A DNA stretch of 64,000 nt. It comes from Octopus vulgaris. Taxonomy: Eukaryota. The notes under the pieces were generated by a model. That model was not told the DNA's origin. It worked only from the letters and a program-made list of their open reading frames with translations, and ran no database searches. Positions 1 to 64,000 of the stretch are shown here, in pieces. The position numbers were made by a program, and so were the translations under genes. The DNA lies in assembly GCA_951406725.2 (NCBI GenBank), contig OX597822.1:44454001-44518000 (forward strand), read 5' to 3'. Numbering within the stretch: the first letter of the stretch is position 1; every line of letters starts with the position of its first letter.

Positions 1-873
1 TCGTGATTTGGGGCGATGCGCTTCTCGATCGATTCCTGCTGGAGGATGATGCCTCGCCACCGTTTCAATAATCCCTTCTACTCTCGGCACAAGGCCTGAA
101 ATTTGTGGTGAGTGGAATTGTTGATTACGTGGATCCCGATGTTTCACTGGTAATAATTCTATAGAAACCGAACTGTCGAAAGGGAAAGTCAACTTCGGCG
201 GAATTATAAATTCAGAACGCGAAAACGGCCGAAATGCCCATATATATATATATATATATACATATATGTACAAACGTGTTTGTGAATCTGCGTTCATCCT
301 TCATCCCACCATGGCTTTGACAATCGATATTGGCGTATTTACGTTCTCGTTACTTAGCGGTTCGGCAAAACATTCTGATAGAATAAGTCCTGGGATCAAT
401 TTGCTCGACTAGTGGCGGTGCTCCAGAATGGAAAAAGTAAACTTGAACAAGTATATATATATATCTATATATATATGCACACACATACACATGCGCAACA
501 CAGACGCACATTCAAACTTCATAGAAAAAACCTGGCACATGGTTTATTACACGCACAGAGTAACATACGAATAAATGTAATCAGCACAGCTTGTCTATCT
601 GAGCTTTAGGTATGAACTACATCAAGGAAATAACATGGAATCCGTCTTTCAGTATGAAAAAAGAAATGCGACAAATCAAGCTCGCCATGTTATATCCTCA
701 CGTGATCCTCAGGCGAGACTCTCGATATTTCTCTTCATTAATAATGTAATCTGTTCTTTTTTTTTTAATCCTATTTTGCATTTATATTTGTATTTTCATT
801 TCATTTTATTATCTCTTTCTCTCTCTTCGACAAGTTGGTAGCGAGGAAATTACATTCTCGTACATAATTTCTG

Positions 874-914
<41 letters not shown>

Positions 915-1067
915 TTATAAATATAACATCTATCTATATATATTGTACCTGTATAAATATATATATATATATATACATACATGTAAATGAACGATCACAT
1001 AATTATATGTGAATATATATATATATATATTGAGAGACAGAGAGAGCGAAAGACGTATATACATTTT

Positions 1068-1118
<51 letters not shown>

Positions 1119-1627
1119 ATATTTATTTATGTATGTATGTATGTGTTCGGGTCTATAGTGTGTATTCAAAATTAGATATTAGAGATACGTTTGTAAGTTT
1201 TTTTCTTGTACAAAGTAAAAAGGAAGAGAGAATGACAAAAAAGGGTGAAATTATTTGTAGCAAAGTGGAACAAAAAGATAGGGAATATGGAGATATTTAA
1301 GAACTGAAACATATCCTTATACGCAGTGTGTGTGTGTTTGAGTGTATGCTTGTGTGTATACATGTGTGTGTGAGTTCATATAAGCATACACACACACACA
1401 CTCACGCATGGAAACACATTTATATGCTGTATTCAGTTCTTGCCCTCACGTCTAACCCTTTCACATGGTTGGCATATGTGTGTGAGTGTGTGTATGTGTG
1501 TGTTTGGTGTAACATTGATGTAGATATAAAGAGAAATATATATTTATATACACACGACCGCACACGCCCACACACACACAAACGAATGTATCTATGTATG
1601 TCTGCATTTATATATTGCATATAATCT

Positions 1628-1672
<45 letters not shown>

Positions 1673-1876
1673 ATAGTGGTGTATGTATGTATGTATGCAT
1701 GTGTGTGTGTATATATGTATAAATGTATAGTCACACATATGTGATGACTAAGATGAAAGGTGTTAAGATGCTTGAATACGCAAAAATAACTTCATACACA
1801 TTTAGAAAATACGTTTTTACATATAAGCATATACATATACACACACATATATACATACATATATATGTATATATTT

Positions 1877-1935
<59 letters not shown>

Positions 1936-2427
1936 TATAAGTGTGTGTGTGTGTATAGATAGACATATTATACAAATATATATTATGTATTATATATCAC
2001 ATATACATATATACGCAAATATGAATGCATATATGTATATATATATGTGTGTGTATATATAGTTATATATATATATATATACATATTAAATGTGTGTGTA
2101 TATAGTTATAGACACACATCTTCATATACATGTGTGTATAGGTGCATATATGTACATGTGTGTGTGTATGTGTGTGTTTGTATATATGTATATACGTACG
2201 TATGTATAGACGTGAATGATCAGGAAAATCGTAAAGGATACTATGCCACCAGCGCGATTAGTGTCGACAGTATTAATTTGTTTTATTTTAACTTCAGCTT
2301 TCCCAGCTTTGATTACAGATTTCTATTAACATACTCCTAATTACTTCTACAATATGTGACGTTCACACTTTACCACCTTTAATCACAATTACTATCGGTA
2401 CTAACGAGTGCGCATATATATATATAC

Positions 2428-2500
<73 letters not shown>

Positions 2501-2510
2501 CGTATATATG

Positions 2511-2541
<31 letters not shown>

Positions 2542-2792
2542 ATATATATATGATGTATTGGAATTGGTCGCTGGTGTCTTTTGCTGCCAGCTTTGCTAAG
2601 AATTTTCTTATTAGTGATAAGAAAATAGTTGTGTTTTTAAGGTTATACACCGTGACGCAAGTGCGGTAAACAGAAATGTAAGATTGAAATGAAGCACTTT
2701 CTGACACCTAAAATACATATATACATACATACCTAAATAGATACATACATATATACATACATTCATGCATACATACATATAACATATACATA

Positions 2793-3092
2793 GGCGCAGG
2801 TGAGGCTGTGTTGTAAGAAACTTGCTTCCCAATCACATGGTTCCCGGTTCAGTCCCACTGCGTGGCACGTTGGGCAAATGTCGTCTACTATAGCCTTGGC
2901 CCGAACAAGGCCATTGTGAATGGATCTTGTAGACGGAAACTGAAGGAAACCCGTCATGTATAAATACACACACACATATATATATTTCTATATACATGTA
3001 TGTATGTATGTATGTATGTATGTATGTATTATGTATATGTGTGTATGTGTGCGTTTGTCCCCTTCCACCGCTTGACAACTGATATTGGTGTG
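2793..3092 (+). mobile_element. SINE family 1 (tRNA-derived head), 3' truncated by the HHR element
   Basis: It has A/B-box-like ggctgtgttgtaag...ggttcagtccc and is homologous to the full copies. Confidence 0.85.
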
Positions 3093-3149
3093 GCCTTGCT
3101 GACATCTCGTCAGACTCTAAAGCCAGGGAATTACATTTATCTTCAGCTT

Positions 3150-3213
3150 TAGAGTCTGACGAGACTTCCACAAGTCTAAAACATTTGTGGATGCGAATCC
3201 ATTGGTCATTCTA
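3150..3213 (+). ncRNA. Type I hammerhead ribozyme motif, degenerate at G12
   Basis: tagagt-CTGACGA-gactt(ccac)aagtc-TAAAAC-[tggat GCGA atcca hairpin]-GTC^attcta. Stem I is tagagt/attcta, stem II has 5 bp, and the cleavage triplet is GUC. GAAA is mutated to TAAAA. An inverted copy of its 5' part lies upstream (3105-3123 vs 3146-3164). Confidence 0.7.
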
Positions 3214-3397
3214 TGACCAGACATTCTCTCCCTACGTCTATACGACATCATATAAGATGGGTTGTCATGTGTGTTTTATCTTGATGACCTATAAACCTGA
3301 TACCCAGATTCGCTTTCAGGGATGATAAATATCGTGCCATCCTTGCTCGAATTTCTTCACCCTTACTCTCGCCATCTCTTTCTGTCTCTGTCTGTCT

Positions 3398-3438
<41 letters not shown>

Positions 3439-3739
3439 CTCTCTGTCCCACCGTCTCTCTGTTTATCGGTCTGATACATCCTGGATTTTCCGCTGTTGTA
3501 GGGTTGCGGTGAGAATTGCACAATAATGGTGTGTACACTGGAACAATTCGACTCAAAGCTAAGTACCTAAAGTATGTTATATTCTACCAATCGGAGCTCA
3601 TTTACGAGAGAAAGAGATGAGTCCACGAGTCCTAATGACTAGAACATTTCACTACGCGTCCATAAGTTACTGGTTATGTTGCGTATGATTCTGTGTCAGA
3701 GAGTGAGAGAGGGCGAGAGATAAAGAGTGTATGTATGTA

Positions 3740-3878
<139 letters not shown>

Positions 3879-4573
3879 AGCAGCTAGATATTAGAAAAAA
3901 AGTCACAGAACCGAATCTCAAACTGCGTGAATAATTAAAACAAGAAAAATACACAAAAATATGCAACCGAAAAGCCGACAAATGAAATCATAATACAAAT
4001 AGCGAATTAGCAAATGATTCGATGGAAAACATAAAACAAACCACCATAAAAAATAACGGAACTACATCGGAAACAATGCAACAAAAACAACAGCCACAGA
4101 GGTGCCAAAAGAGAAAAAACCATAAGACAAAAGCAACCTAGGAAAATATATGGCAATGCAAACACTGAAAACGATAACCGCTCACACGAATGTTTATAAA
4201 ACGGACTTGAAAAGAAGGTAAAATGGTTCTGACGATCGCTGTTGTGTGAAACTTTAGTCGCGAGAAGAAATTCGATTTCAATATATTATATTTGTACGTG
4301 TGCGTGTATTTCTGTGTGTGAGTGTGTTGTTGTTGTGTGTATGTGTTGGTGAGTTGTCTGTGGGTGTGTATGTGTACAGTGAGAGAGGAGAGGGAAACTG
4401 AGAGAGAACCATAAATACATACACGCATACATAAAGTATGCTTGCATATTTACACACACACACATATATGTATGTATGTGTGTGCATGCATATATATATA
4501 TCCATGTATGCATACACACATATAACTGTATATTCATAGAACTTTGCATACATATGTATGAACATATACACAT

Positions 4574-4613
<40 letters not shown>

Positions 4614-4703
4614 ATAGCCACATATATACACATGAACATATATACGCACACACATTCTTTCTCTCCCTTACACACGGAAACGTACATACATGTATACATA
4701 CAT

Positions 4704-4738
<35 letters not shown>

Positions 4739-4773
4739 CATACACACACATATACATATACATATATATATAT

Positions 4774-4822
<49 letters not shown>

Positions 4823-5352
4823 CCGTATTACATATATGTATGTAAGAATTTTCATGTCTACATGTATATGTGGGTATAAGCTTATATTTTATGACTCTGT
4901 CTATCTCAGTACATGCTGGCACATTCACAGATAATTGGTCGAGATCTAAGGAAACAATGTTGCCCTCCAGTATAGAGAGTTCTTCTAAAGATATCTCCAA
5001 TACAATCTTTTGCCGTAAATTCATAATATATTTACTACCTATATATATTTCTTATTTATCGAGTTTCTCTGTCTAGAACGAGCTATGTCGTATGTGAACA
5101 CTGCTATCATGGGAAATGAATAGTTCAATGAAAGTATTGTAGCGTAGCCTACTTTTTGGTTTTCTTTTCTTATTATTTGTGATTTTTAACGTTACATATA
5201 GCAACGCATGTGCCCGCATCTTACGTGGGTGTCGAGATTGTAATTTTATTATTTATATTATTTGTGATATTGCTAATACAATTAATAATGTTTGTGGATG
5301 TATTTCTTCAGTTTCGTCACTTTTCTATGTTTCTTTTTTAAAATTGATGTAT

Positions 5353-5413
<61 letters not shown>

Positions 5414-5887
5414 CAGATAGATAGATAGAGAGAGAGAGAGAAAGGGAGTGAGAATGAAAATGAGAGGGTGAAATATTCGCTAGCACAAACCAACTATATA
5501 GCAGTTTATATGCATCTGGATGCAGTTAACCCATGAAATAACACAATAGCTTTCTGTGCAAACTGATATACGAATGCACGGATATTGGGTTGGTCTTTGT
5601 CTATATGTGTATACGTGTGTGTACTTATATGTGTATATACATATACATACATACATACATACATATGTACATTTAGCCTTATATGTATATGCGTTTACAT
5701 TCACACTTATATATGAGCATATATATATCTACACACACACAAACACACACACACATGCACACGTATATATATATATATATATATATATATAACGGGAAGG
5801 TTTACGAAAATAAACAAAAGACGAAGGCAGGTGGAGTACAAGCAAACAATGTATTAGTATGGCGCTCAGGAATAGAAATAAAACAAG

Positions 5888-5925
5888 TCTTTTACGTTTC
5901 GAGCCTCCGCTCTTCGACAGAAAGA
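5888..5925 (-). ncRNA. Minimal type I HHR-like motif, family A (CUGUNGA-A core)
   Basis: Minus strand reads tcttt-CTGTCGA-A-gagc(ggag)gctc-GAAAC-GTA^aaaga. Stem III is the palindrome ACGT. It lies within a ~200-bp element (about 5791-5990) that ends at (TA)n. Confidence 0.65.
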
Positions 5926-6185
5926 TACACAGAAAAGAAACAAGGAGAGAAAAAATTGCGTGTAGGAGTTAACGATCCAATGCTTGCTTGGATTTACTTT
6001 CTCTTCTGAAAGAAATATGTTGTTGATAGTGACATCGAAGTTTTGGCCAGTTAAGCCTCCGTCGGACAACTTAACTGATCGAAACTTCGCAGTCACTGTC
6101 AACGACATTCTTTTTGGAGAAGAATATTTTTGTACTCTAAAAAAGTATAGATTAGCCCATCAGATGAATGTGAATTTTTTTCTTA

Positions 6186-6262
<77 letters not shown>

Positions 6263-6350
6263 GTATACGTATGCATTCATATCTGTGTATATATATGTAT
6301 GTGTGTGTGTGTTTATGTATGAGCGAGTGTGAGTTATTGAATGTTATCAA

Positions 6351-6757
6351 GGTGCAGGAGTGGCTGTGTGGTAAGTAGTTTGCCTACTAACCGCATGGTT
6401 CTATGTTCAGTCCCACTTCGTGGCACATTGGGCAGGTGTCTTCTACTATAGCCTCGGGTCGACAAAAGGATTGTGAGTGGATTTGATAGACGGAAACTGA
6501 AAGAAGCCCGTCGTATATATAAGTGTGTGTGTGTGTGATTGTGTGTCTGTGTTTGTCCCCCCCCCACCATCGCTTCAAAACCGATGCTGGTATGTTTACG
6601 TCCCCGTAACTTAGCGATTCCGCAAAAGAGACCGATAGAATAAGTATGAGACTTACAAAGAATAAGTCCTGGGTCGATTTGTCCGACTAAAAGGCGTTGC
6701 TCCAGCATGGCCGCAGTCAAATGACTGAAACAAGTAAAAGAATAAAAGAATAAAGAA
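6351..6757 (+). mobile_element. SINE family 1, full length
   Basis: tRNA-like head, internal (TA)/(TG) microsatellite, and tail gctccagcatggccgcagtcaaatgactgaaacaagtaaaagaataaaaga. Confidence 0.9.
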
Positions 6758-7169
6758 TATATATACACTCGTGTATATATATATATATATATATATATAT
6801 GAATATATAAATAAATACATGTCTGAGTGTGTGTGTATGTGCGTGTACATGCTTGTCTCCTTGTGTGTATGTGAGTGAGTGTGCATATGTATCGAGATAG
6901 CAAGGGAGAGATATGTAGTTGGGTATTTTGTTGTGACTTTGTGTGCTTTTAAATAAAGTAATGAAAACGTTGCTCTGACAGACTCTTTCATGTATTTTCC
7001 GCTCTTAAATGAAGATTTCTTCTTAATAAACTACGATGTGCGTATATTACATATAAGGATTATCATATTAATATAAGATAAAGAGAGAGAGAGAGAGGAA
7101 GAGTAAGAAGATACAGAGGAAGAAAAGTTAGGGAGGGAAGTGAAAGGAAAGAGATAGATGAAGTGGGTA

Positions 7170-7241
<72 letters not shown>

Positions 7242-7744
7242 GGCGTAGGGATAGATTGGTGTTGTGCACAATTGATTCAATTGTACCCAGTAAACGTTAT
7301 ATTTGTTATCGACCCTGCTTAGAAATAAAGCAAAGCAGACGCCACTTGAGTTCGTAGTTCGATTGCAAATGAATAAAACGAAACTCTGTTTGGCCTTCAG
7401 TCTGCTAACTCTATCAATTCTAGAGATAATAGACAATGATCATTTTGTTAAATTGATTTACTCCTTATCAAACTGTTCTCCTGCTTACCTGCATTACTTT
7501 TGCTTTGCTGATGTTATGTTATATTCAATCAACATCAAAGTTGTAAAATGTCTTACAGTCAGCCAAACCTGCACAAGCCTCAACTATCAACAGTCAATGC
7601 ATCTACAAGAAATGTATTATTAAACAGTCGTTATTAGTGACAGAAGCAGTATCAGTTTTGCGTAGTACCCTCTATATCGTTCTTAACTTAGATACAATGT
7701 AGAAAGCCTTAAAACCGTGAGTATTCTTCTCGAGAAAGCATCTC

Positions 7745-7828
<84 letters not shown>

Positions 7829-7843
7829 AATATATAACCGCTT

Positions 7844-7968
7844 CAGGACTTATTCTTTGTAAGCCTAGTACTTATTTAATCGGTCTCTGTTGCCGAAGCG
7901 CTAGGTTATGGGGACGTAAACACACCAGCATGTAAACACACCAAGCAATGTTGGGTGGAAAAACACAG

Positions 7969-8012
<44 letters not shown>

Positions 8013-8165
8013 CTTTCGGTTTCCGTCTACCAAATCCACTCACAAGGATTTAGTCGGCCCGAGGCTATAGTAGAAGGCACTTGCTCATGGTGCCACGCAG
8101 GGGGATTGAACACTGAGCCACGTCGTTGGCAAGCAAGCTACTTACCAGACAGCCACTCCTGCGCC
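7844..8165 (-). mobile_element. SINE family 1
   Basis: Reverse-complement homology to the full copies. Confidence 0.85.
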
Positions 8166-8359
8166 TATATATATATATATATATATATATTAATATATAT
8201 ATTAAGTATATAATTATATAAATATGATTAATTCAGAACGCTGGAAAAATGCCGATAAAAATTTTAATGTTTCCACCACAAATTTGACCCAGACTACGTC
8301 TAACTTCATAGTACCACCTGATAGATTCTGTTAAGCCATTCTAAAGTTGACTTTTGTGG

Positions 8360-8700
8360 TATCATGGCCCATTCATGGCCCATTCAAATAGTGGGCTGTT
8401 GAGTAACATGTATCCTGGTACTGGGGATTTGTTTGGTATCTCTAGAAGAAATCGATTCAGATATCGTTTAAAAGTAGTCAAATCTCTTTCTTCAAGTGGA
8501 GTAAAACTTGTTGGGGAAAAGTTATTGTGTTGCAGTATATTGAACCATAGTGAGCGTAAAGTACGAAAGGAACTTTGAGCGAATTTTGAATTTAATGTTA
8601 TGGTTTTTTGGGCAGCGATTACACAGTATTGGAGATAAGACAGTTCCAATATTTTAAGACGGAGACGGTGACTAATTAAAATCTCTGAAGGTCCCCTGGC
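8360..8700 (-). mobile_element. LINE (CR1/L2-like) ORF2 C-terminal fragment
   Basis: ORF 8362-8649 ends ...DLTTFKRYLNRFLLEIPNKSPVPGYMLLNS, typical of the FK..LD.FL..IPD.P..PGY end of CR1/L2-group ORF2. Confidence 0.6.
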
Positions 8701-8840
8701 GCGTACTTCAGCAACAAAAAAGAATAGAAAGGAAAAAAATAGAATTGGTGTTATATTACAACAACATACAATATGCTAAAGCAGAAGAACTTAACAACAG
8801 AATATGATTTGCTATGAGTCTCGCATCTCGTATTTGTCAC

Positions 8841-8900
8841 TTGTATCATCTGATGACCTTACAAATTCGAAAGAAACGCAGCTGTTCTTTCGTGATACAA
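8841..8900 (+). ncRNA. HHR-like motif, degenerate
   Basis: ttgtatcat-CTGATGA-...-GAAA...-gtgatacaa. The 9-bp stem I and canonical core are present, but stem II and stem III pair poorly. Confidence 0.4.
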
Positions 8901-9163
8901 ATGGCTGCGTCACGTCAATTTGACAGAAAGTTTTTGTCCTCACACAATCCGTATTTAAAGATATTTTAGCAAAATTACAATTTACAAAAACAAAAGCATT
9001 GTTTATAGGTTGTTTAGTTTACGGTTCATTTGTTTTGTTTTGTTTTGTTCTTCGTTTCAATTGTCTTCATAAATAATTGGATTTATGTGCGGCTACTTAG
9101 CTGTGGTTCTTCAAGACAGTACCAAAATTAGCTACTGGAGCTTAATAGACTATCCATCATGAT

Positions 9164-9196
<33 letters not shown>

Positions 9197-10355
9197 CACC
9201 ATCCCCCACCACAATCACCACCAACACCACCGTCGTCTTCATCATTTTTAGCATCCCTCCTCCTTCTCCTCCTCTTAATCTGCCACTTGCTTCATATTTC
9301 GTTTTCTTTGCTGATTGGCAAAATGCTTTGGAAAAACTGTCCTCTTGTCATTTTTGTTTTGACTTTTTAGAATTTGAATTCAAACCCATAACTAAGGTCA
9401 ACTGTATTTTTAAACTATGTTCAAACGAAACATACAGTTATAGGTAATATCCATTTGCAGCTTCAAATGCGAATGTTCGCTCTACCTCACACATTTCTAT
9501 TTTATTCTGGTCCTTCCCTTATTCATGACAAATCAGAATACATTATAATCCTCGATTGGAGAATTCCCCTCGCTTTTACATCTCTCTGGTTTTTTCCTCT
9601 CTGATGATAGAGTACTCAGCCTATGGAATCTTCACTCATTGTAATGATCCATGCGCTTGACTGTTCTAGAACCAGCTGTAAGTGACTCTGTATATATGTA
9701 TTCTATATCTGTATTCTTTAGCTAAATCAAATACTTTTTTCAAATTATGCCAAACGGTTTGCCGTTTCATTTTTACTTTAATCTATGTGTGTCTGTGTGT
9801 TTGTGTCAGCATGCATATATGTATGTGTATATATATATATATATGAACGTATGTATATGTATGTGTGTATGTGATGTGTGTGCGTGTGTATGTATATATG
9901 TATGCATGTATGCATGTATGTAAGTGTGTATGAATCGGTGAATGCGTGAATCTCGCAACGTTTATTTCTTATCGTTACTTGCATAAAACCCACACCGTTG
10001 CATTTTCAAGCAGACTCCTGGACAGTTTGAAATGGGCTATTACGTAATTTAGAAAGCATTTCAAGAATGAAAGAAAAAATAAGGGCTTCAACTTATTTTA
10101 TCTGCTACATATACTTCAGTGTTCGGTACCACACGGTATCACAACATATATGCAGTCCGTAAAATGTATCGCATATGAGTAGCTTAGATAAGGAAACATT
10201 TCTTGAGCCTGATAAACGAGAACTACAAGTCTCAGACATGCAGTAACCAAATTTAGATAGCCGAGAAGCACATGTTGGGCAAAGTGGTGGCGATAGGGTG
10301 GGATCATGCCCTCCACAACCACAAATAGTATAACTATATATAGATATATGTAATC

Positions 10356-10804
10356 TTATTCTTTTACTCTTTCATTTGTTTCAGTCATTTCACTGCGGCC
10401 ATGCTGGGGCACCGCATTTGGTCGAACAAATCATCTGTAGAACTAATCCTTTGTAAACCGTGTACTTATTCTATCGGTGTCTTTTGCCGAACCGTTAATT
10501 TACGGGGACGTAAAAACACAAACATCGGTTGACAAGCGATGGTGGGAGGACAAACACAGTCACACAAACACACACATATATATATACATATATATATATA
10601 TACATACATATATATATAGGCATATAGATAAATAGATAGATAGATATCTACGACGGGCTTCTTTCAGTTTCCGTCTTCCAAATCCACTCGCAAGTCTTTG
10701 GTTGACTCGAGGCTATAGTAGAAGACCCTTGTCCAAGTTTCCCCGAAGTGGGACTGAACCCGGACCCATGTGGTTGGGAAGCAAAACTCTCACCACACAG
10801 CCAC
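10356..10804 (-). mobile_element. SINE family 1, full length
   Basis: Reverse-complement homology, with head and tail present. Confidence 0.88.
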
Positions 10805-10822
10805 TAATATATCTATTTAGGC

Positions 10823-11030
10823 AAGGCGGCGAGCAGGCTGAATTATTAGAAAGCTAGCTAAAATGCTTAGCGGCATTTCGTCCGTCTTTATGAAATTACG
10901 CTGAGGTAGACTTTGCTGTATCTTTTTTTTTTCTGGATCGATAAAATGATTTACCAATGAAATACTGGAGTCGATGTAATTAACTCCCTCCCTTTCCCGA
11001 ACCTGCTTGCCTTGTGCCCAAGTTTGCGAA
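10823..11030 (+). mobile_element. SINE family 2
   Basis: aaggcggcgagcaggctgaa...aaatgcttagcggcatttcgtccgtc. Further copies lie at about 80-240 (-), 19730-19860 (-), 26445-26650 (-), 27055-27240 (+), 31155-31260 (-), 56525-56710 (-) and 61055-61250 (+). Confidence 0.75.
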
Positions 11031-11456
11031 CAATATACTTATTCGGGTGTATTTAAACGCAAAACACGTACATTCTAATATAATATACTAAATCTATATT
11101 TATCTAGTTTTAAATAGTATCCGTTTTTTTTTTTATCTTTTCAGATTATTGGTGCAGCCTGAACGAAAATATTGTTAAAACCTCAAAATACTGAACAGAT
11201 CTTAAACTTCAACTGAATTACACAAATTATTGGAACTCATATATATATTTAGACATAAATACATGTGTATATCTGTTAAAATATACCTATATGTATATGC
11301 ACAGAGATATGTTTTATGACATTGATGTTTATAATTACGGATGGATACGCATGAGTATATGGACGAATAAAACGTTTTCCTGGTAAGTAAAGCCTACTTC
11401 ATCACTTATTTAAGAATTGTGTATAATGATTCAACAGATACTTATCTATAAATCAA

Positions 11457-11547
<91 letters not shown>

Positions 11548-11609
11548 TCATCATGTATATAATAGATATAAATGCGTCTATGTCTCTCTCTATATATACA
11601 GGTAGAGTG

Positions 11610-11648
11610 TGATGCTGTGTGAATAAAGTTGTGAAACAGCTGTGATCA
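11610..11648 (+). ncRNA. Degenerate HHR-like motif
   Basis: tgat-gCTGTGTGA-ataa(ag)ttgt-GAAACAGCTGT-g-atca. Stem III is the palindrome ACAGCTGT. It sits in a ~90-bp insert between TA tracts. The core and cleavage triplet are non-canonical. Confidence 0.35.
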
Positions 11649-11688
11649 GATAGAGTATTATATATCTTCTCTCACACAAGAATTTGTG

Positions 11689-11749
<61 letters not shown>

Positions 11750-12229
11750 GTGAAAATTATGCCCGGTTGCGGGTGCCACTGTCAATAATCTGCACAGTGG
11801 AAACGCGTGTAAGTCGTAATAGGCATAAAAATATGCTGTATGAAATTGTAAAATGAAAGGGAATAAACTTGGTGGATGAACAAGTCTTTATACGCTATAT
11901 CGATATAAATATTGCAAATATACACTCCATATAATACTACCATCCAGAGAAGCGAACACAGAATTACCCATCGAAGGAAATTACAGTGTGAGAAAATGGC
12001 TCATAGTAGTCATAGACGTTAAATACTAATCGATGTGGTTAGCGTTAACATAGAACATGACTGAGAGCCACCACGGTATTCACCTGGTTGTTATATATCC
12101 ATAAAGTCACAGACAAACGTACACACATACTCACACACACACACATATATATATATATATACGCACACATGCATACATACGTATATACACACATGCATAT
12201 ATGTATATATATATATAAACATATATGTT

Positions 12230-12304
<75 letters not shown>

Positions 12305-12469
12305 CATATATGAATGTATGTATGTATTATATTATATATATTATATATAGATAGATAGACAAGGATAAGATCGTTAATTTAAATATCGAATGAACATTTA
12401 ATGTGGTTTTAGAGTCAAGATTTGGCTGCTATTTCCAGCGTGGTCGTATCTGTTTGATACTCTAAATTA

Positions 12470-12509
<40 letters not shown>

Positions 12510-12732
12510 ATTGATAGAAATGGCAAAACAACAAAACAATAAAAGAGAACTCGATATTTATATAAATAGAAGAATTTATCTGTAAATATGTGTGACAATT
12601 ATTTGGTAGCCATGGTAAAACTACCCGTACTCAGCGGTTGTTCTAATAGCTCTTTTGTCTTAATAACGGTCAATCACACAGTAATTTCCCTTTGTTTTAA
12701 CGGTCATTTTCATAGCATTATTTCGATGGCCC

Positions 12733-12791
12733 GATAACTGAAGAGATACCAGACTGGATTTCACCCGACATCCGAAACTCGAAGTCTTATC
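12733..12791 (+). ncRNA. Type I hammerhead ribozyme motif
   Basis: gataa-CTGAAGA-gat...atc(c)-GAAA-ct(cga)ag-TC^ttatc, with a canonical core and GUC triplet. The downstream sequence 12783-12812 has an inverted copy at about 12592-12622. Confidence 0.75.
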
Positions 12792-12939
12792 ATGGCTATC
12801 GAATAATTGTCATATATTATACTTCCAGATATATATATATACTGGCACTCCGTCGGATACGACGACAAGGACTCCAGTTGATCCGATCAACAGAATACCA
12901 AGCTCGTGAAATTAATGCGCCAGTGGCTCAGCACTCCAC

Positions 12940-13270
12940 ATTCAACACGAAGACTTACATCAAGTACCTGGTGGAGGTAATGCTGCGTTGGATCAAGGGG
13001 GTTGCTGATGGAAGACCCTATCTCTGGCAACAGAACTCTGCACCATACCACACAATCAGGAGTACCCAATCATGGCTATAAGACAGTTTCTGCGACCACA
13101 TCTGGTCACCTAGTTCTTCAGATTGCAGTTCCCTAGATTACCATGTGTGGAACGTCGTTGGAGGAGTGATTATTATGGAGCGCAGTTGGGGAAAAGATGA
13201 ACTGAAGGTAAAGATTTTGGCAGCATTCCCCAACTTAACAAGTTGACCGTTCACAGGAGTTGCAACAATG
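12940..13270 (+). mobile_element. Tc1/mariner-superfamily (DD37D/maT-like) transposase fragment
   Basis: YIKYLVEVMLRWIKGVADGRPYLWQQNSAPYHT...QSWL*DSFCDHIWSPSSSDCSSLDYHVW, homologous to the element at 34756. Confidence 0.75.
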
Positions 13271-14243
13271 CAATTCATTATTGTGACTAGCGATGGTCGA
13301 AAGTATTTTTAGTATTATATCTATACTATCATTGCCATATGACCCAGAGTAAGGAAATTATGTGCAGTAAACTCCACGAATAAGCTCTGACATTCTACCT
13401 TCTAAACGGTGAATATGAAAGAGTTATAATATATGTGCGAAACGTTGTCATTTTCGGGTCGCGGCCTCAAAGGTACTTTAATAAAATAATAATTGATTAC
13501 ATCAATATTAAATGGATTTTTTCATGGTTTAAATTTCAAAAAATGATTAAAAGTTTCCAAATCTTACACTCATATTTAATTTTGTATGAAACCAATCTTT
13601 CAAGTAATTTTCAATAAAATAATTTCAATTTTCTTCTTACAAAATATCTATATTTGGTCACATTATTAAATACCAATTTCAGTTTATTTCTTTCAAATTA
13701 CGTTTATCGTGAACGCACGTGTATTCTGTAGCATATGAATTAATAGTTAAATGAATGAAGATATATATGTGTGTGTGTGTGTGTGTATACATATATGTGT
13801 GTGTGTATGTATGTATATAATTATGTAGATTTATTTATTATTAAAGGTAGTGAGAATGAGCACCTACAAGCTAGAAATAGACATCAAATGACTTTAAAGG
13901 CACATCATTCTTTTACCCTCCATGTTGTTCTGAAGTCATTTGATGTCCATTTCTGGCGTATAGGTGCTGTTTCTCACTACCATTAAGTATGAATATATCT
14001 ACATAATTTATATCTATATTAATTCGTACCTATATGGTTTTTATTACATGCTGGCCACTGATAAGATCGTTATTTTTATTTCATCCTTAATCGTGTATAA
14101 ACACACACATGGACGCACGTACACACAAACATATGTATGTATGTATATATACATATATAATATATATACACACAAAAATATATATGTATATGCTTATCTC
14201 TATATACATAGGATATAGATAGATACGAATGTGTATATATGTA

Positions 14244-14324
<81 letters not shown>

Positions 14325-14681
14325 GCATACATACTTACATGCATACGTACGTACGTAGAAGTATTGATAAAGATGCATACGTGTGTTTATGAGTCTGTAT
14401 ACATGAAATTGTGTTTATTCTTTTGAACAAATAATCGAAATTGCCAAAGATGTGGAAGAAACAAAAATTATAATACTCAACGTCAGTTTTTAGCGATGTA
14501 GAGCATGATGTAATTTTTCTTTTTAATTTAGCTGAAAGGTAAATTATTTACAAGAGATCCGTCGTTTCATCTCAACGATCGTCAGGATAATTATTTCGAC
14601 CATTGGTAAGATGAAACGAGAGATCTTTCGTAAATCATTTAGCTTCAAGCTAGTGTGTGTGTGTCTCTACCTGTATTCGTG

Positions 14682-14713
<32 letters not shown>

Positions 14714-14731
14714 TGTATGTATGTATGTATG

Positions 14732-14779
<48 letters not shown>

Positions 14780-14863
14780 CATACATATATATGTAAATAT
14801 GTGTGTAAATACATATATTTATATGTATACATTTGTGTATATATATATATAAATACATATATT

Positions 14864-14905
<42 letters not shown>

Positions 14906-15988
14906 CAGGGGTACGTGTGCATACATATATGTGTGTGTCTGAGCAGACATACGTGTGTGCGTGTGTGTGTGTACATACATATACATTAACCTGAGTGAAT
15001 GCGGCTACGTAGACCACGCTTTATTACACGTGTAGGTGTGAACACATACACATGTATTTATTTGCAGGTATACATTCACAAACGCAATGTTTTTCAAAAT
15101 CTGCGCATACCTTTGTATGGTCTTAAGTTTCAATATTGGTTAACACTTACGAACGGTCCTAAGTTTTGGCGTGACGTTTTATCTCGTCTCTGGGCCATGA
15201 AATATCAAGCAATACCGATGATAGGTGGGCGAAAAAAACCACAGAAATAAAAATAAATAGCAATATATTTGCAATGTTTATTTAGTTGTTTCTTTATATT
15301 TTCTTCTTTAAATCATATATCACTTTCCATCCGTACTTCCAACGTCAACTTCAACCTGAATTCACACAATACCAGCATTGATTACATCATTTACCTTCCA
15401 AGCCTACACTTTCTTGAATTAGGTTATATGATACGATGGTTTCGAAAAGGTCTTTCAGCTGCTTCTCATATTGGAATGAATGATTCAAGCGTTATGATAT
15501 TAATATTTTTCCATTTAGACTCATTTTATGCTCCCATCCTCTGCTGAACGCGTTCGGGGTATGAAGTAATAAGATTCATAACATTGTCTCTTTATTGTGA
15601 TGATCACCAAATGTAGAAAAAGTGTGACACCTTGTAATACGCCATTTTGTTGGGGGGGTTTTCTGTCATTTCAGCTAGGAAAGCGTGAAATATTTCCAAG
15701 TATTGCATGCACAGAAACCTTTATATATACAAAGGCATCAGGGTGAATAAGCATGAGAAATGTTCTCCGTATATACAACATCGATTATTAATTCAATATG
15801 GACAGTGAATACATATATATATATATATATGTGTGTGCATGTGAGGTAAATGTATTTCGATAAGTACACGTGTACATATGTATGTGTATGTGTGTGTGTG
15901 TGTAGTAAGACAGGTATATGTGCATATATATCAATATATGTGTATATATATATATGTGCGTGTGTGCCTGTGTGCATGTGTGTGTGTA

Positions 15989-16046
<58 letters not shown>

Positions 16047-16102
16047 ACCCCACCATTTATTGATCTATATATATATATATATATATATAATATAATATAA
16101 AC

Positions 16103-16315
16103 ATCATCATCATCATCATCATCGTTTGATGTCCGCTTTCCATACTGGCATGGGTTGGACGATTTGACTGAGGACTGCGAACCAGATGGCTGCACCAGGC
16201 TTCTACAGCTGGATGCCCTCCCTAACGTCAACCACTCCGAGAGGCCAGTCATGCGGTACTGGTAACGGCCGCGCTCAAATAGTGTTTTTTACGTGCCACC
16301 TTCACAGAAGCCAGT
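16103..16315 (-). mobile_element. Retroposon 3' end with (GAT)n tail (RTE-like or SINE)
   Basis: (CAT)n is followed by cgtttgatgtccgctttccatactggcatgggttggacg...ggatgccctccctaacgtcaaccact, a recognisable retroposon tail. Confidence 0.45.
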
Positions 16316-16649
16316 TAGTTCGTATGATGTTCTTAGCGCCCCACTAGCATCAACAGGTCTTCGCAAGCAGAGTTTCTTTTACTCTTTTACTTGGACATAT
16401 ATATGAATATATATGCGCGTGTGTGCAGTATGATATATATGTATGTATATACATAAATATAAATTTATACATGAATATATATATATATATATATATAGGT
16501 ACACACACACACAATTTTCGGAGCGGTGGCAGTCATCTTATATTTTGTCTCGTTGGCAAAAAGTTGATGCCAGCGTTAATCAGCAGGTTTGCCTCTCCGT
16601 TGACAGAAAATCAAATCGTTCTGAATAGATTCATAAATGCTGGAGAAAA

Positions 16650-17760
16650 CTTGTAGGATACTAATCCGAAATCCTTAAGGAAATGGAGGCTACTTTATCT
16701 GAGTCTTCACAAATTAAAAAAAAATTTAACATCCTGCTGAATGCTCAGTATGGCTGTTTCAGTATATGAGGTTTCTCCGACCTACACAAAGTGCGTATGC
16801 ATATATATTTGGTGTACGATATATTTGTGTCTACACTGTTCGGTGATATTGGAGTTCTATATAAAGATCTAATTCAATATACTTGTCGGTTGTACTGATG
16901 TTATGCTCCGTAAGTACTCATTTAATTCCACTGCTTTATAGAGACAAAACCTTTGAGGCTGGAAATTCTAGTGTATCTTAGAATGTGATCGGAGATCTGC
17001 GAAGCATTGCTATCCAGGCAAATGTTGCTACTTTTGATATACTGCTTCTTAAAAAGCTTGCATTATTCATGTGTAATAATAAAACGTTTATTTCACAGTA
17101 AAATGGAATTCTTAACTAAACTGTTGGTTACTTTTATACTGCAAATTAATGGAACTTTATATATTTTTCTGGGCCTGATCACTTGTAGAGCTATACATTC
17201 TGTGTAATGTTTACTCTCTGATGTTTCACCTTTATAGCACGCCTTTGCAATAGTTGAGTGCGCATTCTGAAATACTTTTACCAGATAATAAGTTTGTAAT
17301 TTTCCTAGTCAGCCTATCTTCAATGTTCTTTATAGCAGTTAAAATATTTATTTATGTATATTTGTTATTGTCTTTTACATAGCTCAGTTTGCTAGCGGTC
17401 AGATCTGTTATAATATGCAAAGTGTTAGCAGTTTTTAGAATGATGATTTTCAAATTGCATTCCTTAAAATATACCTTTTAGTTTCTCCCAGATGTAGGAA
17501 GCTGCTAAGCTGCTAAACAGTAATCCTCGTGTGGGATTTTGTTAAGGTTATGAGCTGAAACCAATCAAAGGTTCACAATAATCTGTTTTATTGTAAATAG
17601 CTACTATATATAGTCGTCATATACAGAATTCCTTTCCTATTTTAGTCATAAAAGTACGTGATAACAGATCAATGACCCGCTAAAGATCTGGTGTTACTAT
17701 CTCTTAATGTATAAAAGATATTTCCAGATTTCCACTAACTTTAGAAAGAAATTATATATA
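16650..17760 (-). pseudogene. Possible highly decayed Penelope-like coding remnant (RT C-terminus and GIY-YIG)
   Basis: Minus-strand fragments SECALNYC and CRHKYIVHQI...VGETS resemble the PLE thumb and GIY-YIG (IVY..YIGET) regions. There are many stops and frameshifts. Confidence 0.35.
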
Positions 17761-18034
17761 GATTAGTAGAAACTTTTTCTTTGACTCGCATTTTCTTTCC
17801 CTCTTTCTCTTTCTCCATTTTTCTCTCTCCTAAATACCTTGCCTCGTGTATATATCTTGTCCACTCCACCAAGTAATCTGTCTCACATCCATTTCTTAGC
17901 CCTCACATCAACGCCTCATATGTGTAATCATTTTCAATTTCTCCTTCATAGAATTTCACCACCTTCTCTCTATCCCCCTCTCTCACCTCAAAATCCCCTC
18001 CCTCTCTTTCAGATTTATCTCAAATTCTTCTTTT

Positions 18035-18323
18035 ACCTTTTTTTTTACTCGTTTCAATCATTTGGCAGATACCACGCCATGCTGCAGCAGCTCCTTGAAG
18101 ATTAGAGTCGGTTATTATATCTATCGTTCTATTTTACCATTAAGTTGCGGTGATTGGTCAATGGCGTAGATAAAAACAGGGACCTCCACGGAGTTTTCGC
18201 CTTTCAATATCATTCATATGCCATTGGTAGATCTGGGGCTATATAAAAGACACCTGCTCAAGATCCACTCGGTGGGACTGGCCCTGAGGCCACGTGGTCG
18301 TAACGCAACCATACAGCCACACC
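18035..18323 (-). mobile_element. SINE family 1, degraded
   Basis: Diverged reverse-complement homology. Confidence 0.65.
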
Positions 18324-18749
18324 TATCAATTTATTTTGCAGTTGATTAATCAGAGGAAAAGGAAGGATTCATGCCCCATTTTCGGGGCCTTCGACAGCTA
18401 CATGAGAAAAGTATCTACTTTGAAGCCAGACACGTCAGCTTGACCCTTACACCAGATTACTATGAGCACCCAAGGACCATATGATACTATTAAAACAAGC
18501 AGTCATAGCAACACACGAATAGACTAAGATAGGATTTGAAATAAGAACTCAAGAAGCCGTAACAAAAATCCAACATGTGTTCAGCAATGGCTCTCATCCA
18601 GGGTCCATATCAGATTTCAGGGGATCCACGTAAGCAAAATAGAAAATTGGGTACGCACATATGTATATATTGCGTCCGTGGAAGGATCATACTGTTGATG
18701 AGTTTATTGCAAGAAACAAGCATATTACTTTCTCTAACGCTTTACAGAG

Positions 18750-18903
18750 TGACTTTGTGGTAAGAAACTTGCTTCTCAACTACATAGTTCCGGGTTCAGT
18801 TCCTCTGCCTGGCACCTTGGACAAGTGTCTTCTACTATAGCATCAGGTCCACCAAAAACCTTGTGAGTGGATTTGGTAGATGGAAACTGAAAGAAGCCCC
18901 TCA
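18750..18903 (+). mobile_element. SINE family 1, 5' half
   Basis: Head through gaaactgaaagaagccc. Confidence 0.8.
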
Positions 18904-19266
18904 TACATATATATAAATATATAATTATTATCGCTGTTGTTGCTTGTTTCCACTTTTTCGAGATCAGTGACGTTTCGTCACTGGAAAAAGTATATATCTT
19001 TGCATTGAGAATAGCTTCCCATCGCCAACCGCTGGTTGTCAAACTCGGGTCCATGTACATGATATCAGGTTGGAGATGGGAACGATGACTTCCCTTTGCA
19101 AATAGTGGTAGGGCAAAGACAGTGTGTCAATAGCCAGCTGGAGGAAATGTCTTCCTGGGTCTACAATCTACAGTAGCATCAACATTTAAGGGCTAGTCTC
19201 ATTTATGTGGCAAATATAATTCACGATGTCGTACGGCTACTGTTTACACCTCGCTCAGAGATTTAT

Positions 19267-19519
<253 letters not shown>

Positions 19520-19922
19520 CAAGTAGATGAATAAATGAATAGTTCAATATACATAAGTTGTGTGAGAAACAAAATGGGAATTTTGAAAGAAGTATCGATA
19601 AAACTAGTCTTTAAACTTGGAAGGACTATGGGACCCACCAAAGTAAAATAGTAATCTAGGAGCCATAGATAAATAAAATGGTTGAAAACACTTACAGCAT
19701 CTCTACAGCATCGGCCAAGTCACATCCCAACACTGGGATTTTATTTCTCGACGCTAGAAGTATAAAATACCGTCTAAGATGACACAGGTGGGATTTGAAC
19801 TCAGAAACGTAGGTTTCGTAATAGATACCACAAAGCATTTCTTCAAACGCACTAAAGTATTTTCTAATTCAACGTTTTAAATTTCATCCATATTTTCTTC
19901 ATTTTCTCCTGCCTTCTCTCTT

Positions 19923-19986
<64 letters not shown>

Positions 19987-20465
19987 TTACCAAATTAGAT
20001 CTTTCACTAATTTGCGCCCTCCTCTCGCTACATCAGATTCTGTCTCTATCTCAGTCTTTCCTGTTCTCACACCACCCCCTCTCTTTCTATCTGTTGATAG
20101 ATAGATAGATAGAGAGATGTTTTATACATATATGTGTGTGTGTATGTGTGTGTATGCATGTATATATGTAAGTGATATAAATACTACAGTATTAATATTG
20201 AAGTATCAAAACTGAAAGTATCTCACGTTACAATAGAAATGTTATTGTTTCACTTTTGACATGTAATACTGAAATAGTAGAAGTAATAAGAGATTGCTCC
20301 GGGTTCGCATTAAGCAAAAAGTTGAAATTTTTTAGCCCATGACACTGCATGGACCCTAAGTAAGGCATGTCTAAAATTTGAATGAAATATTTATGGAGTT
20401 TTAGTAATCCACACATACCAACAGACAGAAACACACACATTCTCAGTTTTATATATATAGATGTT

Positions 20466-20507
<42 letters not shown>

Positions 20508-20523
20508 TGTTTGTGTTTGTGTA

Positions 20524-20757
20524 TTTACTCTTTTACTATTTTCCACGTTTCAATCATTTGATTGCGGCAATGCTGGAGCACCACCATTAATTGAACAAAT
20601 CGACGCTAGGACTTATTCTTTGTAAGCCTAGTACTTACTCAGTCGGCTCTTTCTCCGAATCGCTAAGTTAGGGGGTCATAAACACACCGACATCGGTTGG
20701 CAAGCAATGGCGCGTAGACGAACACAGATACAAAGACACACACATAAATATACATAC

Positions 20758-20788
<31 letters not shown>

Positions 20789-20805
20789 TATATATATATA
20801 TATGT

Positions 20806-20858
<53 letters not shown>

Positions 20859-20946
20859 CTTTGGTCGGGACGAGACTATAGTAGAAGACACTTGTCAAAG
20901 GTAGCACGTGGTGGGACTGAACCTGGAATCGTGTGGTTGGGAAGCA
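20524..20946 (-). mobile_element. SINE family 1
   Basis: Reverse-complement homology with an expanded internal (TA)n. Confidence 0.82.
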
Positions 20947-21039
20947 CATGATCGTAATTACTTTTTCCTTACAAACCCCATGTTTCTATCTCTCGCTCTC
21001 CACTCCGTTCTCTAACTCATTCTCGTTCTGTCTCTCTTT

Positions 21040-21080
<41 letters not shown>

Positions 21081-21673
21081 CATTCTCCCTCTTCCCCTAA
21101 CACCACATTTCTAAATCAATCATCCTTAATTCATCTCTCTCTTTTCAAATCCATCACTTTGTCTTGTTCTACGTCACCTTAAGAATCCTACTTCTGCCCA
21201 TCCTCCCCTCGCTCCTTCTTCTTCACTATATCAACCCGTCCGCGCACTGTAAAACCAACACCACCAACACCAACACAAGACCATTATAATAAAACTTGCA
21301 GCCTCCTCCACACACATACACACACACCGACAACCACAATGCAACCGGTGCAAAATTAATACAACACACGTCAGTATACTAAGTAGAATGTTCAGTCTCC
21401 TTTGATGTACCGGATAAATATGTAGATGTTGCCAGTTTATGGCTGGGAGTACGTTCCCTAGAGAGAAAACATTCGCATAATCCCAGCACCTTGTATTAAA
21501 CCACTGGCGACGGCGGTGGAAGTGCTGGTGCTGGTAGTGGAGTTGGTGGTGCTGGTGGTGCTGGTGATAGTTGAAAAATGTAGTCGGCTGGATAGTGTCG
21601 GTGACGGAGTACAAAAGGTAACAGCAGTATCCTCATCACATGCATAAATGGAGACATATATACTATATATATA

Positions 21674-21721
<48 letters not shown>

Positions 21722-21727
21722 ATAAAA

Positions 21728-21809
<82 letters not shown>

Positions 21810-21883
21810 ATAGATATGCATGTATATAAAGATATATATATATATATATATATGTTTGTATATAGATATGCATATATATAAAG

Positions 21884-21972
<89 letters not shown>

Positions 21973-21975
<3 letters not shown>

Positions 21976-22145
21976 TACAAAAAAGACAAAAGACGAAGAT
22001 GGGTGTGTAAACAACAATCAGATGTATTAGTTCAACGCTCGAAAGTGAGAAAGTCTTTTACGTTGCGAGCCAAAGTTCTTCAACAGAATGGAACACGAGA
22101 AAATAAACAGAGAGAGAAAATATTAAAAGGTTTAGTGGTTAGCGA
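21973..22145 (-). mobile_element. Family A short HHR-bearing element, degenerate copy
   Basis: Minus strand reads ctgttgaagaactttggctcgcaacgtaaaagactttctcactt...ctaatacatctg, homologous to the copies at 34370, 42965 and 59225. It ends at a (GA)n/(TA)n tract. Confidence 0.65.
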
Positions 22146-22223
22146 TATATATATCTATAAATGTATATACATGCACACACATGCTGAGCCGGGATGTAAT
22201 CGCTCCACCGTCGACTCGAGATT

Positions 22224-22277
22224 TCCTTAGACTAACCGCTTAGTTTCGTCTGTATCCGAAGGCTTCGTCAGTGAGGA
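22224..22277 (-). ncRNA. Type I hammerhead ribozyme motif with a fully looped stem III
   Basis: Minus strand reads tcctca-CTGACGA-a-gcct(tcggatac)agac-GAAA-ctaa(gcgg)ttag-TC^taagga. The core and GUC triplet are canonical, with single mismatches in stems I and II. Confidence 0.8.
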
Positions 22278-22493
22278 CCGGTCTCTCGGCAGACATCGGG
22301 CAGCTTTAACAGTCAGCATATATATATATGTATATATATATTTACCATGAAAATCTATGGATGGTTTAGCGGAATGCTAATGCGTATACAAAATCTTAAT
22401 ATAAACAGCTAGGCACAGTGCGATATCGTAAAGGAAAGTTTCAATCGTCACTGAATGTGACTAAGGTTGCCGAGACCCAACATTGCTAGAAAT

Positions 22494-22529
<36 letters not shown>

Positions 22530-22607
22530 GAATATTTCATTCCATAGTTATACCCTAGAAAGAGAATAGTTAGATAGTGTGGCGATAGGATGGATATATA
22601 TATATAT

Positions 22608-22690
<83 letters not shown>

Positions 22691-22704
22691 CATATGCATA
22701 TACT

Positions 22705-23210
<506 letters not shown>

Positions 23211-23650
23211 TATATATACATATAAATATTTATAGATACAGATACATGTATATGTATGTATGTATGCATCTATGTTTGTACGTATGTATGTATGTATGTA
23301 TGTGTGTATGTATGTATGTATGTATGTATGTATGTATGTATGTATGTATTTATGTATTTATGTATCTATGTGTGTATGTATGTATGTATGTGTGTGTGTA
23401 TGTATGTATGTGTGTGTGTATCGTTTATCTTTTACTTGTTTCTGTTGTTTCTGCCATTGGGCGACAATCCTCGACGGCTTTTCGTCGAAATGATTAACTC
23501 CAGAACATATCTTTAACCTGGTTCTTATTCTTTTTGGGTATTATTGCCGAACCGCTAAGCTACAGGGCCATATACAAACTAACAACGGTTTCAAATAATT
23601 TTTGAGAATAAATACAGATAAATACGCATGTACACAGGCGCGTATATATA

Positions 23651-24216
23651 TTGGATTGTCCGGAAAGTTCATGCCGATTTATAGTAGCTTACCTTTCTAC
23701 TTAGTTTAGAACATGGTTAAGTCCATAAAATAGGATTTGACTACACCTCCATTTAGAGCACAGTTTAAGCTATTGTTTCGTGGAAGAAATTTTATGTTCC
23801 TATAACCTGTGTTAATTCTGTAATCCTTTAAAATGGAAGATAAGAAAGCTCATTTTCGGTCTTGGTATTTTGGGAACCAGACAAAAATTGCTGCAGCTCG
23901 GCTGGTATGTGTTACTCCACCTTCCATATTCACCAGATATTGCTCCTTTGGATTTCCACTTATTCAGGTCTCTGCAGTATAGACTTAATGGTAAAAATTT
24001 CAATTCCTTGGATGACGTAAAAAGATACCTTGATGAATTCTTTGCCATGAAACCACCTCAATTCTGGGAAGAGGGTATTTTCAAGTTAAAGGAAAGATGG
24101 AGACGCATTGTGTAACAAAATGGTTCATATTTGGTAGAGTAAAAATGTAATGGCAAGTATTTATTGACCTTTTTCTTACCTTCAAAAATTGGCACGAACT
24201 TTCCGGACAACATAAA
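23651..24216 (+). mobile_element. Internally deleted mariner transposon
   Basis: TIRs are ttggattgtccggaaagttcatgccgattt and aaattggcacgaactttccggacaa, with TA at the left flank. An N-terminal MEDKKAHFR (23833) is joined to a C-terminal ...HLPYSPDIAPLDFHLFRSLQ...GIFKLKERWRRIV, containing the YSPDLAPSD-type motif. Confidence 0.9.
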
Positions 24217-24274
24217 TACATATATATAACTAGATATCTATCTGCTTGTCTGTCTCTCTCAATCTCTCTCCCTT

Positions 24275-24410
<136 letters not shown>

Positions 24411-25759
24411 CCTACATACATACCTACATACATACATATTTGTCTATCTATCTATCAATATATATTTATATTAACTACGTATCTGTTTATAATATCTCTC
24501 TATTTCCCTGTATCTCTCTCTGTGCGCGCGCGTGTGTGTGTGTGAGTATTTTGTGTGTATGTGCGTAAGAGGATGTAGAAGCGATGGCCGAATGCGTGTG
24601 GATGTATAATATACCCACCGCAACCACCACCATCAACAACACCACCACCAAGCAAATCAATGAAAACCAGTAAAATGTTTCAAAATATATTCTGAAATGG
24701 TTTAATGTAGTGAAGGAGCGAAAAATACAATTTCACGTGAGACCTGCTACTCTCAATATGGAGGAATGTTGTTCATCGATATTTCTTGATGCGCAGGCGT
24801 CGATTTAGTTTCCGGTGAATGATCCACAATGGATTTTCGTCCTCGTTTTGTATTTTGAGTTCGATCGTTCACCCGTCTGTTTGTTTAATTTCTGTTTTTA
24901 TTTTCGTTTTTTCTTCTCCCTCATTGTTTGTGCGCGTGCATGTGGGAATCGCCGTGTATGCGTGTATACGAATTTGTTTGCATATTATGCATACATATAC
25001 ATACATATGCATACATACCTATGCATACATACATATGCATACATATATGGATATATCTGGATATCTGGATAAATATATATGAATATATATATATGTATTT
25101 ATATATATATATACGAATATATGAGTATATATATATATATATATATATGAATGTATGTATGTATGTATGTATGCATGTATATATATGCATATATATGTAT
25201 GTGTGTATATATATATATGCATATGTATTTATATACATATATATACATATATTTACACACATGTATTTATATATATATATATATGGTTATATATTCGTGT
25301 GTGTGAGTGTGTGCGGATATATTTTATACGTATGTGTGTACGCGTGTTTGTGCTTATATGAGTGTTAAATTCTTCCGTCTTTTGCTAGCAATGTCCTTTT
25401 GTGTTTAATTACGAAGATGCTGGCCACTCTGGCGTTCATGGAAATCCTATTATTTTCGTGTTTAAAGAAATAATATTGCCGGAAACCCTGGTGTCGCTGG
25501 AGGTGGCGGTTGAAATGAAGGTGGTGATAGCTTACGACAGTGATAGCGGTGTCGGAGGTGTAGTTGTGGTACTTGTGATGATGTTGCTGCGGCTGCAGTT
25601 ATTGTTGTTGTGTTGTTGTTGTTAGCAATGGTGATAGTTTTGGTGGTGGTGTTCATGGTGGTGTTTGTGGTGATGATGGTCATGGCGATGTTAGTGCTGC
25701 TCAGATTGTTAGTAGTACTGGCTCTAAAGTTTATGATTGTGTTTTTTGTCCGTGTCATT

Positions 25760-26260
25760 TATGCGTGATGTTTTACAATGTTGATGTTGCTGCTCTTGTT
25801 GTTATTATTGTTGTTGCTGTTGTTGTTGGTGGTGGTGTTGGTGGTGGTGGTAGTGGTGGTAGTGGTGGTGGTGTTGGTGGTGACGAGGATGATGATAACG
25901 ACGACGATGATGATAATGATGCTGGTGCTGGTGGTGACAATCATGATGATGCTGACGATGATGATGATGACGATGATGATGATAATGGTGGTGGTGGTGA
26001 TTATGATGATGGTGGTGGCGGCGGCGGCGGTGGTGGTGGTGGTGGTGGTGGTGGTCGATAATGATGGTGTTGGTGATGGTGACGATGATGATGATGATAA
26101 TGGTGGTGGTAGTGGTTACGATGTTGATCTTAACGACGATGATGATAATGGTGGTAGTGGTGGTAGTGAGGGTGATGATGATGACGATGATGATGGTAGA
26201 TGAGGTAGTGAGGATGATGATGAAGATGATGATGATGGTGGTCGTGAAGATGATGATAAG
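25760..26260. repeat. Compound (GGT)/(GAT)/(GTT) trinucleotide repeat
   Basis: Directly visible. Confidence 0.9.
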
Positions 26261-26654
26261 GTGGTAGTTGTGCTGGTGGTGATGAGTTTGTTTATGGTGC
26301 TGAGGTTATTTGAGATGATATCAGAGACGGTGATAATGCTGATGAGGATGTGGATGATGGTGATATTGGAGATGATGGCTATAGGGATGACAGCGTTTGG
26401 AATGGGAGATCATGATGATGCTGATCATGATAACGTTACTATTGGTTTCAAATTTTGGTACGGGGAAGTGAGTAAGTCGATTACATCAACCCCCGTACGC
26501 AACTGGTACTTATTTTATCGACATTGGAAGGAAGGAAGGAAGAAAAGCAAAGTCGACCTCGGCGGAATTTGAACCCAGAATATAAAAACAAACGAGACGC
26601 TGCAAAGCATTTCGCTCGGCGTATTAACGATTCTGCCATCTCCTCACCTTAGAT

Positions 26655-26996
26655 ACTCTTTACTTGTTTCAGTCATTTAACTACGGCCATGCTGGAGCAC
26701 CGCCTTTAGTCGAGGAAATCGACGCCACGACTTATTCTTTGTAAGCCTAGTACTTATTCTATCGGTGCCTCTTGCCGAACCGCTAAGTTACGGGGACGTA
26801 AACACACCAACATCGGTTGTCAAGCGATGTTGGGGGGGGGGGGTTCTTTCGGTTTCCGTCTACCAAATTCACTCACTTAGGCTTTGGTCGGCCCGAGGCT
26901 ACAGTAGAAGACACTTGCCCAAGGTGCCTCGCAGTGGAACTGTACACGGAACCATGTGGTTGGTAAGCAAGCTACTTACCCCACAGCAACTCCTGA
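26655..26996 (-). mobile_element. SINE family 1 lacking the internal microsatellite
   Basis: Reverse-complement homology to the full copies. Confidence 0.88.
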
Positions 26997-27405
26997 TTGA
27001 TATTGTATGTTGCGTTAATAACGATAATAACGTTTATTAGTTTAGCTTCTTTCAAAGCGGCACGCTGGCAGAATCGTTAGCGGTATTTCGCCTGCCTCTA
27101 CGTTCTGACTTCAAATTCTGCCGAGGTCGACTTTGCCTTTCGGGATCGATAAATCAAGTACCACTTAAATACTGTGGTCGATGTATTTGACTATCCCCCC
27201 CCTCAAAATTGTTGACGTTGTGGCAAAATTTGCAACCATTATTTTGGCCTTTTATGATCAAATGTATTCCATCTTTGACCACCCCTTTTAACCTATGTAC
27301 AGGAAAATCGGTTAGACAGAGCACAATTCGTAATTCTAAAACGGTGTCATCATATTTGAGGGAAATTTGGCTGCTATTTCTAGCTGATCTATCAACCATG
27401 TAGAA

Positions 27406-27696
27406 CAGGGTTTCCCAACCATTTTTTTAATCTATTGATTACGATTGTATTGAAATGGACTCCCTTAGCCATTCGATGCCTAAAAATTGGTTTTATACAA
27501 ACTATTTCAAAATTCCTATCATATAGGCGCAGGAGTGGCTGTGTGGTAAGTAGCTTGCTTACCAACCACATGGTTCCGGGTTCAGTCCCACTGCGTGACA
27601 TCTTGGGCAAGTGTCTTCTGCTATAGCCTCGGGCCGACCAATGCCTTGTGAGTGGATTTGGTAGATGGAAACTGAAAGAAGCCTGTCGTATATATG

Positions 27697-27727
<31 letters not shown>

Positions 27728-28124
27728 ATATGTTTGTGTGTTTGTCCCCCTAGCATTGCTTGACAACCGATGCTGGTGTGTTTAGGTCCCCGTCACTTAG
27801 CGGTTCGGCAAAAGAGACCGATAGAATAGGTACTGGGCTTACAAAGAATAAGTCCCGGGGTCGATTTGCTCGACTAAAGACGGTGCTCCAGCATGGCCGC
27901 AGTCAAATGACTGAAACTAGTAAAAGAGTAAAGAATAAAAGAGATATAAAATGTTAGAGAAAGAAACCTAGCTGCTTATTGCAATACATACTTCTAAAAC
28001 AAAACTTTTTTAGGGGCACGTAAAATGCTATTATCGATCCCCGATTTACAATTTTGTTATGTGGAGCCTCAGAAAGTTTATATGGGCCATCAGGGGCTAT
28101 ATGGACCCCGATTGAGGACTACTG
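27406..28124. mobile_element. Non-autonomous hAT (Charlie-like) element with a nested SINE
   Basis: An exact 8-bp TSD ATGTAGAA lies at 27398-27405 and 28125-28132 (NTNTAGAN type). The degenerate TIRs are cagggtttcccaacc and gattgaggactactg. Confidence 0.8.
27526..27941 (+). mobile_element. SINE family 1, full length, nested in the hAT element
   Basis: Near-consensus copy ggcgcaggagtggctgtgtggtaagtagcttgcttaccaaccacatggttccgggttcagtccc... Confidence 0.92.
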
Positions 28125-28431
28125 ATGTAGAAGTTGACTTGGCTCGTAGAAGAATGGTTTGAGGAAGGGAAACGACTGATGGTAATATGGACAATAGATG
28201 AGGTAGCTGGTACCAGAGTCCTGATTTGCAAATAGAACATACCAGGTGCTCAGAGCCCGGAAATTGCTTGGAGACACAAGGCGCGTTTTAAAAACTCCAA
28301 AGCAAGAACCTAGTTGTAGCTTGTATCTTTATGCTGTGTACATTAAATGATATTTATCTCTCATTGGATGGGGCATTTGTTTTTTGCTGATCTTACCTTA
28401 ACGGAACAGTAAACCACATACATACATACAT

Positions 28432-28490
<59 letters not shown>

Positions 28491-28526
28491 ATCCAAACAA
28501 GGAAACACAAAAAAAAACAACAACGC

Positions 28527-28568
<42 letters not shown>

Positions 28569-28659
28569 ATATACAGACACACACATATATATATATGTAT
28601 AATACAAAAACGAAGTATATATACATATATATATATATATATACATATAAATATATATG

Positions 28660-28693
<34 letters not shown>

Positions 28694-29217
28694 TGTATAT
28701 ATATATGTATACGCAGATTTTATATGCACACAGAACCACTTGTAAGGCAACCTAGATAACAACGAAAGAGAGGTTATAGTAGAAGGAGAAGAAGAAGGGG
28801 AGCAGAAGATGGAGAAGAAGATGAACATCAACAACAACAGCAACAATCACAATAACAACCACAACTACAAGGCTAAAAAGAAGAAGGATGCGGTGCACGG
28901 AATAACCTTCTTCGTTAAGTGTGCTTCAACAGCAAGTGCCAGTAGCCAATAGCGGTTAAGAGCCATTATCACAAATTCCATCATCACAAACAGCATACAC
29001 CACTAATTTTACACCGTCAAACTCTCACACTCGTAATACCATCAGCATCACCGCCACCACCCCCACTAACAACAGCAACAACAACAACAACAACAACAAC
29101 GCCACCACTTCCATCACGGCTACCAGAAACTGCCACTGATGCCAACATCTGAAATACCATCTCCATACGTATTAGCCTCATCCCCAATATCGCTACGACC
29201 ACACATCTACTACTACG

Positions 29218-29318
<101 letters not shown>

Positions 29319-29408
29319 TAATAATAATAATAATAATATTAATAATAATAATAATGATAATAATATAAAATATTATGAAATATGAAGTAGATTGACAAGT
29401 TTATCTTT

Positions 29409-29449
29409 TGAACCTGTGGAAGATACACTAGATGCCGAAATATCGTTCA
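29409..29449 (+). ncRNA. HHR-like motif (CUGUGGA-A core) followed by a short tandem repeat
   Basis: tgaac-CTGTGGA-A-...-GAAATATC^gttca. Stem I is tgaac/gttca and stem III is the palindrome ATAT. Stem II is weak. Confidence 0.45.
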
Positions 29450-29644
29450 CTCTAAATGAAATAGCGTTCATTTCTAGACGAAATATCGTTCATTTCTAAA
29501 TGAAATATCATTCACTATAGAAGACACACTAGATGCCGAAATAACAATACCACTCTTCTTTTCTTTTTGTTTTGATATTAATATTATCAATAATAATAAT
29601 AATAATCATTATTATTATTATTATTGTTGCTGTTGTTGTTGTTG

Positions 29645-29708
<64 letters not shown>

Positions 29709-29779
29709 TATTATTATTATTACGCCTTCGTAACACAGTGTAAGTAAAAATTCACCGGAGTCTTTAGTCATGTGTCAAT

Positions 29780-30312
29780 TCACAACATGGACCTCAGGCA
29801 GATAATACTTTCCTTTGGATGTGCGCTGTGCCCAATAAGAGATAGTATGGTGGACCCGTTTGAAAGGTCTGAAAATTGACGCTTTCCTGTTTGGCCAAGC
29901 CCCTCATCAGCTTTTTCAAGTTTCACTTGGAAAGGAAGTTGAGAGTGGAGAGGGAAGTGTTGCCTTGTAGCATGTTTGTTGAAAGGTGGGTGAATGTTGG
30001 AAGAATGGCCAGTGTGGAAGGCCCAATTCTCAACATAATAATTTCATTTATTTGCCACACGGCGAAGGATGTGGTGAGGAATCAAAAGAAAAGGGCTCTT
30101 GCTCTGTTGTTTAGGGACCTATGGCTTTTGTAAGTTTTTCCACGAGGACCTTAAAGCGCCTCCTCTATTTGGAGTTTTAAGTTGTTTAACTTTATTATCG
30201 TATTGCGTACATTCGTTAAAACCTATTGTAACGTCCTGTTTTTGTCTTTAATGTTGTTACATGTCTTTTAATGTTATTTTATGTGAGCCCTTGTGGCCAA
30301 AAAAGAATAAAT
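29780..30312 (+). mobile_element. L1/Tx1-like LINE 3' fragment
   Basis: EIVWWTRLKGLK...LISFFKFHLERKLRVEREVL..MFVERWVNVGRM, followed by a 3' UTR ending gagcccttgtggccaaaaaagaataaa and (ATT)n. Confidence 0.6.
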
Positions 30313-30326
30313 TATTATTATTATTA

Positions 30327-30400
<74 letters not shown>

Positions 30401-30416
30401 GTTGTTGTTGTTGTTG

Positions 30417-30461
<45 letters not shown>

Positions 30462-30463
<2 letters not shown>

Positions 30464-30975
30464 TCATTTAATGACCACTTTAGTGCAGTAGACGGGGACA
30501 GTGGAGTTTTCGCACAAAACAACGAGTAAACAATTAGATAAACAATAACAATAAATATCAAGAAAATGAGATCTCCCCAATTGGGTAGGGGTGACCACCC
30601 AAGTTTGGCTCAAGTACCCCACCAATCTTGAACCACCTCTCCTCAAATTTACAAGCCTACAGGCGCATTATTAGAGCAGATCCACTAACATGTTATTGGA
30701 AGGCCATTTTCGCTACATTTACCCACTTTTCAGCAAATGTACTCGGGTGGGGGGTACACATCTCCCTCCACCCTCATCTTCCTTTCCAGGTGAAAATTGA
30801 TGCAGGATTGGCCGAAGAGAAAAGTGTCTGTCTTCAGTCCTTTCAAACTGATCCACCATACAACCTCATTCGCTACTGAGAGAGGAAAATTGTCTCCCCT
30901 TCCTGGCCCAAGTAAGAGGGCGGGTCAATCGTCCCTATGGACTCGACCGGCAGCTGGATCCGTCCTACACTGGAC
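30462..30975 (-). mobile_element. Second L1/Tx1-like LINE 3' fragment, opposite orientation
   Basis: Minus strand gives VGRIQLPVESIGTIDPP...VANEVVWWISLKGLKTDTFLFGQSCINFHLERKMRVE...EKWVNVAKM, homologous to the 29780 copy. It ends at the same (AAT/ATT)n tract. Confidence 0.6.
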
Positions 30976-31399
30976 AACAATGATAATGATGAAGGTGGTG
31001 GTCGTGGTGATGAGTTTGTTAATGGTGCTGAATCCATTTGAGATGATATTAGAGATGGTGATGATGATGATGAGGATGATGTTGGTGATAGTGAGGATAA
31101 TGGCTATAGTAATGATGGCGTTTGGGATAGGGGATCATGATGATAGTTCTGATGGAAGGCTAAGTCGAACTCGGTGGAATTTGAACTCAGAACGTAGCGG
31201 TAGATGAAATACCTATTTCTTTACTACCCACAAGGGGCTAAACACAGAGAGAACAAACAAAAACAACAACAACAACAACAACAACGATAATAATAATGAT
31301 GATGATGGTAATTTCATTTATTTGCCACAGGGCGAAGGATGTGGTGGGGAATATAAACAGACAATAATAATAATGACGATGATATGCTACTCCTGTAAG

Positions 31400-31462
31400 A
31401 ATTGCGATTGCTACTGCAACTAATACTACTATTAATACTACTACTACTACTACTACTACTAC

Positions 31463-31494
<32 letters not shown>

Positions 31495-31756
31495 CTATTA
31501 TTATTATTACAACTACTATTACTATTATTATTACTACTATTACTACTATTATTACTACTACTACTACTACTACTTCTACTACTACTATTACTACTATTAC
31601 TACTACTACTATTATTACTACTACTACTACTACTATTAATACTACTACTATTACTATTATTATTACTACTACTATTACTACTATTATTACTACTACTAAT
31701 ATTACTACTACTACTACTTCTACTACTACTATTGCTACTATTACTACTACTACTAT

Positions 31757-31813
<57 letters not shown>

Positions 31814-31835
31814 AATTACTACTTCTACTACTACC
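31400..31835. repeat. Compound (TAC)/(TAT)/(TAG) repeat
   Basis: Directly visible. Confidence 0.95.
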
Positions 31836-32334
31836 ATGGATCCCACTAACGCTGCTGCTGCTGCATCTTTTACTGGATCACTCCCGATTTTCCTCACTGC
31901 CTCCTGGGATTTGTAGTTCATTAACGGAACATGATGTAAATATTCCTATGAGGGAAGCAAACCTTCGAAGCCGTTCTTTAGGAAGCTGGGGGGGGGGGGA
32001 ACCAACAACAAATACAAAATATCCAACAATTAAAACAGCAACAGCAACAACAACAACAACAACTATTACAACAATATTACTATTAGAACAACAACATCGA
32101 CGACGACGACGACGAAGAAGACAGTAACAACAGCAACAACAACTACAACAGGAACAGTTGAAACTTTCGACGCAAATAGAATTACTGTGAACGTCAGTAG
32201 CTGGAATATACGGTGTTATGAAGAATAGGAGGGAAAAGCGAGAGGATGATGATGATGATGATGATGATTATGATGATGATGGTGGTGGTGGTGACGATGA
32301 GGATGATGATGATGAAGATGGTGATGATGATGAA

Positions 32335-32385
<51 letters not shown>

Positions 32386-32926
32386 AATGATGACGATGGT
32401 GATGGCGGTGGTGGTGGTGGTGGTGATGGTGATGTTGACGACGACGATATGCATACAAAAATTGTTGATGTTGATGTTGAAATTTCAATAAAGGTACCTT
32501 GGATCTAGGTTAGAAACAGGTTCTTTCGCTGTTGGCAAGAAATCTTGAAATAAAACTTAATAATGACATACATACTTGCACGCATACATACATACATAAT
32601 ACATACAAACATACACACTCTTATGTGGCCATACTCTCCTGCATACATACATGCATGCATACATACATACATACATACATACATACATACATACATACAT
32701 ACATCAACATACATAAATCAACAAGTCAACTCACACATTACAAATACAACCTGTAAGTGGAACAATTAATATATGCAAGACTTTTCCCAAGTTTGAAATG
32801 TGACGATGTTTTGTTATGTACATTCAAACGAGAGAGTTTTGTATTTATATTAGAAGCTAGCTCCTTGCTCGGAGGAAGAACTTAAATAATTTAAAACAGA
32901 ATGCAACATACATACATTCATGCATA

Positions 32927-32982
<56 letters not shown>

Positions 32983-33077
32983 TTCATATATATATATATT
33001 TATATACCGGAGTAAACACATAAATGTGAAACAAGGTGGAAAAAAGAGTACTCAAATACCAGTGGTAGAGTAATATG

Positions 33078-33230
33078 CTTTATTTTAAGCAGCAGAAAAT
33101 TCAACAAAATCTGTTACTCTGAGTTTCTCGTTGCCGTTCATCAGACAGTTTTTGAAAAACTGTCTGATGAACGGCAACGAGAAACTCAGAGTAACAGATT
33201 TTGTTGAATTTTCTGCTGCTTAAAATAAAG
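33078..33230. repeat. Perfect palindrome (76-bp arms, 1-nt centre at 33154) in an element inserted in (TA)n
   Basis: The arms are exact reverse complements. The left side extends unpaired to about 33007, and (TA)n lies on both flanks. Confidence 0.95.
33160..33197 (+). ncRNA. Type I hammerhead ribozyme; mirror copy on the minus strand at 33111-33148
   Basis: ctgt-CTGATGA-a-cg(GCAA)cg-a-GAAA-ctc(a)gag-TA^acag. The core is canonical, stem II has a GNRA loop, and stem III has a 1-nt loop. Confidence 0.85.
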
Positions 33231-34233
33231 TATATATTTATATATATATATATATATATATGTTGTGTGTGTGTGTGTGTGTGTGTGTGAATACATGCAT
33301 ACATATATACACGTTGTATTTGTAGCAAAAAGACGTTGTTCTCAAGAATGAAGAGTTTAAAAGATAAAAGTGCAACATCGGGTGATATTATGCGGAATAG
33401 GGAGAGATTAGGAACTTGTGCGACAGATGGTGCTATAAGTGCGCATGCGCAATTGTTTCGAAAGATCGTGTATCTTTTGTGTGAGTCACTTTGTATGTAT
33501 GTGCGTGTGTATGTATGTATATATGTGTGTATGTATGTATATATGTGTGCATGTATGTATATATGTGTGTGTATGTATGTATATGCATGTGTGTGTATAT
33601 AGTATGTATGTGCATATGTGCGTATGTGTATGTATGTATGTTTGTAAGCGTGTGTGTCTGAATGTATGTATATATGTATTATGTGTTTATGTACGTATGC
33701 ATTATGTACTCGTGTATGTATGTGTGTGTATGCATGTATATATGTATGTATGCATGTGTATGTATGTCTGTGTGTATGTGCGTATGTATGTGTGTATGTA
33801 TGTATGTAAGCGTTTGTGTCTGTATGCATGCATGTATGTATGCATGTATATACGCGTGTATGTATGTGTGTGTATGTATGTGCGCTGGTGTACATGATTA
33901 CCTGTTCGTATCTGTGATTGTGTGCCATGGCTTCAAATTTATATATTTCTGTGCGTTAGTGCGTGCATCTGTGCGTGCGTGCATGTATGTGTGCATTTGA
34001 GTATGTGTGTGCGATTTTGTGTGTGTACGCGTGTGTGTGTGTGTGTGTGGTGCATGTACATCTAAATCCGTGTGGTCGGGTGTATTACCGTATCCTTGAC
34101 TATTGTCCCATCATTGTGTTTGCTCTCGTGTGTAAGTGTCAAGATGGAGCATGTCCATGTATTCGTGTGATTGTGTATTGGTGTGTATACTTGATTGGCG
34201 TTGTGAGTGCATGAGAGAGTTTTGCGTGTGCGC

Positions 34234-34330
<97 letters not shown>

Positions 34331-34369
34331 TGTGTGTGCATGTGTACGTGTCTATATATAGATTTTTTG

Positions 34370-34540
34370 TTCATTTCCTCCCTGTTTATTTTCTTTTATT
34401 CCTTTCTGTTGAAGAGCGTATGCTCGAAACGTAAAAGACTTTCTCACCTTCCCGAGCGTCAAACTAATACACTTATTTGTTCACACACCTTTCTTCGTCT
34501 TTTGTTCTTCTATAAAATTCCGCTACATGTACTATAAATA
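34370..34540 (+). mobile_element. Family A short HHR-bearing element (HHR at 34402-34437)
   Basis: cttt-CTGTTGA-A-gagc(gtat)gctc-GAAAC-GTA^aaag, followed by the conserved family tail cccgagcgt.aaactaataca. Confidence 0.7.
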
Positions 34541-34665
34541 TGAGGTGTGTGTGTCTACTGAAAACTTATGTACGAGTGTGTTGACCATACATATACTGAG
34601 TGAATATTACGCGAGTGTTGAGGGTGTATGCACAATATGTATACATGTATGTATATATATGTTTG

Positions 34666-34752
<87 letters not shown>

Positions 34753-34755
34753 ATA

Positions 34756-35998
34756 CAAGGTACGTAAGGTATTTAAGGACATAACTTTGTTGGGGGTCAT
34801 TGCCGCATTTTTTGCTAACTCTGTTTAATCTTTGTTTCAGAAAATAATAATTGCAGACCTTCAGCTTACTCAAGAAATGGAGAGGCATGTTGTTATTGTG
34901 ATTATAAATGCTGAACATAGCGATTTAGAAATATTTTGATTTTTAAACGTTACCATATTTTTGTCTACAAATTTTGTAAGGAGATAGGGAGTGAAGATGG
35001 AGACATATTACCAGTATGAAAGCCTAAAAAGCATTCTGAATGCTCTGAAGTCATCAGAACACCTTAATTTACCCAGCAAGTTCAACAGACCATTGATTAC
35101 AATCCCAGAAAGTCCATGAGGTCAATTGCAAAAGATCTCCATGAAAGGAAAAGTCAAAGATGTTGTCTACGGAGACATCAGAAATAAGCCTTATGTGATG
35201 AGGAAAGGTCAATTTGTCAGAAAAAGTAAATCACCACATCAGATCTAAAAGGCTCTTAAACAAACTGCAAAATCCAGCAGAAGATTTTTTTGGGGTTTTC
35301 TCAAACGAGTAAAACTTCGATCAAGATCAAAAACTTAACAGAAGAAATGACAGATGGTTATGTGCAGACCCTTCTGAAGTTACAAGTGTTATGCATACAA
35401 AGTTTCCTGCAACTGTCATGGTCTTAGGGATTGTCAGCAATGAAGGACATGTGATGCTTCCTTACTTCTTTCCACAAGGTCTTAGAGTTCACTCTGTCGC
35501 CTACATTGAGGTCCTGGAAACAAATGTTAAGCCCTGGATAGATAGTGTATGCAATGGAAGGCCATATGTGTTTCGGTAAGACTCTGTACTATAACATATG
35601 GCTCTAGTAACACAGAAATGGATGGCTGAAAATTTTCATGATCACATAACCCCTAACATTTGGCCTCCTAATTCCCCAGATCTCAATCCACTGGACTATT
35701 ACATGTGGAGCGCTTTTGAGAGAGAGGTCAATGAACACGCCCATAAAACCAATGATTCTTTGAAAGCTGCCATTGTCAGAGTAATGTCCAAAATGAACCA
35801 GGACCACTTGATTCGAGCATGTAGATGATTTAGATCTCATATAGAAGCAGTTGTTGAAGCTGAGAGTAGCTTTATTGAATAACATTATAGAAAAGAAGGT
35901 TTATTTTTATCCACACAATTTTTTAATAAATAGTTTTCTGTTATTATATGTGTTTTTTTATAAACATAAATCTGTCCTTAAATTTCTTACCAACCCTA
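34756..35998 (+). mobile_element. Decayed DD37D (maT-type) Tc1/mariner transposon
   Basis: Imperfect TIRs (caaggtacgtaaggtatttaaggaca and tgtccttaaatttcttaccaacccta) with TA flanks. The transposase remnant reads ...NRRNDRWL...KFPATVMVLGIVSNEG...GRPYVFR*DS...WPPNSPDLNPLDYY, with 37 residues between the 2nd and 3rd D. It contains stops and frameshifts. Confidence 0.9.
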
Positions 35999-37267
35999 TA
36001 TATATATATATATATATATATGTAAATATATATATATAAATGTATGTATGTACATGTGTGTATGTGTGTTTTATATATATGTATACGCGTGTGTGAGTGC
36101 ATGTGTATGCACGTGAATAAGCATGTGTCTATGAGTGGCGTTTGTTTTGTATATGTATATGGCTTGTGTCGTGTCTGTATATGTATGAGATGTGTTTGAA
36201 TGGATTTTGTGTTGTGTGCTTTTTGGCGTATGTGTGCGCGTGTGTGTGTGTGTTTATGTTTGTTTCAACATTTGCAAAAGCAAATATATGAATCATTGCA
36301 GCTGCTGCGATTGATTGAACATGTACCAATACCATCATCACCACCACAACCAGCACCACCACTGCCTTCATCATCGTTTTTGTCATTGTCATCATGTTAG
36401 TGGTGGTCCTCATCATAGTAATGCTGCTGCTGATGGTGATGACGTCGCCGCTGCCGACGACAACGACGATAATGATGATTATGATGATCATGATGATCAT
36501 GATGATCATGACGATGATGATGGTGATGATAATGGCGACGACGATGAGGGCGGTGACGTCACGACGACGACAGGACGACGACAATGGCGATAGTAATATC
36601 GGACCTGGTTATGATGGTGGTGATGAAGGTGGTGAGAACCTGAAAGCAAGATGACAGGCAATGAGCACGATGTCTCTGTCACTGATAATGAGATAATGAT
36701 GATGATGATGATGATGACGACGACGATGATGATGATGATGATGCTAAACTTTGCCATTTCAAATTAATCTGCAAGAAATACTTTGCAATAAAATACAGCA
36801 ATATTGCATTTAGTGCCAGGAATATTACGACACAGTGATATTCAAAATTCGACAATTCCGTAGAATCGTGCTGCTAGGAATTATATATATGCTACATATA
36901 CTCCCCACGCACACAGATACACACTCGCATAAAAGCGAGTGACAAGAAATGGGTGTGTTATAAAACTATTCTGCACATACAATAACGGCCATACCAACAA
37001 TCTAATATACCTCCATCATAAGCTGCCACACGGATATCACTATTGTTTCGACACCTGGGCAGTACCATTCAATCCGGTGGAGACATCACTAAAATAAGTC
37101 TTGTTTGGGAACAAACATATCTTGGATATCACCACATTCATTCACTCTTAACTCTTGGAATGATTAAACACTAACATTGTTAATTAAATTACAACAAAGA
37201 AACCACATTTACCCTAAGGGCAAAAACAGTATCGATATAAATATATGTGCGTGTGTTTATACATACA

Positions 37268-37329
<62 letters not shown>

Positions 37330-37877
37330 CGTGTGTGTGTATACAAAAATGTAAATACATCTATATATATATGGTGGTTATCTACTCCTTATGCAGAGTT
37401 TGGCAACCTCCTGTAGCTACACATTAGAACCATCATAGCATCGGATGAGACGTTTTAAACCAGATAACGATTTGATAAGACACCCACCTAGATTGCATAT
37501 CTGATTCAGACTACCTAGAGTTGCAGTTAAGTTCTGAACTTCGTGGATCTTAAAATGTCTTTTGAGGTCTCCGTCAGATTTGCAAACCTTCTGGCATGCA
37601 TTGCATTGAAAGGTCAGCACAGACATACAGGCAGAATTGTATATATATGCATACACACAGAGACACACACTAGTACACACAACCACATACATATGTACGT
37701 ATATATATATATATATATATATATAAATGTATGTATAACAGGATACAGGATACACGGTGGTATAATATATCTAGAACTCTCTGGAAGTTCAGCGTTTTGT
37801 CGAATTGCGTCTATTTTCTATGAAACACTGTGTAGCAGACATGTTCTTTGGTTCGTATCTTTTCTACAGACATCCAC

Positions 37878-38050
37878 ACACAACCGATGTTGGTGTGTTT
37901 ACGTCCGGGTAACTTAGCGGTAAGGCAAAAAAGGCCGATAGAATAAGTACTAGGCTTCCAAAAAATAAGTCCTGGAGTCGATTTGTTCGACTAAAGGCGG
38001 TGCTCTAGCATGGCCGCAGTCAGATGACTGAAACAAGTAAAAGATTGAAA
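37878..38050 (+). mobile_element. SINE family 1, 3' half
   Basis: Homology to the tail half. Confidence 0.82.
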
Positions 38051-38081
38051 GAATACAAGAAAGACTATATGAGTGTGTATC

Positions 38082-38159
<78 letters not shown>

Positions 38160-38188
38160 GTAGGTAGGTAGGTAGGTAGGTAGGTAGG

Positions 38189-38267
<79 letters not shown>

Positions 38268-38583
38268 TGCTTGTATTCCCAGTCATATAATTTCACCATT
38301 AGGATGCAATTAATAATTGCTACATCTGACAATTGTTTTATTCGAATATGCAAAGTTGTTAATTACCTTGGAGTTTCTTTCGGTAGTAATTACCTTTATA
38401 ATATGTTTGTCTTGGATGGAGACATATATGATGGTGGTATGGCGGTGGGCAACATTAATTACACTTGTCAGTTATACTAATTAATTACCTTGGCCGAGGG
38501 TTATCATACTGCAGCGCAGTTAATTCTGTTGTGTGAGGATCAAATTCTGTCCTGCTTCAGAATTGGAGAATTATTGTTATTGC

Positions 38584-38653
<70 letters not shown>

Positions 38654-38739
38654 CATCATTATTAGCTCTATTTTTATTATTAATATGAATATAACCATTA
38701 TTACTATTATTATTGTTGTTGTTGTTATTGTTGTTGTAA

Positions 38740-38961
38740 AGGAGGAGGAGGAGGGGAGGAGTAAAAGGAAGAAGGGAGAGGAGGAGGAGGAGGAGGAAGG
38801 AAGAAGAAGAAGAAGAAGAAAAAGAAGAAGAAAGAGGAGGAGGGGAGGAGAAGAAGGAGGAGGAGGAGGAGAAGAAGAAGAAGGAGGAGGAGGAGGAGAA
38901 GAAGAAGAAGAAGAAGAAGAAGAAGAAGAAGAAGAAGAAGAAGAAGAAGAAGAAAAAGAAG
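38740..38961. repeat. Polypurine (GAG)/(GAA) repeat
   Basis: Directly visible. Confidence 0.95.
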
Positions 38962-38963
38962 AC

Positions 38964-39508
38964 TGATTTGTTTTCATAACTGACCCGATGCAGTACCATG
39001 CAGTGACTCTCATGGCTTCTCAACTGATTGGAAGTGTTATCATGTACAGTGTTTTGTCTTGGTACAAAAGATGGGCTAACATCAAATATTCTGCTCAATA
39101 CCACAGATTTGCTTGTCAGTAGTTTGACCTTAACCAATTGAGCATGTCCCTTAGTGACTGGCGATATGTGCATCTCTGATCACCAGCAGAAGTAGTGGGA
39201 GAAATCCTCTGTTGATTTGAAATTTCACCTTTGGAAACCTGGATGTTTCGTTCAACATCCTTAAACAACTCTTATTCAGGGACCTTTTGAGCGGGATGAC
39301 CTACTCGACCTGAAGAGAATTCTAACTGGGCCCCACCTGCATGGTCATGCGCTGTCTATCTTGGTATGAGAACACTATGTCGCGCACTTATGGTTGTGAT
39401 GCATGAGCCTGGTGTACCCTTATCAGACAAGTAATCATGATAGGTATACTGGGCTTCGTATATTTGTACCCCAATGTCAATTTGATGGCATACGCTGTTC
39501 TCTCACTC

Positions 39509-39545
<37 letters not shown>
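38964..39545 (+). mobile_element. LINE-like 3' UTR fragment with (TAA)n tail
   Basis: The 3' ~120 bp recur in reverse at 56411-56525, also next to (ATT)n. Confidence 0.55.
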
Positions 39546-39547
<2 letters not shown>

Positions 39548-40340
39548 TAGAAAAGCACTCGGAGAGCGCAGTCCTCCGCCAAGCAGCTCATTTCCGCCCA
39601 TCTACACGCATGCTGAAAATCTCTCAATTTCCCAAACCAGCGCCGGCCAAACCATAACCTCCTTATCGGGGGTATAAACAAATAAGTTAGCCATACGATT
39701 TTAAGAAAAAAATCCCTTTAAAAACAGGAATCATCTGCACCAGTTCACAACCACCAACATCACCAGCAGCATTGTCTTTGCTTCCACATCAACCACATAC
39801 ACCGCCATCAATATTATCATGACGGTTACCTTAACAGTCACTTTTACCACCACAATCAGTATAGCCACTTCAGTACCACCATCACACAACTAGCACTATC
39901 ATCAACACCACTATTACCACCATCACCTCAGCATCACACATCACACCGCTCCTGTCACCATTATAACCACCGATACTATTTTATCCTCCTCCCATACTTC
40001 TCTCGACCATCGTCGTCAACACTGTCTCTAAACAGCAACGCCACCATAGGTTACGTGGAAACGACGTGTTTTCAAGGAAGATAATCAAAGAACGTAACAT
40101 TGTAATACTTCATGTAAAATAACATTGTATACTTCATGTAAAGTAAATATAAATCCTTCAAGAATGCATAAAAATTCCCGAATCACTACCAACATTTCAT
40201 CATCTTTTCCTTGTGTCATTATCAACTTTTCTTCCTAGTTTCATCAAATACCGTTCACAACTTTTTGAGTTATTTTGCACACAGACGGAGAGACCGACAA
40301 ACAAACGCCAATGAAAACATAACTTCCTTCCTTGGCGGAG

Positions 40341-40343
<3 letters not shown>
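39546..40343. mobile_element. Helentron-associated (HINE/DINE-1-like) non-autonomous element
   Basis: It begins actagaaaagcactcggagagcgcag and has the subterminal inverted repeat ctccgccaag (39574-39583) / cttggcggag (40331-40340). An ACAG/ACAA-type microsatellite lies near the end. It is inserted in (AAT)n. Confidence 0.6.
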
Positions 40344-40424
<81 letters not shown>

Positions 40425-40644
40425 TCATTATTAATATGAAATTAAATATAATTTATTTTCCCATTAAAATGTAGCCCAGAAATATGTGCTAGCTTTAATG
40501 TGTCAAACTTAATTAAGTACTTCTCGACAGAATCAGTCATAAAACCTGATATTTTCTTGTCAAAACCTGTGTCAGATCACCAAGATCCTCATCAATAACC
40601 ATCTTTCAACCTGCTGCAGAAGATATTATCGTTGCATTTAAAAC

Positions 40645-40671
40645 TATCATTATTATTATTATTATTATTAC

Positions 40672-40755
<84 letters not shown>

Positions 40756-40783
40756 TTTTATTATTATTATTAGTAGTAGTAGT

Positions 40784-40827
<44 letters not shown>

Positions 40828-40835
40828 CATTATCA

Positions 40836-40884
<49 letters not shown>

Positions 40885-41052
40885 GTTTTTCATTATCATC
40901 ATTAGTATTAGTGTTATTATTATCATTGCTATTATTACAATTATTATTATTACTAATTATATTTTATTAGTTATCAGTTTCATTACTATCACTATCATTA
41001 TTATTATCACCATTATTATTATTATTATCACCATTATTATTATTATTATCAC

Positions 41053-41107
<55 letters not shown>

Positions 41108-41110
41108 GGA
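40645..41110. repeat. (ATT)n-dominated repeat
   Basis: Directly visible. Confidence 0.95.
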
Positions 41111-42287
41111 AATGACTATTATTAATTAGAAAGAAATATGAACATTATTAGTATTCCTATTCGTACTATTGTTGAGATTATCATTATTTTGCTCTCCTTA
41201 CTACTACTACTACTATTACTACTTTTATTATTGCTGTTGTTATTGTTGTTGTCGTTGTTGTTGTTATTTCTATTTATTTTTTCGTTCATGTGTATGGGAG
41301 GAAGAACGATTTTTTTGTTTGCTTTCACTCCTTTTTATTTTTGATGTTGTTTTCTTTATTGCCGTAGTTGTAGTAGTAGTAGTAGTTGTTGTTGTTGTTG
41401 TTGCTGTATTCATTGTTGTTGTTTTTGATCTTGTTGTTTTGATGGCTTCTTTTGGGGTTTTTTTTTTTAGTTTTTGTTTGTTATTTTTCTTTTCATTTCT
41501 AGCGACTGGAGGTTACTCGAAAATACGCGAATGAGGAATGATGACGTTTCGATTTATTGGACTGAGAGAGAAAAAAAATATTATAACATCGATGTGATTC
41601 TTGCGTTTTTTTGTTGTTGTTTTTTTTTCATTCTATGCTGAGATTGCCCTTGTAGTCTTTTTCTTTCATGTGCGGCAAACGCCATTCCCCGTCCATGAAT
41701 TGCACCCTGACACCACCGCTATCGCTACCGCCCACCGAAATCTCTGATGTGGGAAGGTGAAAAACTAAGAGCACAGATCAGACAACGTTACTGGAGAATC
41801 TAGTGTTTGATTTTCTCTTTTATTATATTTATAATATTATTCACATCGAAATTTTGCTGAATTGGGCGAAAATGTAAGACGCGGTTGAGCAATGAACATA
41901 AAATCGTTGATGTCTATATTTACCTTCTTTTCTTATATGAGTTCAAACACGACCCAGTTCGATTTTACATATCATTGAAAAAATATACGCCAGTCACGTT
42001 TTGAGATCGAATTTAATTAGCTATACTATTTCTCACGCCATAATTGTAAACTTGTATATGAAATCCACATTAATAACGTAGAGAAGAACGGTGAAAATCC
42101 GACAAATTGGTATAGGGCTAATGACCAAAATGGTTTAATGTGTTTATTAAACCTTGTACTTATAAACTCAGACACCGCCGAGACCCTCTCTGCCATTCTT
42201 TTTTGCTGGCAAGGTTAAATTAGGTACCAGTAGATTACTAAAGGTTATATGTATTGAGACTAAGTCAACAATCCTCTATTATTTATA

Positions 42288-42693
42288 GGCGCAGTAGTGG
42301 CTGTGTGGTAAGTAGCTTGCTTACCAACCACATGGTTCCGGGTTCAGTCCCACTGCGGGGCGCCTTGGGCAAGTGTCTTCTACTATAGCCTTGGGCCGAC
42401 TAAAGCCTTGTGAGTGGATTTGCTAGACGGAAACTGAAAAGAAGCCCGTTGTATATATATATATGTGTGTGTATGTGTGTGTGTGTGTCTGAGATCCCCC
42501 CCAAAAAAAAACATCGCTTGACAACCGATGCTGGTGTGTTTACGTCCCCGTCACTAAGCGGTTCGGCAAAAGAGACCAATAGAATAAGTACTAGGCTTAC
42601 AAAGAATAAGTCCTGGGGTCGATTTGCTCGGCTAAAAGTGGTGCTCTAGCATGGCCGCAGTCAAATGACTGAAACGAATAAAAGAATAAAAGA
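42288..42693 (+). mobile_element. SINE family 1, full length; a second degraded head lies at about 42790-42942
   Basis: Near-consensus copy. Confidence 0.92.
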
Positions 42694-42964
42694 ATGTGGA
42701 GTGTATTGGATCAGCAGATCTATTAGAGGGATGAACAAGGTGGCTGCAGAAGTGGTAGGAGCGGTAGAAAGTGGGGCAAGGAGCAAAAATTACTGCGTAG
42801 TAAAAATCTGCTTCCCAGCGACTTGATTCTGGGTTCAGTCCCACTACGTGGAACCTTGATCAGATAGCTTCTTCTATAATCTTGGACTGAGCCAAGCCTT
42901 GTGAATGTATTTGATAGACGGACACTGAAAGAAGTCCGTCGTTTATTGCTAGCCAGAAAACCTG

Positions 42965-43125
42965 TATCTATTTTCTCTCCCTGTTTATTTTTGTGTTCGT
43001 TCCTGTGGAAGAGCCTAGGCTCGAAACGTAAAAGACTTTCTCACTTCCCGAGCGTTAAACTAATACATCTGTTTGTTCTTTACACACCCGTCTTTTTTTT
43101 TTTTTGTAAATTCTCACTAAATATA
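42965..43125 (+). mobile_element. Family A short HHR-bearing element (core at 43003-43034)
   Basis: CTGTGGA-A-gagcc(ta)ggctc-GAAACGTA^aaag plus the family tail. It ends at (TA)n. A more decayed copy lies at about 43620-43735. Confidence 0.7.
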
Positions 43126-43129
43126 TATA

Positions 43130-43572
43130 TAAAATACAAAATGGGACAAGAACGCAAAACATCCAGACAGTTAGGTGATACAAAAAAGGGACGACAAAAC
43201 ATCCAGATAGACGATACAAAGAAAACAAGAATGGGTCATTCGGAGTTTTCTTTCCTCAGTCGTGTTCCAGATTATCTTTGCAATTTATACTAGTTATACT
43301 GGTTATACTAGAGATTGCTCCAATCTGGTCAGCCCCAAGGAAAAACTAAGCTAAAAGCATTAGATTCCTTGGAAGAAAGCAGCGAATGTATATGAAAACA
43401 AGGACGTAAAATAAACAGAGAATGTTACACAAATACAAATAACAACAAGTGTCTTTCGACTGAGGATGAATTAAATTAAGCTGGCCTGTGTGGAAATAAT
43501 GCCCTTTTCCGTCTTTGCTTTCGTATACATTCGCTGCTTCCTTCCAAGATTATCTTTGTAATTTCGGCTGTA
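43130..43572. mobile_element. TA-flanked interspersed repeat (family B) with an internal inverted segment; second copy at about 48055-48440
   Basis: Both copies start aaaatacaaaatgggacaagaacgcaaaaca and share cagccccaaggaaaaactaagcta. 43508-43545 is an inverted copy of 43369-43406. Confidence 0.7.
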
Positions 43573-44591
43573 TATAAACGACGTACTTCTGGTCCAGACA
43601 GCCGCCATGATTGACCGCTAACTCCAAAAGCTTTTTTTCATTCGCCCCTTGTATGTTTTCTCTTGTTCCTTTCTGCTGAAAAGTATATGTCCGAAACCTA
43701 TCTTCGTCTTTTGTTTTTCTGTAAAGTTTAGCTATATATATATATATATAGGTTTGTGGGGTGTCTTTGTGCCTGCGTTTGTCCCTCACCATAGTGGTAA
43801 GGCAACAGAGACCGATAGTAAAGCACCAGACTTTAAAAAAGTACTGCGATTGATTCATTCGACTAAGACTCCTCAAGGCAGTGCTGCAGCATGGCCGCAG
43901 TCGAGTAAATGAAACATGTAAAAAACGAAACATAAAAAATAAAATAATGGTAAAATGCTAGAATTGGTAGAAAGGCAGAATAAAAAGGTCGTAGATGTGA
44001 TAGAAATGTCTGAGACTGGAATAATATGATGGTAAAACTGGTAGAATTGTTAACGGTATTATTTCTTCCTCCTTTGATATATGTCTTTGTTCAGAATTTC
44101 AAAAATACATAGCAAACTGCCAAAACCCTCATTGAACAGGGAATAACCAAATGATACAACGATTGGAAGGAATTGAAGGACAATGCACATATAAATTACA
44201 AAGCAAAAAATCTGATTTACTGCATCACTTAACAAAATTTAATGAAATTTCTATCGGCCAAACAGGATCAAAATGATTAAATTGCGTTAGACTACATAAA
44301 GAACAAATCAAATGTTCATCACGTTGAAATGTTCCATGCGGTTGAAATGTTCCATTCTGATGTTTGCGCAAATGGAAAAAAATTCAAAATACTTTTCTTT
44401 TTTTTCTCTTTTCAAAATAAAGGAAAGCAATGATCAAATACGAAACGGCAAAGACGAATACATAATAAGTCTCGCGCCATTCAGTTATTCCCAGAACTTT
44501 TACATGTACTGAAATTATTCCCATTTAAGAAAACCTTCATACATACATACATACATACATACATACATACATACATGCATACATACATACA

Positions 44592-44626
<35 letters not shown>

Positions 44627-44785
44627 GTCTGACCTTTTAATTGTTGTTTCTCTTGTCCACCTTTATGTCGTATATCTGTCCGAACGTTTTAATACCCTCT
44701 GTTGACTTTTGTCCATTTATATATATATGTATGTATGTATGTATATATATATATATGTATGTATCTATATATATGTATATATAAA

Positions 44786-44847
<62 letters not shown>

Positions 44848-45399
44848 CGGTGTACGTACACCCTTCTGCTCACCTTATAGTAGGTATGTATCTAAATTTT
44901 GTACGCCTCTTACTTCATCTTTTATTCCCCACTTCCATTTTTCTTCCTTTACCTCTCTCCCTCTCTCCCCCTTCTTGGCCTGTCTTTCTTCAACTCCCAC
45001 TATTTCCCACTCGTTTATCTCCCCTGCTCCTTTCCCTTTGTCTCTGATTTTTTTCTAATCCTCTAATCACGCTGTCCCCTTCCCATTTCTCCTCTTTCTA
45101 CGTGGCCGGTGTCCGACCAGCTATGATCATCTTTTCTTGGCCTGACTGCCGACCGCCAACACTTCTTATGTCCATCTCCTATATTCCTGCCTTTAGGCTT
45201 TCACTTCATACAGGCCAGCTCAATTTGAATCGTTCTCAGTCAAAAGACGCCTGTTGTTATTTCTTGTTGTATTCGTAATTGTGTAGCAAGTTCTCCTTTT
45301 TTTTTTGCTTTACAGCGTATCATCTGACCCCATAACCTTTTGGCACATGGCCTTTCTGCCAAGTGGCCTCTCTCAGAAGTCATGTTGTCAACAGGTTTT

Positions 45400-45460
45400 G
45401 GGGTCTGACTATACGATGTAAAGCTATGCACTTAACGGACGTGAAACCCTGAGTAACCCC
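45400..45460 (+). ncRNA. Degenerate type I HHR motif (G8 changed to T)
   Basis: ggggt-CTGACTA-t-acg...cgt-GAAA-ccctgag-TA^acccc, with a perfect 5-bp stem I. (TA)n begins about 25 nt downstream. Confidence 0.5.
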
Positions 45461-45556
45461 ATAGACCGGCCTTATCTATCTTTTCATATATATATATTTC
45501 TATCTCTCTCTCTCTCTCTCTCTCTGTATATATATATATATATATATATATTAATA

Positions 45557-45977
45557 AAAAGAATTCCAACCTTGTCTGATTTTCACGTTTTATTTACAAT
45601 CTTATAATGATATATTATAAGATAATATATTATAATTGAATAAAATAAAATGAAATAGTAGAATGTTAAATATTCATTCTGATTGAACTAGTACTTTCAT
45701 GCATTGAATTCTGCAATCTTCGGGTTCATGTAGTAGTGTTGACAGTCATGCTTCACAATTTTTGACTGTCAAAAATTGTGAAGCATGACTGTCAACACTA
45801 CTACATGAACCCGAAGATTGCAGAATTCAATGCATGAAAGTACTAGTTCAATCAGAATGAATATTTAACATTCTACTATTTCATTTTATTTTATTCAATT
45901 ATAATATATTATCTTATAATATATCATTATAAGATTGTAAATAAAACGTGAAAATCAGACAAGGTTGGAATTCTTTT
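45557..45977. repeat. Perfect palindrome (~210-bp arms, 1-nt centre at 45767) flanked by (TA)n
   Basis: The arms are reverse complementary around ...tttttgac-t-gtcaaaaa... The match extends a few more bp after a 1-nt indel. Confidence 0.95.
45806..45850 (+). ncRNA. Type I HHR with U4C core; mirror copy on the minus strand at 45684-45728
   Basis: tgaac-CCGAAGA-t-tgca(gaattcaa)tgca-t-GAAA-gtac-TA^gttca. Stem III is the palindrome AGTACT. Confidence 0.7.
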
Positions 45978-46021
45978 ATTAATATATTCTTCTATACACA
46001 ATCACACACACCCACACACCC

Positions 46022-46052
<31 letters not shown>

Positions 46053-46373
46053 AGAAATATGGTTCATTAACTACAAAATACAAATATCCACTCTACCACA
46101 CTTATAACTCTTTATAACTTATTTCCCAACCTTATTTCGGCAAATGTGCTAAGCACTGATGCTGATTATAGCTTAATCAATAAGCGTAGGAGTGAGGTAA
46201 ATGCAGTAAAAATAGGTTGGGAGTCAGTGGAGCCCCATTTAAGCGTCTTTTCAGAAATTGAACCACCTTACGCTACTCCCTGGGAGTTCATGGTATGAAA
46301 TTCATTGTCCTTGAACATCACTCAAAAATCTCTCTCTCCCTCACTCTCTCTCCCACTCTCTCTCTCTCACACA

Positions 46374-46443
<70 letters not shown>

Positions 46444-46582
46444 GTCTGTCTCTTTCCGCACCCTTCTCTTTATATTCCTCCCTTTTTTCTCTTTCTTTTT
46501 AACTCTATCTTGTCGTTACTACCACCCTTAATTGCTTATCATCATCCGTTCACCAACCGAAATACACAACACACACACTCAC

Positions 46583-46630
<48 letters not shown>

Positions 46631-47248
46631 GCACACACACACACACACACACACAAAATCACACATGTACACACACAGACCGTTCACAAACAAAATAATC
46701 ACACATAGCCACACAAACGACCTTATATTTTATCAACATCTAAAAATATTCCATACGTAAACAACATCACAGGTAATTCTGGAAAAGTTTAAGGCAGGCT
46801 TTTTCAATTATCGGGGATAGTTTTCTTTTCGTTTTTGCATTATTAATATGATTAGGCCTCCCTTATTTCCAGTCAGAAGAACATATTTGCATACGGGTTC
46901 CCTTTATCTTTTAATTTATACCCTTTTATAATCAAGGATGTTCTTGTGAACAAACAAACTGCAGCCGCGAGCATTGCCTCTTTCTATTGTTTTCAATAAT
47001 TTCAAAAAACAGAGATAGCAAGTATGTGCAACCACTTGTCAAACCCTATTGCATTTTAAATTGCTTTCAATTTTTCCCTTAATCAGACTTGGATGACGTT
47101 CTAATACATATATACATACATGCATACATACAGAAGCCCAAGGACACACACATTTATACATATATATATGCATACTGACATGTATATATATGTGTGAATG
47201 TGAGTGTGTGTGTATTTGTGTGTGTGTGTGTGCATGTGTATATATATG

Positions 47249-47303
<55 letters not shown>

Positions 47304-47736
47304 CGTGTATGCATATATACGCATACATATGTATATGAAAAGACATACACAGTTATACACATTCACACACATACATACATACACGCGAGCGCACGCACAC
47401 AAGCACATACATTCACAAACACACACATACACAAATACACACGAATACGCACACGCACACATACACACACATCGCTAGTCACACTCACACACAACGAAGC
47501 GATTCTGAATTGAGAATCCATTATTGTAAACTATAATTTTGTAATGTAAAAATCTCTGGAAATTGAATAAAATATTTATCTATACTATCGATCTATACCT
47601 ATATCGATCTTTCAATATATCGACATATATGTCTGTCTGTTCGTCTGTAAGTGTTTATGTCAAATAAATTCTATCTCCTTTTCAATCTCTTGCTCTCTCC
47701 CTCTCTTTCATTCTCTATCCGTCCATTTATCTATCC

Positions 47737-47779
<43 letters not shown>

Positions 47780-47880
47780 TATATATATTATATATATTAT
47801 ATATGTTGTATATAAGGGATTATCTATCTAGCTTACTGGTTAATTAGCTGCCAATCAATCTCTCTTTCTATCTATCAATC

Positions 47881-47931
<51 letters not shown>

Positions 47932-48022
47932 TTGTCCATGTATCTAGCTAGCTAACTCTCTCTCTCTCTATATGTATATATATATATGTCTATTTGTCTA
48001 TCTGTCTATCTATCTATCTCTC

Positions 48023-48053
<31 letters not shown>

Positions 48054-48635
48054 TAAAAATACAAAATGGGACAAGAACGCAAAACACTCAAATAGACGAC
48101 ACAAAATTCGAAGCCTCTAATCTTCAGTCAAGAACCGGATCATCCTCGCAATTTCGGCTGATTAATCTTGAGATCGCTCCGATCCGGCCAGCCCCAAGGA
48201 AAAACTAAGCTACGAGCATTAGATTTCTTGGGAAAAGGATTGAATGTATACGAAACAAGGACAGAAAAACGGACGATGCCACACGAATATAAATACAAAA
48301 AACATTAATAGTAGTAACAGGACAAAAACAGCGGGTGTCTTACGACTTTAGACAGTTCAACTTAGCTTAGCTGCGTATTTGGAAAAAAATGCCTTTACGG
48401 CAGACGAAGAAATCGATGTTGTCGCGGCGGTGCTCAGAAGCCGAAAGGCTAGTTGACTGGCGGTCACGTGAGAGGAGAAGAGAGAGAAAAAAAGGGGCAA
48501 AGGAATCAAAGAGAAAGAAAAAGAGGGACAATATATATATATATATATATCGCTATCTATCTATCCGTCTATCTGTCGAATCTATCAAATATTTATCTCT
48601 CTATCAATTCAACTATCAAATTTTCTATCTATTTA

Positions 48636-49226
48636 TGTTATCGAGGGAGCGTTGCCCGTTCGGGATAAGCTCTACAGGCACGGTTCGAGACACATCGGAT
48701 CGACTTGCCCGAGATGTAGTCAGAGCGACGTAACCGTTCTGTACGCACGTGTGTAGTGTCCACCCATTTCGGACCTGTGAGCTTATGGCGAACGGCTGCT
48801 ATCACACATGGGATGAATTCTGTTGTCGGCCGAGTCTATCGTAAAAATGTCCCCGCTACCTTCCCTTAACCGGGAAGGCAAGGCAGTCTTCATCGTACAG
48901 GTGTCCATAGTGAAAGAACGTGTGTGGTGGACTCGAGCGAAATGATTAGAGACAAACACTTACCTCTCTGGCCAATCGTTCATCAACTTTTTCAAGTACC
49001 ACTTGAAAAGGAAGGTGAGAATAGAGAGGCAGGTTTTGTCTCGTGAAAGTTTCAAAAAAGGTGAGTGAACGTAGCAAAGAGAGTACGTACGAATGACGAA
49101 ACCACTTTGAGCATGATCCTGTAAATCGAAAGAGAGAGAGAGAGCACTTTGCTCTCATGTGTTTATTCCCTCCTTGCCTGAGATTACCGTGATCTCTTTC
49201 GTAGGCTTTTCTTTCCACGGATAAAC
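48636..49226 (-). mobile_element. Possible solo LTR
   Basis: A ~590-bp island of higher GC that starts tgttatcg and ends cggataaac, close to the expected inverted cgataaca. AATAAA is present on the minus strand near 49165. No TSD was found. Confidence 0.3.
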
Positions 49227-49911
49227 CTAATCTTGCTTTTGATATTTTAGATAGTTTCTGTGATACACGATCCCTTTTGATCGCTTTTTATTTTTTTTTA
49301 CACGATCCTTTTGATCAGAAATTTATATTCTCCTCCTTTATTTTTCTATTTTATTTTTTTTTCGAAAAAAAGTATTTTGTCCTCTCTGTGTTCGGACCCG
49401 TGTGGCTAATTAAGAAACTTACTTATGTATCCATTAATCAATCTATTTATATATACATGCAAATACACACAAGCATACACGTGCACATACGCATTCACAC
49501 TCACATATATTGATAGCCAAACAAATAGATAGATAGATATATCGATAGATAGATAGACAGATACATACATACATACATACGTAATATAAATAATATATAA
49601 ATTTCTATTTTTGTTTTTTATGTTTTCGTTTCTCATTGTGTCCAACGTGTTTTTGATGTCCTGTACCCATATATGCATGTATATATACCTATAAATGTAG
49701 GTATGTACATATATGTATGTATATATGCATATATTTATATATTATTTATATTATTATATGATCGAACGCCATGCATCCTTTTCCAAGTAAGTTTTATCAT
49801 ACATACATGCATACATACATACATACATACATACATACATACATACATACATACATACATACATACATACATACATACATACATACATAGTGGGATAGAG
49901 AGATAGACTGG

Positions 49912-49950
<39 letters not shown>

Positions 49951-49970
49951 ATAAATACATACATAGAGGG

Positions 49971-50003
<33 letters not shown>

Positions 50004-50480
50004 TAGATACAAAAATAGATAGATACATATATATATGCATACATACGTACATAGATACATAGACAGATAGATCGATCGATCGATTGATAGATAGATAGTT
50101 ACATACATACATACATACATACATAAATAGATAGATAGATAGAGAGAGAGAGAGAGAAAGAGAGAGTGAGTCAGACACACATACATTCTTTTGTATCTCC
50201 ATATCTATGTTTGTGATTTTCTTATCATCTCCTTCCCCTCCCCCGCCACCACTCCTTTTCCTTTACGTTCCCTCTTTTGCGCCCCCACCCCGACTACCAC
50301 CACTCCCCTACACATCCCCTTAACACCAGCCCCATCCAATATATTATGCAAATGAGCAAGATACCAAATAGATTATTGATTTAGCAATTCGGGAAGGATT
50401 CTCGTTAGGAAGCCCTCATCCCCTGGTTGTGATTTTATTAATGTTGCTGTTGTTAATGTTGAGGTTGTTATTGTTCTCGA

Positions 50481-50511
<31 letters not shown>

Positions 50512-51376
50512 GCTACTGCTATTGTTGTTTTGTTTATAACGATAATGATGTTGATGGCGGTAGTGAGGTTGGGGTGGTGGAAGTGGTTGTGGTGGTGGAG
50601 GTTGTTGTGTGGTGGTGGTGTTTGATGGTGGTAGTGAGGGTGAGGCAGAGGGTGGTGTTGGTGTTAGTGGTGGTGGCGGCGTCGGTGGTGTTGCTGCTGA
50701 TGGTGATGGTGGTGGTGGTGGTGGTGGTGGTGGTGATGATGACAATGACAGTGATGATGATTATGATGATGAGGATGAGGATGATGATGATGATGACGAC
50801 GATGATGGCGATGGGGAATGTAATGACGATGATAATGATGACAGTGATGATGATGATGGTTATGACGGCGGTGACGGCGACGACGGCGATGACGATTATG
50901 GTGATGATGATTGTTGTTGCCATTAATGTTGAATCGCTGCCGCTCTTCATTTTGTTTTTCATTTTCATTTGCCTATGTTGTTGTTGTTCTTCTTCTTGTG
51001 GTTGCGGCTGTGGTTCCTGTTAAAGAATCTATTTTATAGCTTTCGTAATTGTTGTGTTTGTGGTTATTATTTTTGCTGCTGTTGTTGTTGTTCTGTTGTA
51101 GTTGTTGTGTAGTAATTTTATAATCTCCATCTTCCGATATCTGGAGCTTGGAACAGTATAATAATTTACAATTAGCCATAGGTCGACACGAAACGTGCGT
51201 GGATGATAAGATGCAAATAGGCGGAGGCATGGCTGTGTGGTAAGAAGATTGTTTCCCACTCACATGGTTCCGGGTTCAGACCCACTGCGTGGAACTTTGG
51301 GCTATTGCCGTCTACTATAGCCTCGGGCCGATCAAAGCCTTGTGAGTGAATTTGGTTGACGGAAATTGAAATGAGC

Positions 51377-51432
<56 letters not shown>

Positions 51433-51487
51433 TATATATATATACATATACATACAAATATATATATACATAATATATGTATATATG

Positions 51488-51553
<66 letters not shown>

Positions 51554-51651
51554 ATATGTATGTATATATTATAGAGATGTACTTGCATAGCAAGTGATCT
51601 GATCTGAGATCGTGTGTTGGAACGAAAAAAATTGCAGCGTGGAAGGTGTTT

Positions 51652-51871
51652 ATAAGCCATTTAAGAAACACACAAAAACCGTTAGATTCACTTCAACATT
51701 TAAATTTAATTTGCCAAAATATTTTCGTCGCTTTGAGACACTGACAAAATTCCGCGCTGCATTTTGTCAGTGAACAGGTCGCAGTTTCAAAGCGACGAAA
51801 ATGTTTTGGCAAATCAAATTTAAATGTTGAATTGAATATAACGGTTTTTGCGTGTTTCTTAAATGGCTTAT
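51652..51871. repeat. Imperfect long inverted repeat nested in the (TA)n of a SINE
   Basis: Arms at about 51652-51750 and 51761-51871 have a 10-nt spacer and several mismatches. The left arm lacks about 13 nt covering the ribozyme core. Confidence 0.9.
51763..51813 (+). ncRNA. Type I HHR motif with G3:C8 swapped core
   Basis: tttgtca-GTGAACA-g-gtcgc(agtttcaaa)gcgac-GAAA-atgt-TT^tggcaaa, with a 7-bp stem I and a 5-bp stem II. The left arm preserves the palindromic stem III AATATT. Confidence 0.7.
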
Positions 51872-52306
51872 GATCACCGCCCATGGTGCAATTGTATATA
51901 TATATACGTGCGTGGTGGGTGGTACTCCCGCCATCGCTTGACAGCTGATGTTCGTTCGTTTAAGTCCCTGAAACCTAGGCATGCAAAGAAAAGGCCCTGT
52001 GGTCGATTCGTTCGACTATAGGCGGTGCTTCAGTGTGGCTTCAGTCAAATGACTGAAACAAAAAAATTTAAAAATACGTACACACACACACATAAATATA
52101 TATAATAAAAATATGTTACAGACGAAAATAGAAACTACACGGGCAATTTTAAGGGGAAAGTAAGAAGAAAAATAAGCGAAAGTGCACATTGGAAATCAAA
52201 AAAAGTAAAGGCTTTTTATGAAAAGTAATGATATATATATATACAATTAGATGAATTGAGGTAGGAATAAAAGTAATAAAAGTCATTATTGTGAATTGTT
52301 AAAGAG

Positions 52307-52354
52307 ATTCAAAGGCATACCGGTTTCGTAAAATTATTGTTCACTGCTTTGAAT
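52307..52354 (-). ncRNA. Type I HHR motif with G3:C8 swapped core, in an unrelated element
   Basis: Minus strand reads attcaaagca-GTGAACA-ataa(tt)ttac-GAAA-ccgg-TA^tgcctttgaat. Stem I has about 10 bp and stem III is the palindrome ACCGGT. The element's 3' flank ends at (TA)n near 52243. Confidence 0.72.
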
Positions 52355-52487
52355 GCGCACCGATTACCTAATGGTGTCAGGTCTACTAGTCCCTGACTAA
52401 AAAGATTATGTATATATACACCCACACACACACACATATGTATGTATGTATATATCTGTGTGTGGTGTGTGTTGTGCGTGTGTGTGT

Positions 52488-52538
<51 letters not shown>

Positions 52539-52551
52539 ATGTTTGTTACAA

Positions 52552-52716
52552 CCATTGCCGGACAACCGATTTTGATGTGCTTACGACCCGAAATCTAGCG
52601 GTTAGGCAAAAGAGACTGATAGAATAAGTACTTGGCTTACAAAGGATAAGTCCTGGGGTCGATTTGTTCGACTGAAGAAAAAAAAAACTTTTAAGGCGGT
52701 GCTCCAGTATGGCCGC
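52552..52716 (+). mobile_element. SINE family 1, 3' half
   Basis: Homology to the tail half. Confidence 0.78.
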
Positions 52717-53363
52717 ATATAAAATAATTTATCGGGACTAATATAATACAATCCTGTTTTCTGAATATACTGCAGTGTAGTTTAATCTAGTTTAATCTAG
52801 TTTAGTGTATATTAATCTCAGTGTACTCTTCTTTAGAGCCGTATAATAGCTATACTGTAGTTTTATTCTTAAACCTGTACCTCACAGTGCTTATCACGAG
52901 CTGTTGAGCAGAATTGAATTTTTCAAAGCTATCTTGTAAAAGAACAAATTCAGTCTTCCATGACTGAAGAGCACTTATATTCTTTATGCATAGAATCTCT
53001 TGGAAATAACATTGTAACAAAGATCTGGTATGAAAAAATTTTCTTACGAGAATATGTTGTAGGAAGAAAAAAACAGATCAAAGAAGTGTTTTGTATAATT
53101 GCATTACATGTTGTACGTATTCTTGAAGATGTTTAAAATAAAAAGAAATATTATGTTGACTGCATCCATTCTATGTAATGTTTCATCTTTCTGTAAAGTT
53201 CTATGCATGTATATAACGTTTCCCTAATTTTTATCACCCCGTGACTCGGAAACTGTAAGGCATATCACATTTTTATTCACATTCGTCACTTTGACATGTG
53301 AAATAATCCAGTGCAACAATTTTAATCAAGATCCGAGATGAAATGATTGTTATTATTATTATT

Positions 53364-53395
<32 letters not shown>

Positions 53396-53804
53396 CGTTG
53401 TTGTTGTTGTTGTCGTTGTTGTTGTTGTTGCTGTTGTTTTTTGTTCTTGTTGTTATATTAAAAGCGGTGATATGTCATGAAAGAATCTTATTGTAAAAGA
53501 TAGCAGTAGTTACTGAGACCTTGTTGCAGCATGCGAAGAACCGTCTATAACAGTTCGTTTTCAGTGGTTGTCCCTACACTGAATTAAATGGTGCTATAGT
53601 ATGACGAAGTGTGATTTGATGTCCAGGAATTGCTATGTGGTTAAGGTGCTCACTTCGTAAGCACGTGGTTTCAGAGTCAATCCCGCTCCGCGTTTCATGA
53701 CGAATATGATGTCTGAATATTCTAGATTCTGGGTCAGCAAGTGCGTAATTCAAACTTATTGTTTCCCTTCATTTCAATATTTTTTATAAATTCTTTTTAT
53801 TCTT

Positions 53805-54866
53805 TTCTACCCCAGGCACAAGGCCCGAAATTTGGGCGGGGGGGGGGCGCCAGTCGATTAGATCGACCCCAGTACGCAAGTGGTACTTTACTTATCCACA
53901 CCGAAAGGATGAAAAGCAAAGTCGAACTCGGCGAAATTCGACCTCAGATCGTAAAGACAGACGAAATACCGCTAAGCATTTCGCCCGGCGTGCTAACGTT
54001 TCTGCCTGCTGGCAGCCTTAAAATAATCGTTACTACTCTAGGCACAAGGCTCGAAATTTTGAGGGAGGAGGCCAGTCGATTAGATCGACCCCAGTACGCA
54101 AGTGGTACTTTACTTATCCAGTCCGAAAGGATGAAAGGCAAAGTCGGACTCGGCGAAATTCGACCTCAGAACAAAAAAAAAGACAAAATACCGCTAAGTA
54201 TTTCGCCCGACGTGCTAACATTTCTTATTTCTTTATTGCCAACAAGGGGCTAACCATAGAGGGGACAAACAATGAGAGACAAACGGATTAAGTCGATTAC
54301 ATCGACCCCAGTTCGTAACTGGCACTTAATTTATCGACCCCGAAAGGATAAAAGGCTTAGTCGACCTCGGCGGAATTTGAAATCAGAACGTAGCGGCAGA
54401 CGAAATGCCGCTAAGCATTTCGCCCGGCGTGCTAACGTTTCTGCCGGCTCACCGCCTTTAATATTCCAAGAATCTTTTCTACTCTAGGCACAATGCAGGA
54501 AAGTTTTTTGGGAGGGGGCCAGTCGATTGGATAGACACCAGTACGCAACTGGTACTTAATTCATCGACCACGAAAGGATGAAAGGCAAAATTGATCTCGA
54601 CGGAATTTGAACTGAGAACTTAGCAACGCGCGAGATACCTTTTTCTATTTCTTTACTACCCACGAAGGGCTAAACACAGAGGGGACGAACAAGGACAGAC
54701 AAACGGATTAAGTCGATTATATCGACTCCAGTGCGTAACTGGTACTTAATTTATCGACCCCGAAAGGATGAAAGGCAAAGTCGACCGCGGCGGAATTTGA
54801 ACTCAGAACGTAACGACAGACGAAATACTGCTAAGCATTTCGCCCGGCGTGCTAACGTTTCTGCGC
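53805..54866 (-). mobile_element. Tandem cluster of about 5 copies of SINE family 2
   Basis: Repeated units ...cgaaaggatgaaaggcaaagtcgacctcggcggaatttgaactcagaacgtagcggcagacgaaat.ccgctaagcatttcgcccggcgtgctaacgtttctgc with two alternative 3' tails. Confidence 0.88.
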
Positions 54867-55375
54867 CTAAATAAAAGCTGCACTTTGGAATATATTTTGT
54901 TTTGTTTTATGACGAATATGAAGTCTGAATTTTCTAGATTCTGGGTCAACAAGTGCGAAATACAAAGTTATTGTTTCCTTTCGTTTCAATATTTTTTATA
55001 AATTCTTTTTCTTATCATCCAATTTTATACCGTTTTATTAGCTCCTTTATTGTCAACCGATTTACGATACTTTATTGCCACCTGCTTTTTTAATCAGATT
55101 TTTGAAAAAAGAAGCTTAATCTAGTTGTATTTCATTTAAATATTTTATTAATTGTTTTATTGGCGCCTTGTATTTGTTATTTTGAATATGCGTTGAATAG
55201 GTGTGGTTGGGGAGTGATTTGTGGAACTGATGCCGGTTCTTACATTCGCCTGATGGAAGTGGTCAATGGGAATTGGTTAGAATGATTTGGAGTAAATATC
55301 AACAACAACAACAGCAACAGCAAGAATAGACGGTGAGAATAACAACAACTGAGAGAGAAAAGAGAGACAAAAGAG

Positions 55376-55418
<43 letters not shown>

Positions 55419-56368
55419 GACAGACAGGCAGACAGAGAGAGGGAGAGAGACAGAGATAGAAGGAAAGACCCAAAACAGTAGCGGAAGCATTAGAAACAAG
55501 TGCAACGATTGCAACAGCAACATTAACAACAAGAAGAAACATTAATAGAACGAAACCAAGATTGAAATGCACTCGTACACAATAATTCAATTATAGACCC
55601 ATCATCATTATCATCATCATCATCATCATCAGTATTACCATCAACAGCGGCAGCATCAACAGCACCACCATCACCATCGTCATCATTACAACAAGCGTTG
55701 CCATCTACGTCACCACCACTCTCATCAATTTCGTGACTACCATCCGCTTCCTCCTCTTCCTCATCATCATCGTCATCGTCGTCGACATCCTCATCGCCGC
55801 CGCCACCACCACCGCCACCACCACCACCACCATCATCACCATCATCATCACTGGGGTAGCAACAGCAGTATTATTAAAAGCAACAGCAACAGCAACAACA
55901 ACAACAATCACGCCAAGTGATTATATTTTAATCTAAGAAATGTTATCTGCACTAATTAGCTATCCCAGAATGCACTGGCACCGCTCTATGGCTCCAAACT
56001 AATCAGCAATTCTATTCTAACAGCCCCAACAGCAGCAGCAGCAGCAGCAGCAGCAGATGATAATGGAATGGCGACAGTAACATCGCAATTATCATTATCA
56101 CCATCATCAGTGTCTTCATTGGGACTATCACCATCATCATCATCATAATCATCGTCATCGTTGTCATCATCATCGTCATCATAATCATCATTGTCATCAT
56201 AATCATCATCACCATCATCGTTAACATCGTCGGCATCATCATCATGATCATCATTATCTTTATCATCACCATCACGCATATTATTGTTGTTGATGTTGTA
56301 CCGCATGGTCTTAGTTTACTAAACCAATTGTCTCACTTTCTGGGACTGTAATTTTACTATTAAATGAA

Positions 56369-56410
<42 letters not shown>

Positions 56411-56525
56411 GCAGTGCATGCCATCAAAGTGACACTGGGGTATAAATATGTGAAGACCAGTGTACCCATCATGACTACCCGTCTGATAAGTGTACACCAG
56501 GCACATGCATCATAACCATATGTGC
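56411..56525 (-). mobile_element. Second copy of the LINE-like 3' end
   Basis: Its reverse complement matches 39385-39500. Confidence 0.55.
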
Positions 56526-56901
56526 TAAGCATTTCGCCCGGCGTGCTCACGTTTCTGCCAGCTCACCGTCTTACAGAACTGATTGTAACTTCAATCAATT
56601 GTATTAATAACGGTTTCAAAGTTTGCCACAAGAGTAGCCATTTTGGTGGGGTGGGGATGAGTCAATTACATCTACCCCAGTGTTTTACTGGTACTTAATT
56701 ATCATGCCAGCCATATGAGAACGTTAGCACTCGTTTCTATTTGAAGTACCAACGTTTCCACATGGTAGATTTGATAACCGTATAACTGTAAAGAGGTTTT
56801 TGTTTCACATGAAACTATTGGTAGACTTGCTAACCTAAAAATGAATCATATTTATCCCTTAATGCGGTGTTGAGGACTGATTCCCACTGTTCGATATTAA
56901 C

Positions 56902-56970
<69 letters not shown>

Positions 56971-56987
56971 CATATACATATATATAC

Positions 56988-57032
<45 letters not shown>

Positions 57033-57240
57033 CATACATTTATATATATATATATGTTAAATTTCTTTTTCCCCTTTCCTCAATTTAAAAAAAAAATTTT
57101 CCCTTCCAAATCTTGAAAATTTGCCTTGCAATAAAAACTGGTTTGATTTATTATTTTTACTTTCTTAATTTCTTCATACACCCATTTTTATTAAAATTTA
57201 CTTTCAATTTAGCATTCTGCCTTATTATAATTTTTCCTCT

Positions 57241-57275
<35 letters not shown>

Positions 57276-57277
<2 letters not shown>

Positions 57278-57691
57278 GAGAAAGAAGCAACAAGAATGGA
57301 TTGGTTTTTAGTACAATTGTTTCATACAAAGACAGGCTTTATTACAAGTTACAAAAATTGCAGCAGATAAAAGTGTCCCGTACTCATCAGCTAAAATACA
57401 TTTGAGTTCTCTAGACATCTTAGTGGGTGAGGTTATACTCATGAGATATTGGAGATAGTTCCAATATCTTGGAAAACTGTTTACAACCTATATCTGCCTC
57501 TAATGGAACTATCTCCAATATCTCATGAGTATAACCTCACCCACTAAGATGTCTAGAGAACTCAAATGTATTTTAGCTGATGAGTACGGGACACTTTTAT
57601 CTGCTGCAATTTTTGCAACTTGTAATAAAGCCTGTCTTTGTATGAAACAATTGTACTAAAAACCAATCCATTCTTGTTGCTTCTTTCTCGT
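57276..57691. repeat. Near-perfect inverted repeat (188-bp arms, 40-bp spacer) in an element inserted in (TA)n
   Basis: Arms are 57276-57463 and 57504-57691, with one mismatch seen. The right side continues unpaired to (TA)n at about 57810. Confidence 0.95.
57571..57661 (+). ncRNA. Type I HHR with extended stem II; mirror copy on the minus strand at 57306-57396
   Basis: ttttag-CTGATGA-gtacgggaca...tgtctttgtat-GAAA-caattg-TA^ctaaaa. The core is canonical and stem III is the palindrome ACAATTGT. Confidence 0.85.
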
Positions 57692-57809
57692 TTATAATCA
57701 CCCCACATTACTGTATGGATAACACCATATAGTTTTTCTGGTGCATCTAAGTTAAGTACCACATTCAAGTAAATTCATTGGAAGTTACTTGAATCTTAAT
57801 TGCTTTGAT

Positions 57810-57841
<32 letters not shown>

Positions 57842-58483
57842 CATATACATAATGAGTGTATGTTCGAAAAAGAAGTCCTATCCTATGATCGTGATTTATG
57901 CGAATTACAGGACAAACTTTATTTATTCCATATACCAAAATATTCGAAGTATTACGCAAGCAGCAAACGACATCAAAACCAATATGACATGCGCAGAGAA
58001 AATCGGCTCGATGAAAATATATCGGCTGCTTTATTCAAATAATTCAATGAAAAGTTGACAGGCGAGAGAGTCTCATGGTGATTGCTAATATGTGGTGTGT
58101 AGATGTCTAATAAATATTGTTTTATTAATAATATGTAAGCTACCAAAGTATCTATCGAAAATTACGATAGAAAACCCATACTCCTCGGTATTATGAGAGC
58201 TGTCAAGATGTATTTTAGTATTTTAACAAACGAAGTTAGCCGCTGTATTCATATCGTCCATTATATGTATATTCAACAAGTAAATGATTGCTGCCAGAGT
58301 AAAATTTGTTATCTCTTCCTCGTGTGTTACACGACATTAGTTGTAAAACATTTTTTCTTCTTATCTACTAAGGCAATTTGCAATTATGTATCATGACATC
58401 CGAGGTACACACGTTAGACAGATAGTTTCGCAATAAAGTTATCTCGTTCAACTTGACAATGTCTTTTATGTATTACTTTGAGC

Positions 58484-58578
58484 TGCAGACGTGGCTATGT
58501 GGTAAGTAGCTTGCTTCCCAACCACCTGGTTCCGTGTTCAGTCCCACTGCATGGCACCTTTGGCAAGTATCTTCTATA
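58484..58578 (+). mobile_element. SINE family 1 head
   Basis: tRNA-like head only. Confidence 0.75.
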
Positions 58579-59224
58579 GATTACCAATCTAAGTGAGAAT
58601 GGGAGGATAAAGACATAAATGTTATTAATTGTGAAACTCAGAGTAATGCATCTAGTCTACATTGAACCACTTAAGCGAGAATCTCTGAGAAACGGCAAAG
58701 TGAATATTTCAACATCAACCATGTGCGTTTGCATGTATGTAAGGTATATATTCGTACAGGCAAAGAGGACGAAAATCTGGGTTTTCTTATTTTCTTTTCT
58801 TTTTCTCCTTCCATTTTTTGTATGAATATTCTTCACGTATTTTCGTTCTCGTTTTTTTCCTCATGTTTCCTCGTTGACCAGCGTCCGACCTTTGAAATGC
58901 ATCTATCACTATGCACTGAGCTTGAAAGATTGCTTGGAGATACACGGAATGTTATATAAATCAGCCAATTTGTTATATTTCTGAAGCATGTAACTATAAC
59001 TATTAGAGGCTGTTTTGTAAATAGTGTATCTGAAATTTAATGTGTATACGTGCACGTCTGTGTGTGTGTGTGCATATACATGTGCTTAAACATCTTTAAA
59101 ATTGCATTTTCAAACCTTCTTTCATATATATTTCCATTCATGCGGTACCTTACAACTTTACTTTGTTTTATATATATATATACCTTGACTTTTTTCCATT
59201 CGCCATGATAGATCGGTAGCCACA

Positions 59225-59376
59225 ACACACATTCTTTTTTTCTCCTTGTTTCTTTCTGTGGAAGACCGTAGACTCGAAACGTTAAAGACTTTTTCAATTC
59301 CCGAGCGTTATACTAATACATCCGTTTGTTTTCTACACCACCTGTCTTCGTCTTTTGTTGTTTTTTTGTGAATTCT

Positions 59377-59380
<4 letters not shown>
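59225..59380 (+). mobile_element. Family A short HHR-bearing element (HHR at 59251-59288)
   Basis: tcttt-CTGTGGA-A-gaccgtagactc-GAAAC-GTT^aaaga plus the family tail, ending at (TA)n. Confidence 0.7.
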
Positions 59381-59439
<59 letters not shown>

Positions 59440-59531
59440 TATGTATATATACATATACATAAATACATAAGCAAAAATATGTTTTCTATACATATAATGA
59501 TAATTATGATAATAATAATAATAATAATAAT

Positions 59532-59627
<96 letters not shown>

Positions 59628-59639
59628 CGACGGAGAGCC

Positions 59640-61030
59640 ACGATATATTGAACAAGTGTTCGATAAAGTAAACTTACTTTATTTGATCATTGGAAAATTT
59701 AATATGGTGACCTCAAAAATAATTTGATGATATGGAATGCGGGACGCTATATATGGTATGATATTCTGTTCTTGTGTTCTTTGATCTAAGTTGGTTATAG
59801 GTATTTGTTGTGATTCTCTACTTCGGGGCCTGCATTCTTTGTTTTTTGAATAGAAACCCTTTGAGTTCTGTGATTGTGACATCATCTACAATAACAACAA
59901 CAACAACAGTACAAAATATGATGGCTTGATACTATTAGATATTAACCTTGTATACGCTGAATGGCATGTGTTAATATTCAGCTACTGTTGTGTTTCTATG
60001 TCTTTATAATATTTATTTGTTGTGATCTTAGTATCATTTTTGTCTACCAATATATCAAAATGACCATTTTGTTTTGTTCTTGGTGAACTTTGGAGCTGGG
60101 TGTAGAATGTTGATCAGGACGCCAAATTCTTCCAAAATAACTGTTGCTTTTTTCCAAATTTTTTTCCAGACAATCGTCAAAATATCTTTTACGTGCGCCC
60201 TCTATTGCCTAAAATCAGCACCACAGATTTTCTCTACTTTCGGTAAATATTTTCTTCCAAGAATCCCATTACCGATTTTGCATATACGGGAGCAAACGTG
60301 GTTCCCACAGCCGTGCCTCTAATTTGATAATTATTTTTCCCCTTGGAAAAATAAAGTGTTAATCAAAAGGAAAATGATGACAGCGACTAATATAAAATCT
60401 ATGGAGAATCAACAGGAAATCAGCTCTCTATATTTATCGAGGGAATATTTGAATGAAATTATTCCGATAATTTGTCGAATAATTTTGTAGATCAGAATTA
60501 TTAATTTGATTACAAAAATGTAACCAAAAACGAATTCGTTTATCTTGTTTTGGGTAGATAAAACATAAAATTAATAACATCCCAAATGAAACTCATTAAA
60601 TGGGTGCACAGTGAGTTATGGTTCGGCCTTGTTGGCGCAGCTATGATAAGTCTAAGCTCTTGATTCTTTAGATGTAATAATTAGATGTAATAATTGGTTG
60701 CAATAATTAGATGTAATATTTTAGTTTTCAATACTTTGTTCCTTTACTACACTTTGTGTTAACTTTGATTTGTGTAATTTTGATACACTATAAAATTTGC
60801 TGGAGTTTGATTAAAAATTGGCAATACCATCACTATCATTAGTGGTGAGATATGTTGTTTCGAAACCAGCCTACAGAGCCTCTTCATAATGTGATAATCT
60901 GTATTTGTATGTATTTAGCAGTAAAATGTTGTAGCATTCAAATGATCTTCGGCTAAAGCCCTATAATATTTAGAATTCGAGCAAAAACTTGTATTAGAGT
61001 TTTAGAGACGTCCAAGTTCAGATTTATGTG
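59640..61030 (-). pseudogene. Decayed Penelope-like element reverse transcriptase
   Basis: Manual minus-strand translation across frameshifts gives YQIRGTAVGTTFAPVYAKSVMGFLEENIY (60329-60243), KRYFDDC (about 60190-60170), IWKKATVILEEFGVLINILHPAPKFT, FDILVDKNDTKITTNKYYKDIETQQ*LNINTCH, and QIPITNLDQRTQEQNIIPYIASR. The motif order matches PLE RT (GxAMGxxxAP, YxDD, thumb YxKxTxxxQYL..SCH). The 5' limit is approximate. Confidence 0.8.
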
Positions 61031-61899
61031 ATTTGGTGGTGTTTGGTCTATAAAGATGACGAGCTGGAAGAATCGATAGCACGCCGGCTAAAATGCTTAG
61101 CGCCTTTCTGTGTGTCTTTCAAATTTGCCGACGTCGACTTTGCCTCTCATCCTTTCGGAGTCGATAAAATAAGTACCGCTTGAGCAGCGAGGAAGATAGA
61201 ATCGCCATAACCTTGACCGGAAAGTGCCGGTATTCTGCCAAAATTTGAAAACAATGTATAGTTTAAGATTAGTATTTTGTTTTTGTGCGCATTTGAAAAG
61301 GCTGTCAATGGAATGGTCTCGATGTGCATTTCCTTCATTTGATGGTGTGTTTTATGATTTGTTCCTCATAAAGGATTCTCCAGCCTCGAGCAGTTTTACT
61401 AAAAAAACTAGCAGCATTGGCAATATCATTAGCATGGATTTTAATTAAATTTCATTTAGAAATATTTAAGACAGGAAAACTATTTATAATATCAGATGAA
61501 TTTCAATGAATCAGATGCATCTGCCGCAAGGCAAATCCTCCGCCGCCGCCGTCTCTGATTGATTAAAATGTTTCTATGAATAAGCGCTGTTGATGTCAAC
61601 TATGTTATCACATTAATCAAAGTGTGGCGTCTAAGACGCAGGCTGATTAGTTAAAATAGCTTTCGGAAGCTCTATCTTGTTGGAGCCTGTCAGAAAGTCT
61701 TTAAAGGAAAAATTCAACCATTTCACAAGAATTATCAATTGCGAAGCACATTAGCTGCTAGTTGATGATACAACATAAATATCTAGCCAAAGATTCGTTA
61801 CAAAACATGAAAGTAATTGTAAAATTGTAAAAGTACATAAATAAGGCGAAGAAACCAAACAATCCTGAATTAGTGGTGTCTAATATACACACACCCATA

Positions 61900-61959
<60 letters not shown>

Positions 61960-62100
61960 CATACACAGAGACAGAGAAAGCAATATAGGCCTTCCAACTC
62001 AAGCATCATCATTGGCCTTCTTACACCTTTAAAAATAATTTCAACGCTCCACACTCATTCATTAACTCCCGAATTCTCTCTCTCTCTCTGTCTCTCTCTT

Positions 62101-62148
<48 letters not shown>

Positions 62149-62428
62149 GCACACGCACACACACACACTCAGTCAGAGTCAAACACCAACATATTCAGTC
62201 GCCCACTCCTAATATGTATTGACATAAATCCTTCTTTTCCGTTGATTGATCTTAGATTAGCCATTTTATTATTTTATAGAGTGTATGTATCGGTGTATGC
62301 ACGCGTACATATATAAGCGTGTGTGTGTGTGTGTGTGTGAGGCTGGGTGGTTGTGTGTGTATATATGTATGTATGCATGTATATATATATATGTATATAT
62401 ATATACATATATATATATATATAAATAA

Positions 62429-62461
<33 letters not shown>

Positions 62462-62473
62462 AATATATATATG

Positions 62474-62525
<52 letters not shown>

Positions 62526-62529
62526 CATA

Positions 62530-62577
<48 letters not shown>

Positions 62578-62892
62578 TATATATGTGTATATATATGTAT
62601 ATATATATAAATATACATACATATATATATATAACGACTCTTTCATGTTTTCATTTGTGTATGTATATAGGTATTTATATTTTGATTTTCGTTTAATCCT
62701 TTTAAATCACATGAAAATTATTTCCTTTCGACTTCAAACGAAACTAATTTAGAATATTTTTTTTTTCGGCTTCATCTCCCTTCCTTCTTCACTTTATTGT
62801 ATAACAAAATTCTTATTTATTCATCTACTTATTTATTTTTTCATCGCATTATTAGTTATTATTATTATTACTATTATTGCTATTATTATCCC

Positions 62893-62959
<67 letters not shown>

Positions 62960-63337
62960 GTTATTATTGTTGTTGTTGTTGGCCTTAATATTATTAGTAT
63001 CATTACCATTTTTAATACTGTTGCGCTTTCCTGTGTTGTTCTTTTTACCGATGTCATCATCGTTGTTGCTGTTGTTGTTGTTGTTGTTATTGTTGATGAT
63101 GTTGTTGTTAGTGTAACAGTCTACTTTTTTTTAAAAAATACTTTGTGTTTCCCTGATGCTATTTTTAATGCGCCTTTGCGCTTTTTTGTGGGTTAAAACT
63201 TTACTTCTTGTTACAGTACTTGTTGATGTTGTTGTCCTTGTTGTCCTTGTTGCATTTTGTTGATGTTGTTGTCCTTGTTGTCCTTGTTGCATTTTCTGTT
63301 GTTGTTGTTGTTGTCGTTCTGTTCTCTTCTTCTTCTC

Positions 63338-63592
<255 letters not shown>

Positions 63593-63804
63593 ATTGTCAT
63601 CATCAGCAACATATGCATCATCACTTTTCGCTTCCTTGTTTCTCAATTCTCCTTTTTTTTAAAAAAAAAATATCAAAATGTGTTATTTTCTAGATTTGAT
63701 TGTTGTAACACTCTTGTGGGGGTTGTTATTGCCGTAAACGATGTTTTGATGTTACGTATATATGCAAATACACACACATATATATATACACACACACATA
63801 TATG

Positions 63805-63861
<57 letters not shown>

Positions 63862-64000
63862 CCATATATATATATACAGATACATATGCACATACAAACA
63901 TTCGTACATACTCACACATCCATAGATACACACATACATACACATACATACATACACTACATGCACACATACACACATACTCCTATTTTCTCTCGTTCCG

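Follow-up and report, generated by a model that had tools for sequence, protein, structure and literature searches.

The palindrome at 45557-45977 of the window (the whole stretch of DNA that was analysed, 64 kb in length) is very probably a dead-end insertion of a Penelope-like element (PLE), in which the hammerhead-bearing end of the element is present as two short copies, placed head to head in (TA)n. Its layout is that of the known head-to-head pLTR junction of PLEs, not a new class. The parent itself is most likely a PLE, an assignment that we base on non-coding features. The stub lacks an ORF and as a unit would not be mobile.

The perfect arms, 45557-45766 and 45768-45977, are 210 nt long, complementary at 210 of 210 positions and separated by a 1-nt centre, just as a preliminary description of this DNA had reported, and they form the longest perfect inverted repeat in the 64-kb window. 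If one homopolymer indel is allowed the palindrome extends to 45546-45987 and 220 of its 221 columns are identical, the sole difference between the arms being the length of that homopolymer (5 A on the left versus 4 T on the right). The palindrome is flanked by (TA)n on both sides and a tail intervenes on the right only (Table 1). The insertion is therefore better placed at about 45552-46021, a size of ~470 bp, than at the ~420 bp (45545..45990) first given, which overlooked the 34-nt one-sided tail. The earlier statement that the tails point out into (TA)n likewise holds for the left arm, which abuts (TA)n, and fails for the right, where the unmirrored 34 nt precede (AT)14. No stem-loop fold is predicted for the 71-nt stretch around the tail (z +1.15). 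A target-site duplication is unreadable within the (TA)n target, and there is no empty allele among the joints listed for contigs of four public runs. No second copy of the arm was found in the window, which is microsatellite-rich, animal-type DNA (197 tandem-repeat rows, no N).

Table 1 Features of the palindromic insertion and of the other palindromes in the window
Feature	Position	Strand	Basis or remark
(TA)n tract	45527..45551	.	left remnant of likely target; last 6 nt fit the element end too
Left copy of element end, no tail	45546..45769	- (sense)	inverted-repeat comparison; X1 loose ends behind 45769
Hammerhead, mirror copy, core start 45723	45684..45728	-	descriptor scan
Axis, central T at 45767	45767..45769	.	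2-nt overlap of the copies (45768-45769)
Right copy of element end, pLTR-like	45768..45987	+ (sense)	match to 3,937-nt X8 contig
Type I minimal hammerhead motif	45806..45850	+	stem I 45806-45810/45846-45850, core CCGAAGA 45811-45817, GAAA 45836-45839
One-sided tail, 34 nt	45988..46021	+	28/34 bases A or C; same letters on other copies' loose ends
(AT)14 tract	46022..46049	.	right remnant of likely target
Palindrome	13814-14012		arm identity 69/81 columns, 38-nt centre, no hammerhead motif
Palindrome	33073-33235		arm identity 80/81, 1-nt centre, canonical CUGAUGA core 10 nt from axis
Palindrome	51630-51893		arm identity 109/134, G3-C8 swapped core on one arm
Palindrome	57271-57696		arm identity 193/196, 34-nt centre, canonical CUGAUGA core
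Hammerhead cores of palindrome 57271-57696	57577 and 57390	+ and -	stem II region 60 nt long

Arms that are 100% identical over 210 nt and turn on a single nucleotide raise the question whether a single PLE end was mirrored by an artefact of assembly or of library fold-back, and among the contigs listed for the four public runs none spans the whole locus or is shown to cross the axis. We consider such an artefact highly unlikely. The mirror ends at the element's own end and the flanks differ between the two sides; the flanks at 45033-45159 and 46058-46169 are matched by single-copy contigs of run X1 with 0 differences; contigs of three runs, each from a different study, contain an inverted junction of the same family; and the arms of the sibling palindromes have diverged to different degrees.

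The family to which the arm belongs is visible in public sequencing runs. Part of the stretch is contained in 20 of the 24 runs listed, and four runs from four studies (X1, X2, X3 and X8, the last a putative RNA run) were compared, all as contigs. Over the arms the summed contig depth is 0.9-4.2 x 10^5 in X1 and X2, where a single contig reaches 30-60, and 0.6-4.6 x 10^4 in X3, where it reaches 4-16; this sum is not a copy number, yet it lies orders of magnitude above single copy. The palindrome arm is the end of a very high-copy repeat family of roughly 3.9 kb. Record 32 of X8, a contig of 3,937 nt, contains 45768-45992 at its positions 3414-3639 with 0 substitutions and 1 gap, and that single gap makes the contig equal to the left arm. 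In this contig 3,413 nt of non-mirror sequence precede the axis, the hammerhead sits ~3,450 nt from the start, and the sequence extends 298 nt past 45992. Because the arm has no substitutions relative to this contig we take the palindrome to be young, in agreement with the preliminary description, which had held it to be either very young or tolerated; that long sibling palindromes persist in the window fits the second part of that statement.

Copies that leave the mirror were examined through 15 joints out of 33 and through 24 loose ends out of 685, and the following figures apply to these. Twelve X1 contigs depart from the mirror at 45769 into letters similar to the X8 upstream sequence. The parent is matched by the left copy up to 45769 and by the right copy from 45768, an overlap of 2 nt. 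In the left copy the fit to the long element goes on for three bases more than in the right, and the central base therefore belongs to the left copy. Tail letters follow on loose ends at 45972/45977 in 7 contigs of X1, 21 of X2 and 18 of X3, and 22 X1 contigs run straight into (TA)n without a tail. Since some copies of the family have the tail and others lack it, it is an optional part of the element. One junction has a different centre, joining 45728 to 45784 with 18 letters between; it has single-copy depth in X1 and X3 and is mirrored in X2. An X2 joint of 45771 to 45807 was set aside as ambiguous because of an internal 9-nt repeat. The arm's AT-rich stretch, 45860-45940, varies in length and sequence among family copies, as seen in loose ends before 45940 and 45898. 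Outside the insertion, the flanks at 45030-45300 and 46125-46315 are diverged multi-copy repeats, with summed depths of up to 9 x 10^4 and 2.8 x 10^4.

These observations bear on the possibility that the palindrome is a self-propagating non-autonomous element, of which the whole 470-bp unit is copied with a fixed centre, either in a MITE-like manner or via hammerhead-cut RNA of both strands. All four hammerhead-bearing elements of the window are palindromes, with none solo or tandem, and the summed depth shows no fall toward the axis in X1 and X2 (it does fall in X3), both of which would suit such a unit. However, in the X8 contig and in the 12 X1 contigs among the loose ends listed, family copies pass the axis into non-mirror sequence, and another copy, among the joints listed, has a different centre. 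The one-sided tail, the run-through copies and the other centre, among the rows listed, depart from the fixed internal structure and symmetric ends of a MITE. Furthermore, a transcript of the whole palindrome is predicted to form a single hairpin of -339 kcal/mol that buries the hammerhead motif. Propagation as a palindromic unit is therefore very unlikely.

The ribozyme motif is as the preliminary description had it, with a CCGAAGA core and a palindromic stem III (AGTACT) about 40 nt from the centre: the distance from the axis is 39 nt to stem I and 44 nt to the core, and in both arms the sense strand points away from the axis. The claim of a hammerhead in each arm needs some rewording, in that a motif is indeed present on each strand and is one motif seen on both strands. 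At 45806, stem I has 5 bp and stem II has 4 bp closed by a U-U mismatch, and the cut is predicted to fall after A45845. All elements of the core C3-U4-G5-A6-N7-G8-A9 and of GAAA...UH are found except U4, which is replaced by C (C4, position 45812). Judged from its letters, the 45806 motif is a hammerhead core variant. A strict descriptor gave six matches in the 64-kb window, all inside three palindromes, and none in 100 block-wise dinucleotide shuffles, and a wider one gave seven matches, all seven inside four of the five palindromes and all reading outward, against a shuffle mean of 0.07; both descriptors were tuned after the palindromes had been inspected by eye. Earlier, looser scans each had one extra match outside the palindromes (at 4229 and at 59660). 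Rfam returned no match at the gathering score and no hammerhead family among 30 weak matches. As these weak matches are mostly to microRNA models that fit any hairpin or (TA)n, we did not accept the locus as a microRNA. When the hammerhead region was searched for as an exact pattern, there were 0 matches in metagenome contigs, 0 in genome contigs and 0 in viral contigs.

As a monomer the hammerhead is predicted to form stems I and II at -6.1 kcal/mol (z -0.10), no more stable than shuffles, and a dimer co-fold gives a 6-bp intermolecular stem III at -18.6 kcal/mol. The dimer form has been described for PLE hammerheads (PMC4209133). A transcript through the stub would be expected from folding predictions to form the 210-bp hairpin rather than a ribozyme, and since the two motifs lie on opposite strands no dimer would be able to form in cis. 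A 22-codon frame leads from the axis to a stop inside the hammerhead and U4C would be a Leu/Pro change there; being so short, the frame was set aside. Downstream of the 45806 hammerhead no open frame is longer than about 25 codons.

Several features described for PLEs recur at this locus. PLEs carry an inverted 5'-truncated copy at the 5' end and a 30-40 bp tail at one end, and have (TA)n targets (Craig et al. 2021, PMC8557442). Their pLTRs measure ~200 bp, with an overlap where the inverted copies meet, and inverted repeats in head-to-head order, palindromic where they join, have been read as self-priming (Arkhipova et al. 2013, PMC3846280). In the family studied here the hammerhead lies within a pLTR-like terminal repeat, close to the 3' end of a unit of 3-4 kb; the inverted, 5'-truncated copy is head to head with its partner, so that the sense strands diverge, and the parent continues upstream of the axis; and there is a tail at one end and an AT-rich/(TA)n target. 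The stub shares with the insertion units of endonuclease-positive PLEs in PMC3846280 and PMC8557442 their head-to-head polarity, junction overlap, (TA)n target and 3-4 kb parent. Its arms of about 220 nt compare with 193-218 bp for the pLTRs of A. vaga PLEs, and its 34-nt tail, on the right side only, falls within the 30-40 bp of the one-end PLE tail. The stub differs from these units in having only two ends, with no ORF between them and no readable target-site duplication, and its overlap is 2 nt as opposed to 15 bp in Pen2a_Av. Further background is found in PMC6765202, PMC8969392 and PMC13282606.

The hammerhead points in the same direction. Minimal type I hammerheads with a palindromic stem III occur in PLEs, and opposite-strand minimal hammerheads 100-700 bp apart have been seen in Schistosoma (Cervera and de la Pena 2014, PMC4209133). 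Like the PLE motifs of that study, the 45806 motif has a 5-bp stem I, a short stem II, a 6-nt palindromic stem III, an A at the cleavage position and a predicted dimer fold, with stems I, II and the dimeric III all obtained as predicted folds; the closest layout is that of the Marsupenaeus japonicus entry in Fig. S3 of PMC4209133. The U-U closing pair of stem II (10.1-11.1) is atypical, as PLE minimal hammerheads typically have a G10.1-C11.1 pair and an extra base. U10.1-U11.1 is known to be tolerated in hammerheads (PMC3088659). The atypical U-U pair, and the fact that PLE identity rests on non-coding features, leave some room for a stub of the same kind derived from another parent, namely a LINE, a DNA transposon or a hammerhead-bearing retrozyme array. 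PLEs encode a telomerase-related reverse transcriptase, some also a GIY-YIG endonuclease, and have the partial tandem order pLTR-ORF-pLTR; no reverse transcriptase or GIY-YIG match to Pfam was found in the 53 short frames of the window. Nonetheless, the 34-nt one-sided tail, the head-to-head polarity, the palindromic stem III and the parent length all fit PLEs. Non-LTR retrozymes are tandem direct repeats without an ORF, each with a hammerhead (bioRxiv 10.64898/2026.07.22.740005), whereas the copies here are inverted and no tandem unit was found at the locus. A parent other than a PLE is thus highly unlikely.

How might a PLE give rise to such a stub? We propose that the protein of the element would nick the (TA)n target on both strands and use each nick to prime reverse transcription. 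Synthesis of one cDNA would begin at an inner start site, producing the left end without a tail, and that of the other 34 nt further out, producing the right end with its tail; both would end ~220 nt upstream, no more than 2 nt apart. The left cDNA would then anneal with its 3' end to the other cDNA by the 2-nt microhomology (or fold back on itself) and copy it, so that the mirror would be built at insertion and the + strand would correspond to the left cDNA followed by a copy of the right one. We favour the switch onto the second cDNA over fold-back because a hairpin made of a 2-bp stem and a 1-nt loop is improbable. As the tail is absent from the left copy, a second RNA-templated start is needed in either case. 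The proposal agrees with work on the Poseidon element PAc, in which both target strands are nicked and extended and two reverse-transcription start sites in AC-rich RNA delimit the tail (Frangieh et al. 2024, PMC11167929). PAc, from Anolis carolinensis, resembles the stub in its AT-rich target, in the extension of both strands and in the two AC-rich start sites that bound the tail; it differs in that its ORF begins inside the hammerhead, whereas no long frame follows the 45806 hammerhead. No account of inverted copies was found in the excerpts of PMC11167929.

It is possible, though somewhat doubtful, that the axis marks the 5' end of the RNA, and that the arms are short run-off ('strong-stop') cDNAs of both nicked strands joined head to head. 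Priming at the tail site, close to the transcript start, would then yield short cDNAs. If true, this would explain the near-equal arms, the position of the hammerhead always near the centre, and the inverted pLTRs of PLEs generally. An initiator-like CAGTC lies on the axis (- strand, 45768-45764), and 32 nt upstream an X1 loose end has a TATA-like hexamer, at the weakly supported far end of the consensus. The pair of CAGTC and TATA-like motif occurs at 57 of 91,460 unmasked positions, the motifs having been chosen after being seen, and by eye no such motif is present at the axes of the sibling palindromes. In the other junction listed (45728 to 45784), one arm seems to start within about 2 nt of the axis site. 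Against the run-off reading, depth in X3 declines toward the axis, and the D. virilis promoter is TATA-less (PMC2377424). The term 'strong-stop' was not found in the Penelope, inverted or pseudo-LTR literature, among the matches listed.

The C4 core was probably inherited from a parent subfamily. T at 45812 accounts for 68%, 34% and 83% of the summed contig depth in X1, X2 and X3, or 70%, 37% and 77% when pooled with the mirror site; C accounts for 17-66%, and the long X8 contig carries C4. Cores with C4 and cores with U4 are both common. C4 is therefore a variant shared by subfamily copies and not a mark of the 45557-45977 locus. It is absent from all 56 motifs listed in PMC4209133 Fig. S3. 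The same change is known from a natural viroid hammerhead, in which U4C reportedly gives considerably lower activity in vitro that is sufficient in vivo (cited in Perreault et al. 2011, PMC3088659); the 45806 case is in a genomic retroelement family. Cleavage by the C4 core is predicted to be poor, which may be tolerable to an element of this type, and hammerhead mutants of PAc still insert in vitro (PMC11167929).

Four further palindromes are present in the window, and three of them have the layout of the 45557-45977 palindrome. As noted in the preliminary description, the further palindromes are unrelated in sequence to the 45557-45977 palindrome, with which they share only (TA)n ends and chance matches of 10-15 nt, and yet the layout recurs: four of the five palindromes carry a hammerhead motif that reads outward from the axis. 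In all four of these one arm lies no more than 5 nt from (TA)n, where 8.7% of positions are so placed, and on the other side 34-113 unmirrored bases precede the next (TA)n. The unmirrored extension was shown to be element-derived for the 45557-45977 palindrome only. The 33073-33235 palindrome has a 2-bp stem II, and to its left are 73 unmirrored bases. From the range of arm identities (Table 1) it is seen that such palindromes persist and decay. The palindrome at 13814-14012 is older, and MITE-like or decayed.

One arm of 51630-51893 has a hammerhead-like motif (51763-51810, +) in which the 3-8 pair is swapped, with the core GTGAACA at 51770, a 7-bp stem I and a 5-bp stem II. In the left arm ~12 nt of the core are gone, but G3 is kept. 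This G3-C8 core comes from one arm of an old copy, and does not occur in the 56 motifs that Fig. S3 of PMC4209133 lists. The term 'G3-C8' was not found in the hammerhead literature, among the matches listed. C4 or G3-C8 cores may already be described in the work of Lunse et al. on PLE hammerhead variants.

As a structure the stub is ordinary PLE debris, and its usefulness is that it preserves a clean trace of an insertion reaction that has yet to be explained in its later steps. Genome-wide counts of centres, overlaps and tails could distinguish fold-back from twin priming, and random truncation from run-off at the RNA start. The spread of U4C through a large young subfamily would be natural evidence on whether PLE hammerheads need to cleave. 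Elsewhere in the window, the 53 frames searched against Pfam include a weak DDE_3 transposase fragment at 35595-35825 (+; E 1.4e-4) and a C2H2 finger fragment at 37420-37770 (-), which are likely remnants of other transposons.

Follow-up and report, generated by a model that had tools for sequence, protein, structure and literature searches.

Can the two bases of the 3-8 tertiary pair of a hammerhead ribozyme trade places in nature, and would such an RNA still cut itself? The question arises from a stretch of 64,000 nucleotides of Octopus vulgaris DNA (hereafter, the window), in which one locus carries a hammerhead-like motif with G at position 3 and C at position 8. Exchanging the two partners of this textbook tertiary contact has served as a rescue in the laboratory, and a high-copy natural family with G3:C8 would be a natural experiment. 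If the octopus motif cuts, its core would be kept by selection, which bears on whether the hammerheads of Penelope-like elements (PLEs) matter for transposition.

A hammerhead-type motif with G3 and C8

The motif lies at 51763-51813 on the plus strand and was recognized from a descriptor match, its fold, and the variation of its family. The core, GTGAACA (RNA GUGAACA), is at 51770-51776, with G3 at 51770, C8 at 51775, and A9 at 51776, and both stems I and II are present, as the preliminary description of the locus had reported. The functional stem I has 7 bp including one G-U (TTTGTCA at 51763-69 with TGGCAAA at 51807-13) and encloses the core on both sides, which in the window copy is the type I layout. 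An extra nucleotide, G, stands between positions 9 and 10.1 (51777), followed by a 5-bp stem II (GTCGC/GCGAC, 51778-82 with 51792-96), GAAA (G12-A15.1, 51797-51800), a 6-mer palindrome (51800-05), and U17 (H17=U, 51806), directly after which the cut is predicted. The 6-mer is perfect in the left arm of the locus and near-palindromic here, where it has two G-U pairs. The motif keeps U4, G5, A6, A9, G12, A13, A14, A15.1-U16.1, the closing pair G10.1-C11.1, and a Watson-Crick 3-8 pair. The canonical C3 and G8 (CUGANGA) are absent, both the window copy and its family having G3 and C8. A type III reading, with the central hairpin of the locus as stem I, was ruled out, there being no U16.1-H17 ahead of that hairpin.

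A descriptor that accepts any Watson-Crick 3-8 pair and requires the other core letters to be exact, together with the palindrome and stems I and II, matched once in the window vs no match in 60 dinucleotide-type shuffles (both strands, two stringencies). The hammerhead-type motif with its family-wide G3:C8 is real and not a product of chance. Rfam gave no hammerhead match at gathering score across the window, and none of its 17 matches at E<=10 within 51000-52300 was to Hammerhead_1 or its relatives. This is a blind spot of Rfam and of CUGANGA descriptors, which miss the G3:C8 family entirely.

The layout is that of the PLE hammerheads described by Cervera and de la Pena 2014 (PMC4209133): type I, with a dimer-pairing palindrome instead of a real stem III, an extra base between 9 and 10.1, the G10.1-C11.1 pair, a position in the terminal repeat, and the common U17. 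Like Drosophila virilis Penelope, the window motif also has a palindromic insertion of 2 nt. All the features listed for PLE hammerheads by Cervera and de la Pena are present, except for the identity of C3/G8 and the letter of the extra base, which is G here, unlike the published consensus H. Because of its G3 and C8, we file the window motif as a variant, not a canonical member, of the PLE minimal type I hammerheads. The 56 motifs in Fig. S3 of that paper include 53 with C3, 3 with U3, none with G3, and no cephalopod, and the 34 hammerhead rows in File S2 of PMC8557442 all begin with C3. By analogy with C3-G17 (PMC3884650), U17 might have been a coupled change avoiding a G3-C17 mispair; this idea was dropped, since U17 is common in C3:G8 PLE hammerheads (24 of the 56 motifs of Fig. 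S3, by our own count).

Natural departures from C3:G8 are in print. Cores with U3:A8 were reported by Perreault et al. 2011 (PMC3088659), and they occur in the Schistosoma Cercyon PLE family (~1,300 PLE-linked motifs; PMC4209133). The octopus motif resembles these variants in being a natural covariation at the 3-8 tertiary pair. It differs from them in that U3:A8 is a transition pair, whereas a purine at 3 and a pyrimidine at 8 make a true swap. The survey of Lunse et al. 2017, reportedly the largest one of PLE hammerheads, or the repeat databases may already contain natural cases; in the full-text passages covered here, hammerheads with G3:C8 appear only as engineered constructs (PMC11167929; PMC3884650), and those that combine octopus or cephalopod with Penelope, hammerhead, or ribozymes hold no natural G3:C8.

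Variation among the copies of the family

Part of the stretch was found in 20 of the 24 listed runs, which come from four organisms, plus a small share in one insect metagenome run. The family was tallied in 4 of the 24 runs, aligned on 51737-51895 at 80% likeness and a 2% share. Three are DNA runs from three organisms, namely X2 (organism A, 2,437 contigs), X3 (B, 1,657 contigs), and X8 (D, 3,297 contigs), and the fourth is the RNA run X24, with raw reads sampled at ~6% (848 reads). The resulting frequencies are pooled over copies that are related, and they do not represent independent events.

In each DNA run, the sole place with G>C in at least 2% is 51886, no place has C>G in at least 2%, and the places with C>T (8, 7, and 8) are all accounted for by listed rows at other positions. 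There is therefore no G>C of this share at position 3 and no C>G or C>T of this share at position 8, so that C3, G8, and U8 each make up less than 2% of the depth. X2, X3, and X8 all keep C3 and G8 below 2%, which makes G3:C8 the state of the family. The preliminary description had made its reading depend on G3 and C8 occurring together across the family, and they do. C17 is likewise below 2% in the DNA runs. Each DNA run also has a C>A place and one or two G>A places outside the listed rows, which the tally does not locate. For the RNA run, a canonical fraction below about one-tenth of the reads is possible, as two places with G>C and one with C>G lie outside its listed rows.

The variation within the family respects the fold, falling in loops, at the free extra base, or where pairing is kept. 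Positions 51783, 51786, and 51788 of loop II vary across the family, and A replaces G as the extra base in 65 of 588 RNA reads (~11%). At 51809 the family has either G or A, the latter in 47-51% of depth; stem I then contains U-G or U-A, and it is fully Watson-Crick with A. Two paired positions of stem II change at similar frequency in the RNA run (G>C at 51781 in 61/610 reads and C>G at 51793 in 72/662, unphased). In more than 99% of the family depth 51803 is A, which makes the palindrome perfect, and the G found there is private to the window copy. Subfamilies differ by organism: loose ends at 51808 carry a different 3' strand of stem I, with 5 Watson-Crick pairs retained. A sharp loss of depth over 51839-51868 was seen only in the DNA run of organism B (loose ends at 51856-51870). 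The reads of X24 split about equally between both orientations and have no pile-up of starts or ends across the stretch, which is a weak test since such libraries seldom retain ribozyme ends.

Depth also indicates what an ordinary copy looks like. In X2 it amounts to 0.6-1.4 thousand over the hairpin centre vs 380-530 thousand over the core, X3 and X8 are similar, and the centre has well under 1% of the body depth in the DNA runs. Hence, most family copies are single and lack the opposite arm; palindromic copies are underestimated, because assemblies break at palindromes. The majority of copies are not palindromes, and terminal inverted repeats are not the normal family form. An exact-pattern scan for family copies gave none in viral contigs and none in metagenome contigs, and no C3:G8 sister family was found.

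Two truncated ends placed head to head in a SINE

What kind of element carries the motif? The left arm holds the first 30 codons of a reading frame (51572..51660, minus strand, ATG 51660-58), assigned from protein matches. This 30-residue frame, P0001, has a single match at E<=0.001 among 1.84 billion proteins, which is P0004 of Octopus bimaculoides (E 8.5e-5, 81% over 26 residues). P0005 of O. sinensis aligns with P0001 up to the end of the window copy, continues beyond it, and overlaps P0006 and P0007 of O. vulgaris, which show PxKF, LRWR, DKSG, LYGLxKxHK, RPV, and DVxSLYPSI. The DKS form of the motif may point to the Neptune or Nematis clade. By eye, these motifs of reverse transcriptase (RT) type follow in P0007 the order of the published PLE alignment, which has Penelope, Poseidon, and Hydra proteins (PMC8557442 supplement). 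The link between hammerhead and RT is a chain of overlapping predicted proteins, not one DNA record. Profiles for RT in Pfam, NCBIfam, and PADLOC and the PDB sequences gave no confirmation, and the fold model is too low in confidence for use (pLDDT 32). No GIY-YIG domain appeared in the retrieved proteins, of which the longest (545 aa) ends just past the first RT aspartate motif. The ESM Atlas gave nothing useful for P0004; as a lead only, it has eukaryotic clusters with DUF8422 on 16-41% of members. No longer relatives were found for two other frames of the left arm, nor loci related to P0006 in metagenome contigs, viral contigs, or plasmids. Naiad_Obim, Naiad_Ovul, and Hydra-1_Obim were excluded as the identity of the element, as 0/6 of the family motif strings occur in the supplement of PMC8557442, in the version with long runs cut. 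The repeat likely represents a PLE terminal repeat, and the PLE is likely one of octopus. The O. sinensis gene model P0005 fuses ~210 residues of the frame of the element to a methyltransferase domain; this is likely a mis-annotation and possibly an exon capture.

The insert consists of two 5'-truncated ends of this element. The left arm (51572..51762, minus strand) runs from an ATG at the junction to +89 of the frame and is near the family majority. The right arm (51761..51895, plus strand) has the complete hammerhead and 13 private changes, and it ends at +33 of the frame, whose ATG is at 51863-65, with position 3 of the hammerhead lying 93 nt before the ATG. The insert had first been delimited as 51572..51871; its start is retained, and its right end moves to ~51895. 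Because the right arm ends at +33 and the left arm at +89 of the same frame, the left arm has a one-sided extension of ~56-58 nt between the two 3' end points, which corresponds to the "tail" of PLEs (51572..51629, minus strand). The arms are 89% complementary over 110 nt (51630-51739 with 51784-51893). The core segment was said to be lost from the opposite arm, and the left arm indeed lacks 12 nt, namely core positions 5/6-9, the extra nucleotide, and the 5' side of stem II, a gap that destroys its hammerhead.

The two copies meet in a head-to-head junction with a 12-bp hairpin (~51738..51772), where the left arm starts exactly at the junction ATG and overlaps the right arm by 2 nt (51761-62). 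Opposite-strand joints occur at 51761 and 51762 in all four runs, with several small junction variants. In other copies, the loose ends 5' of 51761 read as a pyrimidine run and CAG, then ATG (50-64% agreement), and in the RNA run TAAC stands ahead of these. This stretch resembles a splice acceptor, and the head-to-head junctions cluster beside it, at 51762. It recalls D. virilis Penelope, in which an intron ends at helix I (PMC4209133). Another inverted junction at 51762, with a short spacer, was present in 121 RNA reads.

Perfect inverted repeats are a common class of artefact, and the locus could in principle derive from a chimeric fold-back read in the library or the assembly, its odd core being a private mutation. 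We find this hardly credible: the arms differ at 12 of 121 columns and by the 12-nt deletion, G3 and C8 are the family state, and contigs that cross the same centre, with slightly differing junctions, occur in X2, X3, and X8, which come from three organisms. Of the 24 records shown, 4 extend over both the hairpin centre and the right arm, and each DNA run has such records. The early judgment that the palindrome is no artefact is therefore upheld. A second explanation is a DNA transposon of the fold-back or miniature type, whose long inverted arms would produce the hammerhead shape by chance, as a by-product of the palindrome. It would account for 110-nt inverted arms in a TA context, for the lack of an Rfam match, and for the inclusion of G3-U4-G5 in the central hairpin. 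Yet it is largely refuted and seems to us very improbable, since most family members are single and unpaired at well under 1% centre depth, stems I and II form within one arm alone, the arm ends are unequal, the frame leads to RT-type motifs, and the 60 shuffles yielded no motif.

A pair of truncated PLE ends accommodates these observations. An inverted 5'-truncated copy and a tail at one end only are published traits of PLEs (PMC8557442). The locus resembles the endonuclease-bearing PLEs (Penelope/Poseidon, Neptune, Nematis, Hydra, and Naiad; Craig et al. 2021, PMC8557442) in its 5'-truncated copies, the inverted copy at the 5' end, the single-end tail, the insertion in (TA)n, and, by eye in the linked Octopus proteins, the N-terminal RT motifs. 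Its tail has ~56-58 nt, vs the 30-40 bp given in that paper.

The preliminary description spoke of an aged palindrome, and the divergence of the arms is too uneven for this. Compared with the listed family majority, the right arm differs at 12/121 aligned columns and the left arm at 0/121 (binomial p=0.0005). A fuller count, including 51783 on the right, gives 13/133 changes on the right vs 3/191 on the left (p=0.001), where the three left-arm changes (one at 51755 and two residue differences from both P0004 and P0005) are a lower bound, the tail being outside the alignment. When the last 22 nt of the arms are left out, the asymmetry weakens to p=0.055, and six of the 13 private changes of the right arm cluster within these 22 nt, at 51872-51886, beside the insertion end. 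The changes are nearly all on the right arm (13 vs about 3), which implies that the arms were not identical at the start and then aged together. Rather than being one copy that was duplicated and then aged, the arms likely had two different templates, which could be of unequal age, or one arm was inserted later beside the other; conversion of the left arm could also account for the asymmetry. Editing from A to I was ruled out as the source of the right-arm changes, as the 13 are of mixed kinds.

The insert lies in a SINE. The 5' half of the host SINE, with a tRNA-type head (51217..51378, plus strand), is 83% identical to the copy at 27523-27684, and contains an A-box-like (51230-40) and a B-box-like element (51273-82). 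It is followed by the (TA)n-rich tract that was the target (51379..51571), in which a target duplication is indistinguishable from the repeat. Beyond the insert come (TA)6 (51895..51906) and the 3' half of the SINE (~51921..52065, plus strand), with an internal deletion at 51960-51975 of 36 columns that are present in four other copies. The window has 13 matches to the head and 14 to the tail of this SINE, forming 9 head-tail pairs with a normal (TA/TG)n linker of 4-253 nt. Here, the insert parts head from tail, which are on the same strand, and TA repeats stand on both sides, so the element does split a SINE at its internal (TA)n, as had been proposed. The further suggestion that SINEs are a special supply of TA targets is not supported: 14 of the 109 (TA)6+ tracts in the window are in SINE linkers (356 of 2,934 bases), 6 of these 14 are in the host SINE itself, and the window has a single copy of the G3:C8 family (n=1). 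An insertion bias toward (TA)n is a published trait of PLEs (PMC8557442). Elsewhere in the window, a SINE head (18747-18898) with a short TA tract is followed by a different insert (18925-19270), with no SINE tail nearby, and a palindrome at ~18965-18983 reads on the minus strand as a remnant of stem II, GAAA, CG, and UC.

Possible self-cleavage in the source element and predicted inactivity of the window copy

Could the motif cut? In an isolated 55-mer, the pairing probability is 0.7-1.0 for stem I and 0.67 for stem II. With both arms in the RNA, it is 0 for both stems. The 12-bp central hairpin is a rival pairing that takes in G3-U4-G5. In the minimum-energy fold, the core pairs with 51802-06, which the private G at 51803 makes possible. 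Given the loss of both stems when both arms are present, the private G, and the missing core on the minus strand, the window copy is predicted to be inactive and is likely locked in the hairpin. The folds do not support a reading of the locus itself as a working ribozyme.

The family is another matter, and the closest experimental system is PAc, the anole Poseidon element (Frangieh et al. 2024, PMC11167929). There, cleavage is lost with C3G alone or G8C alone and is partly regained in the double mutant. This result agrees with the earlier statement that a compensatory swap at 3-8 can retain activity, and it makes G3:C8 compatible with activity in the class of PLE hammerheads. In PAc, both target strands are nicked at AT-rich DNA and extended, and the tail spans the distance between two internal sites at which reverse transcription starts (PMC11167929). 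The octopus element and PAc share the swap in the same kind of hammerhead, a one-sided tail, and an AT-rich target, and the two internal starts and the extension of both strands would likewise apply to octopus. They differ in that G3:C8 is a laboratory rescue with partial activity in PAc and a natural family state in octopus, and in that the frame starts at stem II in PAc vs 93 nt after position 3 here.

The main rival to a working ribozyme is a hammerhead relic that does not cut. In such a case, G3 and C8 would have been fixed in one master by drift, or through a structural or sequence role, and would have spread with no need for cleavage. Insertion of PAc in vitro is independent of cleavage, as cleavage-dead mutants insert normally, and the RNA-seq reported in PMC11167929 has no ends at the cut site. 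Hence, selection on the core is uncertain. The lack of a pile-up of read ends in X24 is also what a relic would give, PLE minimal hammerheads cut slowly at best (PMC4209133), the extra base is G and not the consensus H, a second family in the window has U for A6 (see below), and thousands of copies from one master are one evolutionary event. Still, we judge a relic rather unlikely. Two changes that restore the one known tertiary pair, while the rest of the core and the palindrome are kept, would be improbable without selection on the fold, and the changes of the subfamilies sit in loops, at the free extra base, or where pairing is retained.

We therefore favor, as the probable reading, a head-to-head pair of truncated PLE ends, likely of octopus, in the (TA)n of a SINE, from a family whose G3:C8 likely preserves the 3-8 contact. 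The source element would thereby be able to cut itself weakly, likely in dimeric form or together with its protein, while the copy in the window is predicted to be inactive. From published work on PLEs, the insertion may have arisen as follows. The endonuclease of the element would nick AT-rich DNA on both strands, reverse transcription would begin at +33 and at +89 within the frame, and the resulting pair of short cDNAs would be joined head to head over a 2-nt overlap. In the source RNA, two hammerheads could pair via the palindromic 6-mer, form stem III, and cut after U17 (51806). Such cleavage would be slow, and perhaps occur only with the protein of the element, as reported for PLE hammerheads. 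A bolder version, which we advance tentatively and would not yet back, is that this octopus PLE lineage, with many thousands of copies, has a working natural G3:C8 hammerhead and would be the first animal lineage with the swap fixed, and that a dimeric enzyme makes its head-to-head insertions by priming both strands of the target on two different RNA copies, with products joined at the splice-acceptor ATG.

The fixation of G3:C8 across a high-copy octopus PLE family likely represents a natural variant of the self-cutting hammerhead RNAs, one missed by standard searches. If the motif works, PLE families called "hammerhead-less" may carry such variants. The surprise is moderate, because U3:A8 is published as a natural pair and G3:C8 as an engineered one, and because the palindrome, the tail, and the TA targeting are known PLE traits.

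A second repeat family in the window has the minimal-hammerhead layout, at 34406 (+), 5920 (-), and 43014 (+), with related copies at 21966-22146 (-) and 59247-59393 (+). Its motif has a 4-bp stem II, an extra A, an ACGT palindrome, A17, and a stem I of 4-5 bp, and its core is C3 U4 G5 U6 N7 G8 A9, with U at the normally fixed A6. This U6 could reflect relaxed cores in this genome. Of the five copies, four have (TA)n at their end, and one lies immediately after a SINE head (42809-42934).

Follow-up and report, generated by a model that had tools for sequence, protein, structure and literature searches.

The window, by which we mean the whole 64-kb stretch of DNA analysed here, is AT-rich, microsatellite-rich DNA of animal type, and its set of repeats looks octopus-like. 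It carries an insertion without protein-coding capacity, made up of two 188-bp arms, one the reverse complement of the other with a single mismatch (A at 57351 against C at 57616), around a spacer of 40 nt (57464-57503). The right arm extends 115-117 nt further than its partner, to about 57806-57808. A first-pass annotation had described arms of this length, a 40-bp spacer, one mismatch and one arm longer by about 120 bp, all of which were borne out. The inverted pair has (TA)n on either side, inside which no target-site duplication can be read. No further copies of the 57276-57808 element were found elsewhere in the window, and no head-to-tail repeat was found at the locus. Two truncated 3' ends of a hammerhead-bearing repeat with many copies meet here head-to-head (Table 1).

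Table 1. Features of the head-to-head insertion and its flanks (positions in the window).
Feature	Position	Strand	Basis
(TA)17 microsatellite, left target side; last base common to arm	57243-57276	.	sequence
Inverted arm of 188 bp, copied from the 3' end of the repeat and truncated 5'	57276-57463	-	repeat search, contig alignment
Left-hand type I hammerhead motif, with the arm mismatch (57351) in its distal stem II	57306-57396	-	motif scan
Junction hairpin, 11 pairs (one G·T), 4-nt loop, -7.6 to -9.0 kcal/mol as DNA	57444-57469	+	
Five non-native junction bases, continuing snap-back copy of 57444-57449	57464-57468	+	absent from other copies
Native element sequence, right arm only, remainder of spacer	57469-57503	+	X1, X4, X8 contigs align from 57469
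Native quasi-palindrome where inverted arm ends	57504-57517	+	junction analysis
Right arm, sense copy, 188 bp	57504-57691	+	repeat search
Type I hammerhead motif, right copy	57571-57661	+	motif scan
One-sided tail, 115-117 nt, two hairpins	57692-57808	+	contig alignment, folding
Imperfect (TA)n microsatellite, right target side	57810-57850	.	sequence

The stretch 57460-57808 is present in 20 of the 24 runs listed (9 studies, four organism labels). All of the runs are sets of contigs, and none of those carrying the stretch was listed as RNA; that X4 (see below) is RNA is a guess only. We aligned contigs from four of the 24 runs, referred to here as X1, X3, X4 and X8, to its 349 bases; X1 may be the source sample itself. 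The numbers of aligning contigs were 884, 747, 74 and 217, respectively. The aligned contigs were short, and many of them matched at 90-95% identity or lower, indicating a diverse many-copy repeat; the depth sums in this alignment do not measure copy number and were not treated as if they did. Exact-pattern scans for the repeat returned 0 matches in metagenome contigs and 0 in viral contigs.

Among the loose ends listed (24 entries, with 133 beyond them), 57696 is followed by (TA)n in 14 X3 contigs and 9 X8 contigs. A T>A change at 57692, 5-6 letters from the contig ends in X3, X4 and X8, coincides precisely with the point where the left arm ends. In right-arm coordinates this recurrent short terminus, at which the inverted arm ends on its outer side, is 57691-57696. 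Behind 57806, 2 of the contigs listed, both from X4, have a loose end that passes into (TA)n. The aligned stretch ended at 57808, and because 57806 lies near that end the long terminus is weaker than the short one. From these alignments, the outer ends of the locus look like two termini of the family, the short one well supported and the long one weakly. The tail between them contains two hairpins (57710-57733 and 57763-57794) and its fold is more stable than that of every one of 200 shuffled sequences (z -4.0). There is a hint from sequence comparison that the first tail hairpin is kept. In other copies, the variants 57730 T>C, 57711 C>T and 57719 A>T look compatible with its stem; for 57713 G>T and the second-hairpin changes this is not clear.

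A scan of the whole window for type I hammerheads gave two matches, both in the insertion (+57577 and -57390). In a stricter scan two were observed, against one match across 60 order-2 Markov simulations of the window. There is one hammerhead per strand and one per arm, pointing outward, and the earlier claim of a hammerhead on both strands therefore stands. The conserved type I core (CUGANGA / GAAA / UH with three helices) is present. In the right copy, stem I has 6 bp (57571-57576 with 57656-57661), CUGAUGA occupies 57577-57583, GAAA occupies 57644-57647, and the stem II domain between them (57584-57643) is exactly 60 nt long; stem I and a stem II domain of about 60 nt had both been noted correctly. 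Stem III is the palindrome ACAAUUGU (57647-57654), the cleavage triplet is GUA, and the cut is predicted between 57655 and 57656. The core had been called canonical, which holds for the CUGAUGA/GAAA/GUA boxes but not fully for the motif: pair 10.1-11.1 is G·U instead of the usual G-C, with no variant listed there in X1, X3, X4 or X8. A U-U pair at 10.1-11.1 is tolerated in natural hammerheads, according to PMC3088659. A search with Rfam gave no hammerhead match at the gathering score, and none among the 55 matches at E <=10. Its miRNA-precursor matches were below the gathering score and were rejected as generic hairpin matches.

Sequence variation between copies bears on the same motif. The 35 positions of the core and its flanks contain none of the 18 variant positions listed within 57540-57700 (p 0.009), and this variant-free core suggests selection on the source elements. 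Low-depth insertions are present in the 3' strand of stem I in other copies, and the variant 57649 A>G would leave the stem III palindrome pairable via G·U. The 60-nt stem II is only modestly more stable than its shuffles (z -1.55; 17 of 200 equally good). Of its seven variant positions, taken in the best register, one retains its pair, two lose theirs and four are unpaired, with no clear covariation.

When the monomer was folded, the hammerhead fold reached -9.1 kcal/mol against a minimum of -14.0 kcal/mol, a gap of 4.9, and the pairing probability was about 0.4 for stem I and about 0.6 for the base of stem II. The first-pass annotation had proposed an 8-bp palindromic stem III. The palindrome is indeed 8 nt long, but 8 bp are formed only between two molecules, and in the monomer the sole Watson-Crick pair of stem III has a probability of 0.02. 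The palindrome alone gives an 8-bp duplex of -6.4 kcal/mol; in an unconstrained two-molecule fold the stem III duplex was not formed. The two ribozymes are on opposite strands and therefore cannot form a dimer within one transcript, unlike the cis dimer of tandem Penelope-like elements (PLEs). In folded read-through RNA of either direction, the pairing probability of hammerhead stem I was 0.0. The ribozyme is predicted to be silent in such RNA because the sense hammerhead sits in the second arm, trapped in the 188-bp hairpin, and the model predicts that the hammerhead of the locus does not cut unless transcription begins inside the insertion.

At the centre of the insertion, position 57469 is where the alignments of X1, X4 and X8 contigs begin; in X1 (2 contigs) and X4 (1 contig) the letters in front of it differ. 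In X4 and X8 the first depth bin holds 3/12 of the depth of the lone record starting at 57469, and 57460-57468 is therefore uncovered in both. Since the other copies differ or are uncovered before 57469, bases 57464-57468 are non-native and the junction is specific to the locus. The junction itself was found in none of the aligned contigs of the four runs, which show presence and not absence. The left arm reaches no further than the first base of the native quasi-palindrome, so the top-strand 3' end of this arm can fold back with 5 pairs and a 4-nt loop, and adding 57464-57469 lengthens this fold-back from 5 to 11 pairs. The spacer had been said to start with a word repeated from the arm. The repeat is real and 10 nt long (57460-57469 equals 57514-57523), but its first four bases belong to the arm and not to the spacer; a local repeat of 10 nt is expected from a random 5-mer in 0.5-1.4% of cases. 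Of the microhomology-mediated template switching that this word was taken to hint at, templated synthesis at 57464-57468 can be retained, but plain microhomology is reduced to the overlap of about 1 nt between the join and the native right segment. The mark left at the junction is templated snap-back synthesis more than microhomology.

The window contains other inverted and hammerhead-like repeats. A second, unrelated head-to-head palindrome lies at 45557-45977, with 210-bp arms, zero mismatch and a 1-nt centre at 45767. It has (TA)n on the left and no tail, and the word at its centre, TGACTGTCAA, occurs again at 45787-45796. Each arm bears a minimal hammerhead-like motif (+45811 and -45723) with a palindromic stem III, a U4-to-C box (CCGAAGA) and U-U at 10.1-11.1; the relaxed scan gave 1 match in 40 simulated windows. 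A third repeat family has five copies: 5790-6200 and 21974-22124 on the minus strand, and 34374-34506, 42971-43110 and 59236-59365 on the plus strand. Each copy is a short end that bears a minimal hammerhead-like motif, and four of the five have a microsatellite about 100 nt downstream. All five have U at core position 6 (CUGUNGA for CUGANGA), which is therefore a family-wide variant, and one copy, at 5920, contains a stretch in inverted orientation (6002-6123). An older inverted repeat (51630-51893; arms 81% identical, TA-rich flank, no hammerhead found) is MITE-like or resembles a decayed inverted insertion. The window also holds many copies of a 300-450-nt interspersed repeat, 70-86% alike (6350-6765, 7844-8173, 10356-10806, 27522-27948, 42284-42695 and others), which we take to be SINE-like.

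To which class of element does the repeat belong? Several of its features are those of PLEs: a type I hammerhead with a short palindromic stem III near the 3' end, 5' truncation with an adjacent head-to-head inverted copy and a palindrome at the junction, a tail at one end between two recurrent termini, and a microsatellite target, (TA)n being found at the locus and behind other copies. The tail, at 115-117 nt, goes beyond the published 30-40 bp. PLEs with an endonuclease (EN+) are further marked by an ORF for a telomerase-like RT and a GIY-YIG endonuclease, in the element itself or in its autonomous parent, and by partial-tandem pLTR-ORF-pLTR copies. A Pfam scan of 150 frames of the window (picked from 316) found an RT or GIY-YIG domain in none of them, an absence expected for a 350-nt stump. 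Two regions gave weak Pfam matches below the curated cut-offs, 37420-37770 (-) to a C2H2 zinc finger (E 0.0008) and 35595-35825 (+) to a DDE endonuclease fragment (E 0.0001); the search found no homologue of the zinc-finger frame. Protein searches with three short frames of the element (30 aa; 51 aa against longer proteins; 70 aa antisense), which are weak tests, returned nothing. Reading the frame from 57470 as a PLE ORF end and the ATG at 57715 as a sister-subfamily ORF start was a guess, with few loose ends and no search support, and was dropped. A sigma-70 promoter scan was set aside as inapplicable to an animal genome. Neither a protein nor a contig linking the repeat to RT or GIY-YIG was found in these searches. 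Because no RT or endonuclease partner was found, PLE membership is deduced from structure, and the repeat is likely to be the pseudo-LTR (pLTR) of a PLE. The inverted-pLTR architecture named in the first-pass annotation fits every structural feature, the published layout and the recurrent ends in (TA)n; the link to an RT element is the part of that claim that was not found. The parent element may be Neptune-like, which is a guess only: Neptune and Naiad elements have both been reported to target (TA)n, and canonical hammerheads are lacking in Naiads (PMC8557442).

In Adineta vaga, pLTRs are inverted head-to-head, with junction palindromes and a one-sided tail of 31 bp (PMC3846280), and inverted pLTRs with a one-sided tail are described as general features of PLEs (PMC8557442). 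The inverted pLTRs of EN+ PLEs (Arkhipova et al., 2013, PMC3846280; Craig et al., 2021, PMC8557442) share with the locus the head-to-head 5'-truncated copy, the junction palindrome, the tail on one arm, the AT-rich or (TA)n target and arms of similar size (181-218 bp there, 188 bp here). By contrast, an ORF is absent here, no autonomous partner was found, the duplication is unreadable, and the tail is 115-117 nt instead of 30-40 bp. PLE hammerheads (Cervera and de la Pena, 2014, PMC4209133; PMC6765202) have the same type I topology and a short palindromic helix III suited to dimers, and in Schistosoma they occur as opposite-strand pairs 100-700 bp apart, the layout seen here. Ours differs from them in its 60-nt stem II domain, against helices of 4-8 bp there, in having G·U for the conserved G10.1-C11.1 with no extra base between 9 and 10.1, and in its 6-bp stem I, and it is missed by Rfam. 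The Poseidon element PAc of Anolis carolinensis (Frangieh et al., 2024, PMC11167929) likewise has two 3' termini, with a tail between them that lies downstream of the hammerhead, an AT-rich target and structured RNA at the start sites; its start sites were measured, whereas those proposed here, about 115 nt apart, are deduced from contig ends. The animal non-LTR retrozymes (PMC7229834; bioRxiv 10.64898/2026.07.22.740005) are likewise non-coding, dispersed, many-copy repeats with a type I hammerhead, and their mobilisation by PLEs has been proposed. They are, however, head-to-tail tandem monomers, while the present repeat lies head-to-head, its 3' ends are fixed and its native upstream sequence is longer. 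In the giant squid, 235 Rfam hammerhead-1 loci are reported (PMC12910113, PMC6962438). Searches of the freely available papers, main texts only for PMC8557442, PMC4209133 and PMC11167929, found no cephalopod PLE hammerhead with such features. What is new here is only the family, the 60-nt stem II with its G·U base and the structured tail of 115-117 nt; the layout is already published.

We conclude that the locus is very probably a PLE-type inverted insertion, made either by priming on two strands or by the fold-back of a single cDNA. Relative to the element RNA, the top strand of the left arm and the bottom strand of the right arm are antisense, and each starts in (TA)n at a terminus of the family. 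PMC11167929 describes an anole PLE protein, predicted to be a dimer, that cleaves and extends both target strands, and whose RT starts in vitro at two internal sites bounding the tail. Given the two antisense strands and this behaviour of the anole protein, two-strand priming followed by snap-back and end joining explains the ends and the junction in the fewest steps. Starting from what was observed directly (the anatomy, the family, the recurrent short end in front of (TA)n and five junction bases that are not native), we infer all five steps of such a route. A PLE RT/GIY-YIG protein would cut both strands of a (TA)n run. The top strand would then prime a cDNA at the upstream site (about 57691-57696), which would stop after 188 nt at the quasi-palindrome, and the bottom strand would prime a cDNA of about 340 nt at the downstream site (about 57806), reaching 57469. 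The 3' end of the first cDNA would snap back on itself and gain 5-6 templated bases, and finally the two 3' ends, overlapping by about 1 nt, would be joined, and gap filling would complete the insertion. The tail would be the stretch of RNA between the two start sites. The reading we lean towards, with modest confidence, is that each of the two cut target strands served as a primer for cDNA, at two fixed start sites, and that the truncated cDNAs were then joined into one insertion. The fuller scenario, in which the locus is the fossil of a PLE dimer that made two cDNAs from fixed sites about 115 nt apart, flanking a double-hairpin RNA, and joined them after snap-back, is put forward tentatively. 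Two-strand priming as the cause of inverted pLTRs was not found in the freely available papers searched, main texts only for PMC8557442, PMC4209133 and PMC11167929. In PMC11167929 inverted pLTRs are not discussed, and the lone use of "inverted" concerns blocking dT.

Some observations speak against a PLE insertion made by two-strand priming. The published tails measure 30-40 bp, about a third of the length seen here. Also counting against it are the negative searches for RT and GIY-YIG, the fact that the two contigs behind the long terminus come from one run, the absence of the junction from the aligned contigs and the unreadable target-site duplication in (TA)n. The spacer and the tail are on the same arm, which two-strand priming allows about half the time and fold-back demands; fold-back also demands that the arms agree, as they do at 18 of the 18 family-variable positions checked, several of them with minority letters. 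If there was instead one priming event, a single cDNA (or a self-priming antisense RNA) would have started at the long end and run to 57469, re-copied 57514-57523, folded back at 57504-57507 and copied outward, to be trimmed or resolved at the tail boundary by an endonuclease. Junction palindromes were interpreted as self-priming by Arkhipova et al. (2013, PMC3846280), and the tail has been ascribed to endonuclease resolution (PMC8557442); the 1-nt centre of the palindrome at 45557-45977 fits this route as well. It requires, however, that synthesis switch twice at the junction and halt precisely at a terminus common to the family, and in vitro both tail boundaries are RT start sites (PMC11167929). 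The PLE tail is seen "at either end" of insertions (PMC8557442), which the fold-back of one cDNA would not readily produce. We regard this one-cDNA route as a serious contender, though the less likely one.

Templated snap-back insertions are typical of end-joining repair. The mirror arm might have arisen later at the DNA level, when the quasi-palindrome prompted template switching during replication or was the site of a repaired break; the palindrome might also be partly an artefact of assembly or polishing. Fold-back insertions at breaks, treated in PMC11724301, count in favour of such an origin, as do the lack of the junction in the contigs aligned and the near-identical arms that polishing could yield. 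It appears improbable, since the inverted arm ends at the recurrent terminus of the family with tail and flank uncopied, (TA)n is found on both sides, and the second, unrelated hammerhead repeat in the window is also head-to-head. An even smaller chance, and a very slim one, is left to a self-standing non-autonomous element, MITE-like or a retrozyme monomer, moving as a whole 535-bp unit. Its long near-perfect, terminal-like inverted repeats and TA context would suit such a unit, and type I hammerheads are typical of non-LTR retrozymes (PMC7229834). MITEs, however, have symmetric terminal inverted repeats and a conserved mobile centre, whereas here the ends are asymmetric by about 115 nt and other copies have different sequence before 57469, making the centre locus-specific. 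The head-to-tail tandem monomers of retrozymes, each with a hammerhead, were not seen at the locus, nor was an end-to-start joint in the contigs aligned, which show presence and not absence.

With its layout already known, the locus contributes little by itself, and its value lies in the clean record it offers of the way PLE insertions form. Self-priming was proposed as the source of inverted arms in 2013, and two RT start sites with two-strand extension were demonstrated in vitro in 2024. Two-strand priming and self-priming make opposite, countable predictions on which arm carries the tail. Two-strand priming, if true, accounts for inverted pLTRs and the one-sided tail together, and a many-copy family with an easily scored long tail would then allow a test of the two models in genome sequences. 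The repeat is also a many-copy animal hammerhead family, with a 60-nt stem II, that escapes Rfam, and head-to-head loci of this kind would give long double-stranded RNA if read through.
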